Assembly: GCA_964605525.1 (NCBI GenBank) | Contig: CAZSCV010000004.1 | Span: forward strand, 38,667-102,666 | Origin: an uncultured Bdellovibrionales bacterium | GTDB taxonomy: Bacteria; Patescibacteriota; Minisyncoccia; Moranbacterales; UBA9337 | Length of the DNA: 64,000 nt | Reading direction: 5' to 3' | Part shown: piece by piece, positions 1-64,000 of the stretch | Position numbering within the stretch: position 1 is the stretch's first letter | Layout: each line of letters starts with the position of its first letter | Notes under the pieces: generated by a model | The model's database searches: none | Told to the model about the DNA's origin: nothing | Seen by the model: only the letters and a program-made list of their open reading frames with translations | Made by a program: the position numbers and the translations under genes

Positions 1-192
1 CAGTCCGGAAGATATATCAGAGTCCACGGAATTTGCGAAGATCTTGAAGATCTCTGCGAAAAAACCGGCGGATTCGGAAATACATTTTCTTTTCAGGATG
101 TACCATTCAACAATCCGGGGCAAATGACATATATTGTCGCCAAATCCGGCATGACCGTTGAGGAGGTTATGGCAGCCATTGAAGCCACCTAA
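1..192 (+). CDS. 3' end of an unidentified CDS (partial, C-terminal 63 codons)
   Basis: Frame 1 is open from the window edge to TAA at 190-192 (…RVHGICEDLEDLCEKTGGFGNTFSFQDVPFNNPGQMTYIVAKSGMTVEEVMAAIEAT*); no family recognised. Confidence 0.35.
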   Translation, partial: QSGRYIRVHGICEDLEDLCEKTGGFGNTFSFQDVPFNNPGQMTYIVAKSGMTVEEVMAAIEAT

Positions 193-293
193 GCTCTATC
201 TATCTATGCGGTCAAAGCTTTGTCCAAAATACATCAAACGATGTATGACGGACAAGGCTTTTTTATTTTATCAAAAAACCATTTTCTCTTTCA

Positions 294-330
294 TCCTCCC
301 CTCCTCGGGAGGAGGGGCTGGGGGAGGTGC
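294..330. repeat. GC-rich palindromic mini-element, copy 1 (cctcccctcctcGGGaggaggggctggggg)
   Basis: Local GC spike in AT-rich DNA; perfect hairpin arms cccctcctc/gaggagggg; related copy inside uvrC at 19166-19205. Confidence 0.5.
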
Positions 331-633
331 GAAATTATCAGAAACAAAAATCCTCATTCAAACAATTCAAAAAATATCGAATTGCCAGAACGAGGATTCT
401 CGCGGTTCCATCTAGCTTTCCGCCTCATCGGCGGACACTTTGATTGATTTTATCGACTCCGAGGCTCCAACCCCTCATCACCGCCGATTTGAATTTTCCT
501 GTTTTTAGTATATAAAATTTAATCCTTCCGGTCAAATCGATTGACTTTCTTCTTTTCTCGTGCTAACATTTTTTGATATCATATTATTGATATCTCATAG
601 CTATTTTACAAACATAACCTCGGAGGAAATACA

Positions 634-903
634 ATGAAGGTTATTACATATGACGAAGCGAATAAAATGTCTTTTTTGAAACTATTAGAACTTGCAAAAA
701 GAAACGTTGCAATAGTTTCAGAATTTCAAGAAGAGCTCCCTCCTAAATTCACATACACTCTTTTTCACATAGTAGCTCCCAGGGAAATAGTATCTCATGT
801 GTCCGAAAAAACCGGATGGGAAATAATAGAAAACAATTTTTTCATAGTCGCAGATATTGAGAAAAATGTAATTGAAATATTAGAAAATCTGGAAATTCAA
901 TAA
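634..903 (+). CDS. small hypothetical protein (89 aa), tandem paralog A
   Basis: RBS GGAGG 8 nt upstream; same length and MKVI start as the next gene. Confidence 0.5.
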   Translation: MKVITYDEANKMSFLKLLELAKRNVAIVSEFQEELPPKFTYTLFHIVAPREIVSHVSEKTGWEIIENNFFIVADIEKNVIEILENLEIQ

Positions 904-922
904 TCAAGAAAAGGAGAAAAAA

Positions 923-1183
923 ATGAAGGTCATTGATCATGAAATTGCTGCTAGTATGTCCAAGAAAGATCTTGTTGCAGGAAATTATATTATTACTGCG
1001 CAATTCTATGAAGCATTCCTTGGAGAAAAATATCCGATATGCTACGTGTCAGCTCCGGATCATCTGGTAGAATTCATAGCCAAAAAAACAAAATGGAATA
1101 AAATAGGAACTAATGAGTTTTCAATTCAAGATTCACAATCGAACATAACCAAAATTCTTGAAGCCATTAAAATGCCAGGTTAA
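923..1183 (+). CDS. small hypothetical protein (86 aa), tandem paralog B
   Basis: RBS AAGGAG upstream; paralogous to 634..903. Confidence 0.5.
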   Translation: MKVIDHEIAASMSKKDLVAGNYIITAQFYEAFLGEKYPICYVSAPDHLVEFIAKKTKWNKIGTNEFSIQDSQSNITKILEAIKMPG

Positions 1184-1212
1184 TGCCGGGTTAATATTAT
1201 TAACCAAAAAAC

Positions 1213-1263
1213 CCTCATCCGAAATGCGTCAAATTTAACGCGCAAAGGGTGAGGCTTTTTTTA
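1213..1263 (+). terminator. putative rho-independent terminator
   Basis: cctcatcc…gggtgagg stem (one G·U) followed by cttttttt. Confidence 0.35.
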
Positions 1264-1290
1264 TTTTCTCCATTTATCCTAAAAAATATA

Positions 1291-1330
1291 TTTACTACAA
1301 AACATTCACGATCGCGAGATTTTGTAGCAC
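1291..1330. promoter_or_regulatory. 37-bp palindromic element (left copy), 25 bp past the stop of 1352..1942
   Basis: tactacaaaacattcacgatcgcgagattttgtag is self-palindromic (ctacaaaa/ttttgtag arms) and followed by a T-run on the minus strand, so it can act as a terminator hairpin. Inverted copy of the element at 1951-1990. Confidence 0.5.
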
Positions 1331-1351
1331 AACAAATATCACCACCTCCAA

Positions 1352-1942
1352 CTAATCCTTTATACTGTATATTTTTTCCACAAGCATATAATCAACATAA
1401 TTTCCGATTTTTCTCATTTTTATTTCTCTTATTAAATCCGAAGTTAAAGGATATTTACTCATAAAAACACTTTTTTGCAATTGCTTGTAGTTTAAAAGAT
1501 AAAGCTCGCCTCGAAGCCAATCCCGATCTTTTCTCATATCCTCAGGAATATCAAAGATTACCACTCGGTATTTCTTATCCCATTTTTTATCCAAAACTTT
1601 TTTTCTTTTCAAAACATAATCTAAAATATTACAACCTTTTTCAGTCAACAAAAAAGAACTCCCGTCTTTTTTCACAAAACCTTGTTTTTGCAATCTACGG
1701 ATACTTTGCCTTATTGTTTTTTCTGAAAACTTTTCGCTTTTCAGTTTTTCAAAATCAATTACGCCTCTCTTTCCGGATCCACTCAGTGGATCGCCATAAT
1801 AAGAAGGATTTAAAAATATTTCAATAGTTGCTTCACCAAAAAGAGCTAGATTTGAAAATATCCAAACTCCGGCACTTATTGAATTATCTAGAATTTTTTT
1901 AGCGAATCTTTTTTCTGCTATATTTTTATCATTTTTACTCAT
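1352..1942 (-). CDS. winged-helix DNA-binding domain fused to a Cas2-like (VapD/Cas2 fold) C-terminal domain
   Basis: N-terminal wHTH (TIRQSIRRLQKQGFVKKDG…LTEKG); C-terminal segment YRVVIFDIPEDMRKDRDWLRGELYLLNYKQLQKSVF matches the Cas2 pattern [VI]x[FY]D[IV]…R…L…Q.SVF. No other cas genes in the window. Confidence 0.5.
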   Translation of the reverse strand: MSKNDKNIAEKRFAKKILDNSISAGVWIFSNLALFGEATIEIFLNPSYYGDPLSGSGKRGVIDFEKLKSEKFSEKTIRQSIRRLQKQGFVKKDGSSFLLTEKGCNILDYVLKRKKVLDKKWDKKYRVVIFDIPEDMRKDRDWLRGELYLLNYKQLQKSVFMSKYPLTSDLIREIKMRKIGNYVDYMLVEKIYSIKD

Positions 1943-1950
1943 ACCGAAAT

Positions 1951-1990
1951 TATACTACAAAATCTCGCGATCGTGAACAAACTGTAGTAT
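1951..1990. promoter_or_regulatory. 37-bp palindromic element (right copy), 9 bp upstream of the start codon of 1352..1942
   Basis: tactacaaaatctcgcgatcgtgaacaaactgtagta; reverse complement matches 1305-1327 over 23 bp (ttcacgatcgcgagattttgtag). Candidate operator. Confidence 0.5.
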
Positions 1991-2019
1991 CGATAATAAT
2001 TTATAACTAATTGACTTTT

Positions 2020-3291
2020 TTATTTTTTTATTTTCTTTCTAATTAAAGAAAATGGCTGGATGTCTTTTTTGTCAATTTGCAGGAAATAATTTTTTCCTTG
2101 TCCGCCGTGGGCGGAAAGGGCTTCTTGCATATCCTCATTGAAGATCTTTTTCAATTTTGCCAGATGATTTCCTTTTTGATCGACAATCTCAATTTCATCG
2201 CCAAGATAAATCGCATTATGCGGCTTGATTTCCACCATTCGCTTATTCGCATTATTCGTAGATTCGCATCGGTTTATGACTTCCCCGACGAACTCCCATT
2301 CTGATTCATTGTGCGAATTCTCAAAATTGTGATCCGGCTCATTGCCTAGCAAAAATCCTGCTGTGTACCCCCGATGAAAGAGCGAATTCAAATTTTCCAT
2401 TTCCTCCTTCAACACCTCTTCGTATTTTTTCTTCTCCTCCCCATTCTTAATTCTCAATTCATGCTTCATAATTCTCGAATAAGCCCGCACGACCACCGCC
2501 AAATAATACACACTTTTGTTGCGCCCTTCGATTTTGAAAGACTCTACTCCTGCATCTGCCAAGTCTTTCAAATGAGAAAGCAAATTCAAATCCTTGCTGT
2601 TAAAAAAATATGTCCCCTGCCCATCCTCCTCAACTTCCATCTCAAATTCTTTTTGATGGTCAACAACATTTATTTTCTTGTATTCCCATCGACAAGGCTG
2701 TACGCAATCTCCCAAATTGGCACTTCGCCCGCGCATCCATTTGGAAAGCATACACCGTCCGGAATAACTCATACACATCGCCCCATGCACAAAATATTCC
2801 AATTCAACATTTGGATTTTCTTTTTTGATTTCCCGAATTTCTTCAAGTGTCACTTCACGCGCCAAAACCACTCTTCTAATCCCCTGATCCGCCCAAAATT
2901 TTACCGCCCGCCAGTTGGTCGCGTTAGCCTGAGTGGAGAGATGGATTTCAATTTCCGGCAATTTTTCTTTTACCAACTCCAATATTCCCGGGTCGCTGAT
3001 TAAAACCGCATCCGCTCCGACTTTTTTCAACTCATCTAAATCTTTTTCCAATTTTTCCAAATGCGCGTTGTGCGCGTAGATATTCAGCGTGACATAAAAT
3101 TTCTTTTCCAATTTGTGCGCATATTCCACACCTTCTTTCAAGGAATTCCAATCAAAATCATTGATCCGTGCGCGCAGCGAAAAGTCCGGCACACCGGCAT
3201 ACACCGCGTCCGCCCCATAAGCAAAAGCATATTTCATTTTCTCCACGCTTCCCGCCGGCGCCAAAAGTTCCAGTTTTTTATTATCATTCAT
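2020..3291 (-). CDS. peptidase U32 family protein (collagenase-like YhbU/YegQ type)
   Basis: LELLAPAGS…AVYAG…, conserved Cys-rich segment GAMCMSYSGRCMLS, 423 aa. Confidence 0.85.
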   Translation of the reverse strand: MNDNKKLELLAPAGSVEKMKYAFAYGADAVYAGVPDFSLRARINDFDWNSLKEGVEYAHKLEKKFYVTLNIYAHNAHLEKLEKDLDELKKVGADAVLISDPGILELVKEKLPEIEIHLSTQANATNWRAVKFWADQGIRRVVLAREVTLEEIREIKKENPNVELEYFVHGAMCMSYSGRCMLSKWMRGRSANLGDCVQPCRWEYKKINVVDHQKEFEMEVEEDGQGTYFFNSKDLNLLSHLKDLADAGVESFKIEGRNKSVYYLAVVVRAYSRIMKHELRIKNGEEKKKYEEVLKEEMENLNSLFHRGYTAGFLLGNEPDHNFENSHNESEWEFVGEVINRCESTNNANKRMVEIKPHNAIYLGDEIEIVDQKGNHLAKLKKIFNEDMQEALSAHGGQGKNYFLQIDKKDIQPFSLIRKKIKK

Positions 3292-3336
3292 GTACTGTAA
3301 TATAACGCAAGGTTCAGCTTAAAGCAACCTCAAAAA

Positions 3337-4440
3337 TTATCTTCTCGTGTTTGGCGGTTTTTCGATGCGAATTTTGAATATATCGCTGTTTTTTTCTCCG
3401 GGGGTTCCGAAATTTTCTTCCGGATTGTCCCAAAAATATCCACTGGCACAAATCTCTCTTTCGCAAGTATGCCAATTTTTTTCTTCCAATCCATTTCCAT
3501 ATTCATTATTTCTTTCCATTGATTTTTTATTATTTCCGTTTTCTCCAAAAAACCATTCGACGCCCATTACTTCATCCTCTATATTTTCTTTCTCATTTTT
3601 CAATACCAAATTTCCATTTCCGAAATTTGACAAAGAAATACTGGAATTAACTTCATCAACTTCAACCGCAAGCGCGGAATTCGCACTTTCATCGGAATAA
3701 TTAGAAATCAGAAAATACCCATTAGAATCAATACTCTTTCCGCCAGGAATTTTCAGACTATTCCCGCTTGACCTAGCGTTTTCAATTTCCCAACCGCCAA
3801 TATCGATTTTTTCATCGGACAAATTTCGCAGTTCAATCCATTCATCCGAAGAAGAAGCAGTCGAACCCATCCACATTACCTCATTGATAATCACTTTCTT
3901 TTTTGGTTCGTCTATAAAAACAACTTCATTTCCTGATATTTCCTCCGCATCATTCCATCCTTGTTTAAAAGAAAAATTTTTTTGCCACGCGTTGAAATAA
4001 ACATCGAATTTACATTTTTCTTCCCAATCTCCGTCTCCAACTTTTAATTCTAAATTCCAATTGATATTTTTTTTCGCTTTCAAATTATCCGAATATGAAA
4101 AATCTTCCAATTTTCCATCAAAAATTTCTTCACCTTCCGCTTTCGCCTTAATATTCAATTGTCCACACAAATCTCCTGATACGTTTTCAGTAAAAATTTT
4201 ATAATCAAAATCGATTGTTCCTTTATTTTTAAGATAAAATTCTTGAAAAAATTCATCACCTTCCACAACATTTCTTTGAACAAACGGATCAGCTCCGTCG
4301 ATTTTCATATCCAACATCCCCGCCTTAAACAAATTTTTTTTTGTTTTTTCGCTATCTTCAAAAAACGCCTGCGCATCCGAAGACAAAGCAAATAAAATAA
4401 ACAATACTACAACTGAAATTTTGCAAAAATCAACCTTCAT
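3337..4440 (-). CDS. secreted protein with a lamin-tail domain (LTD)
   Basis: Signal peptide MKVDFCKISVVVLFILFALSSDAQA; LTD motif VIINEVMW…DEWIELRNLSDEKIDIGGWEI. Start placed at the internal Met; the ORF as listed extends to 4461. Confidence 0.55.
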   Translation of the reverse strand: MKVDFCKISVVVLFILFALSSDAQAFFEDSEKTKKNLFKAGMLDMKIDGADPFVQRNVVEGDEFFQEFYLKNKGTIDFDYKIFTENVSGDLCGQLNIKAKAEGEEIFDGKLEDFSYSDNLKAKKNINWNLELKVGDGDWEEKCKFDVYFNAWQKNFSFKQGWNDAEEISGNEVVFIDEPKKKVIINEVMWMGSTASSSDEWIELRNLSDEKIDIGGWEIENARSSGNSLKIPGGKSIDSNGYFLISNYSDESANSALAVEVDEVNSSISLSNFGNGNLVLKNEKENIEDEVMGVEWFFGENGNNKKSMERNNEYGNGLEEKNWHTCEREICASGYFWDNPEENFGTPGEKNSDIFKIRIEKPPNTRR

Positions 4441-4969
4441 AAATCTTCTTTTTTGTGTCATTTTTCAACTTTTTCATCCTCACGATTTCACTTTTTATTT
4501 TTCCAAATTCATCAAAAATAATAATCAAAGCGGGAACGACTACCAATGTCGCGAATCCATATGGTTGTTTTGCAGTATGAATAACATATCCCAAATACGG
4601 AACCGTCAAAAAAACTTTCCCGATAATATTTTCCTGTGCAACTTCATTAAAATCACGTTCCGAATTAGCATCTCCTTTGGTTGCATATTTTTTTTCTCCA
4701 TCTTTTTCTTTTATTTCAATGATGCGATGAGTGATTGTTTTTTTTGGCGTTTTTGCGTCCGCAAAACTAACAATATCATTAGCATTATAATTTTCCGCCG
4801 ATTTAACGGCTACAATGCTTCCGGTTTTGACGGCGGGCTCCATCGATCCCGACTGTACCACCATCACTCGATAATATCCAAAAATCGGAAAAACAGACAT
4901 CGCCAAAAACAAAACCACTATTATAACGGCTCCGAAAAAAACATAAGAAATAAGTTCAAATATTTTCAT
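4430..4969 (-). CDS. signal peptidase I, SipW type (S26 family)
   Basis: N-terminal TM segment, catalytic segment VVQSGSMEP…, length and layout of archaeal/eukaryal-type SipW; lies next to TasA-like genes. Confidence 0.7.
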   Translation of the reverse strand: MKIFELISYVFFGAVIIVVLFLAMSVFPIFGYYRVMVVQSGSMEPAVKTGSIVAVKSAENYNANDIVSFADAKTPKKTITHRIIEIKEKDGEKKYATKGDANSERDFNEVAQENIIGKVFLTVPYLGYVIHTAKQPYGFATLVVVPALIIIFDEFGKIKSEIVRMKKLKNDTKKKIYEG

Positions 4970-5040
4970 ACTATATAAAACTTCATCCCCCGACCCGCAA
5001 AAGATCGGGAAGAAAGTTTCAAAAAAACTCAAAAACTTGT

Positions 5041-5772
5041 TTACGGAAATATTTTATCGGGATTATCTTCCGATTGAACCACTTGCATTGTTATTTTTCC
5101 CGAAACGGAATCACCTTGCAAAATATTTCCTTCATTTTCCGGCAGGCTCCATTTTATTCCCAAATAATATGTACTAGAAGCGACGATTTCTTCCGGCAAG
5201 ACAATCCAGCCTATATTATGAATATTACTAGCTGAAACGTCTTCCAATAACGCTCTTTCTGCGCCATCCATAATTTTATTTCCTTCGCCAGGATCGGACG
5301 CACACGCCGGCATGTTTGTCGAACATTGCCAACCGGAAATCTCCCCTTCGTCCATCCAAAAAGTAAAAAGGAGTTTTTCTCCAAACTCTCCTTCTTCCAT
5401 TCCCGGATCTCCACAGGTTGAGTCTTCTTTTTCTTCCGGTTCACCGCAAGAGTTTTCCCAATCATAAAGACTGGACAAACTTATTCGTCCCCAAGCATTG
5501 TCGCTATACACGTGCCAGCTAATGGCAGATGATCGGCTGTCGCCCGGTGTGACACTATATTCGGAAAAAAATGGACGGTTATCCACCAAATCGCGCTCGG
5601 AAAACGAGCAATCAACTCCGGAACATTGATAGTCCACTTTTAAATCGATTGCGCTTGCGCTGAAAGTATTGCCGACGCTTTTTTCGGTGTCGCCAAAAAA
5701 AGACATCGTACCGCCAACCAAAACGATACTTGCCACTCCGATTGTTCCTAGGCTAAACAGTATCTTTTTCAT
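5041..5772 (-). CDS. TasA/camelysin-like secreted protein with SipW-cognate signal peptide
   Basis: N-terminus MKKILFSLGTIGVASIVLVGGTMSFFGDTEKSVGNTFSASAIDL fits the SipW-cognate class (GG(G)T…F.D.E…N.F.AG.LDL). Confidence 0.6.
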   Translation of the reverse strand: MKKILFSLGTIGVASIVLVGGTMSFFGDTEKSVGNTFSASAIDLKVDYQCSGVDCSFSERDLVDNRPFFSEYSVTPGDSRSSAISWHVYSDNAWGRISLSSLYDWENSCGEPEEKEDSTCGDPGMEEGEFGEKLLFTFWMDEGEISGWQCSTNMPACASDPGEGNKIMDGAERALLEDVSASNIHNIGWIVLPEEIVASSTYYLGIKWSLPENEGNILQGDSVSGKITMQVVQSEDNPDKIFP

Positions 5773-5828
5773 AATAATTTTCTATTCTCAGATAACTACT
5801 TTCCTTGAAAACTGAGAGTATATAGAAA

Positions 5829-6422
5829 TTAATCTTCTATTTCACCTATCGGAGCGCAAGCTCCTGTCTTTTGAGTAGCTGTAATCAACAAATCTCCCTT
5901 AAATGAATCAGTTTGAACACTGTTATCAGTTCCTTCCGGAAGCTCCCATTTGATCACATAAGTCCCCGCTCCCAATTCTCCCAAGGAATATTCTCCATCC
6001 TCGGTAAATTGACCGCTTGCAAGTTCAGTTGTTCCATTCGCAGCATAAATTCCAAAAACCATTTCATCGTTCAATTCTCCCTCACCATCTGGCGTACAAC
6101 CAGTTTCATCACTTTGTTCCGGCTCAGTACAGGTATTATCTTTATCATCACGAAGATCAACACTTGCCACTCCGCACGCCGCCACACCAGTGGAGCTTAT
6201 TGCAAATGTTTTTTCTCCATGCGACCCCGGAACCAAATTTGATTCATTAAAAATAGGCGAAGTCATTTCATCGCCATCAACATTGACAATCAAATCCAAA
6301 CTGCCGGCTGTAAATGTGTTTCCATTGCTTTCTTCCTTATCGGAAAAGAGAGCTCCGGTGGAACCGACTACAACCGCAACCGCCGCAAAAATAATTGCTG
6401 TACTTAAAAATATTTTTTTCAT
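5829..6422 (-). CDS. TasA/camelysin-like secreted protein with SipW-cognate signal peptide (paralog)
   Basis: MKKIFLSTAIIFAAVAVVVGSTGALFSDKEESNGNTFTAGSLDL. Confidence 0.6.
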   Translation of the reverse strand: MKKIFLSTAIIFAAVAVVVGSTGALFSDKEESNGNTFTAGSLDLIVNVDGDEMTSPIFNESNLVPGSHGEKTFAISSTGVAACGVASVDLRDDKDNTCTEPEQSDETGCTPDGEGELNDEMVFGIYAANGTTELASGQFTEDGEYSLGELGAGTYVIKWELPEGTDNSVQTDSFKGDLLITATQKTGACAPIGEIED

Positions 6423-6595
6423 AATTTTTTTGTTATTATTTTTTAAATTATTTTCAATACTTATTTTATAAAAATAAGTATTTTTGAAACTTTGGAAGTT
6501 TCCACCTCGACCTTTAAATATTTAAACAACCGTTTAAATAATAAATAAATTTATAAATACTTACTGTTAAAAAACAAAAAACCGAGTTTCATTAA

Positions 6596-6622
6596 TATGC
6601 AAAAAAATATTTTTGCATATTA
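6596..6622. promoter_or_regulatory. perfect 11-bp-arm palindrome atatgcaaaaa-aat-atttttgcatat, ~175 bp upstream of the TasA-like gene
   Basis: Seen directly in the sequence; candidate operator. Confidence 0.3.
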
Positions 6623-6753
6623 AATTAGATCGGTTTTGCCATTTGACTCCCCGCGCAATAATGGGCAACCATTTTTAGCTTTCTGCGCGGATCATAGCCT
6701 TCTAATTTTCTTTTTTATTTTGTACTCTCATTATCTCAACTGAGATTTTATAG

Positions 6754-7026
6754 TCAAGCAAACTTATCCACAGTAAAATTCCAAGTATTCGCCACTGCTT
6801 GGGCGATGCGGCGGGTAGTGAAATTTTCCGGCATATCCGAAGCAACTTCCAATTTCATATCTTCTGAATTTATTTTGTTTTTAGCAAGCATTTCATCGAT
6901 TTTTGAAAGCAAATCCCGGCTCAAACTGCTTCCATCTTTCCATTTGAGATTATCCAAAACCTCTCCGCCTTTTTTCAAGACAAGAAAAATATTATTATCT
7001 TTAATTTTGATTTCTAAAATATACAT
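6754..7026 (-). CDS. short TsaB(YeaZ)-like N-terminal fragment (90 aa), possibly a truncated remnant
   Basis: MYILEIKIKDNNIFLVLKKGGEVL…SRDLLSKIDEMLAKNKINSEDMK parallels the first domain of TsaB (MLILALDTS…GEVL…S(E)RLLP.ID.LL..AG..L.DL); lacks the rest of the protein. Confidence 0.3.
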   Translation of the reverse strand: MYILEIKIKDNNIFLVLKKGGEVLDNLKWKDGSSLSRDLLSKIDEMLAKNKINSEDMKLEVASDMPENFTTRRIAQAVANTWNFTVDKFA

Positions 7027-7028
7027 CC

Positions 7029-7829
7029 TTATTTTTCAATTTTATTCCAATCAAAATTCCACGGGTCATCTTTTCTTCCCGGAGAAATTTGATTGTGTCC
7101 CAAGACATATTTTATCTCATACTCTCCTTTTAAATAATCAAGGAGTCCACTCAGCGCGACGTATTGCTCCGCGGTATACTTCTCTTTTTTTGTGTTCATC
7201 AGTTCAATCCCCAAAGAAAAATCATTCACTCCTGTCCGACCGTCAGGAACTTGCGACTGCCCGGCATGGTACGCAATATTTTTATCCTCAACCAAACGGT
7301 AAACACTTCCCTCGCGATCAATCAAATAATGCGGGGCTACTCCGTATTGCTTGTACTCATCAATCAACCCGCGCACATTATATGGCTCGCTCCCCAGCGC
7401 GTCATAAGAAGAATGAATGATTATGGTATCAATATTCCGGCTGGATTTTTTGGCATATCCCCAAGAAACCAAATTCTGAAAAATTTTCAAATCGCTATCT
7501 TTCACTTCCTCTTTTTTGATTTCCGCATCCGCTCCATTTTCCGCACTTTTGTTCTCGCTGGTAACAGGAGCATCCTCCTCTTTGATTTTCCCGCCGGCAA
7601 CTTCAACAGCGCCAGAGGTTGCATCACCGACATCCGCATTTTTAATCCCGCCTACCTTCATCACTTCTTTTGTTTGGATATTCGCATTGAAACTTTCAGC
7701 CTCACTTAAATTCTCAATCACAAGCTCTCCCTTTTCCCTGCCGGAGAAAAAAAACCAAAAACTCACCGCCAAAATGACGATGAGAATTGCAAACAAAATG
7801 TAGATATATTTTGTGTTTTTGATTGTCAT
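7029..7829 (-). CDS. N-acetylmuramoyl-L-alanine amidase (Amidase_2/PGRP family), membrane-anchored
   Basis: N-terminal TM; IIIHSS…AYHAG…NDFSLGIEL motif. Confidence 0.8.
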   Translation of the reverse strand: MTIKNTKYIYILFAILIVILAVSFWFFFSGREKGELVIENLSEAESFNANIQTKEVMKVGGIKNADVGDATSGAVEVAGGKIKEEDAPVTSENKSAENGADAEIKKEEVKDSDLKIFQNLVSWGYAKKSSRNIDTIIIHSSYDALGSEPYNVRGLIDEYKQYGVAPHYLIDREGSVYRLVEDKNIAYHAGQSQVPDGRTGVNDFSLGIELMNTKKEKYTAEQYVALSGLLDYLKGEYEIKYVLGHNQISPGRKDDPWNFDWNKIEK

Positions 7830-7838
7830 TGAAATTTT

Positions 7839-8186
7839 TTAAAAATATCCGCCGCAACACCCAGAAGCTTTTTCCAGGCAATCGCAATCGTCAAGATTGA
7901 GCTCATATACTCCGCCAGCAAGATTGATAACATCCTTTCCACTCTGCGCCAGCATCTGCGCCACATATCCGCTCCGGCTTCCGCTCCGACAAACAAAAAC
8001 AACTTTCTTACTCCAATCGATTTTGTCCAAACTGTTTCCAATTTCAGAAAGAGGAATCAATTTCGATCCTTTGATTTTTATCAAGTCATATTCGTCCTTC
8101 TCCCGCACATCAATAATCTCAAGATTTTCCCCCTCATTATCCAGCATCTCTTTGAAATCTTTTGAATTGATATTTTCAAGCGCCAT
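7839..8186 (-). CDS. rhodanese-domain sulfurtransferase with C-terminal Cys cluster
   Basis: Active-site loop VCRSGSRS; C-terminus CDCLEKASGCCGGYF. Confidence 0.7.
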   Translation of the reverse strand: MALENINSKDFKEMLDNEGENLEIIDVREKDEYDLIKIKGSKLIPLSEIGNSLDKIDWSKKVVFVCRSGSRSGYVAQMLAQSGKDVINLAGGVYELNLDDCDCLEKASGCCGGYF

Positions 8187-8355
8187 ATTTTTTAGTTATA
8201 AAGTTTACACAACCAGATAACAAGACTCTCGGTTTTCCGGAAAAATGTTTTTTTCGTAGCTGTCCGTGTCCCTCGAAAGGACCGGAGAAAAAAATATTTT
8301 TCCGGAAAACCATACGGAAACCATCCAGATATGCAAATTTCAAGTTATTTGTATT

Positions 8356-9033
8356 TTAACCCTTTTTGGATATTTTATCAAAGTAAATCGACACATCACT
8401 AATCCATTTTTTCACACCCGCCGGATCATGCCCCGCGCAAGTCGATCCGCATTTCCAAACAATCATCTTTGAAGGAGTATTCAATTTTTTATTCACTAAC
8501 TCTTGAATTCTTCCTCCAATAGCATTCACTCCCTCCTCAGGACTAGCAAAACACCCATAACCCAAAGAATGTCCCAAGCTACCGCCTCCTTTGTATCCCC
8601 AATAATTATAACAAGTTTTACCATCCTTAGACGGCGCATGTTTTCCCCAATCGCTTTCCTTTTTGGCAATTCCCACAATCAAACCGGCAATTTTTCTGTC
8701 ATATTCGGAGATATAAGGAATCATTTCTTCGATTGGATATCCCGCCGCAATTTCACGCAACTGATTTTCCAGCGCCTTTTTTTCCGGATCAATTTTCTCC
8801 TCATCGCCACTACTGAAATTATACTCTGAACCTAAAAAATTCTTTTCACCGGAAAGAACACTCAAATATTCTTCCTCTTCCCAGACTGAATTTTTCAATT
8901 CTTTTCCCTGGGCAAAATTTGCTCCAAAAATAGAATCGATCCGGCTGTAAAAAAAACAGCCTGAGATAATCACCAGGATGGATGCGATTATTATTTTCCC
9001 ACAAAACCCCGAAGGATTTTTACTCATAAACAA
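8356..9033 (-). CDS. membrane-anchored GH73-like glucosaminidase-domain protein
   Basis: IAKKESDWGK…YNYWGYKGG resembles the GH73 motif ESGWG…NNLFGIK; Cys-rich C-terminus. Confidence 0.45.
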   Translation of the reverse strand: MFMSKNPSGFCGKIIIASILVIISGCFFYSRIDSIFGANFAQGKELKNSVWEEEEYLSVLSGEKNFLGSEYNFSSGDEEKIDPEKKALENQLREIAAGYPIEEMIPYISEYDRKIAGLIVGIAKKESDWGKHAPSKDGKTCYNYWGYKGGGSLGHSLGYGCFASPEEGVNAIGGRIQELVNKKLNTPSKMIVWKCGSTCAGHDPAGVKKWISDVSIYFDKISKKG

Positions 9034-9200
9034 ATAAATTACTGATTATTTTTTCAACATGCATTCTAGGATAGCAAAAAAACAGCCCGGTGTCAATAAC
9101 CGGTTTTATCCATTGTTTAAGCTGAAAACAAAGGCCACCAAAATGAATTGGCGGCTAAAAAGTAAAAATTCCACTATTTACAATAATTCTCTTTTATGTT

Positions 9201-10307
9201 CTAATAATTGAGCTTTTTGAAGTACATATTTACATCGCTGATCCATTTTCTCGCCGCTTCCTGTCCTCCGGTCGCATTGCAATCCGATCCGCATTTCCAA
9301 ATAACCATCTTTTCCGGAGTATTGAGTTTTTTGTTTTTTACGAGCCATTGGATTCTTTTGGCGACAGTATCCACCGCGTCTTTCCGGCTATTGAAACAAG
9401 TATGCCCTCCTGTTCCCATCAACTTTCTCTGCCCGCGATATCCCCAATAATTGTAGCAATCCTGCCCGTCTAAAACTGGCACTCTTTTTCCCCAATTGCT
9501 TTCTTTCTTGGCGATGCTAATGAGGAATGCCGCCACCGTACGATCCTGCTCCAAGATATATGGAAGCATTTTTTCAATCGGATACCCTTTTACCATTTCC
9601 TCTATTTCTTTTTCTGTTTTCTCTTTTTCGGCATTTTCCAGATAATCCACCATCTGGGAGATATATTGACTTTCTTTTTCTTCATTCCATTCATCTTCCT
9701 TTTCTTCTTTAGTTCCATTGCTGAGAACTTCCGCGGTTTCTTTTCGCGCCGCTTCTTCCTGCCAGGCTGCCTGCCGGGAAGAATCATTGCCATTTCCCCG
9801 CGCCGAAGCGCTCGAACCGAGATATTGGTAAATAAAAGACATCGTGAACATTCCCACCAAAATCGCCCCGATCAATGAAAAATTATATACTTTGACAAAT
9901 GAAAGATTGCCAAAAAAATTCTTGGACTGGCTTTTGATATTATCTTCCAAATCAAAATATCGCTGAACCAATCTCGCATATCGAGCGTACAAAGCGCCTT
10001 TCTGATTCGGTTGATAAGTCTTATACCGGCTTACGATTCGACTACTAAGCCCGTCAAAAATATTCGCTTTGGTGTTTAATTTTACTCCGAGTTTGAAAAG
10101 TTTTGCCTGCTTAGGGGTGATGTATAACCCGGAGTCTTCCGTGAAGAATTTCTGCGATATCCTCCCTTTGGAATACAACAATGAGTTGAATTCTTTGGAT
10201 TTTAAGGTTTCGAAAAACCGAATCACTCGAGGATCCGTCCCAACTCCATCCACTTTTCGAATTCCGCTTTTGTTATTTTTTGTTTTTCTGTAATTGCTCA
10301 TTATCAA
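9201..10307 (-). CDS. membrane-anchored GH73-like glucosaminidase-domain protein (paralog, longer N-terminus)
   Basis: C-terminal ~130 aa paralogous to 8356..9033 (IAKKESNWGKR…YNYWGYRGQ…WKCGSDC). Confidence 0.45.
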   Translation of the reverse strand: MIMSNYRKTKNNKSGIRKVDGVGTDPRVIRFFETLKSKEFNSLLYSKGRISQKFFTEDSGLYITPKQAKLFKLGVKLNTKANIFDGLSSRIVSRYKTYQPNQKGALYARYARLVQRYFDLEDNIKSQSKNFFGNLSFVKVYNFSLIGAILVGMFTMSFIYQYLGSSASARGNGNDSSRQAAWQEEAARKETAEVLSNGTKEEKEDEWNEEKESQYISQMVDYLENAEKEKTEKEIEEMVKGYPIEKMLPYILEQDRTVAAFLISIAKKESNWGKRVPVLDGQDCYNYWGYRGQRKLMGTGGHTCFNSRKDAVDTVAKRIQWLVKNKKLNTPEKMVIWKCGSDCNATGGQEAARKWISDVNMYFKKLNY

Positions 10308-10409
10308 CTATTATACAAAAAATTTCAAACAAAATCAAATAAAAAAAATTATTAAAAAAACGCCTTCCCAAAAAGGAAGGCGTTTGAACAAGATATATCT
10401 TTATTGGGA

Positions 10410-12422
<2,013 letters not shown>

Positions 12423-12791
12423 TTATCTTGTTAAAAAATACAATTCTATTATGAAAAATCCCGCCGCCAGCAACAGTCCATCCCACCAGATCAAAATTTG
12501 CAATCTTTGGAAAATAAGCAGAAAAATTACCAGCAAAGATAAGAGTATTCCTTGGCGCAAACTCATTCCCAAATGAACGAAAGCGTTTTCACCTCCGGAC
12601 GTCATTTTGCGCATCCAGGTGAAAAATAGGGTGAATATTCCCGCGAGTGTCAAAAACAAACTAACAAAAAACAAGCTCTGCCCGACAAAAATCGAGGTTT
12701 CTGGATCAATTCGCATAACAACAACCGCCAATGAGGCGGCTGAAATACCCACCAATGCCCTTAATCCCCAAAGATAAGATCTCAAGGTCAT
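12423..12791 (-). CDS. hypothetical membrane protein (4 TM)
   Basis: Hydrophobic segments; no recognised family. Confidence 0.45.
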   Translation of the reverse strand: MTLRSYLWGLRALVGISAASLAVVVMRIDPETSIFVGQSLFFVSLFLTLAGIFTLFFTWMRKMTSGGENAFVHLGMSLRQGILLSLLVIFLLIFQRLQILIWWDGLLLAAGFFIIELYFLTR

Positions 12792-12898
12792 ATTTTGCGC
12801 TTATTTACCTATTATCACCTCTCCATTTTAGCTCATTTCAAGCAAAAGCACAAGACAAAAAATTCAGCCTATTTGACAAAAGCACGGCATCGAAAAAA

Positions 12899-13927
12899 TT
12901 ATTTTTTTCTATTTTTCAAAAATTCCACTACTTTTTTCACGTCTTCGCTCTGTCCTTTTCTGGCGATCAAAATTGCGTCGCCGTCTTCAACCACGATCAA
13001 ATCGCTCACGCCTACCACCGCGATTCTTTTCCCTTGCGTACTGTGAATGAAAACATTCTCCGCGCCGACAACAACATTGCGGGATTTTTCCTGATTTCCT
13101 GCCAAAATTTCCGAAAGGCTGTCAAAAGATCCGATATCATTCCATTCAAAATCCCCTTCGAAAATTATCACTTTGTCTGATTTTTCCGAAACGGCATAAT
13201 CAATTGAAATAGACTCGAGTTTTTTGAATTTTTGCAAAAAATCCTTGTTGTTTCGCAAAATGGCGGCTTGGTATATTTTCGGCGCATATTTGGACAATTC
13301 CCCTAAAAAAGTTTTTGCATTAAAAATGTACATTCCGGAATTCCAAACATAATCCCCGGATTTGAGATATTTCTTGGCTCGAATTTTGTCCGGCTTCTCT
13401 TTGAATTTTTCCGCCCGGAAATAACCTTGTTCTTGCTTTCCTTTCTTGATATATCCATATCCAGTTTCCGGTCCGGTCGGCACAATACCGATAGTTCCGA
13501 CATTGTCCTTGGTATTTTCCATGGCCTTTTTCACTGTCTTCAAATATTCATTTTTATTGCCGATATAATGATCGGAGGGAAGCACAATAATCGGCTCGTC
13601 TTTGTTTATTTTACTTTTTTGGAGCAAATAGCGGACTGCGCCGGCAATCGCTGGAGCGGTATTGAGCTTTTCCGATTCCAGAATTATCTGCTCTTTTTTT
13701 ATTTCACTTTCAACCTGCTTGATTTGCTGGAAAACTTTTTCAGCAGACACTTTTCCATAAGTGCTGAAAAAAATATTCTCCGCCGGCATTATTTCCCGCA
13801 TCCGCAAAAAAGTTTCCTGCAGAAGGGATCTCTTGCTATACAAACTCAAAAATTGCTTCGGGGTTTTTTCTCGGCTGAGAGGCCAAAGCCTTGTTCCCGA
13901 TCCTCCGCACAAAATGATTGCATGCAT
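12899..13927 (-). CDS. mannose-1-phosphate guanylyltransferase (NTP-transferase domain)
   Basis: MHAIILCGGSGTRLWPLSREKTPKQF…; ManC/GMP family layout. Confidence 0.75.
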   Translation of the reverse strand: MHAIILCGGSGTRLWPLSREKTPKQFLSLYSKRSLLQETFLRMREIMPAENIFFSTYGKVSAEKVFQQIKQVESEIKKEQIILESEKLNTAPAIAGAVRYLLQKSKINKDEPIIVLPSDHYIGNKNEYLKTVKKAMENTKDNVGTIGIVPTGPETGYGYIKKGKQEQGYFRAEKFKEKPDKIRAKKYLKSGDYVWNSGMYIFNAKTFLGELSKYAPKIYQAAILRNNKDFLQKFKKLESISIDYAVSEKSDKVIIFEGDFEWNDIGSFDSLSEILAGNQEKSRNVVVGAENVFIHSTQGKRIAVVGVSDLIVVEDGDAILIARKGQSEDVKKVVEFLKNRKK

Positions 13928-13997
13928 ATTTTTTATTTTTTATGACTTGCCTAAAATGCGCAAATCTTGATTTTATTTTATTTAAAATTTATCCGAA

Positions 13998-14978
13998 TCA
14001 CAAATCGACTTTGCTCAAATTCTTTTTGAATTTCTCGAATATTCTCGGCCCTTGAGGCTGGGGAAGAAAAACCAGCGCTCCGCCGGAAGCCTCAATCAAA
14101 CTTCCCTTTTCTCCGGTTTTCGGATTATTCATTATTTTTTTCTTCTCTATTTCCCCCAAAAATTCTTCCAACCAATTCCAGTTGAACATTTTTTCCAAAA
14201 TCCTCCGCACCCTTGACGAAAGCCATCCATCTCTTATTATCATGTAATTTTCCGCTCTTGCCAAATAGTAATTCGGATGGAATCTTTTGATCCAGCTATT
14301 TTCAGCTTGAAATTTTTCAAAAATATTTCCGCTGTCAAAAACAGGAAACATAAAAAAATATTCATTGGCGGCAAACAAATCCTTATTGGTTATTTCCAAA
14401 GTTTTTTCAGTAATAAAATAATTCAAGCATAAGCGGTCCTTGATTTTTTTTCCATGCCTTCTTTTCCCCATCAAATGGGCAACTACAGTGAAAAACGTGC
14501 GCCCCATCCAAATTCTTCCGCTGCGCAAAACTACCAGCAAATCCCAATCGCTTTGAGCTTGGGCTGTTTTCATCGCCAGCCTTCCGGTTACTCCAATCAT
14601 TTTCACGAAAGGGACGAAACGCAAAAACCAAATGAATTTTCTCATTTTTTTGGTTTTCAAAATAGCCGTTTTGTTTCCTCGCAACCGCCTGTCGACAAGG
14701 CCGCTTCTTCCTTTTAAAAAATAAAAGCCACGGTCAAAATCAACCGCCCTTTTCAATTCTTCATCTTCTGTCTGTTCCACAATTTCCGCCAAACTTATGG
14801 AAGGTGAAGCGCCATCGCCGATATTGCAATAATCGGCATGAATCAAATATTTCCAGATTTCAAAAGATGTGAGCGGATAATTCAGGCAATCGTAATAACA
14901 GAGGGTAGCCAAAATATTTCTCGAGACTTGATTTTTCATATAACCTGCGAAAAGAATCGGGTTGCAAAATAAGTGCAA
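13998..14978 (-). CDS. hypothetical protein with a possible nucleotidyltransferase-fold motif
   Basis: GVTGRLAMKTAQAQSDWDLLVV resembles the G[ST]…[DE]xD signature of Pol-beta-type NTases; weak call. Confidence 0.35.
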   Translation of the reverse strand: MHLFCNPILFAGYMKNQVSRNILATLCYYDCLNYPLTSFEIWKYLIHADYCNIGDGASPSISLAEIVEQTEDEELKRAVDFDRGFYFLKGRSGLVDRRLRGNKTAILKTKKMRKFIWFLRFVPFVKMIGVTGRLAMKTAQAQSDWDLLVVLRSGRIWMGRTFFTVVAHLMGKRRHGKKIKDRLCLNYFITEKTLEITNKDLFAANEYFFMFPVFDSGNIFEKFQAENSWIKRFHPNYYLARAENYMIIRDGWLSSRVRRILEKMFNWNWLEEFLGEIEKKKIMNNPKTGEKGSLIEASGGALVFLPQPQGPRIFEKFKKNLSKVDL

Positions 14979-15022
14979 TACCCTTCCTTAAAAAAAGTAT
15001 AAAGTTTTTTGGCTTTTTATTT

Positions 15023-17890
15023 TTACAAATATCTTCCGGTCCAGCTTTTCTTGTCTTTTTCAAGTTTGTCCGGGGTTCCTTGAAAAACAATTTTTCCTCC
15101 ATTGTCTCCTCCGTCCGGACCGAGTTCAACCACCCAATCAGCATTGCGGATAACATCAATATTATGTTCAACAGCAATAACAGTATTTCCCTTATCCACC
15201 AAGGCGTCCAGAACTTGGAGCAATTTTTTCACATCCGCAAAATGCAATCCGATTGTCGGTTCATCCAAAATATACAACGTTTTCCCTGTTGATTTTCGCG
15301 CCAACTCCGTCGCCAATTTGATGCGCTGGGCTTCTCCTCCGGAAAGATTGGTAGCGCTCTGCCCCAGCTTCAAATACCCCAACCCCACTTCATCCATAGT
15401 TCTCAATTTTTCATAAATCAAAGGATAGCGCTTGAAAAAAACCATCGCATAACTCACGCTCATATCCAAAACCTCGGCAATATTCACTCCTTGATATTCA
15501 ATCTCAAGTGTTTTTTTGTTATATCTAGTTCCTCCACAAACCTCGCATTTGACATACATATCCGGAAGTAAATGCATTTCTATTTTTCTCATTCCGTCCC
15601 CCTGACAAACCTCGCAACGTCCACCTTTCATATTGAAACTGAAACGGCTGGAAGTATATCCGCGATTCTGCGATTCTTCCGTCTGCGCAAAGATTTCCCG
15701 GATGTGGGAAAACAGTCCGGTATAAGTAGCGGCATTTGACCGCGGAGTTCTTCCGATCGGACTCTGACTGATATTGATAACTTTGTTCACATTTTCAATT
15801 CCTTTCAATTCTTTGTGTTTTCCAACGCTCGCTCTTGCTCCGTAAAAATGCTTGGAAAGCGCCTTTGCCAAAATGTCATTCACCAAGGTCGATTTTCCGC
15901 TTCCGCTCACACCGCAAACTACCACGAATTTTTCCAGCGGAATTTTGACGCTGATATCTTTCAGATTGTGTTCGCAAGCCTTAATTATTTCAATATTATT
16001 CTTGTTTCCTACGCGGAATTTTTTCTTGTCGGAAACTTTCTTTTTTCCGGAAATATACAAAGCAGTGGAGGTTTTCGATTTTTTCAAACTTTCATAATCA
16101 CCTTGAAAAATAAGCTCCCCGCCTTCTTCTCCGGCGCCCGGTCCCATATCAATCACCCAATCGGCCTCTCGGATGAAATCACTGTCGTGCTCAACGACAA
16201 CCAGTGAATTTCCTTCATCCCTTAAGGATTTGATTGTTTTAATCAGTTTTTCCGTATCCCGGCTGTGCAATCCGATTGAGGGCTCATCCAAAACGTAAAT
16301 TATACCCATCAATTGGGATTTTATTTGCACTGCCAAGCGGATTCTTTGCGCTTCCCCCCCGGAAATAGTTTTGGTTCCCCGCGACAAACTCAAATATTCC
16401 AATCCCACATTTTCCAAAGCTACCAGCCTTTCAATTATTTCCTTTATTAAAACCGCGGAAATTTCCTTATTGCGAATACTTTTATTTTTTTCTAAAAATT
16501 TTTGCAAATATTCTTTCAGATTGGATATGCTCATACTCGCAAAATCATCAATGGATTTTCCATCTATCAGCACATTGAGATATTCCTTTTTCAAACGTTT
16601 TCCCTGGCAAGAAGAACAAACTTTGGCAACCATATATTTCTCAATCTCATTGCGGACATAATCCGAATTTGTTTCCAAATATCTTCCTTCCAGAATAGGA
16701 ATTACTCCCCGGAACCTTTCAACTGATTTATGCGCGCCATCCAATTTGTTTTCCGGTCTGGCTTGGCTCAAATCACTTCCTGATTCTCCCCGCAAAATAA
16801 TATTCAGGTTCTGCACAGAAAGCTTTCCAATCGGAACATTAAGAGAAAATCTGTGTTTCCTGGCCAAATCACTCACCATTGTCCCGTATCCGTTTTCTCC
16901 CATCCTTCCTCCGGCCTTGCTCCACGGGCGGATCGCTCCTTCTGCCAAGGAAAGTTTTTTATTTGGAATAATCAAATCCGGATCAATTTCCATCTTTATA
17001 CCCAAACCGCTGCAATCGCAACAAGCTCCTTCCGGGTTATTAAAAGAAAAATGGCGCGGATTGATTTCTTTTATTTTTGTCTGGCAATTCTGGCAAATAT
17101 ATTCTTGATTGTATTGCAATTCTTTTTCTTGATTTACCAATATAATCATTGAGCCGTCTCCCAATTTCAAAGCTGTTTCAATTGAATCGGAAATCCGTTC
17201 CTCATCCAAATTCTTCTTGTTCAATTCAATCCGGTCAACCACAATATCCACATCGATAGACATTTTTTCCGTAACAATCATAAGCGCCTCGCTCACTGAT
17301 TTTATTTTGTTCTCAAATCTTACCCGGGCATATCCCAATTGCTGGATTTGGCGCAAAACATCCCTTGGGTTTTTTTCCTTTCCTCCATAACGAGAAAGAA
17401 TGGCAATTTGCGTTCCGGAAGGATAAGAAGACACTTCCGCAAGTATTTCTCTTTTTTCTTTTTTCTCCATCAAAACTCCGCATTGCAAACAATGCGGGTC
17501 GCCAACTTTGGCAAATAAAATTCGCAAATAATCATATATTTCCGTAAGGGTTCCAACTGTCGAGCGCGGACTGCGCACCACGCTTTTTTGATCAATGGAA
17601 ATTGTCGGACTGAGATTTTCAATCTTATCCACATCCGGCTTGGAGGACACATCCAAAAAATTGCGCGCGTAAGAAGAAAGCCCTTCCATATACCGGCGAT
17701 TTCCTTCGGCATAAATCGTATCAAACGCCAAGGAAGATTTTCCAGATCCGGAAAGCCCTGTAATAACAACGAATTTGTCGCGCGGAATATCAACGTCGAT
17801 ATTGCGCAAATTATTAACTTTGGCTCCCCGAACAATAATATGGCTTTTATCTTTTTTATTTTCTTTGGAGAGATTTTTCTTTCCGGACAT
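15023..17890 (-). CDS. uvrA: excinuclease ABC subunit A, divergent paralog (UvrA-like 1)
   Basis: Two ABC ATPase modules ([14 protein letters not shown]… and [14 protein letters not shown]…), zinc-finger Cys pairs; 955 aa. Confidence 0.9.
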
Positions 17891-17993
17891 AATTTCTTTT
17901 GATTTTTAAAAAGTTATTTTGCTAATTACAAATTGTAGCGCAGAAATTTGAATATGTAAAGAGAGCCCCGCCAAAAGGAATTGCCACTAAAAA

Positions 17994-18016
17994 ATGCGCG
18001 GAAGGCGCGCAAATTT
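17994..18016 (-). terminator. rho-independent terminator after uvrC
   Basis: Minus-strand gcgcgccttccgcgc hairpin followed by a T-run. Confidence 0.5.
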
Positions 18017-18031
18017 TGCAATAATATTGTT

Positions 18032-19345
18032 TTATTTCAAAAATTCCCTACCTCTCACCTTGCGATGGTAAGAAATCGCAAACCGGTGCGCCTCGTCGGT
18101 TATTCTTTTGATTAAATTTCTGTCATTTAATATCTCCACAAATTGATTTCGAAATCTGGATTTGGAAATTGGAAATTGTTTAGAAATTAAAAATTGGAAA
18201 TTAGAAATTTTTCTGGTCGGTCCTTTTGCCACCGCCACAATCGGAATATCAATCACCAGCTCTTTCCATAATTTTTCCGCCATATTCAAATGCCCGATGC
18301 CTCCGTCAAGAAAAACCAGATCGGGTTTCTGCCAATTGTTTTTGAATCTTCTAATCAAAATTTCCCTCATCATCCCCACATCATCCGCGCCTGCAATGGT
18401 TTTTATTTTAAATTTTCGATACTGCGATTTATCCGGCTCAAATTTTCCGGAATTATCATCAAACACAATCATTGAACCGACCGCATGCTCTCCGGAAATA
18501 TTAGAAATGTCGTACGCCTCAATTCGAATTAATTTTGAATTTATCTGGAAATTATCTTCTCTTTCAGAGACAAGAGCGATATCCTGAATATGCCTTAATG
18601 CAAATATTTTTCTTTTTATTCCGCCGGCTTTTTCAAATTCTTCTTTCTTTGAAAACTCCGCCATTTCCTTTTCCATTTTTTTTATCAAACTTTTCCTTTT
18701 CCCCTCCAAAATCATCCTGATTCCCCGGATATTTTTCGCGTAATCTTTTTTTGAAATTTTACCCGCATACGGTCCGGGGCACATTCCGATTTGAAAATCC
18801 AAGCATCCCTTTTCCGTTTTCTGCTTATTTGAATGAAAGGGAAAGATTCTCCGGATTATTTTAAGCGCGATTTCCATTTGTTTTTTGCTCGTATACGGAC
18901 CATAAACAGCTTTCGGTTCCATTAGATTTTTGGCTTTTAAGCTTTTTGAATTCAAATCGGTTTTGCGAAAAATCATAATACTGGGAAATAATTCTCGGGT
19001 AATAACAATATAGCAAAATGACTTGTCGTCTTTTCCCAGCACATTATATTTCGGCTGGTGTTTTTTTATCAGGTTGGCTTCCAAAATTAAAGCATCCAAA
19101 ACCGATTCAGTTTCGATTATTTTTACATTAGAAACCTGATGAATCATCTCCTCAATCGGTCTCAGACCTCCCCCTCTCCCCCCGGGAGAGGGTTGGGGTG
19201 AGGGAACAAAATACGACCCTACTCTACTTTTCAAACTAGTGGCTTTGCCGATATATATTATCTTTTTTTTCGCATCAAAAAAAACATACACCCCCGGCGC
19301 ATCAGGAAAATTTTTTATTTTATTTTTGAGCATTGGCGAGTTCAC
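18032..19345 (-). CDS. uvrC: excinuclease ABC subunit C (short form without C-terminal HhH)
   Basis: GIY-YIG N-terminus (GVYVFFDAKKKIIYIGKATSLKSRV), UvrB-interaction region, RNase H-like endonuclease domain; 437 aa. Carries an in-frame GC-rich insertion (PSPQPSPGGRGGGLRP). Confidence 0.85.
   Translation of the reverse strand: MNSPMLKNKIKNFPDAPGVYVFFDAKKKIIYIGKATSLKSRVGSYFVPSPQPSPGGRGGGLRPIEEMIHQVSNVKIIETESVLDALILEANLIKKHQPKYNVLGKDDKSFCYIVITRELFPSIMIFRKTDLNSKSLKAKNLMEPKAVYGPYTSKKQMEIALKIIRRIFPFHSNKQKTEKGCLDFQIGMCPGPYAGKISKKDYAKNIRGIRMILEGKRKSLIKKMEKEMAEFSKKEEFEKAGGIKRKIFALRHIQDIALVSEREDNFQINSKLIRIEAYDISNISGEHAVGSMIVFDDNSGKFEPDKSQYRKFKIKTIAGADDVGMMREILIRRFKNNWQKPDLVFLDGGIGHLNMAEKLWKELVIDIPIVAVAKGPTRKISNFQFLISKQFPISKSRFRNQFVEILNDRNLIKRITDEAHRFAISYHRKVRGREFLK
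19166..19205. repeat. GC-rich palindromic mini-element, copy 2, in frame inside uvrC
   Basis: cctccccctctccccCCGGGagagggttggggtgagg; hairpin arms ctctcccc/gggagag; ~70% identical to copy 1 at 294-330. Confidence 0.5.
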
Positions 19346-19360
19346 AATATGTTCCTTAAT

Positions 19361-22240
19361 TTATTTTTTCCGCAACGCTTCGCGCAAGTATTTTCCGGTA
19401 TAGCTTTCTTTGTGCCATTTGGCGACTTCTTCCGGGGTGCCGGCAACCACCAGCTTTCCTCCGCCATCGCCGCCTTCCGGTCCCAAATCGATTATCCAAT
19501 CGGCAGACTTGATCACATCCATATTATGCTCAATAACAACCACCGTATTTCCCGCATCCACCAATCGATTAAGCACATCCAGCAATTTTTTGATATCTTC
19601 AAAATGAAGTCCGGTTGTCGGTTCATCCAAAATATACATCGTATTTCCTGTGGCGCGCCGGGAAAGTTCACTGGCAAGCTTGATTCTTTGCGCCTCTCCG
19701 CCGGAAAGCGTCGTTGCATTCTGCCCCAATTCAATATATCCCAATCCGACTTCCTCCAAAACTTTGAGTGGATCATGAATTTGCGGATAACTCTCGAAAA
19801 ATTCCTTCGCCTCGGAAACTGTCATCGCCAAAACATCGGAAATATTTTTTCCTTTATATTTTACTTGCAACGTTTCCCTGTTATACCTTTTTCCCTTGCA
19901 AACATCGCAAGGCAAATACACATCCGGCATAAATTGCATTTCAATTTTCAAAAATCCTTCTCCTTGGCAATTGTCGCACCTGCCTCCGGCAACATTGAAA
20001 GAAAATCTTCCCATGCCATAACCTTTCTCCCGCGCATCTTTGGTGGCGGAAAAAAGCTGGCGAATCGGAGTAAACAGTCCGGTATATGTCGCAGGATTTG
20101 ACCGCGGCGTGCGTCCGATCGGCGACTGGTCAATCATAATCACTTTGTTAATATTTTCCAGTCCGACAATTTCCTTGTGCTTTCCCGGCACTTCCAGAGA
20201 ACGGTGCAACTTATTCGCCAAGGATTTGTACAAAGTTTCTTCCACTAAAGTCGATTTTCCGCTTCCGGAAACACCCGTCACGCAAACAAAACTCTTAAGA
20301 GGAAATTGCACATTTATGTTTTTCAAATTGTGGCTCGAAGCTCCACGCACAATCAAAGCCTTCTTGTTTTTCATCGACCGGCGCGAATCAGGAACTGCGA
20401 TTTCCATTTCCCCGCTCAAATATTTTCCTGTTATGGAATTTTTATTTTTCATTACTTGTTCAGGAGTTCCTATGGCCACGATTTCTCCGCCATGCTTTCC
20501 CGCTCCCGGTCCGATATCCACCAAAAAATCCGCTTCGCGCATTGTTTCTTCGTCATGTTCAATTGCAATCACGGTGTTTCCGATATCCCGCAAATGTTTC
20601 AGCGTTTCCAAAAGTTTCCGGTTGTCCCGCGCGTGCAATCCAATTGACGGCTCATCCAGGATATACAAAACACCAACCAGTTGCGAACCAACCTGCGAAG
20701 CCAGACGGATTCTTTGCGATTCCCCGCCGGAAAGAGTAAACGCGGTCCGATGCAAGGAGATATAATTCAATCCCACATCGCTGAGAAATTTCAAGCGATT
20801 AATAATTTCTTTGACAATTCTTCCGGCAATCAATTCTTCCTGATGGTTCAATTTCAATTTCCGAAAAAAATCCAGACAATTATCAATACTTATCTGCGAC
20901 ACTTCCACGATATTTTTCCCGCCAGCCGTTACCAGTAAAACCTCTTTTCGATAACGGCTTCCTCCGCAAGTCGAGCAAGGCTTTTGGGACATATATTTTT
21001 CAATATCATTTCGCACCGCATCAGAAGCTGTTTTTTGATAACGATCTTCGAGCCAGCCGGAAACGCCTTTCCAATCCAAATGAAAACTTCTCGTCCCGCC
21101 GCGAAAATGATATTTTACATCAATCAATTCTCCGCCCTCTTTCCCGTAAAGAAGCAGATCGAGATATTTTTTCGACAAATCGCGCAAACGTTTGTTATCG
21201 GGAATATGGTAAAAATTAGTCACGGCGCGAATAACCGTCCCCTGGTAATTATTCGGCTTGTAGCTCCAAGGAAGAACTCCGCCTTCATTAATGGTTTTGT
21301 TTTCATCCGGGATAATCAAATTTGTGTCGATTTCCTTTTTTACTCCCAGTCCTTCACAAGCACTGCATGCTCCGAAGGGAGAATTGAAGGAAAAAAGCCT
21401 CGGTTCCAGCGGAGGAAATTCAATTTCATGAACAGGACAGGAAAGATTTTGATTAAAAACGACCTCCCCTTTCTTTCCCATTTCTCCCTTTTCATTCCTT
21501 TTTCCTCTTTCTTCTTTTTCATCCAATTTTATTTTCACCAGCCCTTCCGATAATTTCAACGCCCTTTCCACGCCTTCAAAAATTCGAGAAATATTTTTTT
21601 CTCCAATTTCCACTTCATCGATAATAACATCTAAAAAATGTTTCTTATTTTTTTCCAATTCAATTTCCTTCCATTTTTCCAAAGAAATTTTTTTTCCGTC
21701 AATATATGCTTTCGAAAGTCCCATTTTCCACAAATTTTCCAAAAGCGCTGAATATTCCCCCTTTCGTCCCCGCACTATCGGAGAGATAATTTTTATTTCT
21801 TTTTTTTCTCCCAAATCCAAAATTCGATCAACGATTTCATCCGTTGAAAGGCGTTTTATTTCCCGACCGCAAATCGGACAGTGCGGCATTCCGATTTTCG
21901 AATACAGCAAGCGCAAATAATCATGAATTTCCGTAATCGTTCCGACTGTCGAACGCGGATTGTGAGAGACTGATTTCTGGTCAATGGAAATTGTCGGCGA
22001 AAGCCCTTCGATATGATCCACATCCGGCTTATCCATCTGTCCCAAAAACTGGCGTGCATAAGATGACAAGCTTTCCAAATACCTTCTTTGCCCTTCAGCA
22101 AAAAGCGTATCAAAGGCCAAAGTACTTTTTCCTGATCCGCTTATTCCCGTAAAAACAATCAGCTTGTCGCGGGGAATATCAAGGTCGATGTTTTTCAAAT
22201 TATGCTCCCTTGCTCCGCGAATTGTTATTTTTTTGTCCAT
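19361..22240 (-). CDS. uvrA: excinuclease ABC subunit A (canonical-like UvrA)
   Basis: [54 protein letters not shown]… closely parallels canonical UvrA; 959 aa. Confidence 0.95.
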   Translation of the reverse strand: MDKKITIRGAREHNLKNIDLDIPRDKLIVFTGISGSGKSTLAFDTLFAEGQRRYLESLSSYARQFLGQMDKPDVDHIEGLSPTISIDQKSVSHNPRSTVGTITEIHDYLRLLYSKIGMPHCPICGREIKRLSTDEIVDRILDLGEKKEIKIISPIVRGRKGEYSALLENLWKMGLSKAYIDGKKISLEKWKEIELEKNKKHFLDVIIDEVEIGEKNISRIFEGVERALKLSEGLVKIKLDEKEERGKRNEKGEMGKKGEVVFNQNLSCPVHEIEFPPLEPRLFSFNSPFGACSACEGLGVKKEIDTNLIIPDENKTINEGGVLPWSYKPNNYQGTVIRAVTNFYHIPDNKRLRDLSKKYLDLLLYGKEGGELIDVKYHFRGGTRSFHLDWKGVSGWLEDRYQKTASDAVRNDIEKYMSQKPCSTCGGSRYRKEVLLVTAGGKNIVEVSQISIDNCLDFFRKLKLNHQEELIAGRIVKEIINRLKFLSDVGLNYISLHRTAFTLSGGESQRIRLASQVGSQLVGVLYILDEPSIGLHARDNRKLLETLKHLRDIGNTVIAIEHDEETMREADFLVDIGPGAGKHGGEIVAIGTPEQVMKNKNSITGKYLSGEMEIAVPDSRRSMKNKKALIVRGASSHNLKNINVQFPLKSFVCVTGVSGSGKSTLVEETLYKSLANKLHRSLEVPGKHKEIVGLENINKVIMIDQSPIGRTPRSNPATYTGLFTPIRQLFSATKDAREKGYGMGRFSFNVAGGRCDNCQGEGFLKIEMQFMPDVYLPCDVCKGKRYNRETLQVKYKGKNISDVLAMTVSEAKEFFESYPQIHDPLKVLEEVGLGYIELGQNATTLSGGEAQRIKLASELSRRATGNTMYILDEPTTGLHFEDIKKLLDVLNRLVDAGNTVVVIEHNMDVIKSADWIIDLGPEGGDGGGKLVVAGTPEEVAKWHKESYTGKYLREALRKK

Positions 22241-22356
22241 ATTTTTTTAATTTGTCTGCATATTTCATTACCCAGAGATAATACATCATATCATCAAATT
22301 TTATTTCCATCAACCCAAACAAAAAACAGGCAAGAAAGCCTGTTTTTGTTATCCGC

Positions 22357-22746
22357 TTATTTTTGTTCAGATAATATGTTCGCAATATCTTCCGCCAATT
22401 CGCTCGGGGTTCGGTCCGCCTTTACAAAGTATTTCTTAGCTCCTAAATTGATAGCCTCATCTCTATCTCTCGGATCACTGAGATTTGTCGACATTACCAC
22501 GGGAATATTTTTATATTTACTGTCTTTTTTTAATTTTCGCAAAATATCAAATCCATCCATTTTCGGCATTACAATATCCAAAATAATCAAATCCACCGCT
22601 CCCCTTTTTTCCTCCAATATTTCCAGAACTTTTTTTCCATTGACGGCAAGAAGCAGATTGAATTTTTCGCCAAGAGCGATAGAATATATTTCCATTAAAT
22701 CCGGTTCATCTTCAGCCAGAATAACAGTAAATTTTTTATCCTCCAT
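22357..22746 (-). CDS. stand-alone response regulator receiver domain (CheY-like)
   Basis: VILAEDEPDL…DLIILDIVMPKMDGF…KNIPVVMST…, 129 aa, no output domain. Confidence 0.8.
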   Translation of the reverse strand: MEDKKFTVILAEDEPDLMEIYSIALGEKFNLLLAVNGKKVLEILEEKRGAVDLIILDIVMPKMDGFDILRKLKKDSKYKNIPVVMSTNLSDPRDRDEAINLGAKKYFVKADRTPSELAEDIANILSEQK

Positions 22747-22774
22747 TTTATTTTAATTTTTAATTATTAGCTAT

Positions 22775-23134
22775 TTATTCGGCTATCTCTTGCGTCAAGC
22801 TTTTTTCTCGGATAGATTCTTTTATTTTCCCCCAATCCAAAAAATTATTCTGCAAATTAAATATCGAATACAAATACTGGACCAAAAAAATAATCACTGC
22901 CAGAAAAATAACGCCAAAAATAACCGCTGATAAGAATATTCCGACCAAGAAAATTTTCGTCCTTTTTTGGTATTTTTTCAACTCGGCATAAGAACTGAAT
23001 TTTTTCAAATAACTCTCTTCACCCTTGAATACATTTTTCTTTTCTTGCGCGCGCAATTGGCATTCTGAAGAATACCGAAAAACGAAAAAATATACATCGC
23101 GAACCGCCGTCCATATTTTTTTTAAAAAATTCAT
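22775..23134 (-). CDS. hypothetical membrane protein
   Basis: Single central TM pair; no family. Confidence 0.4.
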   Translation of the reverse strand: MNFLKKIWTAVRDVYFFVFRYSSECQLRAQEKKNVFKGEESYLKKFSSYAELKKYQKRTKIFLVGIFLSAVIFGVIFLAVIIFLVQYLYSIFNLQNNFLDWGKIKESIREKSLTQEIAE

Positions 23135-23204
23135 TTTTTTGGTTAAACTTGGATATCTCCCAAATATTTATAATTCAATCTTTTTGATATTATAACATAA
23201 AATT

Positions 23205-25166
23205 TTATTTTCCTTGAATTTTTCGCAATTGATAAATCTCATCGCGAACAAGCGCCGCTCTTTCAAAATCCAAATTGCGCGCCGCTTCTTTCATTTCTCT
23301 TTCTTTATTTTTAATGTATCCGTTTACATCTTCCAATGTTTCCAGCCTGACAAAATCCTGCGGAACTTGAGGATTGATTTCATGATCCACAATTGATTGA
23401 ATTTTTTTCTTGATTGTCTTGGGCGTTATTTTGTGTTTTTTGTTATATTCTTTTTGTAATTTTCTCCTCCGATTTGTTTCATCAATCGCTTTTTTCATTG
23501 AACCCGTAATCCTGTCGGCATATAAAATCACTCTTCCGCTCACATTGCGCGCCGCCCTTCCAATTGTCTGAATTAGGGAGGTTTCACTGCGCAAAAATCC
23601 TTCCTTATCGGCATCCAAAATCGCCACCAGGGAAACTTCCGGCAAATCCAATCCTTCGCGCAAAAGATTCACTCCAACCAAGGCATCAAATTTCCCGCGC
23701 CGCAAATCTTCCAAAATGGAAATTCGGTCCAACGTATCCACTCCGCTGTGCAAATATTCCGATTTGATTTCATTTTCCTTGAGAAATTCCGCCAAATCTT
23801 CCGCCTGTTTTTTGGTGAGTGTTGTAATCAGTACCCGTTCTTTTTTCTTTGAAACTTTTTTGATTTCTTCCAAAATATCTTTTACTTGGCTTCGCGTCGG
23901 ACGCATTATCAATTCCGGATCAATCAATCCTGTTGGACGTATAATCTGTTCTACCATTTCTCCTTCTGTTTTTTCATTTTCATACCGGCTTGGCGTAGCG
24001 CTGGTAAAAATAACCTGGTTTATTCTTTTTTCAAATTCGGAAAATTTCAAAGGACGATTATCCAGCGCACTGGGCAAACGAAATCCATTTTCCACCAAAG
24101 CTTCTTTGCGCGCCTTGTCTCCGGCATACATCGCTCCGATTTGCGGAACGGTCACGTGCGATTCATCAATTACCAGTAAAAAATCATCTCCAAAATAATC
24201 GATCAGGGTATATGGAGCTTCGCCGGACTTTCTGCCAGTTAAAAATCTGGAATAATTTTCAATTCCGTTGCAATATCCCAATTCGCGCATCATTTCAATA
24301 TCGTGTTTTGTCCGGCGTCGAAGCCTTTCCGCTTCCAATATTTTTCCTTTTTTCTCAAGATATTCCACTCTCACTTTCATCTCTTTTTCGATGTTTTTCA
24401 ACACGCCTTCCATCATCGGCTCCGGAACAACAAAATGCTTGGCGGGAAAAAATATCGCCTTTTCCAAAACGGATAATTTTTCTCCTGTCAAAAAATCGTA
24501 TTCGGCAATATTTGCGACTTCGCCATTTTCCAATTCAACGCGCGTTATCACTTCGCGGCTGGGAGGAATAATCTCGATAATATTTCCGATCGAACGGAAT
24601 TTTCCGCGCGCCAGAATATCACTGCGCTGATAATGCATTTCCACCAGTCTTTTCATCAATTTCTCCCTGTCAGTTTTTTCTCCGACTGAAATTGCCAGTG
24701 TCGTGTCCTGATAATATTCCGGACTACCCAAACCGTAGATACAAGAAACACTGGCGACAATAATCACATCGCGGCGCGACAAAACCGCCGCTGTGGCGCT
24801 GTGGCGCAAGCGGTCTATTTCTTCATTTATCTGCGCTTCTTTTTCAATATATGTATCCGATGATGCGATGTATGCTTCCGGCTGGTAATAATCATAGTAG
24901 GAAACGAAATATTCCACTGCGTTTTTTGGAAAGAAAACGCGGAATTCTTGCACTAATTGCGCCGCCAAAGTTTTGTTCGGAGCAATCACCAGGGTCGGTT
25001 TTTGAATTTTTTCGATTACGTTGGCAATCGTGAATGTTTTTCCCGATCCGGTCACACCCAAAAGCGTCTGGAATTTTTTCCCGGATTTCATTCCCCGTGT
25101 CAACTTTTCAATCGCCTGAGGCTGATCCCCCGCCGGCTTGAATTTTGAATTTATCTTAAATTTCAT
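23205..25166 (-). CDS. uvrB: excinuclease ABC subunit B
   Basis: GDQPQAIEKL…GVTGSGKTFT helicase motifs; C-terminal UvrB/UvrC interaction helix (ERAALVRDEIYQLRK). Confidence 0.95.
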   Translation of the reverse strand: MKFKINSKFKPAGDQPQAIEKLTRGMKSGKKFQTLLGVTGSGKTFTIANVIEKIQKPTLVIAPNKTLAAQLVQEFRVFFPKNAVEYFVSYYDYYQPEAYIASSDTYIEKEAQINEEIDRLRHSATAAVLSRRDVIIVASVSCIYGLGSPEYYQDTTLAISVGEKTDREKLMKRLVEMHYQRSDILARGKFRSIGNIIEIIPPSREVITRVELENGEVANIAEYDFLTGEKLSVLEKAIFFPAKHFVVPEPMMEGVLKNIEKEMKVRVEYLEKKGKILEAERLRRRTKHDIEMMRELGYCNGIENYSRFLTGRKSGEAPYTLIDYFGDDFLLVIDESHVTVPQIGAMYAGDKARKEALVENGFRLPSALDNRPLKFSEFEKRINQVIFTSATPSRYENEKTEGEMVEQIIRPTGLIDPELIMRPTRSQVKDILEEIKKVSKKKERVLITTLTKKQAEDLAEFLKENEIKSEYLHSGVDTLDRISILEDLRRGKFDALVGVNLLREGLDLPEVSLVAILDADKEGFLRSETSLIQTIGRAARNVSGRVILYADRITGSMKKAIDETNRRRKLQKEYNKKHKITPKTIKKKIQSIVDHEINPQVPQDFVRLETLEDVNGYIKNKEREMKEAARNLDFERAALVRDEIYQLRKIQGK

Positions 25167-25433
25167 AAATATAAAGAATTAAACTATAAAATGAGTCTCG
25201 CCCCGTGATAAAAATTCTGATTTTTATTTTACGGGGTCCCCCGCCGGCTCAAATTTTGAATCAATCTCAAATTTCATAATTTCATTCTAGCATACTAACA
25301 TTTTATCATTTTAGCAATATTCGGAAAAATACAGACATACATCCTTAATTAATTGCACCAAAAAACAGACGCCATGTCTGTTTTTTTAAAATTCAAAGCC
25401 TCTATTTTATGTCTTAAATTTTATGTCTGTTTT

Positions 25434-25991
25434 CTACGCTCTGGAAACGTATTCTCCTTTTTCTGTGTTTACAATTACAATGTCGCCTTCTTTGACAAAC
25501 AACGGCGTGGTTATTTTCAGTCCCGTTTCCAAAGTCACAACCTTGTCCCCGCCGGAAGCAGTGTCGCCTTTGAGTCCCGGAGGAGCTTCAATAACACGAA
25601 ATTGCATCTTGATCGGCAACTCAAGATTGATCGGATTGCCATTGAAATTTAAAATAGAAACTTCCGTCCCTTCAAGCAAATATTTCTCCGCCCCGTCTAA
25701 AACGGTACTAGAAAGATTAAACTGATCGTAATTTCCCATATCCATAAAAACGAAATCATCGCCTTCCCGGTACAGATACTGCGCTTTGGACTTGGAAATA
25801 TCCGCTTCTTCCACCTTATCCGCTCCTTGAAAAGTTTTTTCCAAAACCGCTCCCGTTGCCAAGTTTTTCAATTTGGTGCGAAGTACCGCTCCGGCTCGTC
25901 CGGTTTTGGAATGTTCGTCACGAATCACCACAAAAGGCTCTCCGTCCAAAGTGATGGTTTTTCCTGTTTTAATATCAGAAATTGAAAGCAT
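25434..25991 (-). CDS. efp: elongation factor P
   Basis: MLSISDIKTGKTI…KTGRAGAVLRTKLKNL…; start taken at the internal Met (ORF extends to 26018). Confidence 0.9.
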   Translation of the reverse strand: MLSISDIKTGKTITLDGEPFVVIRDEHSKTGRAGAVLRTKLKNLATGAVLEKTFQGADKVEEADISKSKAQYLYREGDDFVFMDMGNYDQFNLSSTVLDGAEKYLLEGTEVSILNFNGNPINLELPIKMQFRVIEAPPGLKGDTASGGDKVVTLETGLKITTPLFVKEGDIVIVNTEKGEYVSRA

Positions 25992-26053
25992 ATTTGTGAA
26001 ATTTTTAATTACTACCAAAAAAAATTAAAATGCGCTAAATTAATTTTTTACAA

Positions 26054-26207
26054 CTTTCCGAAAAATAATAAATTTTTATTTTTACTCACGTCTTTGTGCG
26101 TATAAATCAAAAACTTTATGCCCAAACCAACCGATATTTAACAAAAAAGGAACAAAATAACCAAAAGGGACGGTTGGAAAAATAAAAATTTATTATTTTT
26201 CGGAAAG
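26054..26207. mobile_element. 154-bp element with 24-bp perfect terminal inverted repeats (copy A), 38 bp upstream of efp
   Basis: ctttccgaaaaataataaattttt … aaaaatttattatttttcggaaag; internal stem ccaaccg…cggttgg; ~88% identical to copy at 61117-61270. Confidence 0.55.
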
Positions 26208-26232
26208 ATAGTGTTTCAGTTTATGATCGACA

Positions 26233-26445
26233 TTATCTCGCTACGAAAGGAAGCAGACCCATAATTCTTCCTTTTTTGATTGCTTCAGTCAAACTTCTCT
26301 GATGCCTGGTGCAAACGCCGTGTCTTCGCGGAGGATAAATCTTCCCCTGAGAATTCATAAAACGACGCAACAAATAAGCATTTTTATAATCAATTTTGTC
26401 AATTTTTTCCTGGCAAAAATAACAACCCTTTTTTACATTTTCCAT
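26233..26445 (-). CDS. rpsR: 30S ribosomal protein S18
   Basis: CYFCQEKIDKIDYKN…GKI.PRR.TGVC…QR.L…AIK.AR…LLPF. Confidence 0.9.
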   Translation of the reverse strand: MENVKKGCYFCQEKIDKIDYKNAYLLRRFMNSQGKIYPPRRHGVCTRHQRSLTEAIKKGRIMGLLPFVAR

Positions 26446-26476
26446 AATTTTAAATTATTTAATAGTTCTTTAATCT

Positions 26477-26998
26477 TTAAAATGGCACGTCTTCAATTCG
26501 AACATCTTCTTGTTCCTCATCCAGATTGATAGTCGGAATATTATCATCCTGCACAGGAGGTTTCTGCACGGGAGCGGATTGCCTTTGCACGGGAGCGCTT
26601 GCCTGTTGTTTTGGAGTGCTAAACGAATTTCCCCCTCCGGAATATCCGCCCTCTTGTCCTCCACTTCCCTGAGGACGACTGCCTAATTGCATATTTTCCG
26701 CAACCACTTCAGTTGTTCGTCTTTCTATCCCATCTTTTCCGGTATATGTTCTTGTTTGCAATCTTCCTTCAAAAAAGGCTTCTTGTCCTTTGGTCAAATA
26801 TTGCCCGCAAATCTCCGCCGATCTTCCAAAAAGAACAATATTGTGAAATTCGGTGTTTTTTTGCTTCTGCCCGCTGGCATCAGTCCAAAAACTGTTAGTG
26901 GCGATACTCACGCTAGCGACAGTTTTTCCGCCAGTGGTTGTTCGCAACTCCGGGTCACGAGTCAATCGACCAACCAAGATAACTTTATTTACGTTCAT
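26477..26998 (-). CDS. ssb: single-stranded DNA-binding protein
   Basis: MNVNKVILVGRLTRDPELR… OB fold, Gly-rich linker, acidic C-terminal tip …DVPF. Confidence 0.9.
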   Translation of the reverse strand: MNVNKVILVGRLTRDPELRTTTGGKTVASVSIATNSFWTDASGQKQKNTEFHNIVLFGRSAEICGQYLTKGQEAFFEGRLQTRTYTGKDGIERRTTEVVAENMQLGSRPQGSGGQEGGYSGGGNSFSTPKQQASAPVQRQSAPVQKPPVQDDNIPTINLDEEQEDVRIEDVPF

Positions 26999-27080
26999 AA
27001 TATTGGAATTTTTAATTTAAAATTTTTAATCAATTTCTAATAAATCAATCTTCAAATTTTAAAATATTAAAAAAATAAAA

Positions 27081-27740
27081 TTAAATATTGAGTATTTCGT
27101 CTAATTTTTTGTCGATATCATTTTCTTTTACTGTTTTCTTTTTCTTATCGGAAACCTTCTTCTCATTTTTCTTTTCCTTCTTTTCTTCTATTTTATCACT
27201 TTTTTCTTCTTTTTCAACTTTCTTAACTGATGCTTTCTTTTTTATCGGCGCTTCAACTTCAGGAGAAACAACAGCTTCTTCTTTTTTCTCTTCTTTTACT
27301 TCTTCTTTTTTCTCAACCTTTTCCGTTTTTGCAATCTCTCTTTTGGCTTCTTCTCTTCTGAAACTCTGTCTTGGTTGTCCGGATTTTTCTTCTTTTTTGG
27401 TTTCCGCCTTAAGTTCCGGCAATTGATCCGCGCGAGTAATTATAAATCTCAAAATATCCCTGTTTTGCAAAAGCTTTGTGTTAATTTCAGCGACAATATC
27501 TTTATTTGGAATATCCTTTTCTTCTCTCTCATCTTTATCTAAAATTTCAAATCTTTTGGCAACATACACTCCGCGGGATTCTTTCTTGATCTCATAGGAC
27601 ATTTTTCGGCGAGTAACCACTTCCACTTCCAAAATTTTTCCTCCCTCACCGGAAACAACTTCATCAACTTCCTTTTTAATTTTATCCAGATCATGCTCTC
27701 TGGATTCTCCTACTAAATAAAACAATTCGTATTCAATCAT
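27081..27740 (-). CDS. rpsF: 30S ribosomal protein S6 with long Lys/Glu-rich C-terminal extension
   Basis: MIEYELFYLV…GGKILEVE…G.R.MSYEI…GVYV; rpsF-ssb-rpsR order; ~100-aa KE-rich tail. Confidence 0.85.
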   Translation of the reverse strand: MIEYELFYLVGESREHDLDKIKKEVDEVVSGEGGKILEVEVVTRRKMSYEIKKESRGVYVAKRFEILDKDEREEKDIPNKDIVAEINTKLLQNRDILRFIITRADQLPELKAETKKEEKSGQPRQSFRREEAKREIAKTEKVEKKEEVKEEKKEEAVVSPEVEAPIKKKASVKKVEKEEKSDKIEEKKEKKNEKKVSDKKKKTVKENDIDKKLDEILNI

Positions 27741-28001
27741 TTTTTTTATAATTACAATTAATTAATTTATTATTATGACTCACGCAATTGAATAAATAAA
27801 AACCACAAAGAAAATCCAGCTTTGCGGCTAAATCGCTCCTTATCCCAACCAAATGTCAGGCGAGGCGCGAACAGGACTTTCTCAGTTGTTCCCCTACTGT
27901 ATCAGACTATTTCTCTTTTGGCAAGCCCACTAAGGAAAATAAATTTTACGCCCTTCTTGATGCTTGATATAATAAAGAATATAAAAATTCATAAAAATAA
28001 A

Positions 28002-28685
28002 ATGAAACGGATAGCAACAAATAAAGAAATTTTTGCCGGCGTTGGTACGATTATAATTATAGGCATCGTCGTTACAGGTGGGATGATTATTCGTGAAAAT
28101 AGAAAAAATAAACATGAACTACAAAAATCTGAACAAGAGGATTGGAAATATAATCAGGAGAAGGAAAATATAATCACTTATTATGAAAATAAAAGTTATA
28201 ATTATAGAATAGAAAATCTAACTAGTTTTAATGTAGAAACTGGATCCGTAAAAAACCCAGACTCCTTAATCAAAATTATTTCAAAAGCTGATAATACTCC
28301 ATTATTTTCCATTGACGCTGAAATATCAAAATTTAGCAATGTCAATGATTGGTTGGATGATTATCAAAAAAAACTGTCCCAAATAACTTCTTATGAAGGA
28401 GTTGAGATTAATCCTCCTGTCATTTTGTCAAAAGAGAAAATATATATTGATGGAATTGAAGCAATAAAACTTACCATTGAAAACATGCCTTATTCCGATT
28501 ATCTGATTGCTATTATTAAAAATAAGTTTATATATACAATTTCTTATAATGGATTACTTCTGACAAGCGAAAAGGATGCATTAAAAGAGCAATCAAATAA
28601 TCAGTCGGATCTAGCTTTAACCTTCAAGATAAAGCATCGAGCGGAACTAGATAAAATAATAGATTCCTTTCGATTTGTTAATTAA
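28002..28685 (+). CDS. hypothetical N-terminally anchored protein (Asn-rich)
   Basis: Start at ATG 28002 (MKRIATNKEIFAGVGTIIIIGIVV…); the listed ORF extends upstream without an RBS. Confidence 0.45.
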   Translation: MKRIATNKEIFAGVGTIIIIGIVVTGGMIIRENRKNKHELQKSEQEDWKYNQEKENIITYYENKSYNYRIENLTSFNVETGSVKNPDSLIKIISKADNTPLFSIDAEISKFSNVNDWLDDYQKKLSQITSYEGVEINPPVILSKEKIYIDGIEAIKLTIENMPYSDYLIAIIKNKFIYTISYNGLLLTSEKDALKEQSNNQSDLALTFKIKHRAELDKIIDSFRFVN

Positions 28686-28711
28686 ATAAATATAAACTTA
28701 CAAAAAATAAA

Positions 28712-29476
28712 ATGAAACAAAAAATTCGAATCTATCTATTGAGTGCCGTCGGAGTTTTTTTAGTAATAATTATATGGTTGGCAGTTTTAGAAAAAAGTGA
28801 ATGGAAAAAAATACAAAATACCAAACAATTACCCGGAGAACCATCACAACAAGAATGTTTTGAAAAAAATCAACTTTCTCAAGATCAGCAAGTTAATTCG
28901 AATCAATCTTATCAATGTCATAATATTTTCAAAACTAGATTAATTGGTGATGGCTGTTATGAAATAAAAGATGGACAGCCAGACAAGTATCATTTTAGGA
29001 GTGATTTTAATATAGATCCTGCTAATATGAATATTAATTATAAAAACGAAGACTTTGGAATTTCTTTTGATATTCCTTATAATAAAAACTGGGGAAATAA
29101 AAACTGTGTAGTTTTGCCTTATCTGGAGTCAAGTGATTTATCTAGCAATTCCTTAAGTGTTGATTTTGGACCATTCAGGGAGTGGTCGGGAAATTCTTAT
29201 ACCTTTAATATCGGACAAAGAAGAAGCGCGGAAGACATAATAAATAATCAGAAAGATGTTGACGCCAAAAATAATCCAAGAATAAAAATTGTCGGACAAT
29301 ATCAATTAGTGGTATATGAAAGCTATGGCATGGGAATAAGCAGATATTACGAAATCACTGGAGAAAAAAATAATTATATATTTGAACATTTTCAAGCAAA
29401 TAACAATCAGAAAAATACCGACATTGAATCTTATGGATTAGAAAGTGTAATTAAAACATTTCACACAAATCAATAA
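28712..29476 (+). CDS. hypothetical N-terminally anchored protein
   Basis: MKQKIRIYLLSAVGVFLVIIIWLAVL…; no family. Confidence 0.45.
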   Translation: MKQKIRIYLLSAVGVFLVIIIWLAVLEKSEWKKIQNTKQLPGEPSQQECFEKNQLSQDQQVNSNQSYQCHNIFKTRLIGDGCYEIKDGQPDKYHFRSDFNIDPANMNINYKNEDFGISFDIPYNKNWGNKNCVVLPYLESSDLSSNSLSVDFGPFREWSGNSYTFNIGQRRSAEDIINNQKDVDAKNNPRIKIVGQYQLVVYESYGMGISRYYEITGEKNNYIFEHFQANNNQKNTDIESYGLESVIKTFHTNQ

Positions 29477-29532
29477 GTTGTTCGTTGAATAAAATTCATT
29501 TCTTTTTAAAGATTCAATGGTTAAAAAAAAAT

Positions 29533-29563
29533 AACAGGGCAAAGCTAAATGTTTTGCCCTGTT
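29533..29563. terminator. bidirectional terminator hairpin between convergent genes
   Basis: aacagggcaaa-gctaaatg-tttgccctgtt, T-rich flank. Confidence 0.5.
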
Positions 29564-29638
29564 ATTATACGTTGAAATTTCAACATCAAACTATCCGACT
29601 TTTGGCAAGCCCTGGGATATACCGAAATAGCAGAACTA

Positions 29639-30823
29639 TCACCAAGCTTTTTTCAAGATATTGTTGATGGTTTTTTCGTCGTCGCAGGAATATTTTTTTG
29701 AAGGCGAATAAAAATTTTTCTTACCGCCATAACATCCGCCGTTATCTTTCGGAAGTACCGCCAAAATCGGCAGCATAAACCCCTTTCCTTGGGAAGTGAA
29801 AAAATCGTGCAGGTCCCGCAATGTTTTTCTTCTTTTGTCATCATCCATTCTAGCGAAAGTACTCATATCATCCCCAATTTGCGGTGTCCAATCGAGATGC
29901 AAGAAAACATTATTGGCTTTCTTGGCAAACTTGTCATTCCAGAGGAGCGCCCAGCACCAATCCCCTTCTTTTTTCCACCAGCGAGAAAAACACGGACCGT
30001 TTTCCAATGTTCCATCAGAGTACAATCCCACGCCGCCCTCAATAAAATCAAAATTACGCAAATATTTTTCATTAGTAATGTCATTGGTCTGCGCGCCGAC
30101 AACAATTTTCATTTTTTTGGAATCAGCATACTCCCTCATATCCGCAATTATTTTTGTAATCCTTGGATTGTTCAAATCGCCCCCCTCTTGCAAAAAAACC
30201 TGTCCAAAAAGAAAACTCTGGATCCCCATATCCATTGCTTGCTCGGTGATATATTTCAAATACGCGCGATATTCTCCTGAATTAAATGACGGAATGCAGA
30301 TATTTTTCTTCCAATGATCGGGATTGTTGTCTTGGCACATTTTTTCAAAATCAAACTTGCGGTCTTCCTCCGGATACCGATAGAGAACTTTTGTGTTGAC
30401 CGCCTCAGCAATAAACATTCCGTACACGATATTCTCTTTTTCAATTTTCGCTTTGATTTTTTTGGCTTTTTCAAAATCCGGCTTGTCCGCCCAAGTCTCC
30501 AGCGCGCGATGAAGATAATAGCAATCAGACCGGTTAACCACGTTGATCATTTCCTTGGTATCGCCTCCGAATCCGGAGAGAATTCCATCCGCCACGCACC
30601 CTTGTTTTTTCATTCTTTCAATATTGGGCGGAAGCGGAGGAGGCAGTGGCGAGGGAAACAAAACAGGAACCGCTTCAGCGACCTTCTTTTTTGCGATTAT
30701 AATCATCTGCGAAAATTCCGGAGAAAAATTTCCGCTTTCTTTGACCACAACAAAAACAACTGCCGAAGACAAGGCAACTAAAATCAAAGTTCCAACCCAA
30801 GTATTAATAATTTTGTTTTCCAT
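29639..30823 (-). CDS. hypothetical exported protein with Pro-rich linker (PSPLPPPLPP)
   Basis: N-terminal TM (MENKIINTWVGTLILVALSSAVVFVVV), then a Pro-rich linker encoded by a GC-rich patch (30627-30668), then a ~330-aa domain of unknown family. Confidence 0.45.
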   Translation of the reverse strand: MENKIINTWVGTLILVALSSAVVFVVVKESGNFSPEFSQMIIIAKKKVAEAVPVLFPSPLPPPLPPNIERMKKQGCVADGILSGFGGDTKEMINVVNRSDCYYLHRALETWADKPDFEKAKKIKAKIEKENIVYGMFIAEAVNTKVLYRYPEEDRKFDFEKMCQDNNPDHWKKNICIPSFNSGEYRAYLKYITEQAMDMGIQSFLFGQVFLQEGGDLNNPRITKIIADMREYADSKKMKIVVGAQTNDITNEKYLRNFDFIEGGVGLYSDGTLENGPCFSRWWKKEGDWCWALLWNDKFAKKANNVFLHLDWTPQIGDDMSTFARMDDDKRRKTLRDLHDFFTSQGKGFMLPILAVLPKDNGGCYGGKKNFYSPSKKYSCDDEKTINNILKKAW

Positions 30824-30929
30824 AATCCAAAAAATTCTCTTCCTGCATCTTAATAATACCATCTACTACCATTTTCAACCAAGAAATATTTTGCTCATGA
30901 AAGATAAATAGCATTGCGTATGTACTAGT

Positions 30930-30955
30930 AGTTGCAGTGGAACAACCATTGCAAC
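30930..30955. promoter_or_regulatory. operator-like palindrome overlapping the -35 of the RHH gene
   Basis: agttgcaGtgg-aacaa-ccattgcaact; ttgcaa at 30949-54, tataaa at 30974-79. Confidence 0.35.
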
Positions 30956-30981
30956 TAACTTGCGATTTTTAGCTATAAAAT

Positions 30982-31164
30982 ATGAAAGTAATTAAAAAAC
31001 AACGCGTGACATTATTCCTGAACCCCGATCTTTTGAAACAAGCCAAAGCGCAGGCTATTGTTGACGGCGTGAGCTTAACTGCTCTAGTTGAAAAAATCTT
31101 AATTAAACATTTACCCAAAGAAACAATAATTAGAAGGACTGATATTCACCATCTAACAACTTAA
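30982..31164 (+). CDS. ribbon-helix-helix (CopG/ParD-like) DNA-binding protein, orphan antitoxin-like
   Basis: QRVTLFLNPDLLKQAKAQAIVDGVSLTALVEKILIKHL fits the RHH pattern; no toxin gene adjacent. Confidence 0.55.
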   Translation: MKVIKKQRVTLFLNPDLLKQAKAQAIVDGVSLTALVEKILIKHLPKETIIRRTDIHHLTT

Positions 31165-31231
31165 CTAATTAAATAAAAGTGACCTAGAAAGATTCTCGTT
31201 TAGTTCAAATTAATAACTAATCTATAATCAT

Positions 31232-31591
31232 ATGGATTCATCAACTTCTTCCAGCACAAAACCTCTCTATCGCGGAACGCAAATTGTTTGGTATCTCTTG
31301 GGACTTCTGGAAATATTACTGGCGTTTCGTTTCATCTTGAAATTACTTGGAGCCAATATGGAGGCCGGTTTCACCAGTTTTATCTATGGGGTAACCTACA
31401 TTTTCACCGCTCCTTTCCTGAGTGTTTTTAATGTTTCCAGAGTATCGGGCAGTGTCTTTGAATGGACGACGCTCTTGGCAATGTTTGTGTATTGGATAAT
31501 TGCCATCGGCATAATCAAATTGTTTCTTATGGGAAAAACTGTTTCAACATCAGAAGCCGCAGTTAAATTAGACGAGCAAGAAAAAAAATAA
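31232..31591 (+). CDS. YggT-like small membrane protein
   Basis: Two TM helices with an RFILKLL segment; weak family call. Confidence 0.4.
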   Translation: MDSSTSSSTKPLYRGTQIVWYLLGLLEILLAFRFILKLLGANMEAGFTSFIYGVTYIFTAPFLSVFNVSRVSGSVFEWTTLLAMFVYWIIAIGIIKLFLMGKTVSTSEAAVKLDEQEKK

Positions 31592-31608
31592 TTAATTAAA
31601 AAAAATAT

Positions 31609-31848
31609 ATGAGCATTATTTTATGGATTATTTTTGGAGCAATCGTAGGTTGGGTCGCCTCACTAGTTATGGGCACCAACGATAGCTTAGTTCTAAATAT
31701 TATTCTGGGAATCGTGGGAGCTATGTTAGGCGGATGGCTGATGAGCTTTCTGGGAGAAAGCGGAGTTACAGGTTTCAACCTGTACAGTATGTTTGTAGCG
31801 CTAATTGGAGCAATAATCCTAATAACAATCGTAAAAGCCATCCGCTAA
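31609..31848 (+). CDS. GlsB/YeaQ/YmgE family (transglycosylase-associated) membrane protein
   Basis: MSIILWIIFGAIVGWVASLVMG…GIVGAMLGGWL…, 79 aa, typical of the family. Confidence 0.7.
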   Translation: MSIILWIIFGAIVGWVASLVMGTNDSLVLNIILGIVGAMLGGWLMSFLGESGVTGFNLYSMFVALIGAIILITIVKAIR

Positions 31849-31878
31849 AAAAGACATCGTCGCGGCAGAACAAAAAAA

Positions 31879-31907
31879 CGGCTCAGTGTATTGAGTCGTT
31901 TTTTTAA
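31879..31907 (+). terminator. rho-independent terminator
   Basis: cggctca-gtgtat-tgagtcg followed by ttttttt. Confidence 0.5.
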
Positions 31908-31919
31908 TGAACTGCTTAG

Positions 31920-40112: not shown

Positions 40113-40793
40113 CTAGTTTATTGTAAGGGTTGATATTATTTTTTTTACTAGGTCATTGTTATTTTTAATGTCCCATTTCATTTCAATATTTTTAGTAAAA
40201 TAAGATACATAACTGTCAGTCTCTACTTTAATATAATTATTATTACTTTCAATATTGCACTTATTAGGAGCTTCTGAAATAGTCGGGCCTGAAACATGTT
40301 TTAATGTATCACCGCTACATTCCCCTGAAGAAATTTTTCCAATGTTGCTAGAAAAGTATTGCCAGTTAGATTGAGCAAGTTTTTCCCAAAATGTTCCTGG
40401 CGTTCCTTCCTTGATAATATAACCTCTCCATTCTGTAAGCCTTATGTGGATTATATTACTTGAATTTTCTTTTATAAAATACTCGCCAGTTGTTGTAGAT
40501 GTTTCATTTGCTTCTACGGAATATTGACTGGGATGTTTGAATTTAAAATTATGCTTATTGTTTTGATAAATTTTCCAATTTTCGATTGGCCCTGATATTG
40601 GCAGGTTATTTTCTTGATTATTTCTGGCTTCTTGAATTTCCCTGTTTTGATTTTGTTGAGGAATTATATCTGGCGTTTTAGATATAATTTGTTCGTTGCT
40701 TTTCTCATATTTCCAAATCAATACACTAACCGTAATTGCAATAATTACAATCACAGCTATCCCCACCCCGGTAGGAATTTTTTTATTATCCAT
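40113..40793 (-). CDS. hypothetical membrane-anchored protein
   Basis: N-terminal TM, Asn/Gln-rich linker. Confidence 0.45.
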   Translation of the reverse strand: MDNKKIPTGVGIAVIVIIAITVSVLIWKYEKSNEQIISKTPDIIPQQNQNREIQEARNNQENNLPISGPIENWKIYQNNKHNFKFKHPSQYSVEANETSTTTGEYFIKENSSNIIHIRLTEWRGYIIKEGTPGTFWEKLAQSNWQYFSSNIGKISSGECSGDTLKHVSGPTISEAPNKCNIESNNNYIKVETDSYVSYFTKNIEMKWDIKNNNDLVKKIISTLTIN

Positions 40794-41020
40794 TTTTTAT
40801 TTTAAGTTAAATGATTACTAAATATATTATGGCAAATAATATCAAGACTGTAAATTAGACAAAAATCATTCGTCATTTTTTCTAGTGATCGTATAAGCCC
40901 GAAAAATTAAATAATTTTTGAAGAAAAAATTATACCCTCTTAATACTTCTCGGCTATTCCATTTAATTAAAACCGCCCAGATTAAAATAAAAACAATGAG
41001 ATATTATTTTTCCTGCCTTT

Positions 41021-41956
41021 TCAAATCAATAAGCTTTCAAAATCCTCCGGAATTGGAGCGGTAAAAAGATAATCCTTTCCGAAAAGTTCCAGCTTTATCT
41101 CTTTGGCGTGAAGCATTTGCCGCAATGCCGAAGGAAATTCCGGCGTGGCAAATATCTTCTTTCGATACAGCCTGTCCCCAATCAAAGGATGGCCAATAGA
41201 GAAAAGATGAATCCGAATCTGGTGCATTCGCCCGGTTTTCGGTCGCGCTTCCACCAAAGAATAATTTTCAAACTCTTGCACAACCTCATAATCAGTTATT
41301 GCTGTCCTTATTTTTGTTTTCGTTTTTTTGCTGGCAATAACTTGTCTTCTGTAAGTTGATGACCTGGCAATATCCGCATCAATCGTTCCCTTCTTTTTTT
41401 CCAATTTTCCAAAAACCAAAGCCAGATATTTTTTTTCAATTTCATGCTTGGAAAATTTCTCTTTCAATGCTTCAAAAGCTTTTTGATTGCGAGCAACTAT
41501 TATTACTCCGGATGTATCCTTGTCCAAGCGATGAACAATGCCGGGACGCAAGAAGGAATCCACTGCCCCATCTCCAATATCTGTCAGTTCAGGATATTTT
41601 GCTAAAAGCCCCCCAACCAAAGTATCATTCTCATCTTCCCCGCTATCTGGATGAATTTTGATTCCAGCTCGCTTATTCACGGCGATAATATTCTCATCCT
41701 CAAAAATAATCTCCAATTTGATATTCGGAGTGGCTTTTGTCTTTTTATTTTTCTGAGCAACATCCACAGACACCACATCTCCTTCCTTCAAAACATATCC
41801 GGATTTCACAATTGCCCCATTTACTTTCACATCACCCTTTTTGATTGCACGCGAAAAATCCGCCCGAGAAAATTCCGGATCAATTTTCAAATTGACAAGC
41901 GCCTTGTCAATTCTCTTTCCTGATTGATCTCTTTCAATTTCAAATTCTTTCTTCAT
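41021..41956 (-). CDS. RluA-family pseudouridine synthase (RluD-like) with S4 domain
   Basis: S4 segment (RIDKAL…), catalytic HRLDKDTSGVIIVARN motif. Confidence 0.85.
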   Translation of the reverse strand: MKKEFEIERDQSGKRIDKALVNLKIDPEFSRADFSRAIKKGDVKVNGAIVKSGYVLKEGDVVSVDVAQKNKKTKATPNIKLEIIFEDENIIAVNKRAGIKIHPDSGEDENDTLVGGLLAKYPELTDIGDGAVDSFLRPGIVHRLDKDTSGVIIVARNQKAFEALKEKFSKHEIEKKYLALVFGKLEKKKGTIDADIARSSTYRRQVIASKKTKTKIRTAITDYEVVQEFENYSLVEARPKTGRMHQIRIHLFSIGHPLIGDRLYRKKIFATPEFPSALRQMLHAKEIKLELFGKDYLFTAPIPEDFESLLI

Positions 41957-42007
41957 AAGCTCATCCTACGCTACCCACACAGCAAATGCAACCAATCCAA
42001 CAAATAC

Positions 42008-42034
42008 TTGACAAACTCCTTTTTTACCTATACT
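42008..42034 (+). promoter_or_regulatory. candidate sigma70 promoter for rpsA (TTGACA … TATACT)
   Basis: ttgaca 42008-13, tatact 42029-34, 15-nt spacer. Confidence 0.25.
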
Positions 42035-42194
42035 CTTATTTATAGAAATAATTATTAAGAAAATTGAATATCGGGATGATTTAATCCCTTTGGTTTTCTT
42101 GATAATTTCCCTTATTTTTAACGGGAAATTTTTGTTTTATGCGCTTTTAATATTTAAATGGCAAAGTGGCGCGATTGCCAAAACATTCAATAAA

Positions 42195-43505
42195 ATGGCT
42201 AAAAAGAATATTTTGGACAAATTGGCGGAAGAAGTGGACAAAATCAAAACCACCACCAAGCCAAAAGCAAGCAAAGAAGAAAAAGAACAGGAGGAGAAAA
42301 AACCGGCTAAAAAATCAATTTCTTCCAAAAAAGCGGAAGATGTTGAAGCAGAAGATTTATCTCCTATGGGAAAACTTCTTGCGGAAAATCCGATTGAAAT
42401 TCCCGAACTCGGAGACACATTAGAAGGAATCGTTATTGAGGCATCATCCAGTTTGGTTCTTTTGGACTTGGGAGCGTTGGGAACCGGAATCGTTCTCGGA
42501 AAAGAATCCCGCGACGGAATGGGCGCTTCTCGAAAACTCAAACCCGGGGACACAATTGCCGCAACCATAATTGATCTTGAAAACGAAGACGGATATATTG
42601 AACTTTCCATCCGGGAAGCTTCCCATGAAAAATCCTGGGATGATCTTGAATCAAAAAGTGATACCGAGGAAGTTGTCAAAACAAAAATCCTGGATGCCAA
42701 TAAAGGAGGGCTTATGGTGGAACTCAATGGAGTCAAGGGATTTTTGCCAGTTTCACAGCTTTCCAGCGAACATTATCCCCGCGTTGAAGATGGGAACAAA
42801 AACCGCATCCTCGAACTTCTCAAGGCTTACGTTGGTCAAGAATTTTCCGTCAAAATAATCGACACTAATCGTGAAGATGAAAAATTGATTGTCAGTGAAA
42901 AAGCCGCGATGAGCGAAAAAGAGAGAGAGGTTATTTCCGAACTCAAAATTGATGACATTGTCGAAGGAGAAATCAGCGGAGTTGTCGATTTCGGAGCCTT
43001 CATCAAATTCCTTCCGGAAAGCAAGGCTGGCAGCAAGAAAGACAGCGACAAACTTGAAGGCTTGGTTCATATTTCCGAATTGGCTTGGCAGCTTATCAAT
43101 AATCCAAGAGAAGTAGTCAAGGTTGGAGATAAAGTAAAAGCTAAGATCATCGGAATTGACGATACTAGAATCTCTCTCTCTATTAGAGCATTGGAAAAAG
43201 ATCCTTGGGGGGAAGCCGCTGGAAAATACAAAGTCGGCGAAACATACAAAGGAAAAGTTGACAAAATCAACCACTTTGGAGCCTTCGTTTATTTAGATGA
43301 CAATATTCACGGCTTGGCTCACATCAGTGAATTCCAAGAAACCCACCCGGGAAAGAAAATGGAAAATGCCATCAAAATTGGCAATAGCTATAGCTGGAAA
43401 ATTCTTTCCATTGAACCAAAAAACCACCGCATGGGACTAATCCTAATGGACGGAAAAGAAGGTGAAAGTAAGAAGGAAGCAAAAGAAGAAAAAGAAGCTG
43501 AGTAA
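42195..43505 (+). CDS. rpsA: 30S ribosomal protein S1 (short, multiple S1 domains)
   Basis: Repeated S1 OB-fold motifs; start at ATG 42195 (MAKKNILDKL…); KE-rich N- and C-termini. Confidence 0.8.
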   Translation: MAKKNILDKLAEEVDKIKTTTKPKASKEEKEQEEKKPAKKSISSKKAEDVEAEDLSPMGKLLAENPIEIPELGDTLEGIVIEASSSLVLLDLGALGTGIVLGKESRDGMGASRKLKPGDTIAATIIDLENEDGYIELSIREASHEKSWDDLESKSDTEEVVKTKILDANKGGLMVELNGVKGFLPVSQLSSEHYPRVEDGNKNRILELLKAYVGQEFSVKIIDTNREDEKLIVSEKAAMSEKEREVISELKIDDIVEGEISGVVDFGAFIKFLPESKAGSKKDSDKLEGLVHISELAWQLINNPREVVKVGDKVKAKIIGIDDTRISLSIRALEKDPWGEAAGKYKVGETYKGKVDKINHFGAFVYLDDNIHGLAHISEFQETHPGKKMENAIKIGNSYSWKILSIEPKNHRMGLILMDGKEGESKKEAKEEKEAE

Positions 43506-43522
43506 AATGAAAAACGCAATAA

Positions 43523-43548
43523 AAGCAGGCTTTGGCCTGCTTTTATTG
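43523..43548. terminator. rho-independent terminator
   Basis: agcaggc-tttg-gcctgct followed by tttattgc. Confidence 0.55.
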
Positions 43549-43596
43549 CTATAAATATATTTGCAAGAAACGTCTTTTTCTGCTTATTTGAAAATT

Positions 43597-43884
43597 CTAC
43601 TGAGTAATCCTGTCTTCCATTTTCGCGGATATTATTTCAATGAGTCTTCTGTCATATCCGGATTCGGCTAATTTTTTAATCTCTTCTTCATTAAGTCCGA
43701 CAAACCCTCTTTCGCCGCCACTCATTATTTCTCTTATTTCTTCCGCCAGCTCGTGCCCTGATTCAATCATTTCATCCGCTCTTTTCTGCATTCTCTCCTC
43801 TTGAAGTTCCTGATGATTGCTGTTATTTTCTTTTCCTTGCGCCCCATACTCCGGACCAGAAACAATGTTCATATTTACTGGCAT
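43597..43884 (-). CDS. hypothetical acidic protein (95 aa)
   Basis: No family recognised. Confidence 0.4.
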   Translation of the reverse strand: MPVNMNIVSGPEYGAQGKENNSNHQELQEERMQKRADEMIESGHELAEEIREIMSGGERGFVGLNEEEIKKLAESGYDRRLIEIISAKMEDRITQ

Positions 43885-43961
43885 ACGTTTTTTGTTATAA
43901 TTAGTTTATTATATTTTTATTATACAATATACATCACATTTAAGTAAATTAAAATAAATTT

Positions 43962-44519
43962 ATGATCATTACAATCACCGGAGAACCCGGATCGGGAAAA
44001 AGCACTGTCGGGAAAAAATTAGCAGAAAAACTTGAATATGAAAGGATATACATGGGGCAAATTTATCGAGATACTGCAAAGAAAAGAAACATGACCGTGG
44101 CAGAATTCTCCAAATATACACAAAATCACCCAGAAACTGACTTTGAAATCGACGAATATCAAAAAAAACTTGGTCAAGAAAAAGACAATTTTATTATCGA
44201 AGGGCGCACTAGCTGGTTTCTGATTCCTCATTCAGTTAAACTTTACATCACAGTAGCGCCACTAACCGGAGCACAGAGAGTGCACAAAGAACTACAAGGA
44301 CAGAATGATAGAAATGAAGATAGGAAGATAGACACAGTAGAAGATATATTAGACAGTCACAAAAGAAGAATGACAAATGACAAATCACGTTACCTAAAAT
44401 ATTATCAAAAGGATTGTTTTGATAAGAAAAACTTCGATTTTGTTATTGATACCACTGATTTAACTCCGGATGAAGTTTTTCAAAAAACTTGGGAATATAT
44501 TGAAAGCAAATTGCAATAG
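43962..44519 (+). CDS. cmk: cytidylate kinase
   Basis: P-loop ITITGEPGSGKSTVGKKLAEKL; 185 aa. Confidence 0.75.
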   Translation: MIITITGEPGSGKSTVGKKLAEKLEYERIYMGQIYRDTAKKRNMTVAEFSKYTQNHPETDFEIDEYQKKLGQEKDNFIIEGRTSWFLIPHSVKLYITVAPLTGAQRVHKELQGQNDRNEDRKIDTVEDILDSHKRRMTNDKSRYLKYYQKDCFDKKNFDFVIDTTDLTPDEVFQKTWEYIESKLQ

Positions 44520-44590
44520 AAAAATTATACGTATTCAAATAAAAATGCACCGTCTTTCCGAGAAATAATGAATTTAATACTCAGAAAAGA

Positions 44591-45562
44591 ATGATCAAAA
44601 ATATTCAAAACTTTGCTTTCCGAAAACAGCTTTGGAAAGAGGGCGACAAAATTATTGTTGCCGTTTCAGGTGGACCGGATAGCGTCTGCCTTTTGGATAT
44701 GCTTGCGTTTTTGGCTCCAAAATGCAACTTAAAATTGCATATCGCCCATATCAATTACGGTCTGCGGGGAAAAGACAGCGACAGCGATGAAGAATATGTC
44801 CGCCAGCTGGCAAAAAAATATTCCCTCCCGATCAGCGTTCTTAACGCCAAGAAAAATTCCCCGGCAAAAAAGGGAGAAAATCTGGAAAACAAACTCAGAA
44901 ACATTCGCTACGCTTTCTTTGAAAAAATCAGAAAACAAAAAAAATTTGATCTGATTGCCGTCGCCCACAATCAAGACGACTTGGCAGAAACCGTCCTAAT
45001 GCGCGTTTTGCGCGGTAGCGGATTGCAAGGGCTTTCTGCCATCTCCGCTAAAAATAAGCATATTATCCGCCCCCTACTGGCGACATCACGCAAAGAAATT
45101 GAAACATATTTGAAAGAAAAAAAAATCTATTATCGTATAGACAAGACCAACGCGGATATTGCTTTTTTTCGCAATAAAATTCGCCATCGCCTGATTCCAT
45201 ATTTGGAAAAAAATTTCAAAATATCCGTCAAAAAAAATCTCTCCACACTGGCGGAAACAGTTTCCGATGATTTTGAATACATTCAAAATTCCGCCCTCAA
45301 AGCAAGCGAAGGAATAACCGCCGGAAATTCCAAAAAAATTACAATTAAAATCTCTTCCCTACTTTCAATTCCCCTCTCTCTGCAAAGGCAAGTGCTTCGC
45401 GGAGTTATTACAGAGTTATCCGGATTGAAAAACATTGAGCTGGGAAATATCCAAGAGCTTCTCAAGATTGCTAACAGTAAAAAAAACAAACTTCAACAGG
45501 CAAGTTTCGGGGGGTTGAAAATCCAGCGGAAAGGTGATAGACTAACTTTGATAAAAATATAA
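44591..45562 (+). CDS. tilS: tRNA(Ile)-lysidine synthetase
   Basis: PP-loop IIVAVSGGPDSVCLL; tilS-ftsH neighbourhood. Confidence 0.85.
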   Translation: MIKNIQNFAFRKQLWKEGDKIIVAVSGGPDSVCLLDMLAFLAPKCNLKLHIAHINYGLRGKDSDSDEEYVRQLAKKYSLPISVLNAKKNSPAKKGENLENKLRNIRYAFFEKIRKQKKFDLIAVAHNQDDLAETVLMRVLRGSGLQGLSAISAKNKHIIRPLLATSRKEIETYLKEKKIYYRIDKTNADIAFFRNKIRHRLIPYLEKNFKISVKKNLSTLAETVSDDFEYIQNSALKASEGITAGNSKKITIKISSLLSIPLSLQRQVLRGVITELSGLKNIELGNIQELLKIANSKKNKLQQASFGGLKIQRKGDRLTLIKI

Positions 45563-45582
45563 TTTATACTAAAAAATAAAAC

Positions 45583-47424
45583 ATGGACAAATTAACCAAA
45601 AATATCGGAATTATAATCATAATTTTTTTAGCTGTTTTCGGAATATCAATTCTTTTCAACTCTCCTGCCCAAAAGCCGGCGGAAATTTCCCTTAGTGAAT
45701 TGGCCAGCCAAATTAATAGCGGAAAAGTATCCTCAATAGCGGTAAAAAACAATACGCTTGAAATCGAACTTACGGACAAAACAAAAGAAAAGGCGGTTAA
45801 AGAAACTGACTCTTCGTTAACAGAATCGCTTGTTAATTACGGAGTTTCAACGGAAAAACTGCAGAATATAAAATTAGAAGTAAAAACAGACTCCGCCGCT
45901 TCTTCCTGGGCGGCCGCCATTCTTCCTTTTCTCTTGCCTTTCATTCTCATCGGCGCTTTCCTTTGGTTTATGATGCGCCAAGCGCAAAGAGGAAACTCAC
46001 AAGCTCTTTCTTTCGGCACCAGCCGAGCTCGCATGATTGATCCAAAAGACAAAAAAAATCGAATTACTTTTGCCGACGTCGCCGGAGCGCAGGAAGCGAA
46101 AGAAGAACTGATGGAAATTGTCGAATTTCTCAAGCACCCGAAAAAATTTCTGGAAATGGGAGCAAAAATTCCCAAAGGTGTTCTTTTGCTTGGTTCCCCC
46201 GGAACAGGAAAAACATTAATGTCCCGTGCTGTTGCCGGTGAGGCGCAAGTTCCATTTTTCAACATCAGCGGAAGCGAATTTGTGGAAATGTTTGTTGGAG
46301 TTGGCGCCAGCCGTGTTCGCGATCTTTTCAAACAAGCCAAGAAAAATGCGCCTTCCATTGTCTTTATTGATGAAATTGACGCTGTTGGACGGCATCGCGG
46401 AGCCGGACTTGGCGGAGGTCATGATGAACGAGAGCAAACTCTTAATCAAATACTAGTTGAAATGGACGGATTTGAAAACAATACCAGCGTGATTGTTATT
46501 GCCGCCACTAACCGTCCGGATGTTCTTGATCCTGCCTTGCTTCGTCCCGGACGCTTCGATCGCCGGGTAACAATGGATCTTCCTGATATAAAAGAAAGAG
46601 GGGCTATTTTGAGGATACACAGCAAAGGAAAACCTTTTGAAAGCGATGTCGATTTGAAAATTATCGCCCAAAGAACTCCCGGTTTTTCCGGAGCTGATTT
46701 GGCAAATCTTCTCAATGAAGCCGCTATTTTAACCACCAGGAGAAACAAAAAAATGATTAGCAATCAAGAATTGCGAGAATCAATCGAGAAAGTAATGCTT
46801 GGACCAGAAAGAAGAAGCCGGGCAATCAATAAAAAAGAGCAAGAAATTATTGCTTATCATGAAGCCGGCCACGCTTTGATTGCTTCTAGCTTGGAAAATG
46901 CCGACCCGGTACAAAAAATCTCCATCATTTCCCGCGGACGAGCCGGCGGATACACCATGTCTGTTCCGCAGGAAGACAAAAGATTGGAAAGCCGCGCGCA
47001 TTTCATTGATGAACTGGCGACGCTTTTGGGTGGATATGTAAGCGAAAAAATTACGCTTGGCGATATTACCACTGGAGCTTCCAATGATTTGGAAAGAGCT
47101 ACTCATCTTGCTCGCAATATGGTAACGCGATATGGAATGAGCGATTTGGGAGCGCGCACCTTTGGAAAAAAAGAGGAAATGATTTTCCTTGGACGGGAAA
47201 TGAGCGAAGAAAAAGATTATTCAGAAAGAACCGCGGACCAAATCGACAAAGAAGTTTCCAGATTAATTGAAGATGCCCGCCAAACAGCAGAGAATATTTT
47301 GATCAAAAGAAAAGATATTCTCAAAAAAATCGCCGATGAACTGCTTGAAAAAGAAACAATCGAAAAAGAAGAATACGACAAATTGATCGGAATAAAAGAA
47401 GAAAATCAAGAGGAAAAAGAATAA
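45583..47424 (+). CDS. ftsH: ATP-dependent zinc metalloprotease FtsH
   Basis: Two N-terminal TMs, AAA+ Walker [20 protein letters not shown] zinc motif. Confidence 0.95.
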
Positions 47425-47450
47425 AAAAACAAGGAAAAACATCTAGTCCA

Positions 47451-47595
47451 GGGTAAAACACCAAAATATTTTTCTTACACTGTCTTTGTGCGATCAGGAC
47501 AAATTCTTCTCGCCCCAACTAATCGACGATTTAAAATAAATCTACAATAATTCCAAAAGGGACACTTGGAAGAAAAATATTTTGGTGTTTTACCC
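47451..47595. repeat. 145-bp element bounded by 26-bp perfect inverted repeats (MITE-like or large hairpin), 10 bp upstream of tRNA-Val
   Basis: Left arm gggtaaaacaccaaaatatttttctt (47451-76); right arm aagaaaaatattttggtgttttaccc (47570-95). Confidence 0.5.
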
Positions 47596-47605
47596 GATAT
47601 CAAAA

Positions 47606-47679
47606 GGACGATTAGCTCAGCTGGTTAGAGCGTTGCATTGACATTGCAGAGGTCACTGGTTCGAGTCCAGTATCGTCCA
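47606..47679 (+). tRNA. tRNA-Val (GAC)
   Basis: ggacgat-ta-gctcagctggttagagc…ttGACat…cactggttcgagtccagt-atcgtcc-a. Confidence 0.85.
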
Positions 47680-47688
47680 CAAGAAAAA

Positions 47689-47724
47689 AGCCCGCAGTGA
47701 TTTCTCACTCGCGGGCTTTTTTTA
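47689..47724 (+). terminator. rho-independent terminator after tRNA-Val
   Basis: gcccgcagtga-tttc-tcactcgcgggc followed by ttttttta. Confidence 0.7.
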
Positions 47725-47732
47725 TTTCCTTA

Positions 47733-47768
47733 AGTCTTTATGTCTTATGTCTTATGTCCTTATGTCTG
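47733..47768. repeat. microsatellite (cttatgt/ctttatgt)x4
   Basis: Direct tandem heptamer-like units just past the stop of 47771..48232. Confidence 0.4.
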
Positions 47769-47770
47769 AA

Positions 47771-48232
47771 TTATTGCAATCGATCGCATACACCATCACT
47801 ATTGACATCGACAAATGCTTGTCCGCAACCTGTTCCATTCCCCCTGCCTTTTCCATCTCTCATCCCTTGTCCTTGTCCGGCGCCAACACCTTGTCCATCT
47901 CGAGTTCGCAGACCAAGTTCAGTGCGAATCTGATCAGCTTCGGCGAATTTTCCCTCTTCTGCCAAGCGATGCGCTTCGGCGAATTTTGCAAAATTTTGTT
48001 CGTTAACAACATTCATTACCCGACCCTGGAATTGATTTTGTTCCATCAATTTTTTCCATGCCTGATAATCATTGTTCTTAAATGCCTCCTCCATTGCATT
48101 GTGTCTTTCTTGGGAATAATTCGGTCCTTTTTGGGAATAATCCCCCCGATAAGCCTGGGAAACTGAGTAAGCTCCCGCTAAAATTACGGCCACCAGTACA
48201 GATGTTCCGATGATAAGTTTTTGATTACTCAT
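47771..48232 (-). CDS. small secreted hypothetical protein with Gly-rich C-terminus
   Basis: Signal peptide MSNQKLIIGTSVLVAVILAGAYSVSQA. Confidence 0.45.
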   Translation of the reverse strand: MSNQKLIIGTSVLVAVILAGAYSVSQAYRGDYSQKGPNYSQERHNAMEEAFKNNDYQAWKKLMEQNQFQGRVMNVVNEQNFAKFAEAHRLAEEGKFAEADQIRTELGLRTRDGQGVGAGQGQGMRDGKGRGNGTGCGQAFVDVNSDGVCDRLQ

Positions 48233-48327
48233 TGAGTTGCGATTTTAAATTTAATTATTATTTTTGTGAAAACGCGTTTTTCACTCACGAATTATATTAC
48301 GCCGAGTGCTTTTTTTTATTTCACAAA

Positions 48328-49104
48328 TCAATCATCCAATCCCTCGATCTCATCCTCTATCTGCATCATTTTTTGCGGAATTGGAGGTTTCCTGTCTTCA
48401 TATACCCCAATCCAAGGACGCACTTCTTTCCCATAAAAAATATGTTTTTCCTCATCTTCCGTTTCGCCCAAAACTTTTACTTGAGCGCCTTCTTCCTGAA
48501 TAATCCTCGGACGCCACAAAATATCATCTCCTTTTATTATCCAAACATTTCCATCAAAACCTTCAATTTCAAAATTATCTTTGCTTTCCAAAAAAATAAT
48601 CGTTCCGGCAATCAGCCCTATTTCCGGACGGCTCCAAACTTTCGCCCGGTATTCATCACTTCTTCCGTAATATGGAATTGAACGGGAAATACTTTTTTCA
48701 ACTTTCTCACTTAATCCTATTTGATAAAAAAGAACACCCAACGCAAGACTGAGGACAATACTAGCTCCGATGATGGCGCAAGGATTGGTGCGATATCCTT
48801 TTTTTGTGTGGCGGTAATTGTAAAATGACAAAAAAGAAACCCCCACCAGGGCGACTATCCAAAAAAATGGCAAGCTCATTGCCAGATATTCGGAAAAGTT
48901 TTCCCCGATTCGAGGATAAATATCCCAATCGCTGTTTATTAAAACAAATGCGGTACTTCCCACGGCAATTCCTCCAATAATAACGACTACGCCAAAAGAA
49001 ATCCAAACCAAATAATCTTTAACCAAAAACTTCCATTTCGGATCAGGGGTTATTTTTTCTTTCTTAATTTGTTCCAGCACCTTTCCGCTTATTTTTCCTT
49101 CCAT
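48328..49104 (-). CDS. hypothetical polytopic membrane protein (candidate anti-sigma partner of the adjacent ECF sigma)
   Basis: Lies directly downstream of the ECF sigma gene on the same strand; call rests on position only. Confidence 0.35.
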   Translation of the reverse strand: MEGKISGKVLEQIKKEKITPDPKWKFLVKDYLVWISFGVVVIIGGIAVGSTAFVLINSDWDIYPRIGENFSEYLAMSLPFFWIVALVGVSFLSFYNYRHTKKGYRTNPCAIIGASIVLSLALGVLFYQIGLSEKVEKSISRSIPYYGRSDEYRAKVWSRPEIGLIAGTIIFLESKDNFEIEGFDGNVWIIKGDDILWRPRIIQEEGAQVKVLGETEDEEKHIFYGKEVRPWIGVYEDRKPPIPQKMMQIEDEIEGLDD

Positions 49105-49225
49105 TTTTTTACTTTTTAGGACTTACGCATTTAGATAATTTCGTATGGTTTTCCAAAAAAATATTTTTCCGGAAAACCGGGATTCTGATTATTTAATCGC
49201 GTGAGTCCTAACTTTTAACAAAAAA

Positions 49226-49828
49226 TTATACATCAATATTTTCTTTTTCAACAATATCCCGAAATTGTTTTTTCGCCCGTCGAATCAAAGTTCCCACTGT
49301 TCCCATCGGTTTTTTCAAAATATCTGAAATTTCCTGATAATCCTTATCTTCAATAAACTTCAAGACCAAAACTTCCCGATATTTTTCATCCATATTTTGA
49401 AGTATTTTTTCCACTTGCTTGGAATCAAATTTCTTTTCTAAATCCTTTGCCATATCTTCATCGCTGGAAACTATTTTCACCAATTCCTGAGCTTCTTCCG
49501 AGCGCACCATTTGCGGGCGACTCTTGGTCTTCCGCCAACTGCTGATTGTCTTATTATGTGCAATACGATAAATCCAAGAAGAAAATTTCAAGCCTTGGTC
49601 AAAATCATTCAAGTTCCGATAAACCGCCACGAAAATTTCCTGCAACAAATCTTCCACATCCTCTTTTGAAGAAGCGGAGATTCTTCGAATGTAGCGGGAC
49701 AATTTTTCTTCATATCTTTCAACTAAGCATTCATAAAAATCCTGGTTTTCCAAAGCAAGTAAAACAAGTTCTTCATCGGTTTTGTTTTCGCATTTTTCTC
49801 TGATCATAAATAGGTGCGGGTTAGTCAA
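49226..49828 (-). CDS. ECF-type sigma-70 factor
   Basis: Region 2 (LLQEIFVAVYRNLNDFDQGLKFSSWIYRIAHNKTIS) and region 4 (YQEISDILKKPMGTVGTLIRRAKKQF); start may be the Met at 49807. Confidence 0.75.
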   Translation of the reverse strand: MTNPHLFMIREKCENKTDEELVLLALENQDFYECLVERYEEKLSRYIRRISASSKEDVEDLLQEIFVAVYRNLNDFDQGLKFSSWIYRIAHNKTISSWRKTKSRPQMVRSEEAQELVKIVSSDEDMAKDLEKKFDSKQVEKILQNMDEKYREVLVLKFIEDKDYQEISDILKKPMGTVGTLIRRAKKQFRDIVEKENIDV

Positions 49829-49876
49829 AAAACTCAGACAAACTTATTCATAGTACGCATCAAAATAATATTTATT

Positions 49877-50362
49877 TCAAGAATTTAAAATGAAAATTGC
49901 GTAATTTAGATACGCGGCGAAGGTTGTCCAGGCGAGATATGGAACCAAAAGCCAAGCGGATTTTTTCTCCACTCTGGCAAAAGCAATGATGTTAAGAAAG
50001 ATCGCAATCCACAGTATTCCGATTTCCCGCAAAGCCAGCATCGGATTTTCCATGGCGAAAAACAGAACCGACCAAATGATATTGAAAAGCAGTTGCACAA
50101 AAAATATCCAAACCGCCCAAAAAATATCCCTTCCCGTCTCCTGCTTCCTCCAGACCTGATACAGCGCGATTCCCATCAGAACATACAAAACAGTCCATAC
50201 TGGGGCAAAAACCCAGCCTGGAGGGGTAATGGGTGGCACAGAAAGCGCTTGGTACCAAGTCGAGACGGAAGTGTTGGTGAAAATTGAACCCAAAAATCCG
50301 GCAAAAAGCGGAATGGCAATTGAAATGGCAAGTTTTGTTTTGTTCATTTTTGTTTTGTTCAT
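49877..50362 (-). CDS. TspO/MBR family tryptophan-rich sensory protein
   Basis: Five TM helices; WYQALSVPPITPPGWVFAPVWTVLY motif. 15-bp duplication at the start gives MNKTKMNKTK. Confidence 0.75.
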   Translation of the reverse strand: MNKTKMNKTKLAISIAIPLFAGFLGSIFTNTSVSTWYQALSVPPITPPGWVFAPVWTVLYVLMGIALYQVWRKQETGRDIFWAVWIFFVQLLFNIIWSVLFFAMENPMLALREIGILWIAIFLNIIAFARVEKKSAWLLVPYLAWTTFAAYLNYAIFILNS

Positions 50363-50471
50363 TTTTTACTTTTTCATTCTACCATTTCCCCTAAATTTTA
50401 TCCACGCTATGCAATTTTTTTATTTTCCCCGATAAAAAAACGGGGTGCAAATTCTGCACACCCCGCATCAA

Positions 50472-51539
50472 TCAAAAAACTGTTGACAAATTCAATCCCA
50501 TCGCATTCGCTCTAAAGCGAAGTGTCTTCAATACCTTTACTTCAATCTGTCGAATGCGTTCACGGGTTAAATCAAATCTTTCACCTATCTCCTCGAGCGT
50601 ATATTCACGCTTATAACCATTGATTCCAAATCTCATAGAGATAATAATTCTATCCTTTTCTTCATTTAAAGAGCCCACCAATTCACAGACTGCTTCTTCT
50701 GCGCTACTTTGAGTGAAATATTCTTCTGGATTAGGAGCGTCTGAAGGAATAAATTCAATCAATTCCCCATCGTCGCTAAAAAGCATATCCAAAGAAATTT
50801 CTTTTAATTGCAAGGCCTCCTTAATTTTCTTTAAGGGCATTTTAGTTATTTTAGACAAAGCCTCATGCGAAGCAGACTCTCCATTTTCCAGTAATAGAGC
50901 AATTTTCTTTTTCAAGAAACTTGTCCTATTAAAAATATGCACTGGTTTTCTGATAATATCGCCGTATTTATCCATCATTGCGCGACTAATCGCCTGGCGT
51001 ATCCACCAAGCAGCCACCGTGGAAAATTTTACCCCTGCAGTTTCATCAAAAAAAACGGCGACTTTTTGAATACCCAGAAATCCTTCTTCAGCCAAATCGC
51101 GCTGAAGGTAATCATCATTTCCGGCATAACGATAAGCAATTTTTTTTACCAAATTTATATTTTTTAAATACAATTCGGAAATTCTTTCATGAATATAGCT
51201 AATCGTTATTTTCATAATATCCGCATCATCGAGAGCTTTGCCGGGAATATTCGCACTCGAAATTATTTCCAGCTCACTCCTGATACGCATCAAAAAATTG
51301 AAATGATAAAAATATCTTCTATCTTTACCATTCGTCAATAAGAAAGATTTTCCTCCAAATCTGCGCTTTCTTTCTGCCACTATTTTTTTCAATTCAGAAA
51401 AACAATTAAACCTATTTTTCTCAATAAGATGAATCAGGTAATCAAAACAAGATCTGATTTCTCTGCATAATTTCAGATTTTCAACATCATATCCTTCTTT
51501 CTTTTTTCTCCGCACCTTGGGAGAACTTTTCTTTTCCAT
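50472..51539 (-). CDS. RNA polymerase sigma-70 family factor (regions 2, 3 and 4; group not resolved)
   Basis: Region 2.4-like AAWWIRQAISRAM; region 4.2 TLEEIGERFDLTRERIRQIEVKVLKTLR. Confidence 0.75.
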   Translation of the reverse strand: MEKKSSPKVRRKKKEGYDVENLKLCREIRSCFDYLIHLIEKNRFNCFSELKKIVAERKRRFGGKSFLLTNGKDRRYFYHFNFLMRIRSELEIISSANIPGKALDDADIMKITISYIHERISELYLKNINLVKKIAYRYAGNDDYLQRDLAEEGFLGIQKVAVFFDETAGVKFSTVAAWWIRQAISRAMMDKYGDIIRKPVHIFNRTSFLKKKIALLLENGESASHEALSKITKMPLKKIKEALQLKEISLDMLFSDDGELIEFIPSDAPNPEEYFTQSSAEEAVCELVGSLNEEKDRIIISMRFGINGYKREYTLEEIGERFDLTRERIRQIEVKVLKTLRFRANAMGLNLSTVF

Positions 51540-51631
51540 GGCCGCCCTCCTTTGGATTTTTTTATGGATTTAAGTTAAGGTACTGATTTGGAAGTATAGC
51601 AAACGAATACAAAAAGTCAACACAAAAACAG

Positions 51632-51656
51632 CCCCTGCTAGGCTGTTTTTATTGGT
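51632..51656 (-). terminator. terminator after tRNA-Pro
   Basis: Minus-strand acagcctagcaggggctgttttt. Confidence 0.45.
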
Positions 51657-51667
51657 ACTTCAATTTG

Positions 51668-51738
51668 TCGGAGTGCTGAGAATCGAACTCAGACTAAATG
51701 GTCCCAAACCACTCGTGCTGCCACTACACCACACTCCG
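51668..51738 (-). tRNA. tRNA-Pro (TGG)
   Basis: cggagtg…agtgg-ttTGGga-ccatt…ctgagttcgattctcag-cactccg-a. Confidence 0.8.
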
Positions 51739-51864
51739 TTATCTTTATCCTAACCAACTTCACCCATATTACTGGAAAAAAATCATTTCGTCAACCAAAA
51801 ACAAAATCCGCCTTATCGGCGGATTTTGTCGCTATCTTTTAATTCCGTACGGACTCAAAGATAT

Positions 51865-52155
51865 TTATTTTACAGCTTCTTTCAAAGCTTTTCCGGCTGT
51901 GAACTTAGGAACGGTCATCGCAGGAATATTGATACTTGCTCCTGTCTGAGGATTTCGTCCTACGCGAGCAGCTCTATTGGAAACCTTGAAGGTTCCGAAA
52001 CCTGTCAAAGTTACCTTGTTTCCTTTTCGAAGTTCTTCGGTGATCTTATCAACCATAGCCTCGATAATAGCTCCGATTTCTTTTTTAGAAACTTCTACTT
52101 TAGAAGCGATTGCATCTATCATAGCATCTTTGTTTACATTTTCCATAGTGTACAC
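51865..52155 (-). CDS. hup: HU family DNA-binding protein
   Basis: …GFGTFKVSNRAARVGRNPQTGASINIPAMTVPKFTAGKALKEAV; start may be the Met at 52146. Confidence 0.9.
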   Translation of the reverse strand: MYTMENVNKDAMIDAIASKVEVSKKEIGAIIEAMVDKITEELRKGNKVTLTGFGTFKVSNRAARVGRNPQTGASINIPAMTVPKFTAGKALKEAVK

Positions 52156-52243
52156 CTCCTTTCATTTTTAGTTTTTATATTCAACTCTAGTAATTTTACA
52201 ACTTTTCCCTAAAATAAAGCAAATTCAGTTATCCACAACGTAA

Positions 52244-52330
52244 AATCCAACGCAACGTCGGATCACGTTGCACAGCACCCTAGAATCCAACGCAACGTCG
52301 GATCACGTTGCACAGCACCCTAGAATCCAT
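52244..52330. repeat. 2.2 tandem copies of a 40-bp unit, each containing a 7-bp-stem hairpin (gcaacgt-cggatc-acgttgc)
   Basis: aatccaacgcaacgtcggatcacgttgcacagcaccctag repeated exactly; GC-enriched; between the rny 3' end and the hup 5' end. Confidence 0.6.
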
Positions 52331-52333
52331 AAT

Positions 52334-53866
52334 TTATCGAGCGTATTCAACTGCGCGAGTTTCCCTCAAAACATTAACCTTTATTTCACCGGGATATTTC
52401 AATTCTTCCTCAATTTTTTCCGCAATGCTTTTTGCCAACTTAATCGCTCCGAAATCATCCACTTCTTCCGGCTTCACAAAAACCCGAATCTCTCTTCCTG
52501 CTTGGATAGCATATACTTTTTCCACTGCCGGGAAAGAAGAAGCCACTGCTTCCAATTCTTCCAAACGTTTGAGATAATTTTCCAAACTATCTTTTCTTGC
52601 TCCGGGACGCGAGGCTGAAATAGCATCCGCCGCCGCCACAATAAAAGATTCCGAGGTTTCGAATGGATATTCTTCGTGATGGGATTTCATCGCGTCAATA
52701 ACCTCTTTGGCAACGCCGAATTTTTCCAATATTTTAACTCCGATTTCCACATGGGTTCCTTGGATTTCATGATCCACTGCTTTGCCGATATCATGGAAAA
52801 GTCCGGCCTTTTTTGCCACTGCCACATCCGCTCCCAATTCAGCTGCCAAAGCTCCTGCCAAATGAGCCACTTCAACAGAATGAATCAAAACATTTTGCCC
52901 GAAACTGGTTCGGTAGCGCAATCTTCCAACCAAATACAAAAGCTTTGGATTTAATCCGACAATACCCAAATCATACGCCGCCGCCTCTCCGGCTTCACGA
53001 ACCTTATTATCCACTTCCTTTTTGGCATATTCAACTGCTTCGTCAATACGCGTCGGATGGATTCTTCCGTCTTCAATCAATTTACCCAATGCAATTCTGG
53101 CAATTTCGCGACGCACAGGATCAAAGCCTGAAATAACAATCGCCTCCGGCGTATCGTCAACGATAATTTCCACTCCGGTCGCCCTTTCTAATGCTTTGAT
53201 ATTCCGCCCTTCCCGACCGATAATTTTTCCCTTCAAATCATCTGATGGAATACTGATAGTGCTTGTTGTTACTTCAGCTGAATGCGAACCGGCATATTTT
53301 TGAATAGCTTGCGTCATGATTGAACGCGCCCTTTCTTCTAAAGCCTTTTTTCCTTCCTTTTCCAAGCGCGTAATTCTTTCCAGTAAAACTTCCTGATTTT
53401 CTTCTTCAGTAAGTTGCAATAAAATATTTTTTGCTTGTTCCTTATTTAATCCGGCAATTTTTTCCAAACGCATCAACTCTTCCTGCCGGGTTTTTTCTGT
53501 TTCAAGTTTTATATTTTTAATTTCTTCAACTTTTTTTTCCAAAGCGACTCTGCCCCGATCCAAATCTTCCATCTTCTTATCGATCATTTCTTCCCTCTTT
53601 TCAATTCTCTGCTCCATTCGATAAATTTGGCTTTCTCTTTCTTTTTCTTTTTTCTTGGCCTCTTCCAAAATTTCCACCGCTTTATTTTTTGCCTCAAGCC
53701 CTATTTCTTGCGCTTTTTTTTCGGCCTCTCTGATCATATTATTCACTTTCCCTTCAGCCGTCGACAGTTGTTTTTTTGCAATTGACTGGCGGGCATAGTA
53801 GCCCAAAATTGATCCCGCGGCCAAAGCCAAAACGGAAACAACTATAGCTATCAAGCTTATTTCCAT
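52334..53866 (-). CDS. rny: ribonuclease Y
   Basis: N-terminal TM, coiled coil, KH domain, HD domain (HSVEVAHLAG…HDIGK); 510 aa. Confidence 0.9.
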   Translation of the reverse strand: MEISLIAIVVSVLALAAGSILGYYARQSIAKKQLSTAEGKVNNMIREAEKKAQEIGLEAKNKAVEILEEAKKKEKERESQIYRMEQRIEKREEMIDKKMEDLDRGRVALEKKVEEIKNIKLETEKTRQEELMRLEKIAGLNKEQAKNILLQLTEEENQEVLLERITRLEKEGKKALEERARSIMTQAIQKYAGSHSAEVTTSTISIPSDDLKGKIIGREGRNIKALERATGVEIIVDDTPEAIVISGFDPVRREIARIALGKLIEDGRIHPTRIDEAVEYAKKEVDNKVREAGEAAAYDLGIVGLNPKLLYLVGRLRYRTSFGQNVLIHSVEVAHLAGALAAELGADVAVAKKAGLFHDIGKAVDHEIQGTHVEIGVKILEKFGVAKEVIDAMKSHHEEYPFETSESFIVAAADAISASRPGARKDSLENYLKRLEELEAVASSFPAVEKVYAIQAGREIRVFVKPEEVDDFGAIKLAKSIAEKIEEELKYPGEIKVNVLRETRAVEYAR

Positions 53867-54187
53867 ATTTTTTCATCTCCTATTCAATTGGGCAAAACAG
53901 AAACAAAGAATAAAGCCTTATTCCGAGAAAGGTAAAGCAAAATAAAGCACCGGCCCCTTGGCGAATGGCTTTAAAATATTTTCAGTTATTGCTTTTGTGC
54001 AAATATTGCTTAACATGCAAATCATAGTTTTTCTCTATATTTCCGAAAGTGCAAATTGAAAGGTTGTGTATAAATTTATTACTAGTAGCCATTCTATTAC
54101 ATAAACCAGCTTTTGTCAAAGACATTCAAAAATGTTAGAATGATAGGTAGTGAAATTAAAAATTTTTATAATAATTTTCTTTCTATT

Positions 54188-55753
54188 ATGTACAAACCCG
54201 TAGTTTTAATCATTTTGGACGGATGGGGTCTTTCCAGTAACAGGCAAGGAAATGCCATTTTCAAATCCCGCAAACCGTCCGTTGACAAATTGGACCAGTA
54301 TTATCCTTCAACCACTCTCCAGGCATCCGGAATTTCCGTGGGAATTCCTTGGGGAGAATCGGGAAACAGCGAGGTCGGGCATATGACACTCGGGGCGGGA
54401 AAAATAATCTATCAAAATCTTCCTCGTATCACTTTGTCAGTCCAAGATGGATCTTTTTTTCAAAATGAAGCGTTTCTGGAAGGAATGAACAAGGTCAATC
54501 AAAACAAAAGCTCTTTGCACTTGATGGGACTTATTGGTGAAGGAGCCGTCCACTCATATTCAGAACATCTGAACGCTCTTATTGAAATGGCAAAAATTCA
54601 GAAAATAGAAAGGCTTTATTTGCACCTAATCACTGACGGTCGCGATTCATCTCCAACCTGCGGAACAAAAATTATCAAGTCTCTTCAAGAAAAATTAAGA
54701 ATGAAAGGGATTGGAAAAATTGCCTCTGTTTGCGGAAGAAATTGGACGATGGATAGAAACAACAATTGGGGGCGCATAGAAAAAGGTTACAATTTGATGA
54801 CTCGAGGAGAAGGAGAGCAAATTTCTGATCCAATCAAATATCTCCAAGATTCTTACGCCAAGGGAATTACGGATGAATATATTGAACCGGGAGTAATTAC
54901 CGAAGGAGGAAAACCTGTCGCCTTAATACAAGATGGGGACACGGTTATTTTCTTTAATTTTCGGGAAGACCGCGCCAGGCAAATAACCAGGGCTTTTACC
55001 TTGCCGGAGTTTGATGGATTTAAGCGTGAAAAACGCCTGCAATTGAATTTCGTTACCATGACAGAATATGAAAAAGATTTGCCGGTTTCCGTCGCTTTCC
55101 CGCCGGAAGAAATAAAAAATGGATTGGGAGAAATACTCAGCCAAAACAGAAAAAAACAACTGCGCATCGCGGAAACAGAAAAATATGCCCATGTTACGTA
55201 TTTTTTCAATGGAGGAAAAGAAGAACCTTGGCCGGGAGAAGACCGGGTTTTGATCCCCTCCCCGTCCGTTTCCAAATTTGATCAGGCTCCGGAAATGAGC
55301 GCTGATAAAATAACTCAAAAAGTTATTGAGGCTTTGGAATTGGAAAAATATGATTTTATTTTAATAAATTATGCCAATGCCGATATGGTCGGGCATACCG
55401 GAAATGAAGAAGCCACTATTCGCGCAGTGGAAACTGTCGACAAAAATTTGGCTGATTTGATTCCGGCTGTTCTCAAAATTGGCGGATGCCTTTTGATAAC
55501 CGCCGACCATGGAAACGCCGAGGAACTGCAAAACTTGCGCACCGGAGAAATCAACACTGAACACTCCTCCAATCCCGTTCCACTTTGGTTTGTAGCTCCC
55601 GACAATCACCATGAAGAAAAGAAAATTGATACAGGAAGAGAGTTTAATCCAGGAGGACTTCTCAGCGACATTGCGCCAACCGTCCTCAGTATTATGAAAA
55701 TTGAACAACCTAAAGAAATGAACGGCGAAAGCTTACTACCACTTCTGAAATAA
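54188..55753 (+). CDS. gpmI: 2,3-bisphosphoglycerate-independent phosphoglycerate mutase
   Basis: MYKPVVLIILDGWGLS…SGISVGIPWGESGNSEVGHMTLGAG…; start at ATG 54188. Confidence 0.9.
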   Translation: MYKPVVLIILDGWGLSSNRQGNAIFKSRKPSVDKLDQYYPSTTLQASGISVGIPWGESGNSEVGHMTLGAGKIIYQNLPRITLSVQDGSFFQNEAFLEGMNKVNQNKSSLHLMGLIGEGAVHSYSEHLNALIEMAKIQKIERLYLHLITDGRDSSPTCGTKIIKSLQEKLRMKGIGKIASVCGRNWTMDRNNNWGRIEKGYNLMTRGEGEQISDPIKYLQDSYAKGITDEYIEPGVITEGGKPVALIQDGDTVIFFNFREDRARQITRAFTLPEFDGFKREKRLQLNFVTMTEYEKDLPVSVAFPPEEIKNGLGEILSQNRKKQLRIAETEKYAHVTYFFNGGKEEPWPGEDRVLIPSPSVSKFDQAPEMSADKITQKVIEALELEKYDFILINYANADMVGHTGNEEATIRAVETVDKNLADLIPAVLKIGGCLLITADHGNAEELQNLRTGEINTEHSSNPVPLWFVAPDNHHEEKKIDTGREFNPGGLLSDIAPTVLSIMKIEQPKEMNGESLLPLLK

Positions 55754-55805
55754 TTTCATACCACCTAAAAATCAGTTCGCACAATTAATAATCACTTACT
55801 TCACG

Positions 55806-55850
55806 CAAAAAAGTTGCAAATTTATACACATAAACAAATTTGCAACTTTT
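55806..55850. terminator. bidirectional terminator (15-bp arms) between gpmI and the RT gene
   Basis: aaaagttgcaaattt-atacacataaac-aaatttgcaactttt. Confidence 0.6.
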
Positions 55851-56890
55851 TATTTTTTAATAATTCTACTGATCTTTTTCTCAATCCCCCGCCCATCACA
55901 ATGCTTCAAAACTCCCAAATACGCCTGCAAACTTTGATTAAATTCTTCTTCTGAAATCAATCCTTCTTTCAATATTTTATGATTGAGAGATAATTTCTTC
56001 ATCATCCTCCTTTTCGTTTTCGTCCGCAAGACTCGATGATGCGGCAAAACCACATAACCCAGAAAATCAATGCCTTGCCGATATTTCCTGATGATTATTT
56101 TATTTGGATGTAAATTTAATTTCAGTTCATTTTGCAAAAAATCGCCAAGTTTTCCAATTAACTTTTCTAAATGTTTTTTATCTTCCGCCATAATTATGAA
56201 ATCGTCGCAATACCGCAAATAATATTTTTCTTTCAGGATATGTTTTGCAAATTGATCGAGTTCATTTAGATAGATATTAGCAAAGAGCTGGCTGATAACA
56301 TTTCCCAATGGCAGTCCTTTTGGAAAACTGTGAATTATTCTTTCTGTAAGCCAGATCGCATTTTCGTCTCGGATCTTTCTTTTGATAAGTTTCAGTAAAA
56401 TTTCCTGATCAATCGAATCGAAAAACTTTTTGATGTCGCATTTGAGAGTGAATATTTTTTTCTTATTGTTCTTACTTGCTTTTCTGGAAAATTCTTCAAA
56501 TCTTTTTACGCCTATATGTACTCCTTTATCAATCCTGCAGGAATACGAATCAAGAATAAAATTTTTATCAAAAATCGGATAAAGAATCCTGAAAATCGCA
56601 TGATGCAAAACTCTATCTTTCACCACAGCTTTGTGTATTTTTCGCAATTTTGGATCACAAACATTAAATGAGGTATAATCGGAATGCCGATAGGTTTTGT
56701 TTTTGAGTTCTTTGTGGAGATTGAAAATATTATCTTCCAATTTAAATTCGAATTGTTGCACGTCTATCTTTTTTGTTTTTCCTCTCTTAAATTCATTCCA
56801 CGCCAAAAATAAATTTTCCAAACTAATTATTTTTTTAAAAATACTATGACAGAAAAACTCACAATTAAGACCCCCCCCCAACGCTCTCAA
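55850..56890 (-). CDS. DGR-type reverse transcriptase
   Basis: RT motifs including RYCDDFIIMAED (YxDD box) and N-terminal LENLFLAWNEFKRGK; 346 aa. Listed ORF starts at TTG; an SD-preceded ATG at 56906 is one frame off across a (G)9 tract. Confidence 0.85.
   Translation of the reverse strand: MRALGGGLNCEFFCHSIFKKIISLENLFLAWNEFKRGKTKKIDVQQFEFKLEDNIFNLHKELKNKTYRHSDYTSFNVCDPKLRKIHKAVVKDRVLHHAIFRILYPIFDKNFILDSYSCRIDKGVHIGVKRFEEFSRKASKNNKKKIFTLKCDIKKFFDSIDQEILLKLIKRKIRDENAIWLTERIIHSFPKGLPLGNVISQLFANIYLNELDQFAKHILKEKYYLRYCDDFIIMAEDKKHLEKLIGKLGDFLQNELKLNLHPNKIIIRKYRQGIDFLGYVVLPHHRVLRTKTKRRMMKKLSLNHKILKEGLISEEEFNQSLQAYLGVLKHCDGRGIEKKISRIIKK
56871..56879. repeat. homopolymeric tract C9 (G9 on the coding strand) at the 5' end of the RT gene
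   Basis: With 8 G the ATG at 56906 (AGGA SD 7 nt upstream) would be in frame with the RT; with 9 it terminates after 13 codons. Confidence 0.6.
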
Positions 56891-56948
56891 TAAAATTGTC
56901 GCGCATAAAAATATCCTAAACTATAATCAACCGAAATTATTCTCTGAA

Positions 56949-57257
56949 TTGGAAAATTTGTACAGCGATTGTTATGACCGCGTAAAAAACTTTCCCAAGC
57001 TAGACAAACATCTTCTCGGAAAAGAAATTTTAACTTTTCTTAATGAGACTCAAAAATACTCATTAACCTCGATTCACAACAATTCTTATCTTCCTCTTGC
57101 AAGTGCTAATTTTGACTTATTCAAAAGATCGATTCGCGTTGCTGTAAATAAAAAAATTATTTCTATCGGATGGTACGGATCCCATTTGGAAATAATAATT
57201 TCCATCGGAAAAGAAATTGGCAGTTGGATCAAAAAAACAAAAAGCCCGAAGTTTTAG
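56949..57257 (+). CDS. avd: Avd-like accessory protein of the DGR (TTG start inferred)
   Basis: 102-codon open frame in AT-rich DNA; CYD near the N-terminus and the basic C-terminal …IGKEIGSWIKKTK resemble Bordetella-phage bAvd (…CYDQM…, …VGRILGSWIARVNRK). Opposite strand to RT, TR and target. Confidence 0.5.
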   Translation: MENLYSDCYDRVKNFPKLDKHLLGKEILTFLNETQKYSLTSIHNNSYLPLASANFDLFKRSIRVAVNKKIISIGWYGSHLEIIISIGKEIGSWIKKTKSPKF

Positions 57258-57359
57258 AGGGCGAGGCGCAACCGGTTGTTGCTATTAGAATTGCCGGCAT
57301 TGTTGGAATTGAGGTTGAACTCGCCGCCGTTCGAATTGGCGTTAGCGACTGAACAAATT
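57245..57359 (-). repeat. DGR template repeat (TR)
   Basis: 115 bp aligned without gaps to 57684-57798 at a constant +439 offset. On the minus strand the TR carries 12 AAY codons (NCSVANANSNGGEFNLNSNNAGNSNSNNRLRLAL); every one is substituted in the VR; only one non-A difference. Confidence 0.85.
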
Positions 57360-57581
57360 AGCGTTATTCCTTCCATAGTTTCGAAAAGAAGATTACTCTA
57401 CTTTTTATAACCTATCGCTTTAGGTCTCTGTTTGGACGCTGACATAAATTGATTTTTTCTCCATCCATAGAACAACGCTGAACTTCGGGTTTTGTTATGA
57501 GGAGAGCTTCGCGTACGAATACCCTACTGAACTCATTTTTTATTTTAGCATCTTTTTTTATTTTCCAAAAATTTTGAAAAT

Positions 57582-57611
57582 AAAAAAACCAGCGCATATT
57601 TCATCGCTGGT
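57582..57611 (-). terminator. rho-independent terminator after the DGR target gene
   Basis: Minus-strand accagcgatgaaatatgcgctggt followed by tttttttatttt. Confidence 0.5.
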
Positions 57612-57657
57612 CGAAGTTTGAAAAAATTCTAATCCAAGCTCCAAGGATCCACATCCT

Positions 57658-57675
57658 TTCGTCCTAGCGGACGAA
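57658..57675 (-). promoter_or_regulatory. hairpin (7-bp stem, 4-nt loop) immediately 3' of the VR, where DGR homing hairpins sit
   Basis: ttcgtcc-tagc-ggacgaa, 9 nt past the VR end; a GC-rich IMH-like gagggcgaggcgcaacc is identical in TR and VR. Confidence 0.45.
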
Positions 57676-57683
57676 AATCTGAA

Positions 57684-57798
57684 CCCGAAGAACTAGAGGG
57701 CGAGGCGCAACCGGTAGTCGCTATCCGAAAAGCCGGCATAGCTGGAAACGAGGATGAACTCGCCGCCGCGCGAATAGGCGCTAGCGACTGAACAAACA
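57684..57798 (-). repeat. DGR variable repeat (VR) at the 3' end of the target gene
   Basis: Encodes …VCSVASAYSRGGEFILVSSYAGFSDSDYRLRLAL*; differs from the TR at adenine positions only (aat->gtt, tat, ttt, gat; aac->agc, cgc, atc, gac, tac). Confidence 0.85.
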
Positions 57799-58766
57799 GG
57801 ACCGGTATTCTTGTCCTTATGTTCAATTAAATCCCTCCTCCACTCCCAAGTATTGGGAGCAAGATACTGCTCGTCATCAGCAAAAAGCTGAGCCTGCAGT
57901 ATAATACCTTCCGCGTGAGATATAACTCTCACACCCCTAACAACCGCCGAAACATACGACCGATTGTCAAGATTAACCGGTTCACCGTTTTTATTGACGA
58001 TTTTCTGATTGGCTGGGATGTCAGCCAAATTGCAGGTAAAAATCATCTCAACCGAATCCACTTTTACAAGCGGAACCGCATTCTTTCTGAGGACCCGCGA
58101 TTCCTCCACGACCCAGTTCCTCTTAAAGGCCTTCGTGCCAATTTCATCCGGTTCAATCGGATGGCATCCTTGTAAAAGCTCGCGGAGGGTGAGTTTTGTC
58201 CAGCGATTAGTCGTCCCTGCCTCCGCCCAAATTTTGAAGCCATCTTCCTTGAGCGGTTTCATAATCCGCTCAAAGAAAAACTCGGCTTCAGTCATTCGGA
58301 CTTCAGCAGCTTCGGTCAAGGCACTTGGCGTGGCCTTGATAAGAGCATAATTGAGACAGCCTACCTCAAGCCCCGCCTTAATTGCCGGAAGCCTTTTTTC
58401 CTCAACAAAAATTTTCCCGCGGTCAATACGGAAATCTGCTCCGTAAAAACGCTGGTAGAATTTTTCCTGTTTGGCGATCTGCCCATCCAGTCCGCCGGGC
58501 AGGAATTTTTCCAGATCATTCTCCTTGAGCCACGACAAAAATTCATCGTAGTCAAGAATCTGATCAGATACTTCTTCTTCGGCGCCATAACACAACACCC
58601 GAGCAAAGTCGACAATTTGTTGGCGTTTTCCGAGGTCGTCAATGATCATTTGTTCAATATCAAATGTCCACCCCGCCTCGAACAACCGACGAAACGCCTC
58701 ACTGTGTTTGCTGTATTTTTTGATAAAATCCGCCTCTGTCATTTGGTTCGCAACGGTATTCCCCAT
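57693..58766 (-). CDS. DGR target (variable) protein with C-terminal FGE/C-type-lectin-like VR-bearing fold
   Basis: C-terminus …NTWEWRRD…SRGGEF…GFSDSDYRLRLAL matches DGR variable-protein motifs (NVWEW … RGGSW … GFRL); no signal peptide; GC above local average. Confidence 0.8.
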   Translation of the reverse strand: MGNTVANQMTEADFIKKYSKHSEAFRRLFEAGWTFDIEQMIIDDLGKRQQIVDFARVLCYGAEEEVSDQILDYDEFLSWLKENDLEKFLPGGLDGQIAKQEKFYQRFYGADFRIDRGKIFVEEKRLPAIKAGLEVGCLNYALIKATPSALTEAAEVRMTEAEFFFERIMKPLKEDGFKIWAEAGTTNRWTKLTLRELLQGCHPIEPDEIGTKAFKRNWVVEESRVLRKNAVPLVKVDSVEMIFTCNLADIPANQKIVNKNGEPVNLDNRSYVSAVVRGVRVISHAEGIILQAQLFADDEQYLAPNTWEWRRDLIEHKDKNTGPVCSVASAYSRGGEFILVSSYAGFSDSDYRLRLAL

Positions 58767-58974
58767 CGCACACCTCCCTAAAAAATTTTAAGAACAAAGA
58801 AGTCCGAAAACTTCCACCACTTCGAGCCATTCTCGAAATGATACTCAATTGAAGCACCAAATTATCATTTTGTCAAATATGAATCTCGTTTTTGGCTTAA
58901 ATAAAGGCTTTTATTAGTTTTTTCAAAGTTCACCCTTCAATTTCTGTAAAAAACTCTCACACAATACTAAAAAA

Positions 58975-59022
58975 CTTGTCATTTTGTTGCAATTGCAACT
59001 TTTTGACAAGTTTTTTTGATTT
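58975..59022 (-). terminator. terminator after clpP (nested palindrome)
   Basis: aaacttgtc…gttgcaattgcaac…gacaagttt with a minus-strand T-run. Confidence 0.5.
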
Positions 59023-59030
59023 TGTCCTGC

Positions 59031-59624
59031 CTATTTAATTATCTTGTCCACAATTCCATATGCCTTGGCTTCTTCGGCGGACATAAAATTATCCCGTTCA
59101 CTGTCTTTTTCCACCTTGGCAACTTTTTGTCCGGTATGCTTGGCAAGGATTTTATTTAAATTATCTTTAGTTTTGAGAATATGCTTGGCGTGGATATCAA
59201 TATCTGTAGCCTGACCTTGCGCCCCGCCCATCACTTGATGAATCATCACTTCTCCGTTGGGCAAAATCATTCTTTTCCCCTTTTTTCCAGCCGCCAAAAG
59301 AAGCGAAGCGGCACTGGCTGCCAGCCCGACGCAAATCGTTTGAATATCCGGCCTGACATATTGCATCGTGTCATAAATAGCCATAGCGGAAGTAACCGAT
59401 CCTCCCGGAGAATTGATATATATTTTGATATCTTCCTTGGGATTTTGCGATTCCAAAAACAAAAGCTGGGCAATTACGGCATTTGCCATATTATCCTCAA
59501 TCACGCTACCGATAAAAATAATCCGGTCCTTGAGGAGTCTGGAATAAATATCATACGCCCGTTCTCCATAGTTGGTTTTTTCAATAACCGTTGGAATAAG
59601 AATTTGATTGGTTATATTTTTCAT
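59031..59624 (-). CDS. clpP: ATP-dependent Clp protease proteolytic subunit
   Basis: Catalytic Ser region [14 protein letters not shown] and His region, 197 aa. Confidence 0.95.
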
Positions 59625-59670
59625 ACTATTTTTAAAATTTATAACTTACACAATTAAGCAGATTCTCGAT

Positions 59671-59727
59671 TTCCTGAAAAATAATAAATTTTTGGTTTTC
59701 CGAAAAAATCATTATTTTTTTCGGAAT
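59671..59727. mobile_element. internally deleted copy (copy C) of the 154-bp TIR element, 45 bp upstream of clpP
   Basis: ttcctgaaaaataataaattttt-gg-ttttccgaaaaaatcattatttttttcggaa: both TIR-like arms without the core. Confidence 0.45.
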
Positions 59728-59749
59728 CCCCTGGGAAAAAGTCTGCCTC

Positions 59750-64000: not shown

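Follow-up and report, generated by a model that had tools for sequence, protein, structure and literature searches.

The window, a 64-kb stretch of DNA analysed here, very probably carries a chromosomal diversity-generating retroelement (DGR) of the Patescibacteria/CPR lineage in the published B3 layout. The cassette is ordinary for its lineage and adds one more well-resolved CPR-type element. New with respect to the CPR DGR papers covered are the predicted C-type-lectin (CLec)/FGE-like fold of its target protein and a tract of G7-G11 at the 5′ end of the reverse transcriptase (RT) gene.

Layout of the cassette and its relatives

The cassette is arranged in the order target gene with its variable repeat (VR), template repeat (TR), avd and RT. 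Target, TR and RT all lie on the minus strand and avd alone on the plus strand. The insertion site is the interval between clpP and gpmI, both housekeeping genes; nusA, ppa, tig and clpP occupy one flank, and gpmI, rny, hup and a sigma-70 gene the other. The RT, the Avd-like ORF, the two repeats and the target ORF of the original prediction were all located, with minor corrections only. The features are as follows.

55808..55851, no strand: perfect inverted repeat of 16 nt, AAAAAGTTGCAAATTT / AAATTTGCAACTTTTT, lying where the RT and gpmI genes converge
55850..56890, minus strand: RT ORF, 346 aa from TTG 56890; RVT_1 match with E 3.6e-20; motifs GLPLGNVISQ and YCDD
56865..56906, minus strand: short ATG frame, MRDNFIESVGGGS followed by a stop codon; AGGA 7 nt upstream (56914-56917)
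56871..56879, minus strand: G9 tract at the RT 5′ end; sole G/C run of at least 8 in the 64-kb window
56949..57257, plus strand: avd, 102 aa; Avd-like by Pfam, NCBIfam and PHROGs
57245..57359 (core 57245-57357), minus strand: TR, the template repeat, from repeat search and alignment with the VR
57575..57612, minus strand: terminator-like stem ACCAGCG/CGCTGGT, then U7AU4; end of the target transcript, between VR and TR
57657..57676, minus strand: hairpin TTTCGTCC-GCTA-GGACGAAA, 7 nt past the VR homology; none after the TR
57684..57713, minus strand: IMH-like VR end; GC-rich block, TAGTTC (TAAAAC in the TR), then TTCGGG common to the TR
57684..57798 (core 57684-57796), minus strand: VR, the variable repeat, 84% identical to the TR
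57693..58766, minus strand: target gene (ORF), 357 aa, ending in RLRLAL and a stop codon; CLec/FGE-like C-terminal fold predicted

The element had been called complete. Every component was indeed found, but the word needs a caveat because the G9 tract puts the RT ATG, which is preceded by a Shine-Dalgarno sequence, out of frame, and the TTG start drawn for the RT is without an obvious ribosome-binding site. Both the RT and the avd ORFs begin at TTG as originally drawn.

Assignment of the 102-aa ORF to the Avd family was borne out by end-to-end alignment to bAvd/DGR-Avd models in three independent libraries. The ORF matched Pfam bAvd over profile positions 8-106 of 107 (E 9.7e-9; 36.1 bits, below the cutoff of 40), NCBIfam DivGenRetAVD (E 9.6e-10; 38.7 bits, below the cutoff of 80) and PHROG 3206, "Avd protein of DGR" (E 3e-10). 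The final 13 nt of avd are shared with the TR 3′ end. In 10 relatives, opposite-strand Avd ORFs are found in the same place, and 8 of these exceed the Pfam cutoff.

The orientation of avd had been regarded as atypical. This view has to be dropped, since the same layout is present in the 10 relatives and corresponds to the B3 architecture, TR-(avd)-RT with avd reversed, which accounts for 90% of CPR DGRs (Wu et al. 2018, PMC5758913). DGR clade 2 is confined to Patescibacteria, and its targets are without recognisable domains (Roux et al., 10.1101/2020.04.01.020958). When compared with the CPR DGRs of these two studies, the window cassette has the same order and orientation, with no difference in core anatomy. 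It is likewise chromosomal among housekeeping genes, and its target has no recognisable sequence domain or evident membrane segment.

Relatives of the RT in GTDB genomes were mostly from the same group (13 of 16 from Patescibacteria/CPR, 2 from Gammaproteobacteria and 1 without a phylum label). The RT relatives share 47-71% identity, and nearly all are from Patescibacteria MAGs. From these relatives and from synteny, the window itself is provisionally placed in Patescibacteria. The VR-TR-(avd)-RT layout with adenine-specific TR/VR pairs was seen in 10 related Patescibacteria loci. Two of the related loci, L014 and L031, are 99.15% identical and differ at 30 positions; of these, none is in the TR and 21 are in the VR, where every one coincides with a TR adenine. 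This confinement of the VR differences to TR adenines points to natural DGR activity in the clade. Within the population of the window itself, no VR variation was detected across three assemblies (window, L001 and L002), and the TR was identical too.

The perfect inverted repeat at 55808..55851 is, judging from its position, probably a bidirectional terminator that closes the cassette. On local folding, the terminator-like stem at 57575..57612 had an energy of -11.7 kcal/mol (z -2.1). Promoter and terminator scans gave scores no higher than the shuffled background.

Template and variable repeats and the target protein

The core shared by TR and VR is 113 nt long (offset 439) with 18 mismatches. 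The original prediction of adenine-specific divergence with one non-A difference was upheld on realignment and tabulation of the mismatches by TR base, as 17 of the 18 are at A. On the target strand, 17 of the 29 adenines in the TR core are changed in the VR compared to 1 of the 84 non-A positions (Fisher p=1.3e-11). The lone non-A mismatch, T->G at TR 57287, is synonymous (TCT->TCG). A TR pattern with every A made N-degenerate matched only the TR and the VR in the 64-kb window and had no match in shuffled sequences; the window thus contains one VR.

The VR takes in ~34 codons at the end of the target together with the stop codon, and extends 9 nt past it. The TR has 11 in-register AAY codons and a TAA at the position of the stop. 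All 12 AAY codons were said to be altered. The 11 within the ORF are all recoded (N->S,Y,R,I,V,S,Y,F,D,D,Y), but the twelfth (AAC->TTC) lies past the stop codon, where the TR reads TAA AAC and the VR TAG TTC. The substitution listed first, N->V, is actually ATT->GTT at the fuzzy 5′ edge of the repeat.

An identical GC-rich, IMH-like block had been noted at the VR end, and it was recovered as 18 nt common to TR and VR (57696-57713, CGGTTGCGCCTCGCCCTC). The layout of this end fits the description of IMH/IMH* by Wu et al. 2018 (PMC5758913). The 7-bp/4-nt hairpin reported right after the VR is also present; at 57657-57676 the 4-nt loop is closed by a stem of up to 8 bp by complementarity, 7 of them paired by RNAfold, and the local fold has an energy of -22.8 kcal/mol (z -1.9). 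The Bordetella phage DGR has a counterpart of this VR-only hairpin in the GC-rich inverted repeat that follows its IMH (PMC5758913).

At the sequence level, the target had no match to any Pfam family, among them FGE-sulfatase and DUF1566, and none to CLec/FGE proteins. No signal peptide, membrane segment or lipoprotein/secretion signal was evident on inspection. The structure predicted for its C-terminus matches CLec/FGE proteins, including the solved DGR variable proteins TvpA, Mtd and TaqVP, in agreement with the fold proposed earlier. In this model the variable residues are displayed on a predicted C-type-lectin/FGE-like fold. In the alignment of the target family, hypervariable columns fall exactly at the AAY positions and the scaffold is conserved. 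The N-terminal part, when folded alone, was not modelled with confidence (pLDDT 64), and for the remainder of the protein, relatives were detected only within its own family. One of the "unrecognisable" CPR target families is now assigned, by prediction, to the C-type-lectin/FGE-like fold.

The FGE-type CLec proteins TvpA of Treponema denticola and TaqVP of Thermus aquaticus offer a closer comparison. The target shares with them an NxWEW-type motif (NTWEW) and the location of the variable residues in the last ~35 residues. It differs from them in being without a Pfam FGE-sulfatase or DUF1566 match and without an evident lipoprotein/secretion signal.

Reverse transcriptase and the proposed retrohoming steps

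Among solved structures, the best relative of the RT is bRT of the Bordetella phage DGR (8ub7; E 4.6e-43, 151 bits), and the best group II intron RT reaches 67 bits. In the motif alignment to bRT, GLPLGNVISQ corresponds to GIPIGSLTSQ (LGxxxSQ) and RYCDD to RYMDD. The RT also matched phrog_1423 (E 1e-107), and more than 6,900 homologues were found. The enzyme is therefore of the DGR type as first proposed, with bRT as best match and the DGR motifs LGxxxSQ and YCDD present.

It is extremely unlikely that the locus is no DGR and that an ordinary duplication lies beside an RT of the group II intron, retron or defence type. The best NCBIfam match is a group II intron RT/maturase model, TIGR04416 (147.8 bits), which could be taken in favour of such an origin, but this score is far under the cutoff of 300. 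The retron St85 (71.7 against a cutoff of 235), Drt3a (72.6 against 200) and Drt2 (57.1 against 390) models are below their family cutoffs as well, and neither intron nor retron RNA was detected in 55700-59000. The lead of bRT over the group II intron RTs among solved relatives (84 bits), the adenine-specific mismatches (p=1.3e-11) and the adjoining avd gene all argue against this possibility.

The biochemical steps of retrohoming at the window locus are proposed by analogy with the phage BPP-1. The TR would be transcribed from the minus strand, presumably as its own short transcript. An RT-Avd complex would copy the TR RNA, faithfully at C, G and U and with random bases opposite A, and the cDNA would be exchanged for the VR at the target gene's 3′ end. 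Directionality would come from the GC-rich IMH-like VR end together with the VR-specific hairpin. In each round the 11 AAY-templated positions could be recoded, giving ~15^11, or roughly 9e12, protein variants. The recoded positions would lie on the predicted ligand-binding C-type-lectin/FGE-like fold, with the scaffold end RLRLAL invariant.

The DGR of Bordetella phage BPP-1 (mtd-avd-TR-brt) has many features in common with the window cassette. The RT is homologous to bRT, with LGxxxSQ and Y(M/C)DD in both, and both have an Avd partner, adenine-specific divergence via AAY codons, a VR at the C-terminus of a CLec fold, and a GC-rich IMH-like block followed by a VR-only hairpin. In contrast to the phage-borne BPP-1 element, the window DGR is cellular, its target is no tail fibre, and its avd, encoded on the opposite strand, separates TR from RT. 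In BPP-1 the ~140-nt TR-brt spacer RNA primes cDNA synthesis, whereas the window has no obvious counterpart and its TR 3′ flank is antisense to avd. Most relatives of the window locus carry, unlike BPP-1, a strong hairpin and a T-run directly after the TR.

The G tract at the 5′ end of the RT gene

The tract is kept as G7-G11 at the same site in most relatives, in more than 20 distinct loci, and the sole G/C run of at least 8 within each locus is the RT G tract. With G9, as in the window, the Shine-Dalgarno-preceded ATG at 56906 is out of the RT frame; with G8, as in the close relative L036, it is in frame. The short ATG frame at 56865..56906 has its homologue in MRDNFVRSLGGGINSH, the RT N-terminus of this relative (L036/P0052), which is in frame. 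The RT ORF itself is open for 346 codons from TTG 56890, and its in-frame TTGs are without an obvious ribosome-binding site. With respect to the upstream ATG, the RT is in frame at 7 loci and out of frame at 13, and at most of the latter the ATG frame meets a stop two codons past the tract. A G11 tract in L014 against G10 in L031 is the lone indel between these near-identical sequences. The present activity state of the window copy hinges on translation of the RT across G9.

We tentatively suggest that the conserved G7-G11 tract could switch DGR activity on and off stochastically in this Patescibacteria clade, with the window (G9) off and L036 (G8) on. Replication slippage, transcriptional slippage or a +1 ribosomal shift may set the ATG frame into the RT, and the mutagenic enzyme may then be made in only a fraction of cells or transcripts. 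Such a switch could act on both RT and Avd, as the divergent avd gene has its 5′ end directly beside the tract.

Two rival readings of the cassette are both rather doubtful. The DGR may now be switched off or decaying, with the VR a frozen record of past retrohoming. At G9, translation from ATG 56906 ends after 13 codons (MRDNFIESVGGGS and a stop), so little or no RT would be made, and the same ATG continues in frame into the RT in the G8 relative. The VR and G9 are unchanged in the three assemblies of the window population. At a further G9 locus, L042-L046, where the ATG is likewise out of frame, five samples are 100% identical to one another, VR flank included, and the consensus length of the tract is constant in these five assemblies as in the three of the window population. 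Decay is seen in related loci, as L004 has no TR, L041 retains a target with no adjacent TR, avd or RT, and an internal G10 in L017 is the site of a frameshift. Against loss of function, the RT ORF past the tract is fully open with catalytic motifs intact, and only one non-A mismatch is present in 113 nt, which dates the last homing as recent relative to neutral decay. Moreover, in-frame TTGs are available at 56890 and at 56881, where the last base of the codon is the first G of the tract, and G9 is able to slip back to G8.

These TTGs equally serve the other reading, a somewhat improbable one, by which the tract has no effect on expression, RT synthesis starts at TTG 56890 or 56881, the DGR is constitutively competent and the upstream ATG is merely an antisense shadow of nearby sequence. 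All loci keep the RT frame open across the tract, and about 12 of 120 homologues are called with a start "MGGG..." at the tract. The L014/L030/L031 subclade has an ATG downstream of the tract and so carries the tract in the 5′ UTR. The in-frame to out-of-frame ratio of 7:13 relative to the upstream ATG is also near the random expectation of 1:2. However, the TTGs have no Shine-Dalgarno sequence and the ATG has AGGA 7 nt upstream, and the peptide MRDNFIESV read from the ATG has homology to the N-termini of P0052 and P0060, which are in frame. A tract without effect would also leave unexplained the upkeep of a hypermutable G7-G11 run, GGG being 15% of Gly codons here.

If true, gating of RT translation by the tract would be a simple, testable regulatory mechanism by which cells restrain or time DGR mutagenesis, and would join contingency-locus phase variation to mutagenic retrohoming, two classic sources of diversity. 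No mention of the RT G tract was found in the papers covered, among them Wu et al. 2018 and Roux et al.

Campylobacter and Neisseria provide homopolymer contingency loci for comparison, in the form of poly-G phase variation. A further parallel is the prfB-type +1 frameshift cassette, and both serve as analogies only. The RT tract resembles contingency loci in being a G7-G11 run in the 5′ coding part whose length and frame vary between strains. It departs from them in that one subclade has the tract in the 5′ UTR and its consensus length is stable in two populations.

The cassette and its adenine-directed repeat pair

The region is a genuine, essentially complete diversity-generating retroelement (DGR) of the CPR architecture B3, clade 2. 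The reverse transcriptase (RT) gene, avd, template repeat (TR), variable repeat (VR) and target gene are present just as the original prediction had them. The elements of the cassette are:

55850-56890, minus strand, RT open reading frame
56871-56879, minus strand, run of nine G's, 5' end of the RT gene
56949-57257, plus strand, avd open reading frame, 102 aa
57245-57357, minus strand, TR (113-nt core)
57569-57542, minus strand, weak candidate TR promoter, TTTGGA-16-TAAAAT
57575-57612, terminator-like stem with U-run, between target and TR
57684-57796, minus strand, VR, in the 3' end of the 357-aa target gene

A repeat search carried out on the plus strand of the cassette region returned the TR and VR as one long direct repeat (offset 439, 84% identical). 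On the minus (target) strand the core carries 18 mismatches, 17 of them at TR adenines. When the re-aligned mismatches were tabulated by TR base, 17 of 29 adenines were changed as compared to one of 84 other bases (Fisher p=1.3e-11), and the predicted adenine specificity is thus upheld. The single non-A difference, also as predicted, is a synonymous T->G at TR 57287 (TCT->TCG). The TR contains 11 AAY codons in register with the target ORF and all 11 specify another residue in the VR (N->S,Y,R,I,V,S,Y,F,D,D,Y). Twelve recoded Asn codons had been claimed; 11 lie inside the ORF, but the twelfth, though real, lies past the stop (TR TAA AAC, VR TAG TTC), and the supposed first change, N->V, is ATT->GTT at the ragged 5' edge of the repeat. 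The eleven AAY positions alone would allow about 15^11, or 9e12, variants. An A->N-degenerate TR pattern matched only two sites in the 64 kb, the TR and the VR, and none in shuffled sequence, and therefore there is one VR in the window; no further VR was detected with this pattern or with the GC-rich block at the VR end.

This GC-rich block of 18 nt is identical in the TR. It is followed by TAGTTC in the VR and TAAAAC in the TR, and then by TTCGGG in both. Seven nt beyond the VR is a hairpin, TTTCGTCC-GCTA-GGACGAAA, which has no counterpart at the TR. The homology past the stop, with A-only differences (57691-57695 compared with 57252-57256), could reflect either mutagenesis or fixed differences between IMH and IMH*, the 3'-end elements. 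Since the 3'-tail mismatches in most of the relatives inspected also sit at TR adenines, mutagenesis is favoured as the source of the three post-stop differences. Copying of this stretch would make even the stop codon mutable, with 46 more codons translated on read-through.

Most relatives have a strong hairpin and T-run directly 3' of the TR, at a point that is also the end of the convergent avd gene; the element is weak in the window. Its position points to a TR RNA made as a short transcript of its own, with a bidirectional terminator at the end. Consensus scans of promoters and terminators gave counts no higher than the shuffled background, and an Rfam scan of the cassette gave sub-threshold noise only.

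The RT ORF matches RVT_1. Among solved proteins its nearest match is the Bordetella phage DGR RT, bRT (8ub7, E 4.6e-43, 151 bits), as compared to 67 bits for the best group II intron RT, in agreement with the predicted DGR assignment. The motifs GLPLGNVISQ (DGR-typical) and RYCDD align to GIPIGSLTSQ and RYMDD of bRT. The NCBIfam models for group II intron, retron and Drt types were all far under their cutoffs. Almost the whole length of the ORF predicted to be Avd-like is covered by alignments to three models, Pfam bAvd, NCBIfam DivGenRetAVD and the PHROG 'Avd protein of DGR'; its scores are below both curated cutoffs. The target matched no family in Pfam, NCBIfam or PHROGs. It has 39 homologues, none of them named, which when aligned share a conserved scaffold (…NTWEWRRD…SVA.A.S.G.EF.L.S..AD.S….RLRLAL); the hypervariable columns coincide exactly with the AAY positions. 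The family profile had no match among PDB sequences, and a Pfam search of all 36 family members yielded weak Pox_D5 noise only. The N-terminal part of the target, modelled alone, reached a pLDDT of 64.

Going by the Bordetella phage system (summarised in PMC5758913), the TR would be transcribed from the minus strand and copied by RT-Avd into cDNA with random bases placed opposite A. The cDNA would then take the place of the VR, with the IMH-like end and the hairpin found only at the VR as guides. Given a separate TR transcript, RT expression would be driven from the short divergent avd-RT region.

Lineage, genomic context and footprint of activity

The cassette lies between clpP and gpmI, with nusA, ppa, tig, rny, hup and a sigma-70 gene nearby; it is chromosomal and not in a prophage. 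Relatives of the RT were found in 16 GTDB genomes at 47-71% identity, with one more distant at 27%, and 13 of the 16 are labelled Patescibacteria/CPR. Ten of these loci carry a TR/VR pair with adenine-only mismatches in the same arrangement. In ten loci the opposite-strand ORF between TR and RT is a bAvd protein, in eight of them above the Pfam cutoff. The orientation of avd had been called atypical. The same layout in ten relatives makes it a clade character, and it is published as architecture B3, TR-(avd)-RT, which accounts for 90% of CPR DGRs in Wu et al. 2018 and is nearly absent elsewhere (PMC5758913). Thus, the interpretation as a DGR is supported, but its layout is typical for the lineage. 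'DGR clade 2' of Roux et al. is cellular and restricted to Patescibacteria, and its targets are typically without transmembrane or recognisable domains (10.1101/2020.04.01.020958), a description that the target in the window fits.

The cassette sequence recurs in two ENA metagenome assemblies, with no difference in VR, TR or G tract between the consensus sequences of the three assemblies of this population. Evidence of activity comes from a related pair: L014, a Paceibacterota MAG in GTDB, and L031, a contig of a JGI metagenome. Over 3,545 bp they share 99.15% identity. The VR, 127 nt long (L014 2512-2638), accounts for 21 of the 30 differences between them, every one opposite a TR adenine; the TR accounts for none. 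This is the footprint that mutagenic retrohoming in nature would be expected to leave.

Some related loci are organised differently. In L004 (3598-4939), nothing separates the 3' end of the target from avd, a TR/VR pair could not be detected and the C-terminus of the target is aberrant; this cassette seems to have degenerated, perhaps by recombination between VR and TR. The closest target homologue, in L041 (3983-5500), has the same synteny, ppa-tig-clpP-target. This locus retains the VR, hairpin and terminator without an adjacent TR, avd or RT, and a PaaX-like gene comes next. L042-L046 are five contigs, each from a separate sample and study, that match at 100% over 2.2-3.3 kb of a related DGR and have an IS200-like Y1 transposase gene downstream of the RT.

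A G tract at the 5' end of the RT gene

While the DGR itself is of an already known type, the poly-G tract is the part worth pursuing. The nine G's form the only G/C run of at least 8 in the window. An ATG at 56906 is preceded by AGGA 7 nt upstream, and its frame (56865-56906) reads MRDNFIESVGGGS and ends at a stop two codons past the tract. G9 thus throws the Shine-Dalgarno-preceded ATG out of frame with the RT. In L036, the closest relative, the ATGCGCGACAATTTT start is the same but the tract is G8, and the frame continues straight into the RT (MRDNFVRSLGGGINSH…). A tract of G7-G11 is present at the same site in more than 20 distinct loci (L003-L008, L010, L011, L013, L014, L016, L019, L029-L031, L035-L040, L042), in each as the sole G/C run of at least 8. 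With respect to the upstream ATG, 7 loci are in frame, 11 (window included) are at +1 nt and 2 at +2 nt, the loci being few and non-independent. The sole indel between L014 and L031 is in the tract, G11 and G10 respectively (L014 3451). In L017 (5540-5605, identical to L034) the RT begins without a G tract, and a G10 lies instead within the gene, in an insertion before the LPIGNITSQ motif; across this G10 the frame shifts by one extra nt.

A sequencing artefact was rejected as the origin of the tract, which lies internally, keeps its syntenic place in many independent studies and recurs in replicate assemblies. A conserved Gly-Gly-Gly peptide was likewise rejected: just 15% of Gly codons are GGG, the run does not keep one codon phase from locus to locus, and in one subclade the ATG is 3' of the tract, which is non-coding there. 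The tract may gate RT synthesis, by phase variation or by recoding (slippage or a +1 frameshift). About 45 of the 120 closest database RT proteins are called N-terminally truncated, without the conserved IFEKIISLENLF, as would be expected if their tract were out of frame. Counting against rapid switching, tract length is constant in consensus among the three assemblies of the window population and the five samples with L042-L046 (G9, out of frame). The data also allow a nucleic-acid element of unspecified role, or an irrelevant tract with RT initiation at TTG. In a literature search of incomplete coverage, no paper on DGRs with homopolymer tracts or phase variation was found.

Other elements in the window

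Upstream of the target gene, the palindrome GTTGCAATTGCAAC (core 58986-58999) lies in a 24+24-nt inverted repeat (58969-59016). Three copies flank the target in L041 (3697, 5293, 6255), and the palindrome may act as an operator or as a terminator. Further elements were noted:

6619-6711, minus strand, c-di-GMP-II-GAG riboswitch aptamer, 43.1 bits, just above the gathering score of 40
37382-37613, minus strand, group I catalytic intron (Rfam RF00028, 86 bits), in a tRNA cluster between tRNA-Met and tRNA-Val
61117-61270 and 26054-26207, MITE-like repeat of ~155 nt, 90% identical, with 24-nt terminal inverted repeats CTTTCCGAAAAATAATAAATTTTT
59668-59728, inverted repeat related to the MITE-like element, between clpP and tig
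63412-63525, 34-nt tandem repeat, 3.4 copies, 90% matches, upstream of nusA

What the first reader, a model, noticed from the sequence alone, without database searches (positions are those of the whole stretch)
56871..56906. Homopolymeric G9 tract separates the DGR RT from its SD-preceded ATG
An ATG at 56906 with an AGGA SD 7 nt upstream reads MRDNFIESVGGGS* and stops right after the G9 tract (C9 on the plus strand, 56871-56879). With 8 G this frame would run straight into the RT body (…VGGGLNCEFF…). As sequenced, the RT can only start at TTG with no SD. A 9-nt homopolymer is very unusual in this AT-rich DNA. It could be a slipped-strand phase-variation switch for RT expression, or a homopolymer sequencing or assembly error.
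Basis: seen in the sequence. Interest (0 to 1): 0.6.

Follow-up and report, generated by a model that had tools for sequence, protein, structure and literature searches.

The report
Poly-G switch on a mutagenic retroelement
A run of nine G:C pairs lies where the start regions of two head-to-head genes of a diversity-generating retroelement (the reverse transcriptase and its helper Avd) overlap. About 100 related loci show it is a conserved, length-unstable tract that puts both genes in or out of frame, so it most likely acts as an on/off switch for targeted hypermutation, and it is set to "off" here.

Summary
On the minus strand, ATG 56906 (AGGA 7 nt upstream) reads MRDNFIESVGGGS* through G9 (56879..56871), the only G/C run longer than 7 in 64 kb. 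The DGR is real (TR/VR: 17 of 18 mismatches at TR adenines).

Its only ATG (56846) reads through the same tract as C9 and also stops (MTEKLTIKTPPQRSQ*). G8 or G11 restores both genes; G9 and G10 break both.

It is not an assembly slip: two further assemblies carry G9.

A G7-G12 tract sits at this junction in 54 related Patescibacteria loci. Runs of 8 or more number 55 at this site and 4 elsewhere in 575 kb.

Three near-identical populations differ at the tract and otherwise only inside the VR (G9/G10/G11; G8/G10; G8/G9). Relatives without a homopolymer are always in frame (4/4). A sister clade has (AC)n or (ACAGG)n at the same place.

VRs vary where in-frame alleles dominate and are invariant in out-of-frame populations, including this one.

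Best reading: a slipped-strand contingency switch for Avd and RT, here OFF. Switching, translation starts and RNA-level slippage remain untested. I found no prior report.

The parts
56871..56879 (.). G9:C9 homopolymer: G9 on the RT (minus) strand, C9 on the avd (plus) strand. This is the variable element.
   Evidence: It is the only G/C run longer than 7 in the window. A homologous G7-G12 tract is present in 54 related loci.
56865..56906 (-). RT leader ORF. ATG 56906 reads MRDNFIESVGGGS and stops at TAA 56867..56865. With G8 or G11 it fuses to the RT body.
   Evidence: Homologous leaders M(H/R/N/D)(Q/D/N)(R/N)xI..GGG(L/I/V) are in frame with the RT in many relatives.
56914..56917 (-). AGGA, an SD-like sequence 7 nt upstream of ATG 56906.
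   Evidence: It is not conserved in relatives, so its role is uncertain.
55850..56890 (-). DGR reverse transcriptase body. The open frame runs from TTG 56890, and the conserved N-terminal motif SIFKKIISLENLFLAW starts downstream of the tract.
   Evidence: RVT_1 E=3.6e-20; 6769 homologs, best 65-77% identical.
56846..56893 (+). avd leader ORF. ATG 56846 reads MTEKLTIKTPPQRSQ and stops at TAA 56891-56893. With C8 or C11 it fuses to the avd body. This ATG is the antisense of the His codon in the RT sequence ..CHSIF.
   Evidence: The homologous leader MTNYSPIKTPPNG.. is in frame in the G8 allele of Moranbacteria (sequence, translated by hand; that avd comes into frame at G8/G11 follows, L002 offset 2).
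56850..57257 (+). avd (accessory variability determinant) body frame. The first canonical start inside it is TTG 56949, which would remove about half of helix 1. In the repaired protein the bAvd match begins at residue 35.
   Evidence: bAvd-like PF22296: 36 bits, E about 1e-8, below the cut-off of 40, covering profile positions 7-106 of 107. The frame was analysed.
57245..57357 (-). Template repeat (TR).
57684..57796 (-). Variable repeat (VR) at the 3' end of the target gene.
   Evidence: 17 of 18 mismatches lie at TR adenines.
57693..58766 (-). DGR target gene (357 aa, no Pfam hit).

Best explanation
The G9:C9 tract is a hypermutable contingency tract that gates expression of both protein components of the DGR.

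In this DGR lineage, avd (plus strand) and the RT (minus strand) are head-to-head, and their 5' coding ends overlap antisense by about 60 nt. The RT starts at ATG 56906 and avd at ATG 56846. Each ATG is the antisense of a His codon in the partner's frame. The homopolymer lies in the middle of the overlap and reads Gly-Gly-Gly in the RT and Pro-Pro-Pro in Avd.

Slipped-strand mispairing at replication changes the tract by 1-2 nt. At 8 or 11 G:C both leaders join their gene bodies, giving a 351-aa RT and a 136-aa Avd, so cDNA synthesis and adenine mutagenesis of the VR are possible. At 9 or 10 both stop within 13-26 codons, so no RT-Avd complex forms and the VR is frozen. The window carries the OFF allele (one base too many).

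Shown: the anatomy, the frame arithmetic, the conservation, DNA-level length polymorphism in close relatives, and in-frame 'locked' relatives.

Inferred: the slippage mechanism, the use of the two ATGs, that protein output follows frame, and the bet-hedging role of diversifying versus locking in a VR.
For: (1) Frame arithmetic in the window: G8 and G11 restore both ORFs, while G9 and G10 truncate both.

(2) Conservation: a G7-G12 tract (mode 9-10) sits at the same junction in 54 unique related loci, among them 46 of the 80 genome-contig loci, a collection with one genome per species. G/C runs of 8 or more number 55 at this site and 4 elsewhere in 575 kb.

(3) No downstream starts: in tract loci avd has no in-frame ATG between the tract and its body, with one exception, and class-A RTs have none either. 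Translation from an ATG must therefore cross the tract.

(4) Coupling: the offset of the RT ATG equals the offset of the avd ATG in 28 of 28 overlap-type loci.

(5) Locked relatives: loci with the same 36-63 nt overlap but an interrupted or absent homopolymer (L010 GGTGGG, L013 GGAGGTGGC, L087, L096 group) are in frame for both genes, 4 of 4. Tract loci are in frame in 9 of 53 (Fisher p=0.006 for avd).

(6) DNA-level polymorphism in near-identical strains. In Wildermuthbacteria, G9 x7, G10 x2 and G11 x1 occur at 99.3% identity or more, and across eight of these contigs the only other variable sites in 3.3 kb lie in the VR. In Moranbacteria, G8 and G10 alleles have 0 mismatches over 3369 nt. 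In Portnoybacteria, G8 and G9 alleles have 0 mismatches over 3051 nt. All three frame states also occur inside several 90%-identity protein clusters.

(7) Other repeat types at the same place in a sister clade: (ACAGG)9 in L044, (AC)9 in L049 (both in frame) and (AC)8 in L045 (out of frame). This argues for selection on mutability rather than on poly-G itself.

(8) Functional correlate: ON-majority populations have hypervariable VRs. In Pop1, 24 of 28 variable columns are TR adenines, and in Pop4 every listed mismatch between G8 contigs lies at the 3' end of the target gene. OFF populations have invariant VRs: the window species, the P0082 species with 5 samples and 0 mismatches in 3.9 kb, and Moranbacteria.

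(9) The length spectrum matches C. jejuni polyG contingency loci: modal length 9, G8 insertion-biased, G11 deletion-biased (PMC3401435).
Against: No length variation was seen in this species: three assemblies all carry G9, and the ClpP look-up found no further contig across the tract. Two other species were also monomorphic.

Among tract loci the frame states are not enriched for ON and are not uniform. The 'ON+1' state makes up 30 of 53. This could mean that the state is itself functional through +1 ribosomal frameshifting (CCC-C, GGG-G) or loss of one nucleotide in the mRNA.

Extra ATGs in other frames can uncouple the two genes. In the P0082 species avd is in frame at G9 while the RT is not.

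Start codons are inferred, and the AGGA is not conserved. The correlation between VR diversity and frame state rests on only five populations. No read-level, RNA or protein data are available.
Confidence: 0.68

Rival explanations
1. Recoding at the RNA or ribosome level is the main mechanism. The tract would be a programmed slippery site: RNA polymerase stuttering on G9/C9, or +1 ribosomal frameshifting on CCC-C (tRNA-Pro) and on GGG-G (GGG is presumably a rare codon in this A+T-rich genome; codon usage was not measured). Both proteins would then be made at a low, constant level whatever the DNA length, and G9 would be a working allele rather than OFF.
For: The 'one base too many' state, which needs exactly a +1 ribosomal shift or a 1-nt deletion in the mRNA, is the commonest: 30 of 53 loci, chi-square p=0.001, not corrected for phylogeny. 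It is fixed across samples in this species and in the P0082 species. All tracts are 7 nt or longer. From general knowledge, not tested here: homopolymers of 9 or more support transcriptional slippage (Thermus dnaX, Shigella mxiE, endosymbiont poly(A) rescue), and CCC-C is a classic +1 frameshift site.
Against: DNA-level length polymorphism is demonstrated and is the only non-VR difference between near-identical strains. In-frame alleles exist and dominate two populations. Locked relatives are all in the in-frame register, not the +1 register. Dinucleotide and pentanucleotide repeats at the same site are not known slippery sites for RNAP or ribosomes. VRs are invariant in the three out-of-frame populations. 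From general knowledge, slippage is best documented on A/T runs. The insertion bias of short G tracts can explain an excess of ON+1.
Confidence: 0.17
2. The tract is a non-coding spacer in overlapping divergent promoters or 5' UTRs. The true starts of the RT and avd would lie on the far side of the tract, and tract length would tune transcription, as in promoter-located repeats. The upstream ATGs would be irrelevant.
For: In a sister sub-family (17 loci, e.g. L034, L055, L063, L070) the RT has its own ATG 11-28 nt downstream of the tract. Reading the sequences by eye, in several of these (e.g. L034, L055, L063, L070) that ATG follows a -10-like TAnnnT placed directly after the G run. This looks like a leaderless mRNA with the tract in the promoter spacer. 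The AGGA in the window is not conserved.
Against: In the window and in the overlap-type loci there is no ATG, GTG or TTG between the tract and the conserved N-terminal residues of either protein. The window's nearest starts would delete conserved sequence: RT TTG 56822 and avd TTG 56949. Both ATGs are conserved as antisense His codons. Locked relatives keep both long ORFs in frame, 4 of 4. The promoter scan of the window region was not above shuffled controls.
Confidence: 0.06
3. This is simple decay. The DGR in this genome would be a dying element that picked up a frameshift, and the tract would have no regulatory meaning.
For: Both genes are disrupted as sequenced. The VR is identical in the available assemblies. 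One related lineage (the P0169 species) carries an in-frame TAG in its RT in all contigs.
Against: Apart from the tract, the RT and avd frames are intact and conserved. The same single site is the 'lesion' in about five-sixths of species (44 of 53 tract loci out of register), while the homopolymer itself is preserved uninterrupted in 38% G+C genomes across RTs down to about 50% identity. In-frame and out-of-frame alleles coexist in otherwise identical strains.
Confidence: 0.06
4. The G9 is a homopolymer sequencing or assembly error, and the true length is G8.
For: Homopolymers are error-prone in principle. Raw reads are not available here.
Against: G9 is reproduced in independent sample assemblies made with different k-mer sizes, one of which has a nearby SNP. 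Alleles in related populations are each supported by several contigs from different samples and pipelines. In the eight-contig Wildermuthbacteria alignment the only indels are at the tract and one inside the VR; no A/T run differs in length.
Confidence: 0.03

Closest known systems
Intragenic polyG/polyC contingency loci of Campylobacter jejuni, Helicobacter and Neisseria (e.g. cj1139 G8, cj0031 G9; meningococcal hmbR/hpuA poly-G)
   Same: A G/C homopolymer of 8-11 near the 5' end of a coding region in an A+T-rich genome. The modal length is 9. Changes of 1 nt toggle the reading frame. Alleles differ between otherwise identical strains (PMC3401435).
   Different: The gated function is a diversity-generating retroelement rather than a surface structure or restriction-modification enzyme. 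One tract serves two antisense-overlapping ORFs at once. The hosts are uncultivated Patescibacteria. Switching rates have not been measured.
Haemophilus influenzae hifA/hifB fimbrial switch, with (TA)n in overlapping divergent promoters (from general knowledge, not checked here)
   Same: A single simple repeat placed between two divergently transcribed genes controls both together.
   Different: The hif repeat acts through -35/-10 spacing (transcription). Here the repeat lies inside both coding leaders and acts through the reading frame. A promoter-spacer role is plausible only for the sister sub-family whose RT ATG lies downstream of the tract.
Prototype DGR of Bordetella phage BPP-1 (avd-TR-brt) and Patescibacteria DGRs (DGR clade 2 of Roux et al. 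2021, PMC8144416)
   Same: RT with the motif LGNVISQ (seen in the translation), a bAvd-like accessory protein, a TR/VR pair with adenine-specific differences, and a VR at the 3' end of the target gene.
   Different: avd is inverted and overlaps the RT head-to-head. Both carry N-terminal extensions encoded by the shared segment. Expression is interrupted by a variable homopolymer. The surveys I could read (PMC5758913, PMC8144416) do not mention homopolymers or phase variation.
Programmed transcriptional slippage and polymerase-infidelity rescue at homopolymers (Thermus dnaX A9, Shigella mxiE, endosymbiont poly(A) tracts), and +1 frameshifting at CCC-C (from general knowledge)
   Same: A long homopolymer separates a start codon from an out-of-frame body.
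   Different: In those systems the DNA length is fixed and the out-of-frame arrangement is the conserved, working state. Here the DNA length itself varies, in-frame alleles are common, and non-homopolymer repeats substitute at the same site.
Phasevarions: phase-variable mod methyltransferases switched by SSRs (PMC5909438, title and abstract seen)
   Same: A simple repeat stochastically switches an enzyme whose activity in turn generates population heterogeneity.
   Different: The downstream effect there is epigenetic and genome-wide. Here it would be targeted adenine mutagenesis of one protein's variable region.

Membership tests
Diversity-generating retroelement (DGR) | Reverse transcriptase of the RVT_1 fold | tested here: met
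   PF00078 E=3.6e-20. There are thousands of homologs, and the named ones in the listed hits are Patescibacteria RTs.
Diversity-generating retroelement (DGR) | TR/VR near-repeat whose differences are at TR adenines | tested here: met
   113-nt repeat with 18 mismatches, 17 at TR adenines; 17 of the 29 TR adenines are changed.
Diversity-generating retroelement (DGR) | VR at the 3' end of a target ORF near the RT | tested here: met
   VR 57796..57684 lies at the end of ORF 58766..57693.
Diversity-generating retroelement (DGR) | Accessory variability determinant (Avd) | tested here: inconclusive
   The bAvd-like match covers profile positions 7-106 of 107 with E about 1e-8, but scores 36 bits, below Pfam's cut-off of 40. 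In several looked-up relatives the called avd gene has an unmarked PF22296 hit on record.
Diversity-generating retroelement (DGR) | Ongoing mutagenic retrohoming | tested here: inconclusive
   Past activity is implied by the TR/VR pattern. No VR difference exists among the assemblies of this species. Activity is shown in a related population, where 24 of 28 variable columns are TR adenines.
SSR-mediated phase variation (contingency locus) | Simple repeat inside a 5' coding region or promoter, over-represented relative to base composition | tested here: met
   It is the only G/C run longer than 7 in 64 kb, with 0.07-0.23 expected. Runs of 8 or more number 55 at the site and 4 elsewhere in 575 kb of related loci.
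SSR-mediated phase variation (contingency locus) | Repeat-number change toggles the reading frame | tested here: met
   In silico, G8 and G11 are in frame and G9 and G10 are truncated, for both the RT and avd.
SSR-mediated phase variation (contingency locus) | Repeat-length polymorphism among otherwise identical genomes | tested here: inconclusive
   Met in three related populations. Not seen in this species, though only three assemblies cover the tract and all carry G9.
SSR-mediated phase variation (contingency locus) | High-frequency, reversible switching within a clonal population, with matching change in expression | not testable with these tools
   This needs raw reads, cultures or reporters.
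Programmed transcriptional slippage / ribosomal frameshift (recoding) | Out-of-frame arrangement with a fixed DNA tract length conserved across members | tested here: not met
   Length ranges from 7 to 12 and all three registers occur, even within 90%-identity clusters and in strains at least 99.3% identical.
Programmed transcriptional slippage / ribosomal frameshift (recoding) | mRNA length heterogeneity or trans-frame protein product | not testable with these tools
   No transcript or protein data are available.

The most novel reading that the evidence does not exclude
A large clade of Patescibacteria DGRs has evolved a master on/off switch for targeted hypermutation. A single hypermutable repeat (poly-G:C, or (AC)n / (ACAGG)n in a sister clade) lies in the antisense-overlapping 5' coding leaders of avd and the RT. 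Replication slippage would then heritably but reversibly turn the whole mutagenesis machinery on or off, letting a lineage alternate between diversifying a binding protein and locking in a useful variant. The excess of 'ON+1' alleles could mark a third, low-output state rescued by +1 frameshifting.
Probability: 0.5. Interest if true: 0.85.

Novelty: new variant of a known kind. Interest (0 to 1): 0.8.

Why it matters
I am not aware of an established account of how DGR mutagenesis is switched on and off in nature, and the DGR papers I could read do not describe one. A conserved, naturally polymorphic repeat that gates both Avd and the RT would be such a regulatory layer.

It would also be, as far as the searched literature shows, the first case of classical simple-repeat phase variation in Candidate Phyla Radiation bacteria. 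One repeat serving two antisense-overlapping genes is an unusual arrangement.

It makes a testable prediction with existing metagenome time series: VR diversification should track the fraction of in-frame tract alleles.

There is a practical consequence too. Gene callers truncate or drop avd and the RT start at these loci, so DGR surveys may misannotate them or misjudge which are 'active'.

Tried and rejected
- Known RNA: an Rfam scan of 55800-58900 gave only two chance-level hits (E about 0.8), neither at the tract.
- RNA structure: the TR-to-RT minus-strand RNA folds no better than shuffles (z=-0.7), so there is no support for a structural role of the G run.
- Promoters: the sigma-70 and terminator scan around the junction found 3 sites against 2.9 expected, which is uninformative.
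- ON allele in this species: looking up the RT as called (P0001) and the neighbouring ClpP found only G9 contigs, or contigs that end inside the target gene.
- Short gene calls: I first took short calls (MAW.., MDVQ..) as evidence of frameshift and then dropped this. The G9 in-frame Wildermuthbacteria contigs are also called short, probably because the caller avoids the antisense overlap with avd.
- Secondary ATGs: these do not explain the ON+1 excess, because most such loci have no in-frame ATG for either gene.
- Literature: seven text searches or reads for DGR, CPR or Patescibacteria together with homopolymer, phase variation or slipped-strand found nothing relevant. Paul et al. 2017 (CPR DGRs) was not held under the PMC id I recalled.
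- Sequencing error and simple pseudogenisation were considered and rejected (see rival explanations).
Full report
1. THE OBSERVATION

The minus strand reads AGGA (56917..56914), then 7 nt, then ATG (56906). The ORF is ATG CGC GAC AAT TTT ATT GAG AGC GTT GGG GGG GGG TCT TAA, which translates to MRDNFIESVGGGS*. The G9 tract is at 56879..56871.

Removing one G gives a 351-aa ORF, MRDNFIESVGGGLNCEFFCHSIFKKIISLENLF..., which is the RT. G11 does the same. G9 and G10 truncate it.

The tract is the only G or C run longer than 7 in the 64-kb window, which is 38% G+C. The expected number of runs of 9 or more is 0.07-0.23.

The RT ORF (56890..55850) is RVT_1. It belongs to a genuine DGR. TR 57357..57245 and VR 57796..57684 differ at 18 positions, 17 of them TR adenines. 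The VR ends the 357-aa ORF 58766..57693.

The plus-strand frame 56850-57257 is bAvd-like. It covers profile positions 7-106 of 107 with E about 1e-8 and 36 bits, against a cut-off of 40. Its first canonical start inside that frame is TTG 56949, which would delete about half of helix 1.

The only ATG that can serve it is at 56846. This ATG is the antisense of the His codon in the RT's ..CHSIF.. sequence. It reads ATG ACA GAA AAA CTC ACA ATT AAG ACC CCC CCC CAA CGC TCT CAA TAA, or MTEKLTIKTPPQRSQ*.

With C8 or C11 the ORF continues as MTEKLTIKTPP(P)NALNKIVAHKNILNYNQPKLFSELENLY..., a 136-aa Avd.

The RT ATG at 56906 is likewise the antisense of the His codon in Avd's ..VAHK.. sequence. The two genes therefore overlap head-to-head by about 60 nt, with the homopolymer in the middle. 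It reads GGG in one gene and PPP in the other. One tract length (2 mod 3) puts both in frame, and the sequenced G9 breaks both.

3. NOT AN ASSEMBLY ERROR

The RT as called in public data (P0001) lies on two ENA contigs from other samples. L081 is 100% identical to window 59806..52850. L082 has a single SNP 9 nt upstream of the tract. Both carry G9.

A look-up through the neighbouring ClpP found no further contig that crosses the tract. Two contigs, among them NCBI VMGV01000017.1, end inside the target gene.

4. THE TRACT IS A CONSERVED FEATURE OF A LARGE DGR CLADE

RT homologs frequently begin M(H/R/N/D)(Q/D/N)(R/N)xI....GGG(L/I/V)....IFEKIISLENLF. Two examples are P0008 (MRDNFVRSLGGGINSH) and P0084 (..MDNRNIESVGGG). 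G11 and G12 of the query are more than 90% conserved.

Of the 80 best RT loci from the genome collection, which holds one genome per species (Patescibacteria, going by the record titles of most), 46 have an uninterrupted G7-G12 run at this position. With metagenome loci the total is 54 unique loci: G7 x1, G8 x6, G9 x21, G10 x19, G11 x6, G12 x1.

In 575 kb of these loci, G/C runs of 8 or more occur 55 times at this site and 4 times elsewhere.

In an NJ tree of the RTs, the tract-bearing loci form two large groups:
- Class A, like the window, has the RT ATG upstream of the tract.
- Class B has the RT ATG 11-28 nt downstream, so the tract lies only in the avd leader.

Loci without a tract have avd and the RT back-to-back with 0-5 nt between their ATGs.

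5. THE LEADERS ARE REAL CODING SEQUENCE

- In tract loci avd has no in-frame ATG between the tract and its body, with one exception. Class-A RTs have none either.
- In 28 of 28 class-A loci the frame offset of the RT ATG equals that of the avd ATG. This follows from both ATGs being antisense His codons of the partner.
- Four lineages keep the 36-63 nt overlap but have lost the homopolymer: L010 (GGT GGG), L013 (GGA GGT GGC), L087 and the L088/89/90/96 group. In all four both genes are in frame with their ATGs.
- A test that does not depend on identifying ATGs, the register between the two body frames, gives 4 of 4 in register for locked loci and 9 of 53 for tract loci (Fisher p=0.006 for avd).

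When the repeat is gone, selection keeps the long ORFs. When it is present, the frame floats.

6. THE TRACT LENGTH CHANGES AT THE DNA LEVEL BETWEEN NEAR-IDENTICAL STRAINS

- Wildermuthbacteria: ten contigs from ten samples are at least 99.3% identical over 3.3 kb. Seven carry G9, which is in frame for both genes (MNQRSFKPFGGGRRKKIFHNIFEEIIS). Two carry G10 and one carries G11. avd is not even called in the G10 and G11 contigs. In an eight-contig alignment the only variable columns are 29 in or at the edge of the VR and the tract. Of the 28 substitution columns among them, 24 are TR adenines, so the DGR is active there.
- Moranbacteria: eight shown contigs carry G10 (out of frame) and three carry G8 (in frame). 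They differ by 0 mismatches and one 2-nt gap over 3369 nt. Examples are NCBI LBQA01000003.1 (G8) against LBQR01000040.1 and LBPZ01000059.1 (G10).
- Portnoybacteria: G8 in eight contigs against G9 in MHMZ01000012.1, with 0 mismatches and one 1-nt gap over 3051 nt.

Inside 90%-identity protein clusters the N-termini show all frame states. Examples are MRQRNIKPIGGG against MLSPSGGG, and MNNRGIIPGGG against ..EQQGHYTGGG.

Three populations were monomorphic: this species, the P0082 species (five samples, G9) and the P0169 species (G10).

7. OTHER REPEAT TYPES AT THE SAME PLACE

In a sister clade lacking poly-G, the avd 5' coding region at the same junction carries other repeats:
- L044 has (ACAGG)9, in frame: MNNYPSEGSGQDRTGQDRTGQDRTGNDFNIPIF..
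- L049 has (AC)9, in frame: MNKDNHTHTHTPIVGLDIPIF..
- L045 has (AC)8, out of frame.

Three unrelated repeat types at one functional position argue for selection on mutability. They argue against a poly-G-specific structural or protein role.

8. FUNCTIONAL CORRELATE (SMALL SAMPLE)

The two populations dominated by in-frame alleles have hypervariable VRs.

The three populations seen only or mainly in out-of-frame states have invariant VRs:
- The window species has 1 SNP in 4.5 kb, and it is not in the VR.
- The P0082 species has 0 differences in 3.9 kb across five samples.
- Moranbacteria G10 and G8 contigs have identical VRs.

9. MECHANISM

The best-supported reading is a slipped-strand contingency switch in which G8 and G11 are ON and G9 and G10 are OFF for both Avd and the RT. 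The window allele is OFF.

The length spectrum (mode 9-10) resembles C. jejuni polyG/C tracts. There the modal length is 9, G8 mutates mainly by insertion and G11 mainly by deletion (PMC3401435).

Still inferred: that the two ATGs are used, that protein output follows frame, the switching rate, and the adaptive role.

10. AN UNEXPLAINED POINT

Among tract loci the 'one base too many' register is over-represented: 30 of 53, against 9 in frame and 14 in the other state (p=0.001, not corrected for phylogeny).

Insertion-biased slippage out of ON, combined with selection for OFF, could produce this. So could a leaky rescue of that state by +1 ribosomal frameshifting (CCC-C, GGG-G) or a 1-nt loss in the mRNA. 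The latter is the main rival reading.

The invariant VRs of two such populations argue against strong leakiness, but they do not exclude it.

11. OTHER CHECKS

There is no Rfam family at the tract. The TR-to-RT RNA has no significant fold. The promoter scan was not above shuffles. The AGGA upstream of ATG 56906 is not conserved in relatives.

12. COMPARISON AND NOVELTY

The element works like the intragenic polyG contingency loci of Campylobacter and Neisseria. It also recalls the single-repeat, two-gene hif switch of H. influenzae (from general knowledge).

It differs in three ways. The gated function is a DGR. One repeat serves two antisense-overlapping genes. The hosts are CPR bacteria.

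Seven searches or reads of the held literature found no link between DGRs or CPR bacteria and homopolymers or phase variation. The main CPR-DGR paper could not be fetched under the id I recalled.

I rate it a new variant of a known kind. Interest is 0.8 and confidence in the phase-variation reading is about 0.68.

Noticed in passing
window 56846-56906 (both strands): avd and the RT are divergent and, in the in-frame state, overlap head-to-head by about 60 nt. Each gene's ATG is the antisense of a His codon of the other. Gene callers consequently truncate the RT (318 aa in ENA), and no avd gene is called at all in the ENA contigs of this species.
   Followed up: yes
L044 (Daviesbacteria), L045, L049: the 80 nt upstream of the RT anchor: A sister clade has (ACAGG)9 or (AC)8-9 instead of poly-G in the avd 5' coding region at the same junction. 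L044 and L049 are in frame and L045 is out of frame.
   Followed up: partly
L098 2060-2069: A tract-less (class N) RT carries an internal G10, inside an insertion just upstream of the GLPIGNITSQIF motif. As assembled, the RT is split between two frames there. This may be an independent homopolymer switch inside an RT.
   Followed up: partly
L065 2621-2630; L048 2139-2148: In L065 a G10 lies just 3' of what looks by eye like the template repeat (AAC-rich sequence; no TR/VR search was run on this locus), between it and the antisense avd. L048 has a C10 about 860 nt upstream of the RT. Neither was examined further.
   Followed up: no
L123-L132 (P0169 species), about 40 nt upstream of the called RT start: All contigs of this Moranbacteria population have an in-frame TAG in the conserved DVQQFEF motif (DV*QFEF). 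The RT is probably dead, yet the G10 tract is retained.
   Followed up: no
Class-B loci, e.g. L059, L063, L070 (30 nt either side of the tract): Immediately upstream of the G run is an inverted repeat (CTTTTGCCA-N4-TGGCAAAAG, with variants). Immediately downstream is a -10-like TAnnnT followed by about 7 nt and the RT ATG, which suggests a leaderless RT mRNA with the tract in the promoter spacer.
   Followed up: no
53 tract-bearing loci: The 'in-frame length + 1' register is over-represented (30 of 53), whatever the absolute tract length. The window is in this state.
   Followed up: partly
L100-L104 (P0082 species): A second ATG 7 nt downstream of the primary avd ATG (ATGACAAATGGCA) puts avd in frame at G9 while the RT stays out of frame. 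Extra ATGs can therefore uncouple the two genes. L061 has RT-side ATGs in all three frames.
   Followed up: partly
L146 (ERZ27284377) and L147 (NCBI VMGV01000017.1), window species: Both contigs end inside the DGR target gene, and L146 ends at about residue 327 of 357, i.e. at the start of the VR. This could reflect VR heterogeneity or the TR/VR repeat breaking the assembly.
   Followed up: no
L082, equivalent to window 56888: The only difference between two assemblies of this species over 4.5 kb is a G-to-T SNP on the RT strand (GAGAGC to GATAGC), 9 nt upstream of the tract inside both leaders.
   Followed up: no
window 16354-16360: The second-longest G/C run in the window is a C7 inside a 955-aa minus-strand ORF (15023..17890).
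   Followed up: no
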